24,924 nt of DNA. Origin: Patescibacteria group bacterium (GTDB lineage Bacteria; Patescibacteriota; Minisyncoccia; Sungbacterales; HO2-52-23). The stretch lies in assembly GCA_038063095.1 (NCBI GenBank), contig JBBTVQ010000095.1:1-24924 (forward strand). The letters run 5' to 3'. Made by a program: the position numbers and the translations under genes. The notes beneath the pieces are model-generated. The model made no database searches. It was not told the DNA's origin and saw only the letters and a list, made by a program, of their open reading frames with translations. Positions 1-24,924 of this stretch are shown here, piece by piece (the first letter of the stretch is position 1; each line of letters begins with the position of its first letter).

Positions 1-43
1 ATGATTTCTTCGTCTCCAGATCAATGACCAGCGTGTCGCGCAT
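1..43 (-). CDS. 5' fragment of a putative RNase H-like/DEDD 3'-5' exonuclease (runs off the window edge)
   Basis: Minus strand from ATG at 43 reads MRDTLVIDLETKKS. The hhhDxET pattern matches the ExoI motif, and a promoter lies directly upstream. Only 14 codons are visible. Confidence 0.5.
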   Translation of the reverse strand, partial: MRDTLVIDLETKKS

Positions 44-49
44 GGAGGG

Positions 50-78
50 AGTATAAATGAAACCATGCAGAAAATCAA
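50..78 (-). promoter_or_regulatory. sigma70-type promoter, probably leaderless
   Basis: Minus strand TTGATT(78-73)-N17-TATACT(55-50)-N6-ATG(43). Confidence 0.55.
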
Positions 79-173
79 ATTCCGTTTACGCTTCGCCTTC
101 CTGCTCTCCGCTCACGATTGCGGCATGAGTAAAGTATCCTCGCTCCGCGGCGGGAACCCTCAGTTTTTACTCC

Positions 174-362
174 TTAATTATCGCTGAAAGTACGACCTAC
201 CCTTACCGCTTCTAACCTGCCATCATTATTCTTCCGTAGCAAGAATTCGACCGTATCGCCCTCGGTAAGGTCTTGAAAATTTGCTCCGATGACATTCTTT
301 GCATGGAAAAAAATGTCTTCTTCATAATGCCCTGTCTTGATAAAACCGTATCCCTTCTCCAT
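174..362 (-). CDS. cold-shock domain (CSD) protein, probably the frameshifted C-terminal domain of the upstream SIR2-STAND protein
   Basis: RNP1 KGYGFI and RNP2 DIFFH, then 'FQDLTEGDTVEF' and 'EAVRV'. The frame stays open upstream to 410 and encodes the beta1 segment ERKGTILKL with no ATG/GTG/TTG. Confidence 0.85.
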   Translation of the reverse strand: MEKGYGFIKTGHYEEDIFFHAKNVIGANFQDLTEGDTVEFLLRKNNDGRLEAVRVGRTFSDN

Positions 363-367
363 AAGTT

Positions 368-2812
368 TTAAAATAGTCCCCTTTCTTTCATTTTCATGAT
401 TTCTTGCAAGTTATTCTTACACTCTTTGACAAACCTATTGTTCATAACAGAAAAATCTAATCTTCGCATCCCCTCCAAGATCATCTGACAGGCTAACAAA
501 AATTCACTTTTTTGCTCCGACGCGAGTTTTTTGAAATGCTTGAAGAAAAAACCATAGTAGCCTTTGGCAACACGATATGGATAGTAGAGATCCGTCTGGT
601 TAAATTGCGGCATCAAAAGTTCATGTGCTTTGATAAAATGCCTATATGCTTTGTCCGCATCACCCTCTGCCTTGGAACGCTCTAAAAGATATCGTGCAAA
701 ATGATTATCAATTTGTCTCGTGTTATAATTGCCAAGTTTTTCTGCATAAGCATAAGAGTTCTCAAAATAAATTCCGGCTTCATCAAGGTCTGGAAATGAC
801 AAGCGAGCAATCGCATATTGAAGCCAAAAATGCGGATGTTCTTTTGTTGAATCGAGATTCTTTAATGCCTCATAAAAATTGATTGCCATAGGGCGCCGTT
901 GCCGCTCGGGTAATATCATCTGCAAGTTGCTGAATCTAACCAGCTCTCTAAAAATCCAGTAGTAGGTCGAATTATTTTTACCTAAGCGTTCTGCTCTTTT
1001 GGCAATCTTTATCAAAGAATTGATGAGGAGCGTACTATCCGAAATGCTACTCAATATAAACTGGCTAAACACGGATGATTGTAGTTCAATGGAATCTCTG
1101 CCGATGCGTATAATTTCGCGTATGCCCGCATGCTGCCGAATTCTTGCGTCGCGAACAACATCTGTTTCAAGGATGTCCGACACCGATGAAATTGTAACCT
1201 CATGGCCCAAAAGAAGCGAAAGAGCACACGATGCGACGATAAGTTCAACAGCTCCTGTTCCGTCCTTCATCTGCTCAATCTCCCTAAGCACGTTTAAAAA
1301 ACGGGAGGAAATGTCGGGTGATTTTAATAATTCTAATAATAGGCGTTGAAAGGAATTATTCATCAAGTCAAGGACACGCTTCTTTTCGGAAAAACTTTTT
1401 GCCGCATGCTTGCCCCAGAAACTAAAGTGGTCAAGAATTGAAATGATTTGATCGGCGGCAGAATCGTCGATCTGATCCACATCCAGAAGAACGGGTTTCT
1501 GGTCGAGAGCATCCAACAACCTATCATAGTAATGATCATTGATATCGGTTCTGGCAGTCAAAATAAGAATAACCTTACTTGTCCGATTGGCACGCAGATA
1601 GTGAAGATTTTTTAGATAGCGATAGTAATTCTCGACAACCACAACAATCGGTTCTCTATCGCGGCAGAGTGAAGTAATATCTCGATTTATATGGTAGTCG
1701 TCGTACTCGGGTTTTAACCAAAATACTTTATATCCTTCCAGCAGGGCCTTGTGGGCAATCCCGAGACATAAAAGTGTTTTCCCGTTCCCCAATGATGAAG
1801 TAATCAGGAATGTTTTCTTTTTTTGCTCCGCATATTTAGAAATTATTGCCAGATTGGAACGGAGCACATAATAAGGAGGATTCTGCCCGGGCTCCAAGAG
1901 AGACTTATACACGAGCCCCCTATCAACCTCACCGCGCAGAAAGAGATTAAACGCATCCTGATCCTTAGTAATGCGGATATCGTTTGGTTTTTTTATTTCT
2001 TCAAAAGCGATGCGTACAGGCTCGTAACGTGCGGGATTCCAACTTCTCTTTTTTTCATCTAATATGCGAGAAAACTTCTCCATTCCCCAGGGGAGGACCG
2101 TGCCGTACTTGGCGAGTATCAACTGGTCAACCTTTGACGGTTGCGGATTAGTAATGAGGAAACACTTGTCTTTTATTGCCCGTTCTTCATATAGAATTCG
2201 CGTAATATCAATATCGCCCAAGGATGTCCCGAGGAAAAATATCGCTTGCGCGTGACGCAATTGAGTCCTAAAAAAATCACCCCACAAGCTACCACGGAAT
2301 GTGTCCGTTAGATAACTAGTATCGGTGAGCTTGAAAGAGTCAAATAGAGAATCCGGCGTCAGTGATCCAATATCGCCATTGATGTGGAGACATAAATCTG
2401 GTACGGCTACAAACTGGGATGGGTCTTGACCAAGTGTCACAGAAACGAGTTGTCGTGAATTTTCCGCATAGGCCCGCTCAAGCACATTATCATAATTGGT
2501 CGTAAATATACGAAACCAATGTACAGCTCCGATACTTTTGTGGTGATCCGCTATCACTTTGACGCTAAACTGACCTCGTAAAAGATTGGCCAACTCTTCA
2601 TCGCTGGACTGTTCAACAAAAATTTCTGCGGCGTGGCGTAAATTGACCTGTTCTTCACTAATATTTATTTTTCCGAGCAATAGCTTAGTCAGCTGTGCGC
2701 CGTTCAAAAAACTCTTATTCAAAATATTGGTCGCGCCCAGCGAAAAACCAGAACCAAGAAATAAGACCGCTTCTCCGTTCAGTGCGTGTTCCAATGCTTG
2801 TTCTATTGTCAT
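368..2812 (-). CDS. SIR2-like NADase domain + STAND-type P-loop NTPase + helical C-terminal region; putative anti-phage protein (AVAST type V/Avs5-like architecture)
   Basis: 814 aa. SIR2 motifs VLFLGSGFS, IFTTNYD and FFLGTSLGDIDI. Walker A-like ITSSLGNGKTL, Walker B-like VVVVENY, helical C-terminus (HFWLQYAIARL, IDNHFARYLLE). AT-richer than flanking core genes. Confidence 0.8.
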   Translation of the reverse strand: MTIEQALEHALNGEAVLFLGSGFSLGATNILNKSFLNGAQLTKLLLGKINISEEQVNLRHAAEIFVEQSSDEELANLLRGQFSVKVIADHHKSIGAVHWFRIFTTNYDNVLERAYAENSRQLVSVTLGQDPSQFVAVPDLCLHINGDIGSLTPDSLFDSFKLTDTSYLTDTFRGSLWGDFFRTQLRHAQAIFFLGTSLGDIDITRILYEERAIKDKCFLITNPQPSKVDQLILAKYGTVLPWGMEKFSRILDEKKRSWNPARYEPVRIAFEEIKKPNDIRITKDQDAFNLFLRGEVDRGLVYKSLLEPGQNPPYYVLRSNLAIISKYAEQKKKTFLITSSLGNGKTLLCLGIAHKALLEGYKVFWLKPEYDDYHINRDITSLCRDREPIVVVVENYYRYLKNLHYLRANRTSKVILILTARTDINDHYYDRLLDALDQKPVLLDVDQIDDSAADQIISILDHFSFWGKHAAKSFSEKKRVLDLMNNSFQRLLLELLKSPDISSRFLNVLREIEQMKDGTGAVELIVASCALSLLLGHEVTISSVSDILETDVVRDARIRQHAGIREIIRIGRDSIELQSSVFSQFILSSISDSTLLINSLIKIAKRAERLGKNNSTYYWIFRELVRFSNLQMILPERQRRPMAINFYEALKNLDSTKEHPHFWLQYAIARLSFPDLDEAGIYFENSYAYAEKLGNYNTRQIDNHFARYLLERSKAEGDADKAYRHFIKAHELLMPQFNQTDLYYPYRVAKGYYGFFFKHFKKLASEQKSEFLLACQMILEGMRRLDFSVMNNRFVKECKNNLQEIMKMKERGLF

Positions 2813-2876
2813 GTTAAAATAAGATTTACATTAAGTCATCGATCTTTTTGGTCATGTCCGCCACTAATTACCCTCT

Positions 2877-4259
2877 TTATCTTGCCCCTTTCACATACTT
2901 GTCAAAAAACTGGAGCGCCCGATCCGCGGCAAGGGGCCATGCGGCCGCAAACTCGTGGCCTTCGCCCTGATATTTGAAAAACTCCGCTTTTTTGTTGAGC
3001 CGGGTGAGCGCGTTGAACATGTCCTGCGAGAAGGTCATGGGCACGGCGTAGTCCGCGACTCCGTGATGGAACTGCACGGGCGCGCGCACGCGGTCAAAGT
3101 ACGCAATCGGCGAGATGCGCCGATATATCGGCGCGGCTTCTACGCCGTAGGTGGCGCGCAACCACCGCACCTCATCGGCGCCCAATTCATAAAAATTTTC
3201 CTCCGCATCCGCGCTGATGGGCGCAAACAAGACATACGCGCGGATGTCGGGCGAGAGCACTGCCGCGCGCGCGGCAATGCCTCCGCCCATACTATGCCCC
3301 CACATCCCGATGCGTCCCTTGTCCATCAAGGTACCGCCATGATTTTTTATCGCGTCCACGAGCGCCATGACATCCCGGGTATAGCCCACATAAAAATCAT
3401 GATGCGGGTTTGTATTGGGGCTGGAAGAGGCATGCCCGCGGTAATCAGGGTGTAGGGTGACGTACCCGTGCTTCGCGAAGAAATCCTGCTCGCGCCGGGA
3501 CCCGCGGCCGGACGTATAAATCTTTGGATCAATAAGTCCGTGATTGAGAATGAGCACTGGAAATCCTCCAGCGGGCACCGGACCGGATGGTACGTTGATA
3601 ATGCCAGTCAGGCGCAAGTCGCCCGATTGATAGGTAAAGGGGTATTTCTGGTACGCGCGGTTTTCCTCAATGACTTTACCCATGACAAAGTCGCGGCCAG
3701 CCGCGGGGTTTTCATATAAAGCATCGATGGTGAACTCCGCTCCGGGCTCCGGAGACGGCGGGGGCTCCGGCGTCTCCCCCATCGCCACATCTCCCTCCGT
3801 GATGCGGATACGATCGCCGATGAGGATGTGGTACTTTTTTGCAAATCCCGCCCGGGTCTCCAACACCATCTCCGCGTCCGCGTCAGGGCGATACACCGGC
3901 AGCGCCGCATCCCCGACGCCCGGCGCAGGCGCAGGTACGTTTTCTTCCATATCCACGACGACGCCGTTTCGTATCCAAAAAATATCGATCGGGAATTGCA
4001 TCTCTTTCATCCAAATCGCGTAGCGATCCGGGCGCCCGAAAACAAAGAGCATTGCCTGATTTTCTCCGATCGCTTCCCGACCGGAGAGGCCGCGCGCCCA
4101 GGCAGTCCGCTCGGATGCCTTCTCGGCAACCAGCGAGGCGCCATTGATCTCCACGGTCGCGAATCCCTTCCCGTCGCCGCGCGAGAACGCAAAAAGCGCT
4201 CCGATGGAAAGACCAAAGAGCGCCAGTGCGGCAAGGATAGCGGTACGGAGTGAGGGCAT
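2877..4259 (-). CDS. membrane-anchored DUF192 domain fused to an alpha/beta hydrolase (S9/prolyl oligopeptidase-like)
   Basis: N-terminal hydrophobic helix. DUF192 signature (GLSGRE..MLFVF..IWMKEMQFPIDIFWI..VLETRAG), Pro-rich linker, nucleophile GHSMGG, then GVADYAVP (Asp) and GEGHEF (His). Confidence 0.8.
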   Translation of the reverse strand: MPSLRTAILAALALFGLSIGALFAFSRGDGKGFATVEINGASLVAEKASERTAWARGLSGREAIGENQAMLFVFGRPDRYAIWMKEMQFPIDIFWIRNGVVVDMEENVPAPAPGVGDAALPVYRPDADAEMVLETRAGFAKKYHILIGDRIRITEGDVAMGETPEPPPSPEPGAEFTIDALYENPAAGRDFVMGKVIEENRAYQKYPFTYQSGDLRLTGIINVPSGPVPAGGFPVLILNHGLIDPKIYTSGRGSRREQDFFAKHGYVTLHPDYRGHASSSPNTNPHHDFYVGYTRDVMALVDAIKNHGGTLMDKGRIGMWGHSMGGGIAARAAVLSPDIRAYVLFAPISADAEENFYELGADEVRWLRATYGVEAAPIYRRISPIAYFDRVRAPVQFHHGVADYAVPMTFSQDMFNALTRLNKKAEFFKYQGEGHEFAAAWPLAADRALQFFDKYVKGAR

Positions 4260-4288
4260 ACTACTCGGAGGGGGAGACCCTTACGAAG

Positions 4289-4399
4289 GGGAGTAAAAGC
4301 AAATGTCTTTGCTTTTACTCCCTTCCGACACAGGCGAAGCTCGCTGCCTCCCCTTTCCACTGTGGCCGAGTATCGCGGAATAAATCCGCGATACTCGGC
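4289..4399. repeat. two perfect 15-bp inverted repeats (4289-4303/4308-4322 and 4365-4379/4385-4399)
   Basis: GGGAGTAAAAGCAAA-tgtc-TTTGCTTTTACTCCC and GCCGAGTATCGCGGA-ataaa-TCCGCGATACTCGGC, read directly from the sequence. Confidence 0.9.
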
Positions 4400-4410
4400 G
4401 AATTTTATTA

Positions 4411-4584
4411 CTACACGGATTTATCCTCCAACCCAGTATAGCCCAGTCGCGTTTTAGCCACAAGTTCCTTGACGCGCTGTTCTGCCTCGGCATGATCCGG
4501 CGCCTCGCGCCGGATGCGGGCTTTTTCGCGGCGCAGAAATTTTCGCGCCGATGCGGGAAGTTTGCGAAGTTGCCTGCGAGACAT
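4411..4584 (-). CDS. small basic hypothetical protein (57 aa)
   Basis: ATG at 4584 gives MSRRQLRKLPASARKFLRREKARIRRE..., an Arg/Lys-rich helical protein filling an otherwise empty gap on the same strand as its neighbours. Confidence 0.6.
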   Translation of the reverse strand: MSRRQLRKLPASARKFLRREKARIRREAPDHAEAEQRVKELVAKTRLGYTGLEDKSV

Positions 4585-4703
4585 GCCAGCGAGCGTAGCA
4601 GAAATTGACGCGCGGGTCAATCAAGGCATACGATAATCACCTTTGATTTTCTCTTTGCCATCGCCACGTCAAGATGCGGCATATCATAGCAGACGCGTCA
4701 TTT

Positions 4704-4743
4704 CATTTCAATATGTATTCCGATCGGAATGCGTATTGAAATG
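4704..4743. repeat. 40-bp REP-like palindrome with CCGATCGG core
   Basis: CATTTCAATATGT-ATTCCGATCGGAAT-GCGTATTGAAATG. The 14-bp core is perfect and the arms pair with two G:T mismatches. A related copy is at 21589-21623. Confidence 0.75.
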
Positions 4744-4744
4744 A

Positions 4745-5662
4745 TTATTTTTCGCTTGTAATCCGCGCGTCCAGTTGCGGCAGGATCTGGTCGGTCGGAA
4801 ATCCGTAGGTCTCAAAGTCGCCGATGGTACGTGCCGCGTGGAGGCCCCGCGTATCCGCCGGATGCTCGCCTGCCTCGTGAAAGTCAGACCCGCCGGTAAA
4901 GAGCAGTCCGTATTTCCCGGCGAGTACCCAGAGATACTCCGCGTCGTCTTCAGTGTGCGCGGGGCTGAAGACCTCCAGCCCCGCAATACCCCAGCCGATC
5001 AACTGCTTCAAAAATGCCTCGAGCCCTTCTTCGTCGCCCTGAAAATGGACCGCCGGGTGCGACCACACCGCAACACCCCCGGCGATATGAATGAGCGCTA
5101 TCGCGTCCTTGGCAGAAATGTGCGCCCGGCGAACGTAATACGGACTCTCGTCAGTGAGATATTTCTGGATGAAATCATGGCTCGTCGCAATGCCGCCGAG
5201 TTTTTCCATGTTTTCCGGCCGCCCCAAAACGGCGCGCGCGATATGCGGACGTGCTATGGCGCCCTGCGCCTCGCGCGCAACATCCTCCCACGCCACCGCA
5301 AACCCCGCGGCCGCGAGATTCTGCACCATCTGCTTGGCGCCCTCCACGCGTGTCTTCTGAAACTCCTCCAGCCGAGCGCACAATACCGGGTGCGCGTGAT
5401 CAACGCCGTACGCCAAGAGGTGCGCCCCGCGGTCTTCCACCGACAATTCAATGCCGGGGATCACCCGCACGCCAGCAGCCCTTCCCGCGGCGAGCGCCTC
5501 GGCAACGCCGCCCACGGTGTCGTGGTCGGTCATGGCAATCACGAAAACGTCCCCGTCTTTTGCCATTGTCACAATCTCCGCGGGCGCGTGTTTTCCGTCC
5601 GAGGCAATGGATTGAATTTGTAAGTCAAACGGCTGCATCTTACGTATGCGCACACGAATCAA
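4745..5662 (-). CDS. PHP-domain metal-dependent phosphoesterase (TrpH/YciV-like)
   Basis: Motifs DLQIQSIASDG, TDHD, GIELS, RPHIARA, WSHP and GGSDFH. The start is either TTG at 5662 (overlapping the archease stop) or ATG at 5638. Confidence 0.9.
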   Translation of the reverse strand: MIRVRIRKMQPFDLQIQSIASDGKHAPAEIVTMAKDGDVFVIAMTDHDTVGGVAEALAAGRAAGVRVIPGIELSVEDRGAHLLAYGVDHAHPVLCARLEEFQKTRVEGAKQMVQNLAAAGFAVAWEDVAREAQGAIARPHIARAVLGRPENMEKLGGIATSHDFIQKYLTDESPYYVRRAHISAKDAIALIHIAGGVAVWSHPAVHFQGDEEGLEAFLKQLIGWGIAGLEVFSPAHTEDDAEYLWVLAGKYGLLFTGGSDFHEAGEHPADTRGLHAARTIGDFETYGFPTDQILPQLDARITSEK

Positions 5663-6105
5663 CTCTCAAACACCAGCGTGGTTTCCAAAAGGCCCGTGTC
5701 CGGATTTTTCTTGATATCCACATCCTGATACGACACCGCGCGTATTTCCGTAGCCACATCCTCCACCGCGACGCCGGTGAGCTCCGCCTCCAGAAAGTTT
5801 TCCCCAAACGCGCGGAAGGCCGCGGACGTGAATACGGCGCCGTGCGCATCTGCCTCCGCGAGTATCCGGGTCATAAACTCCACGAGGAGCGAAGGCGCGT
5901 CCACCGCCTGCACCGCGATGCCCTGCACCACGCGCTTGTCCCCGGCGCCCGCCGTGAGCGCCTCGGGATGCATATAGGCCGCGGCAGCGCGGAGCGCATG
6001 CACAAAAAGATCGCGCACGGTGCGGCCCCGCACGCGCACGAGGACATCGTGGTCGTCCCGGGGGATGATCTCAAACTCGCGGCCTTCTTTCGCTATGGTT
6101 GACAT
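5659..6105 (-). CDS. archease-family protein (divergent)
   Basis: 148 aa with the archease layout: FEII..D V.V.V.GRT..DLF..A, 'L..EF...L...D', 'EAELTG', 'EIRAVSYQDV.I', ending 'TLVFES'. Confidence 0.75.
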   Translation of the reverse strand: MSTIAKEGREFEIIPRDDHDVLVRVRGRTVRDLFVHALRAAAAYMHPEALTAGAGDKRVVQGIAVQAVDAPSLLVEFMTRILAEADAHGAVFTSAAFRAFGENFLEAELTGVAVEDVATEIRAVSYQDVDIKKNPDTGLLETTLVFES

Positions 6106-6171
6106 GATAGAGATGATGGTATTTACTGAAAATAGTTCTTATTTTGATGTTGCTCTTCTCCAGGAGGATCG

Positions 6172-6657
6172 ATGATGGAAATCAATATCGCAGAAGCAAC
6201 GCGGCATATGATATGGGAACCGCCCTATGCCTATGACATCAAATTCAACTACGGCATCTCGGGCAGTATCCTGGCAGAGATTCTTCGCGTGGAATTACAG
6301 CAAGAACTCCAGACATATAGCCCCCTCCCTACTCCTGCACAGAGCGATGACCGCATTCTCTTTGTATGCACCCTGCATGCCACGTCGGATCCCCTCATCC
6401 CAAACACGATTCCCATCCCCCAAAAAATCCTCAACCGCCCGCTTGCGATAAGCGTGCGGGGCACCCTCTACCCGGACGAGAAATATCAAAAAGTGACGTT
6501 GGGGATTGCCTGCCGCTATCGCTCTCTCCGATCGCTGTATAAAAAAGCATGGCGCCCGGTCCGTATTGATAAGGGGTCGGTGCTTGGTGCGATATGTTTC
6601 GTCATAGAAAATCGCATGAAGCAACAGATACCGCGGGAAGAGGCACCGAGCAAATAA
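6172..6657 (+). CDS. hypothetical protein (161 aa)
   Basis: Long ORF filling the gap between archease and murE, with SD AGGAGG at 6162-6167 and a downstream terminator-like hairpin. No family recognised. Confidence 0.65.
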   Translation: MMEINIAEATRHMIWEPPYAYDIKFNYGISGSILAEILRVELQQELQTYSPLPTPAQSDDRILFVCTLHATSDPLIPNTIPIPQKILNRPLAISVRGTLYPDEKYQKVTLGIACRYRSLRSLYKKAWRPVRIDKGSVLGAICFVIENRMKQQIPREEAPSK

Positions 6658-6678
6658 CAGCGCACCCGCATCTCATCC

Positions 6679-6716
6679 GATCAGGCCTGCCTACGGCGCG
6701 CCTGATCTTTTATTTT
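6679..6716 (+). terminator. putative intrinsic terminator
   Basis: GATCAGGC...GCCTGATC stem followed by TTTTATTTTT, just after the 6657 stop and abutting the convergent murE stop. Confidence 0.5.
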
Positions 6717-8068
6717 TCTCCGACGCCCGCAGGTGGTGCCTCCCGCAGCGCCTCGCGGACTACCGCGCGGTCGTCCCACGGCATTTTCTCTCCGCGGGCC
6801 AGCATCATCCACGGCTCCGCTCCCTTGCCCGTAATCACTACTGTATCGCCGGACGAGGCAAGGCGCAATGCCTCGCGGATCGCCTCGCGACGGTCAAGAA
6901 TCTTCCTTATATTATTTAGAATTTGTCCCCGATTCAGTCGGGGATTGGAATTTGGAATTTGCGAAAACCCGCTTTCAATATCTTCTAAAATGACTTGCGG
7001 GTTTTCGTCATACGGATCCTCATTTGTCAGAATCATCTGATCGCAATACTCTGCGGCGATCTTCCCGAACTCCGGGCGTTTCCACTTGTCTCTGCCCCCA
7101 CCCGCGGCGCCAAGAACACAGATCAGTTTTTTGTTTTTTGTTTTTGGTTTTTGGTTTTGCTTCAAAAATGCGTACACCGCTTTTAGAGAATCCGGCGTAT
7201 GCGCGTAGTCCACTACTACGGCAAAGGGAGCACGCGCGACAAACTCCATACGGCCAGGGACACCTGACACCCTCCCCACGGCCTCGGCAATGCGCTCCAG
7301 CGCGATACCGTGGGCAAGCCCGACTGCCACAGCCGCCAGAATGTTGTAAAAATTGAAGATACCCAAAAGCGGCGAGCGCACCACCCGCCCCGCCACGGAA
7401 AACGTAATGCCGTCTTGCCCGATGACAACATCGGAAATCTTCCACTGCTTGGCGCCCAACGTAATCGCGTCTTTGCCGTAGAAGGCCGTGCGTGCCGCGG
7501 TGGCTGCCGCAAACCGTCGCCACTGGGCGTCGTCGCGGTTGATCACCGCGACCCCGTCCCGCGGCAGGCGCCAAAACAGATCCAGTTTGGTCCGGAGATA
7601 CGGCTCAAACCCGCCGTGCGCTTCCAGATGCTCGGGTGCCACATGCGTCTCCACGGCGCCCGAGAACCGGATGCCGCGGTGCCGAAACTGCGCGATGCCC
7701 TGACTCGTCACTTCTATCACCGCATACCGGCACCCAGCTCTTACCGCACTCCGCAAAAATCGCTGCACAAAAAAGCGGCCGGGCATGGTCATCTTGAGCG
7801 TATTCGGCGCGGCGGTATTGCCGCGGCGAAATTCTAAACTGGAGCACGACGCAACCGAAGCGCCCGAGGCAGATAACACCTCGTGGAGCAGCCGCACCAC
7901 GGTGGTCTTGCCCTTGGTGCCGGTCACCCCGATGACAATCAGCCGCCTACTGGGGAACCGAAACAGCGCCGCCGCCGCGCATGCCAGCAGGAAGTGATAC
8001 GGCCGCTGCAGGAGAAGAAAAACGCGCTGCGGCAATACCTGTTTTACTTTCGCGAGAAACGTCTCCAT
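6710..8068 (-). CDS. murE: Mur ligase, MurE type (UDP-MurNAc-dipeptide:third amino acid ligase)
   Basis: P-loop GVTGTKGKTT, EVTSQG, PEHLEAH, VPGRME, VVVDYAHTPDSL, GGGRDKWKRP, ILTNEDPYDE, ITGKG.E. Confidence 0.9.
   Translation of the reverse strand: METFLAKVKQVLPQRVFLLLQRPYHFLLACAAAALFRFPSRRLIVIGVTGTKGKTTVVRLLHEVLSASGASVASCSSLEFRRGNTAAPNTLKMTMPGRFFVQRFLRSAVRAGCRYAVIEVTSQGIAQFRHRGIRFSGAVETHVAPEHLEAHGGFEPYLRTKLDLFWRLPRDGVAVINRDDAQWRRFAAATAARTAFYGKDAITLGAKQWKISDVVIGQDGITFSVAGRVVRSPLLGIFNFYNILAAVAVGLAHGIALERIAEAVGRVSGVPGRMEFVARAPFAVVVDYAHTPDSLKAVYAFLKQNQKPKTKNKKLICVLGAAGGGRDKWKRPEFGKIAAEYCDQMILTNEDPYDENPQVILEDIESGFSQIPNSNPRLNRGQILNNIRKILDRREAIREALRLASSGDTVVITGKGAEPWMMLARGEKMPWDDRAVVREALREAPPAGVGEK
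6916..6958. repeat. heptamer array TT(A/G)GAAT interrupted by a 7-bp-arm palindrome, in-frame within murE
   Basis: TTAGAAT(6916-22), TCCCCGA-ttcag-TCGGGGA(6926-44), TTGGAAT x2 (6945-58). Encodes QIPNSNPRLNRGQIL. Confidence 0.7.
7126..7160. repeat. 5 x 7-nt tandem array within murE
   Basis: GTTTTTT GTTTTTT GTTTTTG GTTTTTG GTTTTGC, encoding (K)QNQKPKTKNKKL. Confidence 0.75.
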
Positions 8069-9132
8069 AGGGAATAGAGGAAATATGGACTCGAGCGGTA
8101 TACCGCATCAACTGACGCGGGACGAATCAGAATACTACCGCTGAACCCCTGTTTGAAGCGCGTGAGGCCGGGCCAGCGCGCCTCGTCAATACCCCAGAGG
8201 TCATACGCGGCGCACCCACGGCGCTTGGCTTCCCGTATGATACGCCAATGCAGCAGGTGCGGCGCCATCACTTGGCGATCTGCGCCGGAGGAAGCGCCGT
8301 GCAGATACGTCGCCATCCCTATGGAAGTCGGACTTCCATAGAAATTGATCAGCGCCACGGCGACTGTCGTGCCATGATACTCGGCGAAAAATAACTCATT
8401 GGAGAAACGGTCAGAACGGGTTTCAAGCAATTTTTTGTAGTATTCCTTCAGGTGGGTGCGAAACCCGTCCCGCGCCGCGGTCTCTTGCAGCAGCCGCCAG
8501 AAAATCTCGAAATCGTTCGTCTCCCCGAAACCGACATTCGCTATTCGACATTCGACATTCTTTCTTTCCGCCAGCCGTATGTTGTAGCGGGTTTTCTCAT
8601 GCATCGCGGCGAGCAGTTTTTCTTCCGGCTGGACGAGATCTATAATGATCGTCTCGCGGGGCTGGAGCGATGGCGCTTCACGACACACGAGACACGTATC
8701 ACGATACAAAAGAGGAGCGAGCGGATCTATTTTCAGAAAAATGCTCCTCTCCCGCGCTCCAATCTTCTCTATCTCTCGCAACATCGTGTCTTGTATTATG
8801 TGGCTCGTGAATCGTGAAGGATCGGGGTGCGGCGCGTACAAATAATTCAACCCCAAGGGCAGGTCGTGACGGATGACGAGGACACCCGCCGCGCGCCATG
8901 TTTTCCGGCCCAGGGTATGCTGAAACTGCTCCCATTCCGCGGATTGCAAAAACGAGCGGGTAGTAGAACCCATCTCAAAATTCCATTTCGGCTCCGATAC
9001 GGGATTTTTGGCTGCGGCTTGCGGCTCCGCCTCGCCGTATCCCCGATACGGCTCGGCGTCCGCCGCTTCGCCTCGCCTCAAAAATCCCGTATCTCGCCCC
9101 TGAAAGCGAATTTTGAGATGGGTTCTCATCAT
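8044..9132 (-). CDS. FemAB/FemX-family peptidoglycan peptidyltransferase with an N-terminal in-frame insertion
   Basis: SFLQS.EW..FQ, YLYAPH.P, FLKIDP, HEKTRYNIRLAERK, YLHGAS, APHLLHW.II..AK..G...YDLWGI, GLTRFKQGF. Its ATG overlaps the ruvA stop (ATGA). Confidence 0.9.
   Translation of the reverse strand: MMRTHLKIRFQGRDTGFLRRGEAADAEPYRGYGEAEPQAAAKNPVSEPKWNFEMGSTTRSFLQSAEWEQFQHTLGRKTWRAAGVLVIRHDLPLGLNYLYAPHPDPSRFTSHIIQDTMLREIEKIGARERSIFLKIDPLAPLLYRDTCLVCREAPSLQPRETIIIDLVQPEEKLLAAMHEKTRYNIRLAERKNVECRIANVGFGETNDFEIFWRLLQETAARDGFRTHLKEYYKKLLETRSDRFSNELFFAEYHGTTVAVALINFYGSPTSIGMATYLHGASSGADRQVMAPHLLHWRIIREAKRRGCAAYDLWGIDEARWPGLTRFKQGFSGSILIRPASVDAVYRSSPYFLYSLWRRFSRK
8533..8818. repeat. three degenerate 7-nt arrays inside the Fem gene (8533-8560, 8677-8711, 8784-8818)
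   Basis: GACATTC GCTATTC GACATTC GACATTC; TTCACGA CACACGA GACACGT ATCACGA TACAAAA; TCGTGTC TTGTATT ATGTGGC TCGTGAA TCGTGAA. Confidence 0.65.
8965..9126. mobile_element. 162-bp MITE-like nested inverted-repeat element
   Basis: 19-bp perfect terminal IRs AGAACCCATCTCAAAATTC (8965-8983/9108-9126), 15-bp inner IRs GATACGGGATTTTTG (8996-9010/9079-9093) and an 8-bp central hairpin (9034-9052). Length equals 54 codons. No clear TSD. Confidence 0.7.
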
Positions 9133-9710
9133 TTTTTTCCGCCGATGCGGCGGAGGGCCATCTGCACCCGTTCCTCCACACGCGCGGCCTCGGCCGGTAC
9201 CGCGGCGAGCGCCTCGCGCGCTTCCCGCGGGGAGTAGCCCAGCGCCACGAGCGCGTCCAGCGCGTCGGCCTCGGTCTTCAATTCCGGCGCCTCCACGGTT
9301 TGCCCCCGCCCGGCCATCTTGTCTTTCAACTCCAGCACCACTTTTTCCGCGATCTTTTTCCCGATGCCCGACACCCGCGTCAGATACGACGTGTCTCCGG
9401 CGGCAATGGCTTTTTTGAGCGTATCCGCGGGTGCGATACCGAGAATCCCCAAAGCGCCTTTGGGCCCGATGCCGGAGATGGAAATCAACATCTCAAACAG
9501 TTCCAATTCCGCGTAATGGAAAAACCCGTATAATTCATGGGTGTCCTCGCGCACGTGGTCGTGTAGCCAGAGTTTGACATCGCTGCCTTTCGGTGGCATT
9601 TTTTGAAGCACGTCGCCGCCCAGAAATACCTTATACCCCACGCTCCCTGCCGCAACGACGATAAACTTCTCGCCGGCGAAGATAATACCGCCCTCGATAA
9701 ACGAAATCAT
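9129..9710 (-). CDS. ruvA: Holliday junction branch migration protein RuvA
   Basis: OB domain SVGYKV and ELYGF, HhH motifs SISGIGPKGA and VSGIGKKIAEKVVLELKDK, domain III DALDALVALGY. Confidence 0.96.
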   Translation of the reverse strand: MISFIEGGIIFAGEKFIVVAAGSVGYKVFLGGDVLQKMPPKGSDVKLWLHDHVREDTHELYGFFHYAELELFEMLISISGIGPKGALGILGIAPADTLKKAIAAGDTSYLTRVSGIGKKIAEKVVLELKDKMAGRGQTVEAPELKTEADALDALVALGYSPREAREALAAVPAEAARVEERVQMALRRIGGKK

Positions 9711-9824
9711 ACCGCAAGCATAAATGAAAAAGGCCTTTTAAAAAAGGCCTACGCTGACGGGTGCGGGTGCGCCGCGAACGACTCCTTGTCACAGACGCCA
9801 CCACGGGGAATGGGGCACCGATCT

Positions 9825-9956
9825 TCATCGAGGTACCGGAGGATCACCCCCGCACCGTCCGTCTCTATCACCGATGCGTCCCCAAAAGAACCAACGAGCA
9901 ATAAAGAGGACGCCAAGCAATATTGCTATCGGGATTGAATATTTCCACAATTCCAT
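9825..9956 (-). CDS. small single-pass membrane protein (43 aa; below the ORF-track cutoff)
   Basis: SD GAGGAGGA (revcomp of 9964-9971), then MELWKYSIPIAILLGVLFIARWFFWGRIGDRDGRCGGDPPVPR*. Confidence 0.5.
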   Translation of the reverse strand: MELWKYSIPIAILLGVLFIARWFFWGRIGDRDGRCGGDPPVPR

Positions 9957-10017
9957 GCCCTATTCCTCCTCATAAGTAGATAGATGTTGATCTGTATATC
10001 ATATTGTTACACCGTAT

Positions 10018-12057
10018 ATGAAGTTTCAACTGCGATCAACTTTTACTCCCAGCGGGGACCAGCCCGCCGCGATTGCTACACTCGCGACGAATATGGCCGC
10101 GGGCGTGAAGCACCAGACGCTCCTCGGAGTCACGGGGTCGGGCAAGACATACACCGTTGCGAACGTCATTGAAAAGATCCAAAAGCCCTGCCTCGTCATC
10201 TCGCACAATAAGACCTTGGCGGCCCAGCTCTATCAAGAATTCAAAGAATTTTTTCCGGACAACGCGGTGCGCTACTTCGTCTCCTACTACGACTACTACC
10301 AGCCCGAGGCCTACATTCCCCGCACGGATACGTACATAGAAAAAGACGCCAAGATCAACGAGGTGATTGACGGCCTGCGCCACGCGTCCACCGCCTCGCT
10401 CCTCACGCGCCGCGACGTCATCATCGTGGCCTCGGTCTCGTGCATCTACGGCGTGGGGAGCCCGGAAGAGTACCAAAAGGTTTCCGTGCCGCTCCGGGTG
10501 GGCACGCGCATGAGCAGACAGGTCCTCTTGGCACAACTGGTGGCGCTCCAATACAGCCGCAACCCCGTGGATCCCCGGCAGGGACACTTCCGTACGCGCG
10601 AGAACACCGTGGAAATCCATCTGCCGTCCGGGGAACAAGCGATTATGGTCGTGATTGAACATGGACGCATCGCATCCCTCACTCAAACGTGGAAACTCGG
10701 TTTCCAAGCTGGAAACCGAGTTTCCACGTTACGATCTCTCCGAATCTTTCCGGCAAAGCATTTCGTGACCCCGCAGGACAAACTGGACATCGCGCTTGCG
10801 AACATCCGCCAAGAATTGCGGGACCGGCTGGCGACATTGAAAAGCGAGGGGAATGTATTGGAAGCGGCGCGGCTCAAACAGCGCACCGAGTTTGACCTGG
10901 AGACGCTGCAAACCATGGGCTACGTCAACGGCATTGAGAATTACTCGCGCCACCTGGATTTCCGCGAGCCGGGCACGCCGCCCCACACCCTACTTGATTA
11001 CTTCCGCTATGCCCACGGTGATGATTTCCTCACCGTGATTGACGAGTCGCACGCGACCATCCCCCAGATCCGCGGCATGGAGCGGGGCGACCGCAGCCGC
11101 AAAAACACGCTCGTTCAGTACGGCTTCCGCCTGCCGTCCGCGATGGACAACCGGCCACTCACGTTTGCGGAATTCAATCAGAAAATAAACCGGGTGATCT
11201 ATGCGTCCGCGACCCCCGCCGCGTACGAAATTGACAAGAGTCGGGCACAAGATCCTACTGCCTACAACCTACCACCCACCGCCTCATTTATTACCGAGCA
11301 ACTCATCCGCCCCACCGGCATCTTGGATCCGAAAATTGAAATCCGCCCCACGAAAAACCAGGTGCAGGACATCATTGCGGAAATAAAAATCCGCAGCGCA
11401 AAAAACGAGCGCTCGCTGGTCTTGGCGCTCACCAAGCGGCTCGCCGAGGACATTGCCGAGTACCTCGCGGAAGCGGGCGTGAAAGCCCAGTACCTGCACG
11501 CGGACGTGAAGACCCTGGAGCGCCCCGACATCTTGAATAAATTGCGACTGGGCGAGCACGATGTCATCGTGGGCATCAACCTCCTCCGTGAAGGACTGGA
11601 TCTGCCCGAAGTATCCTTCATCGCGATCTTGGACGCGGACAAAGAAGGATTTTTGCGCAACGAGACCACCCTACTCCAGATCATCGGCCGTGCCGCGCGC
11701 CACACTGATGGGAAAGTGATCCTCTACGCGGATGCGATGACCGGCTCCATGCGCGCCGCGATCCGCGAAACGGATCGGCGCAGAAACATTCAGGAACAAC
11801 ACAACCACGAACACGGCATCACTCCGAAAAAAATTGAAAAGGCGATCCGCGATTCCCTGCGGGAAGAAAAAAAGGATGACACGGAACTCCTCCCTGAGGG
11901 CCCCGCAAAAGAAATCATCAAAGAACTGGAGCGTGAAATGAAAAAAGCCGCGCGCGCCATGGATTTTGAGCGCGCGGCAATATTGAGGGATCGAATCAAA
12001 AGATACAATTCAAAAGATACAACGCATCCGGTGGCGGATAAGGAAGACGGCGAATAG
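10018..12057 (+). CDS. uvrB: excinuclease ABC subunit B
   Basis: GVTGSGKT, beta-hairpin YYDYYQPEAY, IDESH, YGFRLPSA, GINLLREGLDLPEV, QIIGRAAR, C-terminal UVR coiled coil. Confidence 0.98.
   Translation: MKFQLRSTFTPSGDQPAAIATLATNMAAGVKHQTLLGVTGSGKTYTVANVIEKIQKPCLVISHNKTLAAQLYQEFKEFFPDNAVRYFVSYYDYYQPEAYIPRTDTYIEKDAKINEVIDGLRHASTASLLTRRDVIIVASVSCIYGVGSPEEYQKVSVPLRVGTRMSRQVLLAQLVALQYSRNPVDPRQGHFRTRENTVEIHLPSGEQAIMVVIEHGRIASLTQTWKLGFQAGNRVSTLRSLRIFPAKHFVTPQDKLDIALANIRQELRDRLATLKSEGNVLEAARLKQRTEFDLETLQTMGYVNGIENYSRHLDFREPGTPPHTLLDYFRYAHGDDFLTVIDESHATIPQIRGMERGDRSRKNTLVQYGFRLPSAMDNRPLTFAEFNQKINRVIYASATPAAYEIDKSRAQDPTAYNLPPTASFITEQLIRPTGILDPKIEIRPTKNQVQDIIAEIKIRSAKNERSLVLALTKRLAEDIAEYLAEAGVKAQYLHADVKTLERPDILNKLRLGEHDVIVGINLLREGLDLPEVSFIAILDADKEGFLRNETTLLQIIGRAARHTDGKVILYADAMTGSMRAAIRETDRRRNIQEQHNHEHGITPKKIEKAIRDSLREEKKDDTELLPEGPAKEIIKELEREMKKAARAMDFERAAILRDRIKRYNSKDTTHPVADKEDGE
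10686..10730. repeat. perfect 45-bp palindrome (21-bp arms, 3-nt loop) inside uvrB
   Basis: AACGTGGAAACTCGGTTTCCA-agc-TGGAAACCGAGTTTCCACGTT. Confidence 0.9.
11254..11288. repeat. 5 x degenerate 7-nt array inside uvrB
   Basis: CCTACTG CCTACAA CCTACCA CCCACCG CCTCATT, encoding PTAYNLPPTASF between SATP..YE and EQLIRPTG. Confidence 0.65.
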
Positions 12058-12071
12058 CAAAAGCGGCTTTA

Positions 12072-12164
12072 TCATCTGCTGTTTCTCTCGGAACGCCGCG
12101 CCATAAAAAACAACATCAGACCGGCAGCCAACACCGTGAGTATGAAAACAAGAAAAGTGTTCAT
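12072..12164 (-). CDS. possible 30-aa membrane peptide
   Basis: MNTFLVFILTVLAAGLMLFFMARRSERNSR*: one hydrophobic helix with a basic tail, in the uvrB-rpsT gap. Confidence 0.35.
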   Translation of the reverse strand: MNTFLVFILTVLAAGLMLFFMARRSERNSR

Positions 12165-12224
12165 AATAGTACCTGCTTATGACTTGCGCAACGATTGGTA
12201 TGCGGCGAAGTATAAAATCTATGT

Positions 12225-12253
12225 TTGACTTTTTCCTGACTTCGCGATACCAT
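12225..12253 (+). promoter_or_regulatory. sigma70-type promoter of rpsT
   Basis: TTGACT(12225-30)-N17-TACCAT(12248-53), 10 nt before the ATG at 12264. Confidence 0.55.
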
Positions 12254-12263
12254 GCTCTTCACT

Positions 12264-12533
12264 ATGCCCATCACGCAATCCGCAAAAAAAGCGCTCCGCC
12301 AGTCGCTACGGAGGAGAGCGCAGAACCTCGTCCGCAAAGAGGCGTATAAAACCGCGGTAAAAGCCGTGAAGAGGTCTGCGGCGGACGGCAAAAAAGAAGA
12401 CATGACGCAGGCGCTCGCCAGGGCGTATCAGGCGCTGGACAAGGCAGCCAAGACCCGCGCCATTGCCAAAAACAAAGCAAGCCGCCTCAAGTCGCGCCTC
12501 GCGAAATCCATCGGAAAATCGACGACAAAGTGA
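12264..12533 (+). CDS. rpsT: 30S ribosomal protein S20
   Basis: MPITQSAKKALRQS.RR...N...K...KTAVK; LDKAAK...I.KNKASRLKSRL. Confidence 0.96.
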   Translation: MPITQSAKKALRQSLRRRAQNLVRKEAYKTAVKAVKRSAADGKKEDMTQALARAYQALDKAAKTRAIAKNKASRLKSRLAKSIGKSTTK

Positions 12534-12550
12534 TCGGTGGAGCGGACACG

Positions 12551-12580
12551 CGTCCCGCCGCTGCGGGACGTTTTTGATTT
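12551..12580 (+). terminator. intrinsic terminator of rpsT
   Basis: CGTCCCGC-cgct-GCGGGACG followed by TTTTTGATTT. Confidence 0.75.
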
Positions 12581-12607
12581 GACAAACAAAGGCATATTTT
12601 TTATCGT
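12579..12607 (+). promoter_or_regulatory. sigma70-type promoter of the MNT-HEPN operon, probably leaderless
   Basis: TTGACA(12579-84)-N17-TATCGT(12602-07)-N6-ATG(12614). Confidence 0.65.
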
Positions 12608-12613
12608 AGCCGT

Positions 12614-12874
12614 ATGACCGTGGAAGAGATCCGCAATAAAATACTGCCTATTCTCCAGACCAACGGCGCGGCGCGCGTCGGTCTGTTTGGTTCTGCGGCG
12701 CGCGGCGCCGCGAACCCCGATAGTGATATCGACATCCTCGTGGACATCCCAAAGCGGATGACCCTTCTTGATCTTATCGGTATCAAACAGCAGTTGGAAA
12801 AAGTACTCGGGAAAAAAGTGGACCTGGTTGAATATCAAGCGCTCAAGCCGGCGCTGCGAGAAAAAATCCTGTAG
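12614..12874 (+). CDS. minimal nucleotidyltransferase (MntA-type antitoxin), apparently truncated by a premature TAG
   Basis: GSx10DxD motif (GLFGSAARGAANPDSDIDILV) and KVDLV. The frame continues for 6 sense codons past the TAG to a TGA at 12893-95. Confidence 0.9.
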   Translation: MTVEEIRNKILPILQTNGAARVGLFGSAARGAANPDSDIDILVDIPKRMTLLDLIGIKQQLEKVLGKKVDLVEYQALKPALREKIL

Positions 12875-12891
12875 CAGCAGACCGTACTCCT

Positions 12892-13242
12892 ATGACAAAG
12901 GAAATGCGCGTATATCTGGACGATATTCTGGAAAGCATCGGTAAGATTGAGGAGTATACGCGGGGACTCACCCTGACGGCGTTTGAACGCGATATTCAGA
13001 GACAAGACGCGGTCATGAGACGCCCGGAAATCATCGGAGAGGCGGTAAAACATCTTCCGGAAGCGACGAGGACGCACTATCCTGATATACCCTGGCAGCA
13101 AATCGCTGGGATGCGGGACATCCTTATCCACGAGTACTCTTCCGTTTCGCTGGATCGCGTCTGGAACGTAGTCACTGACCACTTGGCAGATCTGAAACAC
13201 ACTACTCAGGAGATTCTGCAAAAAATGTACGGGGACCATTGA
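12892..13242 (+). CDS. HEPN/DUF86 (HepT-like) ribonuclease toxin
   Basis: YL.DILESI..I..Y, EIIGEA, IPW..IAGMRDILIHEY (Rx4HxY), VW.VV...L..L. Confidence 0.92.
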   Translation: MTKEMRVYLDDILESIGKIEEYTRGLTLTAFERDIQRQDAVMRRPEIIGEAVKHLPEATRTHYPDIPWQQIAGMRDILIHEYSSVSLDRVWNVVTDHLADLKHTTQEILQKMYGDH

Positions 13243-13243
13243 G

Positions 13244-14146
13244 TCACCCGAGCATCCGCAGGAGCGACTCACGCGCCGTGGACATACCCGTTTTTATCCG
13301 CCGGTCTTCTTCCAGAAAACGCGAGAGCGCTCGCGTGAGATTTTCAAGAGAAAGCATCGCGACTTGTCGGGATGCTTTTTTTACGACAAAGGGGTGTATC
13401 TTGGCGCTCGCAGGAGGCGACACGCCGCGCTCACTATATGACTTGATGACCAGAAGTTTGCGCGCGTGACTCGCGAGATACGTAAACAACCCCATCTCGT
13501 CCTCGCCCGCGCGAATGAGCGAGAGGAGGATGCGCCGCGCGGGCACCGGTGCCAAGAAAAATGAGTCGCCTAAGTCAAACACGGAATGACGCGCCGCTGG
13601 AGCCGCGGCTCCAGCGGCGCGCCCGAGCGCCGCTTTTTCTATTTCTTGACTGCCGGTCCAGAGGTCCCCGCCGCAAGACATCGCCAGCGCCGTGCGCTCC
13701 GCGGGCGAGAGCGCCGCACCCCGCGCCACGGCTTCCTCTGCGATCCACCGCTGGAGTGCGGTACCGGAGAGCGGCGTGAATTCCTGTGATTTGTCAATGT
13801 ACGTTTCAACGTCTTTGAACCGCTTCTTCGCTTCCGCGTCCAAGGCACCGTCCCACACCACCACCATCATATCTGCGGATGCGCTCTGCGCATCCGCGAG
13901 TGCTGATCGCGCAATGTCAAACTGATGGGGCACGGTAAAGGGCCGCTCCAGCACGATGAGTTTTTTCGCGGCAAACAGCGACCCCCCGCGGCAGCCCAAG
14001 CGAAATTCCTGCAAATCATCCTCCGCCGCGTCAAACCGATGCAGATCAAGAACCCCCCCGGCGTGTTTCTCGCGATATGCGTCAATAATCTCCCGCAGTT
14101 TCCCGCGGCTCCGATAGGTATCGGGTCCGTATAAAAAATAATTCAT
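13244..14146 (-). CDS. holA: DNA polymerase III subunit delta
   Basis: MNYFLYGPDTYRSRGKL, SLFA.KKLIVLE, L..WI, GDLW...QEIEK, IHPFVVKKA, D..IKTG. Length (300 aa) fits. Confidence 0.85.
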   Translation of the reverse strand: MNYFLYGPDTYRSRGKLREIIDAYREKHAGGVLDLHRFDAAEDDLQEFRLGCRGGSLFAAKKLIVLERPFTVPHQFDIARSALADAQSASADMMVVVWDGALDAEAKKRFKDVETYIDKSQEFTPLSGTALQRWIAEEAVARGAALSPAERTALAMSCGGDLWTGSQEIEKAALGRAAGAAAPAARHSVFDLGDSFFLAPVPARRILLSLIRAGEDEMGLFTYLASHARKLLVIKSYSERGVSPPASAKIHPFVVKKASRQVAMLSLENLTRALSRFLEEDRRIKTGMSTARESLLRMLG

Positions 14147-14466
14147 ACTCCGCGCAAAAAATACTCAAAAACATGCGCAAGCGGCGGCTCGCTGATACGA
14201 CGATGCGTATGAGGTTTTCCGAACGGATGAATATGCCAGCCGCCGAGATTGTCAAATCCCGCGACCCGCTTTCCATCGCGCACCAGCGCGTAACTTTTCC
14301 TCGCGTTATGCGCGTTAAAGCGGACTTCTACGAAAGAATCTTCCGACAGGATGATTCGCGTCTTGACATAAAAGGACAGTTCCTCAAGATAAATAACAGG
14401 CGCTTCGGGAAAGAAGCGCTGTCGCTGTTTCTGCATCTCCGCTAAAAACTCCTTCGCGTCAATCAT
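14143..14466 (-). CDS. DUF6516-like His-rich small protein, putative toxin
   Basis: YAL...G.RVAGFDN..GWH.HP....H motif. ATG at 14466 (alternative TTG at 14469). Its stop overlaps the holA ATG. Confidence 0.55.
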   Translation of the reverse strand: MIDAKEFLAEMQKQRQRFFPEAPVIYLEELSFYVKTRIILSEDSFVEVRFNAHNARKSYALVRDGKRVAGFDNLGGWHIHPFGKPHTHRRISEPPLAHVFEYFLRGV

Positions 14467-14755
14467 CAAAGGAATGGATGACGCCCATGATCATACGCTT
14501 ATGATCTTCCAGCGCTTCCCAGTCCATGTAGTCGCCTTCCGTTTCATAGGCATGCTTTTTTACCCGCGCCGCCTTTTTCCACATTCGCTCAAACTCCTGA
14601 AATCCGTGATTGTATTTACCCTCAAAAAGGGCGATTTTTTTATTGACATCCTGCAATTGCAAAAACAGCGCGTCTTTTACAAAACGCTTGAGCGGCTCAT
14701 TGCCGCGCGGCAGAACCGGCGCAATCTTTCTCTCAATGGCTCCAATGGCATTCAT
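14459..14755 (-). CDS. small helical protein, putative antitoxin partner (98 aa)
   Basis: ATG at 14755. Pattern FEGKY...F.EF....E.DY.DWE.L; overlaps the next gene by 8 nt. Confidence 0.6.
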   Translation of the reverse strand: MNAIGAIERKIAPVLPRGNEPLKRFVKDALFLQLQDVNKKIALFEGKYNHGFQEFERMWKKAARVKKHAYETEGDYMDWEALEDHKRMIMGVIHSFDD

Positions 14756-14829
14756 GATCCAATGATACTGCCCTCGCCGCAAACCCGCAAGCCGTCGCCA
14801 ACGGAGGACCTCCTCAACGATACGAGCAC

Positions 14830-14869
14830 AAAAAAACCAGCAGGCCCGTATCACCGGATTTCCTGCTGG
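14830..14869 (-). terminator. intrinsic terminator downstream of the restriction-modification genes
   Basis: Minus strand CCAGCAGG-N17-CCTGCTGG followed by T7. Confidence 0.7.
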
Positions 14870-14879
14870 CCTATAGTCG

Positions 14880-15797
14880 TCATGCGCTGTCTGCGATCAA
14901 AGCGTGAAAACCAGCGGTATTGACCCAAAAATTACGCGGATTCTCCAACAGATACTTCTTGATTTCTTCTTGCTGTGTTTTCAACTTCCCGTCTCCGCGC
15001 GCGTCGCGTAAAAGAACATTTGCGTAAGCGCCGTCTATAAATGCGACATAAGACACATTCTTACTGCTTTCTCGCAAACTGACGATTTCTATCAATTCGG
15101 CAATTTGTTTGTCTTGCGCGCCGCCCGCAGTATTCAGGTGTTTTGCTTCGCAGAGAAATATCGTGGCGCCCGCCTTGATCAGAATATCAAGGTTCTTGTT
15201 CTGCTTCTTTGTTGACAAACGGATGCCCAATTTTCTTCGCACATTCTTTATGCTGAAGGCGCGAGAAAACACCGCCGCACACTTTTCCTCTGCGAAAAAA
15301 TCGTTCCATGTCTTCACTTCTGAAAAACCATTTTCTCCTAAAATACGAAGGAGTTTCTTTTCTCCGCATTTCCCTTTCTTGCGCGCGGAATTTGAATCCA
15401 AAATCGCTTGTATCCATTCTTCTGGCGCATATTCATTGAGTATTCGCTTTTGGAAGTAGCGCTCCGCTATCTTCTCCAATAAAACCGCGTCCTTTCTTGC
15501 ACTATCAACAAAACTATCGCAGGCGTTGATGAAACAAGCAAATTCCGAACAATTGGAAAATTTCTCCAAGATATTCGCCAATGACGAAAAGTACTTTCTG
15601 ATAATCTGCGGTCTTTCGTTCTTATCTCGCAATGTCCGAATGGTGATCAAGATATTTTTGATCTCCTTGGTGCGCGCAATATACTGATCCGCCTGTGGAT
15701 GTTTTTCATCAAAGACATAAAAACCATCCAGCATCCTTTCCGGATTTTTCTGGGAAACTCTAAAATAGTGTTCGTTGTCTTTGATTTTTTTCTTCAT
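14880..15797 (-). CDS. putative type II restriction endonuclease (PD-(D/E)xK)
   Basis: KNLDILIK...IFLCEAKHLNTAGGAQDKQ. Overlaps the upstream methyltransferase by 38 nt. AT-rich. Confidence 0.7.
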   Translation of the reverse strand: MKKKIKDNEHYFRVSQKNPERMLDGFYVFDEKHPQADQYIARTKEIKNILITIRTLRDKNERPQIIRKYFSSLANILEKFSNCSEFACFINACDSFVDSARKDAVLLEKIAERYFQKRILNEYAPEEWIQAILDSNSARKKGKCGEKKLLRILGENGFSEVKTWNDFFAEEKCAAVFSRAFSIKNVRRKLGIRLSTKKQNKNLDILIKAGATIFLCEAKHLNTAGGAQDKQIAELIEIVSLRESSKNVSYVAFIDGAYANVLLRDARGDGKLKTQQEEIKKYLLENPRNFWVNTAGFHALIADSA

Positions 15798-16896
15798 ACA
15801 AGTAATTCAGAAATTTATAGGCCGTGTCAAAAGACATTCTTTTTCTATTGTTGTCTCTGAAATTGGTCAAAAAGAAAGACGAAAACTCTTCCCGCGCTCT
15901 ATCGAGCCCCGTATTGAATTTTTCCATCAGCTCTTTCTGTTGCTCTATAGACACCTCGTTGTCAAAAATCAGATGCGCCATCGTGCGAGAAGTACTTTTC
16001 CCTATCAATCCCATAACGCCATAGTGCCGTATGTCTTCCAGTTGTATCTTTTTCCCATGCTTGCTGTCTATCGCTCTCAAAAATAGCACATTTCTTTCAA
16101 GTATGTTTTTAACATTACCACTCACATAAAGTGTTTTTTTGTCTTTGATGTTTTGGAGCGCAACTTCAATCTTTTGTCCGCCGGGCCGCAGATGATTTTC
16201 AGTAAAACGGAATATCCCCAAACGATTTTCCGCGTTTCGGATTCTTTGGATGAATTCTCCCCCCCACTGCCAGTCAAATCTTTTCTCCAGGGTAAATTGC
16301 ATCCGTCTTTTTTGCGGAAAAATGGTCGCGGAAACTTTATTTTTCCTGTCATTTTTTTTCTTCCTCCGAAAATAAAAGGATATTACATTGTATGTCGTAT
16401 CGTCAAATACTTGTTCGGAGAACACATTGAGTTTGACGATATTAAATTTCTCAAAAAATAGATCCCTGATTTTTGCCGCGTTTTCCGCACAGAGAAAATT
16501 CAACGGAACAATCAGAATCCCCTCGTCGGAGTCAAGCATTGAAAAAATAGAAACCTGATACAAATCCTCGAAACGGGCGTGTATGCCGGAAAAGAATCCT
16601 CTCTTGGTCGCCGTATCGGCTTTATTTTTATGGAGATAGGGCGGATTGGCGCAGACGAACTTGTATTTTTGCGGAGCGTTGATTGAATCACGGTGGAGAA
16701 CCGTTTTTTCGTTGGAATATCGTCTGTCGCAATCAAAGCCCATAACCTTTTTGGCGCCGTTCCGTTTTGCCCACATCATCAAATCGCGCTCGCCCGCGAA
16801 AGGGTCGGCTACTTCTTTGCCCCGCACATATCGCTCAAATCCTTGCAAAATAAAATCTGCGTTGGTGGTAAAGAATTGTCCGAATTGCCGCTTCAT
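15760..16896 (-). CDS. amino (N6-adenine type) DNA methyltransferase, gamma-class motif order
   Basis: Motif X FGQFFT, motif I DPFAGE, motif IV NPPY, then 'LIVPLNF' and 'VFDDTTYNV'; C-terminal putative TRD. AT-rich. Confidence 0.85.
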   Translation of the reverse strand: MKRQFGQFFTTNADFILQGFERYVRGKEVADPFAGERDLMMWAKRNGAKKVMGFDCDRRYSNEKTVLHRDSINAPQKYKFVCANPPYLHKNKADTATKRGFFSGIHARFEDLYQVSIFSMLDSDEGILIVPLNFLCAENAAKIRDLFFEKFNIVKLNVFSEQVFDDTTYNVISFYFRRKKKNDRKNKVSATIFPQKRRMQFTLEKRFDWQWGGEFIQRIRNAENRLGIFRFTENHLRPGGQKIEVALQNIKDKKTLYVSGNVKNILERNVLFLRAIDSKHGKKIQLEDIRHYGVMGLIGKSTSRTMAHLIFDNEVSIEQQKELMEKFNTGLDRAREEFSSFFLTNFRDNNRKRMSFDTAYKFLNYLYEEKNQRQRTLF

Positions 16897-16906
16897 ATTT
16901 TTTATA

Positions 16907-19558
16907 TCATATCACATTCTTCTGTTCTCCCCAATTGGGACCGGCTTTCACATCCACGACCAGGGGTACGGCGAGTACGGCGACGCCTTCCATAAGTTCC
17001 TTAATCTTCGTGCACGCCTGCGCCATCTTCTCCTTTTTTATCTCAAACACCAACTCGTCGTGCACCTGTAGGAGGAGTACCACGTCCTCGGCCAAACCCC
17101 CTTGCTCAATCCAGCGATCCACGGCGATGAGCGCCATCTTGATGATGTCGCCGGTGGCGGTCCCTTGTATAGGCATATTGACCGCCATGCGCTCGGCTTC
17201 CGCCCGCGCCCGCGGATTGGACGAGGCGATCTCCGAGATGTAGCGCCTGCGGCCAAAGAGCGACTCCACGTATCCGCGCGCGCGCGCAAAGTCCTTGGTG
17301 CGTTCAACGAAATCCCGGATACCGGCAAAATCGCGGAAATATTCCTTGATGAACTCCTGCGCTTCATCCCGAGACATCCCAGCTGACTCCGCCAGCGCAT
17401 TCGGCCCCATGCCGTAGAGCACCCCGAAGTTGAGGGTTTTGGCGGCGCGCCGGAGTTCCGGCGTCACCGCATCCAGCGACACGTTATAGATCTCCGCGGC
17501 GGTGAGCGTATGAATGTCCACCCCTTTTCGGAACGCCGCAATCATCTTCTCATCTGCCGCCAGGTGCGCCGCCACGCGCAGTTCAATCTGCGAATAATCA
17601 AACGATGCCAGCATAAATCCTTTTTGCGCGACAAACGCCTTGCGGATCTGGCGCCCGACATCGGACATCACCGGAATGTTTTGAAGATTCGGATTTGCCG
17701 AGGAGAGGCGCCCGGTGACGGTGCCGGCTTGATTGAAAGTCGTATGGAGCCGATTGGTTTTTTTGTCCGCCGCCTCCGGCAACGCTTCAATATAGGTGGA
17801 CTGCAGTTTGGCGAGCTCGCGGTACTTCAAAATGTCGGCCACGATCGGGTGCAGCCGCTTGAGTTTGACGAGTTCGGACTCGCGCGTGGACACGACCCCT
17901 CCTTTGTCGGTCTTGCGAAGCCCCGCCGCGGCAATGCCGAGCTTCTCAAAGAGTATTCGTGAGAGTTGGGACGGCGAGTTGATGTTGAACGGCTCCCCGG
18001 CAGCCGCATGGATCGCCGTGGTCAGCGCTGCGATCTCACCGCCGACTTTTTCACCAAGTGCGGCGAGAAATGCGCGGTCAAGCAAAACGCCGCGCGCCTC
18101 CATGCGGGCAAGAATCGGCGGGAGCGGCATTTCAATGTTCTCAAAAACAAATCGCAGATTACCCTCGTCAAGTTTGCGATTGAGCGCTCGCGCCGCGTCA
18201 AAAAAATGCGGGGGCGCTGCCGCCATATCCCCGAGGTCCTGGTCGCGCGCGCGGCTGACAATCGCCGGGAACGAGAAGTCGCGGCCAAGGGGCAGTACCA
18301 CATACGCGGCCAACAGCAGGTCAAAACGCGCCGAAGGCATGAGCAATCCTGCCTCGCGGAAAAAGTGTGCTATCGCTTTGAAGTCATAAGCAAAAAGTTG
18401 GGAATGCGCCGCAAAAAACTTTTGCGCCGCCGGCTCCCGCAGGAGCGGGGTCGCTATCTGATAGACGGTCTTTGTTTTTTCGCTGACGAGATAGAGCGCT
18501 CCATCGTGGAGGATCATGCCGATGGCTCCGTCTTTTTCCTTGCGCGCCAGCGCGTCCCAGGCGCTCTGCGTTTCTACGCGCGTTGCGACGATCGGTGAAG
18601 GAAATGCGAGCGTCTGGGGAGACGGCGCGTCATCGTGTTTACTTTTTGCGGATTTTGCAGAGGCGGGACGCGCCGGCGCGTCACCGCGGTCAAGGCGCCG
18701 GAGCAAACTCATAAACCCGAACCGCGTGAGGAGCATACGGATCTCGCCGTTGCCGTCCACCCCGCGCCATGCGAGGTCTTTGAGAGAAAAGTCAATCGGC
18801 ACATCAGTGCGGATCGTGGCGAGCTCGCGCGAGAGGTACGCGTCTTCTTCTCCTTCGACAAGGCACTGCGCAACCGCAGGCCGCAGGGACGCGTTCTTCT
18901 TTTTCAGCGCTTTGTACATCGTGTCCATGGATCCGAACCGCACGATGAGGTCCGTGGCGGTCTTCTCGCCGATGCCGCGCACGCCCGCGATGTTGTCCGA
19001 GGGGTCGCCTTTGAGCCCCTTGTAATCCGCCATCCGTTCCGGAGGAAAGCCGTAGCGCTCTTTCACCGCCGCGGCGTCATAGATCACGGTGTCGGAGATG
19101 CCCTTGCGCATGGCGTAGACCTTCACGCGCGGCCCTACCAGCTGTAAGGCATCCATGTCGCCTGTGACGATGATCGTCTCTATGCCTTTTTCTTTTTTCA
19201 CGCGGCGTACCAGCGTGCCCACGATGTCGTCCGCTTCATACCCTTCTTTCAGAAACACGGGAATGTGGAATGCTTCCAGCGCCTCGCGCACCCGCCCGAA
19301 TTGGCTTGCCAGGTCGCTCGGGGTCTCCGGCCGCTGTGCTTTGTAGCGCTCGTATGCCATGTGCCGGAACGTGGGCCCGGGCAGGTCAAATGCCGCCGCG
19401 ATGTAGTCGGGCTTGAGTTCCTTCAAAATCCGCATGAGGATGGACGTAAATCCGTAGACCGCGTGGAGCGGCTCCCCGCCCGGGCCCGTCAGCACCGGCA
19501 GCGCGTGGTACGCGCGGTGGATGATGGCGTGCGAATCAAGGAGGATGAGTTTTTTCAT
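16907..19558 (-). CDS. polA: DNA polymerase I
   Basis: 5'-3' exonuclease domain (LLDSHAIIHRAYHA, YEADD, TGD.D, GD.SDNI.GV.GIG). Polymerase motifs DYSQIELR, RR.AK.LNFG..YG and QVHDEL. Confidence 0.98.
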   Translation of the reverse strand: MKKLILLDSHAIIHRAYHALPVLTGPGGEPLHAVYGFTSILMRILKELKPDYIAAAFDLPGPTFRHMAYERYKAQRPETPSDLASQFGRVREALEAFHIPVFLKEGYEADDIVGTLVRRVKKEKGIETIIVTGDMDALQLVGPRVKVYAMRKGISDTVIYDAAAVKERYGFPPERMADYKGLKGDPSDNIAGVRGIGEKTATDLIVRFGSMDTMYKALKKKNASLRPAVAQCLVEGEEDAYLSRELATIRTDVPIDFSLKDLAWRGVDGNGEIRMLLTRFGFMSLLRRLDRGDAPARPASAKSAKSKHDDAPSPQTLAFPSPIVATRVETQSAWDALARKEKDGAIGMILHDGALYLVSEKTKTVYQIATPLLREPAAQKFFAAHSQLFAYDFKAIAHFFREAGLLMPSARFDLLLAAYVVLPLGRDFSFPAIVSRARDQDLGDMAAAPPHFFDAARALNRKLDEGNLRFVFENIEMPLPPILARMEARGVLLDRAFLAALGEKVGGEIAALTTAIHAAAGEPFNINSPSQLSRILFEKLGIAAAGLRKTDKGGVVSTRESELVKLKRLHPIVADILKYRELAKLQSTYIEALPEAADKKTNRLHTTFNQAGTVTGRLSSANPNLQNIPVMSDVGRQIRKAFVAQKGFMLASFDYSQIELRVAAHLAADEKMIAAFRKGVDIHTLTAAEIYNVSLDAVTPELRRAAKTLNFGVLYGMGPNALAESAGMSRDEAQEFIKEYFRDFAGIRDFVERTKDFARARGYVESLFGRRRYISEIASSNPRARAEAERMAVNMPIQGTATGDIIKMALIAVDRWIEQGGLAEDVVLLLQVHDELVFEIKKEKMAQACTKIKELMEGVAVLAVPLVVDVKAGPNWGEQKNVI

Positions 19559-20919
19559 TGCCAGAAAGACATTTGTTCTGAGGTACGCACCGCCGCCTGT
19601 TCCACCTCACGCTGGGCTTCAGGGAGAAATTTCAACGGCTCGTAATCTTTGGTAAGGCCCCAATAACGCCTATTCCCGACTTTTTCTTTCTCCTCAATGA
19701 TATTCGCCTCTTTGAAAGGTCTGAGATATTGGGAGACGTTACTCTCCTGTTTGTCCAGGGCCTGCGCAATTTCTGTCTGACTGATATATCTCCCCGATGT
19801 AATAAGGTGGAGAAAAATTTTCTTTTTTCCGGGAGTTAGCCCGACATCCTCCACTTTACGCCATCGCGCGCGTCCCAATAAAAGTCTCGCTTCTGGTACT
19901 GATAACGGCGCCGATATTTTATCGGACCATTCGGTGAGGATATCTCTTACAGACGCCATGATCGAGCGGATATCTCCATCATAGAGATCATGGAGCTGAT
20001 AAATCACCTCATCCTCCACCGGTTTGATATAATCCCGTACGACATCTGATTTAAGGAATCCCATCCGCTCGTCAAAAGCATCGATGATTTCACTCTTACT
20101 CAAGGGGTCGATAAAGAGCGGCGTAGATACAAAAATGCTTTTTACTCTCTCGTGGACGCCGATGACATCTCGGAAAAAACCTCTTGGTCCCAAAAAGAAG
20201 AAGTATACAAAACGCGTTTGTAAGAAATCACGCATTTCCATAAAGAACTGACGCGTCCGTTTATTTCGGTTCTCATCGCCAAGCACTACATCAAAATTGT
20301 TCACATGCACGATAAGTCCTTCGTAGTTTTTTCCATCTATGGTCGTCGTACGGATAAAATCGAGGAGTGATGAAAAGTATCCCTCCAAAGTCGTCAGTGG
20401 CATCTCCAAAGGTTGCGATCGCACCTTTTCCCTGTCTAATTGCACTCCCAGTCCGTAGCCGGATATCTCACCCGAAATCCCTCCGGAAATCCTCAACGTC
20501 TGGCTTATATCAACAATGTATTGAAGTCGCTGTAAAATATCATGCTTCAGCAACTCCGGGGCAAGCAACTGTAGTTCCCTCAAAACGGCGCCTATAAGAG
20601 ACAGGAGAAAACTTCGTTTGTCGAGAAGTTCGTCTGACATCTCTATTTCCCGCCGGAACGAAAAAAGAAGCTTCCTTCGGTGCTTATACTTCCAGAAAAA
20701 CTTGTGAAAATTAATCAAACTCGTCTTTCCGACACCCACATTTCCGCAGATCACCGCACATAATCTGTCGGATGATTCACATAATCCATTCAGACGACCG
20801 CGTTCCCGCTCTCTCCCGATAAAGGCCTTTTCTATCGGCAAGTCGCCTCCTTCTACGAGGGGTAAAGAATCATAGGGGTCTTTTTTCAGACCAAATTGTT
20901 GCCAGTTGATACTTTCCAT
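19555..20919 (-). CDS. AAA+/STAND-like ATPase with C-terminal winged helix-turn-helix
   Basis: FIGRERE, Walker A GNVGVGKTS, atypical Walker B IVHVNNFD, 'YDGDIRSIM', HTH ISQTEIAQALDKQESNVSQYL. AT-richer. Its stop overlaps the polA ATG. Confidence 0.75.
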   Translation of the reverse strand: MESINWQQFGLKKDPYDSLPLVEGGDLPIEKAFIGRERERGRLNGLCESSDRLCAVICGNVGVGKTSLINFHKFFWKYKHRRKLLFSFRREIEMSDELLDKRSFLLSLIGAVLRELQLLAPELLKHDILQRLQYIVDISQTLRISGGISGEISGYGLGVQLDREKVRSQPLEMPLTTLEGYFSSLLDFIRTTTIDGKNYEGLIVHVNNFDVVLGDENRNKRTRQFFMEMRDFLQTRFVYFFFLGPRGFFRDVIGVHERVKSIFVSTPLFIDPLSKSEIIDAFDERMGFLKSDVVRDYIKPVEDEVIYQLHDLYDGDIRSIMASVRDILTEWSDKISAPLSVPEARLLLGRARWRKVEDVGLTPGKKKIFLHLITSGRYISQTEIAQALDKQESNVSQYLRPFKEANIIEEKEKVGNRRYWGLTKDYEPLKFLPEAQREVEQAAVRTSEQMSFWQ

Positions 20920-21085
20920 AGAGGGTATAAAAAATTATAATTATAAAAGAATTTAGAGACCTTTATATGGACTATAGTGGCTTATATAAAGACAATATAA
21001 CCAATTGTCGTTCTTTGCAATGGGGGATTTTTTTCTTATAACTACTATAGGACTGAACGCCCCCCCCGTGTTTGGTAATACACGA

Positions 21086-21529
21086 TCAGAGGATTATAGT
21101 TCGTCCATATGACTTCTCCGTATGGGTGAATTGGATGTGAATCGCATCGCGGGGGAGGATCTTCTTGATGCGCTCTGCCCATTCTATGAGGATAACGGCA
21201 TTGGGATCTTTGAGCATCTCCTTGAATCCGAGATGTACCAGGTCTCGGTGGGATGCGAGGCGATAGCAGTCAACATGAATGAGATGACGGAAATTCTGCT
21301 TTTTCAACGGATATATTTTCATCAGCACGAACGTGGGACTTTTGACTTTTTCTTTCACGCCGAGTGCGTGCGCAAACCCCTGTACAAACGTGGTCTTGCC
21401 AGCGCCCAGTTCCCCCTGGAGCGCCAGAACCCGCGCGCCCCGGCCGCGGGGCGCGCGGACGATTTCCTTCGCAAACAGATGCGCCACGCGCCGCGTCTCG
21501 TGAGTAGAGCGCGTCTCAATCACCGTCAT
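21086..21529 (-). CDS. tsaE: tRNA threonylcarbamoyladenosine biosynthesis ATPase TsaE
   Basis: LQGELGAGKTTFVQG, SPTF.L, H.D.YRL, IEWAE. Start taken as ATG at 21529; the longer ORF to 21703 runs through hairpins. Confidence 0.95.
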   Translation of the reverse strand: MTVIETRSTHETRRVAHLFAKEIVRAPRGRGARVLALQGELGAGKTTFVQGFAHALGVKEKVKSPTFVLMKIYPLKKQNFRHLIHVDCYRLASHRDLVHLGFKEMLKDPNAVILIEWAERIKKILPRDAIHIQFTHTEKSYGRTIIL

Positions 21530-21588
21530 ACCCGTACTGTACCTTATTTTGCATGGAAGTGTGAGCGTTCGCTCTTTTTCAACACTTA

Positions 21589-21623
21589 TTTCAACATCCC
21601 GATCGGAATGGATGTTGAAATGA
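21589..21623. repeat. REP-like palindrome, second copy of the CCGATCGG family
   Basis: TTTCAACATCC-cgatcggaat-GGATGTTGAAA-tga, with 11-bp perfect arms. Confidence 0.7.
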
Positions 21624-21650
21624 AAAATCAAGGGTCCGCCCGCGCCCAAG

Positions 21651-21689
21651 AAAAAGCCCGCGAGTTTCGTGAAGACGAAACTCGCGGGC
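21651..21689 (-). terminator. intrinsic terminator
   Basis: 15-bp perfect stem GCCCGCGAGTTTCGT-cttc-ACGAAACTCGCGGGC followed by T5 on the minus strand, 8 nt after the 21697 stop. Confidence 0.75.
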
Positions 21690-21696
21690 GTACTGC

Positions 21697-22461
21697 TCAC
21701 CATCTGCGGCAGTCATAGCGCATGTCCCATGCGCCTTTTTTCGTCATCCTGCCGCTTGCGCCGTAGCCGCACAGGGTCCGGCCGTACGGCGCGGCATAAG
21801 GGTAAGACGCGGAAGGCGCGTCATAATAATACCCGCTCCTTCCTGCGCGGCAGACGGAACGCACTGCTCCTTCAGTGGCCGCCTGTAATGCCGCCTGTCT
21901 GCTGGCGCGGATGCGGACTCCTGCCCGCACCGGGCTGGACGATCTTCCGTCTGCCGAATAGTTCCCATAGCCGATGTCTTCAGCAATAAGAGTTTGATCC
22001 GCGGCGCGCACTATGCGTGTCTCCACGCGCACCGTGACATACTCATGATAGGCGCCGAGGCGGTCTTGATACCAAGACGGCTCCTCGGCAACTGCCACAT
22101 CCAAACGGAACTGGTGCGGCGGGGATGTCCGCACCCCGGAGTCCGCAAATGCGACTCCCGCGACCCGAAACCCGCATGAGTCGAGCGCCCCTTGAACGGC
22201 GCGCGCCGCATCATACATTTCCGCAGTCCTATTATTGTGGAAAAAAATCCACATGAGGGGATGTGCCCGCGCAGGAACTGATCCGGCCGGATCGCTGTAA
22301 ATCTCGGCGCGATACCCTCCACTGGTTGCCACGCATCCGGTCAGCGCCAGCAATACAAGAACCACCATGAGAAGAACCGGCACAATCAACCATCTCACAA
22401 ATACCAGCCACAGCACCAACGCCGATAACTCTTTTTGCGCCCACGGTGTCATCCGCACCAT
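21697..22461 (-). CDS. hypothetical exported protein, possible lipoprotein
   Basis: SD GGAGG before ATG at 22461. Long hydrophobic N-terminus ending in lipobox-like LTGC; Tyr-rich tail. Confidence 0.6.
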   Translation of the reverse strand: MVRMTPWAQKELSALVLWLVFVRWLIVPVLLMVVLVLLALTGCVATSGGYRAEIYSDPAGSVPARAHPLMWIFFHNNRTAEMYDAARAVQGALDSCGFRVAGVAFADSGVRTSPPHQFRLDVAVAEEPSWYQDRLGAYHEYVTVRVETRIVRAADQTLIAEDIGYGNYSADGRSSSPVRAGVRIRASRQAALQAATEGAVRSVCRAGRSGYYYDAPSASYPYAAPYGRTLCGYGASGRMTKKGAWDMRYDCRRW

Positions 22462-22658
22462 CTTTTCCCTCCCTTTGGTTTTTGGCCGCTGCCGCAACCG
22501 TAATCATAAAAAGACCTGTCCGCCTAGACAAACATTATACATCAACTCCGATAAAAAATCAAGCTTTGCGGTTTGGAAGTCCACGCCGCTCCGCGGGGTG
22601 GAAAGTTTTCCACATGGCGCATTGACAAACCACGGCAGTGCGCTACGAATGAAACACT

Positions 22659-23786
22659 ATGCCTCTCGCCGACGAAGCGCAAAAAGCCCGCGGCCTCCTG
22701 GCTTCCGCCGAGCAGGTCGCCATCCTCCTGCCGCGCCACCCGGCGCTGGATGCCTCGGTCGCGGCAGAGGCGTTGGCGCGCGTCTTGTCCGCCAAGGGGG
22801 CCTATGTCGGTTTTCTGCCCCATGTGGCGGCGGACGCCTCTCCGGTTCCGGAAGCGCTCACCCATGTCAGGAACCCGCGCCCGCTCATCCGCGAGCGCGT
22901 CATTGCCATAGACACGGCCCGGGCGCCCGTGGGCCAACTCCGGTACGAAAAGCACGAGACGGAAATTGAGATCATCCTCTCGCCCAAATCCGCCGCGATC
23001 CGCGAGGACGCGATATCGGTGCGCGAAGGAAGGGCGCTCTGTGACTGCCTGATCGCGATTGCAATCCCCGACATTGAGGCCGTCGCAGTGGAGGACTGGG
23101 GACTCACGCCGCAGTTTTTCACCGAGACGCCCATCATCACCATCGGCAACGCAGAGGGTCAGGCGGCCTACGGCGAGGCAAACCTCCTCTCCCCGGGACT
23201 CGCCTCGCTCTCGGAGCTTGCCGCCGCCTGCATCACGGCGCTGGACGGCGCGGCGCCGGACCCGGAAACCGCGACGCTGCTCTTGGCGGGCGTCATGGAC
23301 GAGAGCCGCAATTTCGCCCCCCCGGTCCGCGTGGGTACGCACTTGGCAGCCGCGGATCTGCTGCAGGCCGGCGCGGACCAAGCCCGGGCCGCGGCGCTGG
23401 CCGGCGCCGGCAAACCCTTCCCGCTCTTGCAACTCATCGCCCGCGCCTCAGTCCGATCCAAAGAGACCGACGAGGGCCGGATACTCTGGTCATTCCTGAC
23501 CGCCGAGGATTTTGAGAAAACCGGCAGGTCTCCTCAAGACGCGCCGGAGGTGATGGCAGCACTCCCCCGCTTTTTCCCGCCGCACGAGACCGCAGTGCTC
23601 GTCTGGCAGGATCCGGCGGGACGGGACATCCACGCCATGATCCGCGCGCGGCACCCCGTCCTGGAGGCGCTGGCCGCGCGCGAGGAAGGAACAATGCGCA
23701 ACCCCACGCTCTTGCTCAACGCATCGTTTCTCAATTTTCCTGAAGCGGAAGAACGAGTCGCCGCGTTGCTGCGGGAAGTCCGCTGA
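22659..23786 (+). CDS. DHH/NrnA-fold protein lacking catalytic motifs
   Basis: DHH-family layout (V.IL...HP..DA...A.AL; PII.I; S.SEL; AT.LL.G...ES.NF; GA; RAL.R), but without the DxD, DHH or DTG motifs. Confidence 0.7.
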   Translation: MPLADEAQKARGLLASAEQVAILLPRHPALDASVAAEALARVLSAKGAYVGFLPHVAADASPVPEALTHVRNPRPLIRERVIAIDTARAPVGQLRYEKHETEIEIILSPKSAAIREDAISVREGRALCDCLIAIAIPDIEAVAVEDWGLTPQFFTETPIITIGNAEGQAAYGEANLLSPGLASLSELAAACITALDGAAPDPETATLLLAGVMDESRNFAPPVRVGTHLAAADLLQAGADQARAAALAGAGKPFPLLQLIARASVRSKETDEGRILWSFLTAEDFEKTGRSPQDAPEVMAALPRFFPPHETAVLVWQDPAGRDIHAMIRARHPVLEALAAREEGTMRNPTLLLNASFLNFPEAEERVAALLREVR

Positions 23787-23863
23787 CGTACAATGGAGAG
23801 GCATTGCGCGGAGAGGCGGAACATACCGCAGAGCCACACATCTCTCTATCAGCGAGCTCTCTC

Positions 23864-24924
23864 ATGGTACAATTTGACGAAGAAAAAGCGACCCGGCGGC
23901 TGAACCAACTGCGGCAGCAAGACACCGAGGCGTCCACACAACTCCTTGCTGGCAAATACGGCATTCCCTACGCGGATCTGAGCGTCCTGCCGGTGGAGAT
24001 TGACGCGATCAAAATCGTGCCGGAAGCAGAGGCGCGCGCCGCAGACCTTGCCGTATTTCAGGTGACCGGCGCTCGGCTGAAAATCGCGGTACGCAATCCC
24101 GAAAAACCCGAGACGAAAGCGCTGTTGGCGCGGCTCGCGAAAGTCCCCTATACGTGCACGCTCTTCCTCGCCTCCGGCCTGGGCCTCGCGCGCGCCTGGG
24201 ACGCATACCGCAAAGTCCCCGAGGCACACGCGGCGAGTGCCAGCACCATCGCGCTCTCGCCCGAGCGGCTCACCGCCATACAAAAGGAAATCTCCTCGCT
24301 CTCCGACATCGCGCGCCAGATCCAGGAGCGCGCGCTCAAAAAAACATCCGAGACGTTGGAGGTGATCCTCGCAGGTGCCCTCGCCACAGACGCGTCGGAC
24401 GTGCACATTGAGCCGCAGGAGGCGACGGCACGGCTCCGGTTGCGCCTGGACGGAACGCTCCACGACATCGCCGACCTCCCCCCAAAACTCTTTGCGCTGC
24501 TCCTCTCGCGCATCAAATTGGTCTCGGAGCTCAAGCTCAACGTCCACGACCGCGCGCAGGATGGACGATTTACCATACACCTTGCCGGCACCGCCATTGA
24601 AGTGCGCACCTCCACGCTCCCGGGGCCGCAGGGCGAGAACGTGGTACTCCGGATCCTCAATCCTAAAAGCATAGACGCATCTTTCCAGGACCTCGGCATG
24701 TCTCCCGCGGTTGCGGCAGCCATAGAGAAGGAACTGAAAAAGCCCAACGGCCTCATCCTCACCACCGGCCCCACCGGATCGGGCAAGACCACGACCCTCT
24801 ACACGTTTCTGCGGACAATCCACGACCCCGCCATTAAAATCATCACCATTGAAGATCCGATTGAGTATCATATTACGGGTATTGAGCAGACCCAGGTGGA
24901 CACGGAAAAAGGGTATGACTTTGC
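23864..24924 (+). CDS. pilB: PilB/GspE (PulE-family) secretion/pilus assembly ATPase, 3' end outside the window
   Basis: Translated from ATG at 23864 (absent from the ORF track because there is no stop in the window): ASDVHIEP, RLRLDG.L, QDGRF, R.STLP...GE..V.RIL, Walker A TGPTGSGKTTTLY, Asp box ITIEDPIEY. Confidence 0.9.
   Translation, partial: MVQFDEEKATRRLNQLRQQDTEASTQLLAGKYGIPYADLSVLPVEIDAIKIVPEAEARAADLAVFQVTGARLKIAVRNPEKPETKALLARLAKVPYTCTLFLASGLGLARAWDAYRKVPEAHAASASTIALSPERLTAIQKEISSLSDIARQIQERALKKTSETLEVILAGALATDASDVHIEPQEATARLRLRLDGTLHDIADLPPKLFALLLSRIKLVSELKLNVHDRAQDGRFTIHLAGTAIEVRTSTLPGPQGENVVLRILNPKSIDASFQDLGMSPAVAAAIEKELKKPNGLILTTGPTGSGKTTTLYTFLRTIHDPAIKIITIEDPIEYHITGIEQTQVDTEKGYDF

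What the first reader, a model, noticed from the sequence alone, without database searches (positions are those of the whole stretch)
174..2812. SIR2-STAND putative defence protein with a cold-shock domain one base out of frame: likely a SIR2-STAND-CSD fusion
Seen in sequence: the SIR2-STAND ORF ends ...EIMKMKERGLF*. In the -1 frame, 410-363 is open and reads LARNHENERKGTILKL, continuing into MEKGYGFIKT...DIFFH. 'RKGTILKLMEKGYGFI' matches the N-terminus of cold-shock domains (K-G-x-V-K-W-F...K-G-F-G-F-I), so beta1 lies upstream of the only ATG and inside the SIR2 gene. Adding one A to the A4 run (plus-strand TTTT 391-394) gives a continuous 879-aa protein (...QEIMKNERKGTILKLMEKGYGF...). There is no A_AAA_AAG slippery site or long homopolymer. 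Established: SIR2 domains with the TTNYD motif act as NAD+-depleting effectors in Thoeris, DSR and AVAST type V systems; STAND NTPases are infection-sensing switches; CSDs bind single-stranded nucleic acid. Inference: an NLR-like anti-phage protein with a nucleic-acid-binding CSD at the sensor end, here split by mutation, assembly error or recoding. I cannot confirm whether this CSD-bearing architecture has already been described.
Basis: partly seen in the sequence, partly recalled or inferred. Interest (0 to 1): 0.8.

Follow-up and report, generated by a model that had tools for sequence, protein, structure and literature searches.

The report
Avs5 gene with frameshifted cold-shock tail
A tiny groundwater bacterium has acquired a known kind of NAD-destroying anti-phage sensor gene (Avs5), and a cold-shock RNA/DNA-binding domain sits directly behind it one base out of frame, so it is most likely a broken or unfinished copy of a domain layout already known from a large sister family and from human SAMD9.

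Summary
368-2812(-) encodes a complete 814-aa SIR2-nSTAND5-helical-sensor protein. It is a full-length homologue of the characterised anti-phage protein EfAvs5 (PDB 9JAP, E 1e-80). Five bases after its stop lies a 62-aa cold-shock domain (CSD) ORF. Its first beta-strand is encoded upstream of its ATG, in the -1 frame of the Avs5 gene, with no start codon.

The closest CSD relatives are free-standing 66-aa proteins that begin MQQGTIAKLMEKGYGF. The window's ATG is therefore a conserved internal Met. The one-base offset is real in DNA: the junction is identical in eight contigs, and Logan contigs of two studies show no indel there.

No slippery site, RNA structure or Rfam match supports recoding. 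None of the 120 closest Avs5 homologues and none of 82 homologue loci has a fused or linked CSD.

A distant long-form family (about 1,030 aa, SIR2-nSTAND5-TPR-CSD, SAMD9-like) does carry an in-frame terminal CSD. This scan had noted that family before on other DNA, and I confirmed it here.

Best reading: a lineage-specific Avs5::csp fusion that is now frameshifted or was never completed. It leaves a working Avs5 and a probably inert CSD remnant. This is a variant of a known kind, of low to moderate interest.

The parts
368..2812 (-). Avs5-family gene: 814-aa SIR2 - nSTAND5 NTPase - helical C-terminal sensor, complete
   Evidence: Pfam SIR2_2 (aa 102-216, 5.6e-12) and nSTAND_NTPase5 (aa 325-423, 6.8e-9). 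phmmer to EfAvs5 PDB 9JAP gives E 1e-80, aa 12-778 against 52-824. Its C-terminus ends where 55 homologues end.
2165..2509 (-). SIR2 NADase core, including the TTNYD motif (Asn106 codon at 2495-2497) and His143
   Evidence: T104, T105, N106, Y107, D108, H143, N145 and G146 are invariant in 37 homologues. N106 aligns with EfAvs5 N141; the N141A mutant loses defence (PMC11897194).
1544..1840 (-). STAND NTPase core: Walker A GNGKT (Lys345 codon 1778-1780), Walker B-like VVVVEN, and sensor Arg in LILTAR
   Evidence: Pfam PF25199. The alignment to EfAvs5 covers K379, D426 and R453.
363..410 (-). 16 codons open in the CSD frame upstream of the CSD ATG, with no start codon; they overlap the last 14 codons and the stop codon of the Avs5 ORF in its -1 frame
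   Evidence: Sequence, translation, Pfam extension to profile position 2.
360..389 (-). CSD beta-strand 1 (ERKGTILKLM), ending at the annotated start Met
   Evidence: AF2 strand E8-17, pLDDT about 93. G, T, I, K and L are invariant with P0122/P0123. The Gly is nearly invariant in 48 fused tails.
381..397 (-). Junction: ATGAAA ATGAAA (397-386) followed by AAAG AAAG (388-381). ATG 391-389 sits where a csp start codon is expected but 8 nt (not 6 or 9) before the beta1 Gly codon, and it is in the Avs5 frame
   Evidence: Sequence. Compared with the DNA of the P0122 gene, which reads ATG + 6 nt + GGA ACT ATC.
368..370 (-). TAA stop of the Avs5 ORF, inside the beta1 coding stretch and 5 nt before the CSD ATG
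174..362 (-). 62-aa CSD ORF as it would be called: strands 2-5 with the KGYGFI and IFFH motifs, lacking strand 1
   Evidence: Pfam CSD 4.8e-14, profile 11-63; AF2 model.
174..2876 (.). Low-GC two-ORF islet, inserted between two host genes and absent from the same-genus genomes searched
   Evidence: GC is 0.39 (CSD) and 0.42 (Avs5), against 0.555 for the rest of the contig and 0.557 for the genome. Alternative flanks appear in other contigs. No Avs5 match in 99 relatives.
2877..4259 (-). Host flank: 460-aa gene of host GC content
1..43 (-). Host flank: start of an exonuclease-like gene (MRDTLVIDLET...) that continues in contig C47

Best explanation
The 2.7-kb low-GC islet is a horizontally acquired single-gene defence system of the Avs5 (AVAST type 5, SIR2-STAND) family. 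By analogy with EfAvs5 and PaAvs5, the helical C-terminal sensor recognises a phage protein, the STAND NTPase drives oligomerisation or filament formation, and the SIR2 domain then hydrolyses NAD+ and aborts the infection.

A csp-type cold-shock domain has been joined directly to the 3' end of this short-form Avs5. Avs5 homology ends at codon ~805 (window 398). Seven bases on sits an ATG in the Avs5 frame, at the position of a csp start codon. There is no stop codon or intergenic spacer between them. A -1/+2 frame offset within the first three csp codons (8 nt where 6, 9 or 12 are needed) now ends the Avs5 ORF after nine extra residues. It leaves the CSD without a start codon for its first strand.

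The most likely history is an in-frame Avs5::CSD fusion that has since been frameshifted. That fusion would be an independent re-creation of the SIR2-STAND-(TPR)-CSD layout of the long-form sister family and of SAMD9. The broken state is the only form assembled at this site; its age cannot be dated. Avs5 remains complete and presumably active. The CSD is either untranslated or made as a strand-1-less 62-aa fragment by coupling from AUG 362.

Shown: family membership, domain integrity, the position of beta1, the reality of the offset in DNA, the lack of a CSD in near relatives, and the existence of fused distant relatives. Inferred: the order of events, the activity of the protein, and the inertness of the CSD.
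For: **Avs5 membership and intact motifs**
-.

**Foreign origin**
- The islet has foreign GC content.
- Avs5 was not found in 99 relatives, including 2 of the same genus.

**Position of beta1**
- Beta1 is encoded upstream of the ATG and is homologous to the N-termini of free-standing csp proteins.
- ATG 391-389 lies in the Avs5 frame with no intervening stop, so any single indel that restores the csp frame also fuses the ORFs.

**The offset is real**
- It is reproduced in 8 contigs, and Logan contigs of two studies show no indel.

**No recoding signal**
- No slippery heptamer (sequence).
- Junction RNA fold z = -0.43.
- No Rfam match.

**Relatives**
- The short-form family ends at the same point with variable 0-30-aa tails.
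- It has no conserved partner gene.
- The long-form family carries an in-frame terminal CSD. 57 ORFs of at least 900 aa were recovered. 18 of 48 tails hit PF00313. Window CSD against tails reaches 41% identity, always at the extreme C-terminus.
- The short form aligns to the first ~837 of 1043 long-form columns at 100% probability.

**Literature**
- EfAvs5 mechanism: PMC11897194.
- PaAvs5: PMC12931631.
- SAMD9 layout SIR2-NTPase-TPR-OB: PMC12680541.
Against: - No in-frame allele was seen anywhere, so a past functional fusion is inferred, not observed.
- The Avs5-frame position of the ATG has a 1-in-3 chance of being accidental.
- The CSD ORF is still intact (78 sense codons in 39% GC DNA, no decay). 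That fits either a very recent break or continued use.
- The nearest Avs5 relatives (50% identity) lack any CSD, so selection for the association cannot be shown.
- Only contig-level data were available, so minor read-level alleles are unknown.
- PADLOC gave only weak SIR2 hits (ThsA 2e-6, Dsr2 3e-5) and no hit to an AVAST/Avs model at E <= 0.01.
Confidence: 0.55

Rival explanations
1. Accidental juxtaposition. A recombination or deletion event in the donor joined the Avs5 3' end to a neighbouring csp gene and damaged the csp 5' end at the same time. No fusion protein ever existed, and the CSD is a hitch-hiking gene remnant.
For: The CSD's nearest relatives are free-standing housekeeping-type csp genes. 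No near Avs5 relative has a CSD. The small tandem duplications at the junction (ATGAAA x2, AAAG x2) look like repair or slippage scars.
Against: The junction keeps every structural element of the domain and loses only the frame of the start codon. Avs5 reads into the csp ATG in frame with no spacer. The CSD shows no further decay. The same layout is selected for in the long-form family.
Confidence: 0.2
2. Functional two-gene module. Avs5 and a small CSD protein are made separately. The CSD comes from AUG 362 by termination-reinitiation (stop and start are 5 nt apart), or from a non-AUG start such as AUU 374-372. It acts as a nucleic-acid-binding partner or regulator.
For: The stop-5 nt-ATG spacing is typical of translational coupling. 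The CSD ORF is intact with RNP1/RNP2-like motifs. A small CSD protein is a recognised partner in retron type V (PMC7736814; weak PADLOC CSD_V hit 8e-7). A purine-rich AAGGGG lies upstream.
Against: The AUG product lacks the whole first strand of a five-strand barrel. The Met is a conserved internal residue in relatives that start earlier. AAGGGG is 15 nt from AUG 362 and 3 nt from AUU 374, both poor spacings. No CSD partner occurs in 82 homologue loci.
Confidence: 0.12
3. Programmed recoding. A fraction of ribosomes shift -1 (or +2) between 400 and 371 and make an 878/879-aa Avs5-CSD alongside the 814-aa Avs5.
For: The two frames overlap exactly where a linker would be. The offset is stable across samples and years. 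Both products would be plausible proteins.
Against: There is no X XXY YYZ heptamer, no A AAG in the zero frame and no long homopolymer. The U UUU UAA context favours +1, which leads into the third frame, closed after 16 codons. There is no stimulatory structure (z = -0.43), no Rfam hit, and no conserved relatives to show maintenance.
Confidence: 0.05
4. Consensus or sequencing artefact. The organism really carries an in-frame 879-aa gene.
For: A single base in a short homopolymer would suffice. All data come from one site and from short-read assemblies.
Against: The junction is identical in 8 contigs from at least 5 runs and two assemblers. Logan contigs of a second study released four years later agree, at 6-11x depth, with no indel reported. 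A4 runs are not error-prone on the short-read platforms implied by the assemblies.
Confidence: 0.03

Closest known systems
Avs5 / AVAST type 5 (SIR2-STAND): EfAvs5 (PDB 9JAP), EcAvs5, PaAvs5-1/2/3
   Same: Full-length homology to EfAvs5 (E 1e-80, aa 12-778). SIR2 with the catalytic Asn, Walker A Lys, Walker B acidic residue and sensor Arg. A short helical C-terminal sensor. About 810 aa. A single-gene system found in variable islands and on plasmids.
   Different: About 27-30% identical to the characterised proteins, and untested. Sits in a 0.77-Mb groundwater genome. Has a CSD coding stretch abutting its 3' end in the -1 frame. No PADLOC AVAST model hit at E <= 0.01.
Long-form SIR2 - nSTAND5 - TPR - CSD family (about 1,020-1,045 aa; noted repeatedly by this scan) and the SAMD9/9L and Avs9 layout (SIR2 - NTPase - TPR - OB)
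   Same: Same domain order if the window's two ORFs are read as one. The bodies are homologous (hhalign probability 100%, E 7e-43). The terminal CSDs share the G-T-[IV]-x-K ... [YF]-[GA]-F-[IV] ... [IV]-F-x-H pattern, up to 41% identity.
   Different: The window has the short body, with no ~135-aa extra TPR segment. Its CSD is nearer to free-standing csp proteins (52%) than to any fused tail. The CSD is out of frame in the DNA. The association is therefore probably an independent event.
Free-standing bacterial cold-shock proteins (CspA/CspB type; nearest are P0122/P0123, 66 aa)
   Same: 52% identity. The same unusual GTIxKLMEKGYGFIK N-terminal motif. The five-strand OB barrel model matches Bc-Csp and CspB (TM 0.8-0.87).
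   Different: No own start codon before strand 1. Embedded in a defence islet. It is the only CSD in this genome.
Retron type V accessory CSD protein
   Same: A small CSD protein in a defence context; weak PADLOC CSD_V match (8e-7).
   Different: No reverse transcriptase or msr/msd RNA in the islet.

Membership tests
Avs5 (AVAST type 5, SIR2-STAND) | N-terminal SIR2-like NADase domain with the catalytic Asn of the TTNYD motif | tested here: met
   PF13289 5.6e-12. N106 is invariant in 37 homologues and aligns with EfAvs5 N141.
Avs5 (AVAST type 5, SIR2-STAND) | Central STAND/NOD NTPase with Walker A Lys, Walker B acidic residue and sensor Arg | tested here: met
   PF25199 6.8e-9, PF20720 2.5e-4. 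GNGKT, VVVVEN and LILTAR align with EfAvs5 K379, D426 and R453.
Avs5 (AVAST type 5, SIR2-STAND) | Short helical C-terminal sensor homologous to that of characterised Avs5 | tested here: met
   The phmmer alignment runs to aa 778 of 814 against 824 of 869 in 9JAP.
Avs5 (AVAST type 5, SIR2-STAND) | Single-gene system without a conserved partner | tested here: met
   51 downstream ORFs in 82 homologue loci share no similarity. No linked CSD.
Avs5 (AVAST type 5, SIR2-STAND) | Recognised by a curated defence-system model | tested here: inconclusive
   PADLOC gave only ThsA (2e-6) and Dsr2 (3e-5) SIR2 hits, and no AVAST model at E <= 0.01.
Avs5 (AVAST type 5, SIR2-STAND) | Phage-triggered NAD+ depletion and protection | not testable with these tools
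   Needs expression and phage assays.
Long-form SIR2-nSTAND5-TPR-CSD (SAMD9-like) family | CSD/OB domain in frame at the C-terminus of the same polypeptide | tested here: not met
   The CSD is in the -1 frame, and a TAA at 370-368 ends the Avs5 ORF in all 8 contigs.
Long-form SIR2-nSTAND5-TPR-CSD (SAMD9-like) family | Extra TPR segment between the Avs5-like body and the CSD (total about 1,030 aa) | tested here: not met
   The short-form profile aligns to long-form columns 4-837 of 1043 only. The window would give 879 aa.
Cold-shock domain (PF00313) | Five-strand OB barrel with RNP1 (KGYGFI) and RNP2 (IFFH) motifs | tested here: met
   Met for the 78-aa reading: 54.2 bits, profile 2-63; AF2 gives five strands; Foldseek to Csp structures. 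The 62-aa ORF alone lacks strand 1.
Programmed -1 ribosomal frameshift | Slippery heptamer plus a downstream stimulatory structure, conserved in relatives | tested here: not met
   No heptamer in 400-371. Fold z = -0.43. No Rfam hit. No relatives with the junction exist to test conservation.
Retron type V (RT + ncRNA + CSD protein) | Reverse transcriptase and msr/msd RNA next to the CSD gene | tested here: not met
   The islet holds only the two ORFs. No Rfam match in 1-3000.

The most novel reading that the evidence does not exclude
The one-base offset is used rather than suffered. In one version, a low rate of non-canonical -1/+2 shifting or upstream reinitiation makes both a plain Avs5 and an Avs5-CSD with a nucleic-acid-sensing tail from one gene. 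In another, the strand-1-less 62-aa CSD is completed in trans by the Avs5 C-terminal tail (...KERGLF). Either would give a tunable or split version of the SAMD9-like layout.
Probability: 0.06. Interest if true: 0.7.

Novelty: new variant of a known kind. Interest (0 to 1): 0.3.

Why it matters
The gene itself is an ordinary new member of the Avs5 family. Two things have modest value.

First, it looks like an independent joining of a csp-type CSD to a short-form Avs5. A large long-form family and animal SAMD9/9L carry a terminal CSD/OB fold in the same position. This suggests that a nucleic-acid-binding tail is repeatedly recruited to SIR2-STAND sensors. It also offers a minimal natural pair (814-aa body with or without a 70-aa tail, one base apart) for testing what that tail does.

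Second, it documents a strain-specific NLR-like defence islet in an ultra-small (0.77 Mb) groundwater genome whose sampled relatives lack it.

For annotation, it is a caution: the 62-aa 'cold-shock protein' that gene callers report here is a 5'-truncated domain.

Tried and rejected
1. **Close homologues with a fused CSD.** The word-indexed search of 5.8 billion proteins with the 814-aa protein gave 120 listed hits, none with PF00313. The same search restricted to fused residues 790-879 gave nothing at E <= 0.01. tblastn against 72,556 plasmids gave 26 records, none reaching beyond residue 806.
2. **A linked CSD gene.** tblastn of two CSD queries on 82 homologue loci with +-4 kb found only an unrelated CspA-like gene, 2.6 kb away on the other strand, in one Rhizobium locus.
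3. **Exhaustive phmmer with the 78-aa CSD.** The top 150 were swamped by multi-CSD proteins, so the search was uninformative for single terminal CSDs.
4. **ESM Atlas look-alikes.** These pointed to SIR2/nSTAND5 clusters of 826-1,118 aa but gave no CSD information.
5. **Single-protein search of 301 Acidobacteriota genomes.** It missed the long forms. The Pfam family search found two. Ten weaker PF25199 hits turned out to be other STAND families.
6. **Recoding signals.** None found (and reading of 400-365).
7. **Shine-Dalgarno statistics for the genome.** A crude ORF set showed no positional enrichment, so nothing could be concluded.
8. **Flanking repeats or att sites of the islet.** Nothing above chance.
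9. **Promoter and terminator scan.** At or below shuffle expectation.
10. **An ATGA stop/start overlap as the ancestral two-gene arrangement.** Rejected, because both TGA triplets lie in the third frame and it would need two indels.

Full report
**What is in the sequence**

On the minus strand, ORF 368-2812 encodes 814 aa ending ...KECKNNLQEIMKMKERGLF, with TAA at 370-368. Five bases further on, ATG 362-360 opens a 62-aa ORF that runs to 174. The frame of that small ORF is open upstream to 410 and reads LARNHENERKGTILKL. It contains no ATG, GTG or TTG and is closed by TAA at 413-411. It is the -1 frame of the large ORF. One added A in the A4 run 394-391 gives an 879-aa ORF.

**The large gene is an Avs5**

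- Pfam finds SIR2_2 (aa 102-216, 5.6e-12) and nSTAND_NTPase5 (aa 325-423, 6.8e-9).
- Against all PDB chains, the only strong hit is 9JAP, E 1e-80, aligned over aa 12-778 against 52-824 of 869. 9JAP is the cryo-EM structure of EfAvs5. That protein is a SIR2-NOD-sensor protein that forms filaments, hydrolyses NAD+ and protects against phage (PMC11897194).
- The residues shown there to be essential are present: N141 = N106 in TTNYD, Walker A K379 = K345 in GNGKT, Walker B D426 = the Glu in VVVVEN, and R453 = the Arg in LILTAR. They are invariant or nearly so in 37 homologues.
- PADLOC gave only weak SIR2 hits (ThsA, Dsr2) and no AVAST model. I treat that as a limit of those models.
- The family is widespread across phyla: 179 loci in species-representative genomes, plus E. 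coli and Proteus plasmids.
- Members are about 800-823 aa long. They all end a few residues after a conserved ...YV-x-EC...M..I helix, with variable tails of 0-30 aa. The window protein is therefore complete.
- No conserved neighbour exists: 51 downstream ORFs from 82 loci share no similarity. This agrees with Avs5 being a single-gene system.

**The small ORF is a cold-shock domain that has lost its beginning**

- The 62-aa ORF matches Pfam CSD from profile position 11 (52.4 bits). The 78-aa open frame matches from position 2 (54.2 bits).
- The only close relatives in 5.8 billion proteins are two free-standing 66-aa proteins, 52% identical, that start MQQGTIAKLMEKGYGFIK. They sit between ordinary housekeeping-type genes.
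- G, T, I, K and L upstream of the window's Met, and the Met itself, are invariant in that alignment. The window's ATG is therefore a conserved internal codon, not an evolved start.
- An AlphaFold2 model of the 78-aa reading has five strands, with strand 1 at residues 8-17 (ERKGTILKLM, pLDDT about 93). It superposes on complete Csp structures (1C9O, 1CSP, 1MJC; TM 0.80-0.87).
- The 62-aa product would lack strand 1 altogether.

**The offset is real in the DNA**

- The identical 62-aa protein is on nine contigs. I read eight of them (three ENA assemblies of separate filter fractions and replicates, five Logan assemblies of separate runs). The 90-nt junction is letter-identical in all.
- Logan contigs of one 2021 run and one 2025 run from a different study cover 322-428 with no substitution or indel.
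- Only contigs, not reads, could be laid, so minor alleles remain untested.

**Context**

- The window is a whole contig of a 770,948-bp, 99-contig, 92.5%-complete genome.
- The two ORFs form a 39-42% GC islet in a 55.7% GC genome. It lies between a host 460-aa gene (2877-4259) and an exonuclease-like host gene that starts at 43 and continues in contig C47.
- Other contigs in the same samples carry different sequence next to both host flanks (loose ends at 3/80 and 2883-2915), so the islet is strain-variable.
- Among 99 relatives (all 0.5-1.2 Mb genomes), none has an Avs5 match, including two of the same genus. Thirty-nine have an ordinary free-standing csp, 32-45% identical to the window's CSD.
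- The window's CSD is the only one in its genome.
- The CSD shares the foreign GC content, so it arrived together with Avs5.

**Is the CSD a family trait?**

Not of the near family. None of the 120 best homologues has PF00313. The two nearest (50% identity) have unrelated downstream DNA. tblastn finds no linked CSD in 82 loci. No plasmid match extends past residue 806.

Earlier notes of this scan reported a large long-form SIR2-nSTAND5-TPR-CSD family on other DNA. I tested that as follows.

- A PF25199 search of 301 genomes of one phylum gave two proteins of 1,030 and 1,043 aa with SIR2_2, nSTAND5 and TPR.
- A metagenome scan with their alignment returned 80 loci and 57 complete ORFs of at least 900 aa.
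- Their last ~65 residues follow the pattern G-[TV]-[IV]-x-K...[YF]-[GA]-F-[IV]...[IV]-F-x-H. 18 of 48 tails reach PF00313 at E <= 0.01.
- The window CSD and P0122 hit 13 and 15 of these proteins. The match always falls within the last ~80 residues (about 966-1047 of ~1,030-1,047), at up to 41% identity.
- Profile-profile comparison aligns the short-form family to columns 4-837 of the 1,043-column long-form profile (probability 100%, E 6.7e-43).

The long form is therefore the short form plus ~135 aa of TPR plus a CSD. The same order, ending in an OB fold, is described for SAMD9/9L and bacterial Avs9 (PMC12680541). The Avs5 sensor has been reported to cluster structurally with SAMD9 (PMC12931631, PMC13581612). 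The window, however, has a short-form body, and its CSD is closer to free-standing csp proteins than to any fused tail.

**Anatomy of the junction**

Avs5 homology runs to ...QEI (ATC 400-398). The sequence then reads ATGAAA ATGAAA G AAAG GGG ACT ATT.

The P0122 gene reads ATG + 6 nt + GGA ACT ATC GCC AAG CTG ATG GAG AAG GGC TAC GGA TTC. The window reads ATG(391-389) + 8 nt (AAAG AAAG) + GGG ACT ATT TTA AAA CTT ATG GAG AAG GGA TAC GGT TTT.

An ATG therefore stands where a csp start is expected, but it is 8 nt rather than 6, 9 or 12 nt before the strand-1 Gly codon. That ATG is in the Avs5 frame, with no stop or spacer before it. Any single event that restores the csp frame (+1, +4 such as a third AAAG, or -2) also yields one continuous Avs5-CSD ORF.

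The simplest history is a csp gene fused in frame to the end of a short-form Avs5 and later frameshifted inside its first three codons. The alternative is that joining and damage happened in one imprecise event and no fusion protein ever existed.

**Recoding**

- The zero-frame codons AUG AAA AUG AAA GAA AGG GGA CUA UUU UAA contain no X XXY YYZ heptamer and no zero-frame A AAG.
- The UUU-UAA context would favour +1, which enters the third frame, closed after 16 codons.
- There is no homopolymer long enough for transcriptional slippage.
- The 131-nt junction RNA folds no better than shuffles (z = -0.43).
- Rfam finds nothing in 1-3000.
- I put recoding at about 5%.

**Verdict**

The finding is a genuine, carefully observed oddity on an otherwise ordinary gene. 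It is a horizontally acquired Avs5-family NADase sensor, complete and probably active. At its 3' end it carries a csp-derived cold-shock domain that is one base out of frame in all eight contigs examined.

It most likely records a lineage-specific Avs5::CSD fusion that has been broken (about 55%). It could also be an accidental, never-functional juxtaposition (about 20%), a coupled two-protein arrangement (about 12%), recoding (about 5%), or a consensus or sequencing artefact (about 3%).

The architecture is not new, so I rate it a new variant of a known kind with interest 0.3.

Noticed in passing
window 1-55 and G000 contig C47 7041-7095: The first 55 bases of the contig are identical to the end of contig C47. 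Together they carry one host gene (272-aa exonuclease-like, MRDTLVIDLET...). The assembly break coincides with strain variants of that gene seen in other contigs (for example L015).
   Followed up: partly
window 100-167: A GC-rich ~60-nt stretch just downstream of the CSD has four partial copies (79-92% identity) in contigs C39 (two), C27 and C11 of the same genome. It looks like a short dispersed repeat. It has no significant fold (z = -0.17) and no Rfam match.
   Followed up: partly
window 3-80 and 2883-2915: Contigs from the same samples diverge from the window at both edges of the islet (several different loose ends). Co-occurring strains therefore carry other sequence, or nothing, at this site, which suggests a small variable hotspot.
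   Followed up: partly
window 2640-2770 (Avs5 codons 15-58): One sample holds a second 131-nt contig with 6 differences, all of which change the amino acid (the two in codon 48 scored singly). A 2025 run shows 5 further differences elsewhere in the gene (2 synonymous, 1 conservative, 2 in one Gly codon). This is microdiversity in the defence gene, but none at the junction or in the CSD.
   Followed up: partly
whole genome G000 and 99 relatives: The islet-borne CSD is the only CSD in this 0.77-Mb genome. 39 of 99 related small genomes have a normal free-standing csp, but the two same-genus genomes searched have none.
   Followed up: partly
L131 (G151:C1), 1,163-aa ORF at 2589-6077: A non-SIR2 STAND-type protein found through a weak nSTAND5 hit also ends in a short beta-rich tail that looks OB-like by eye. 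This hints that OB/CSD tails may occur on other STAND families. Not verified with any profile.
   Followed up: no
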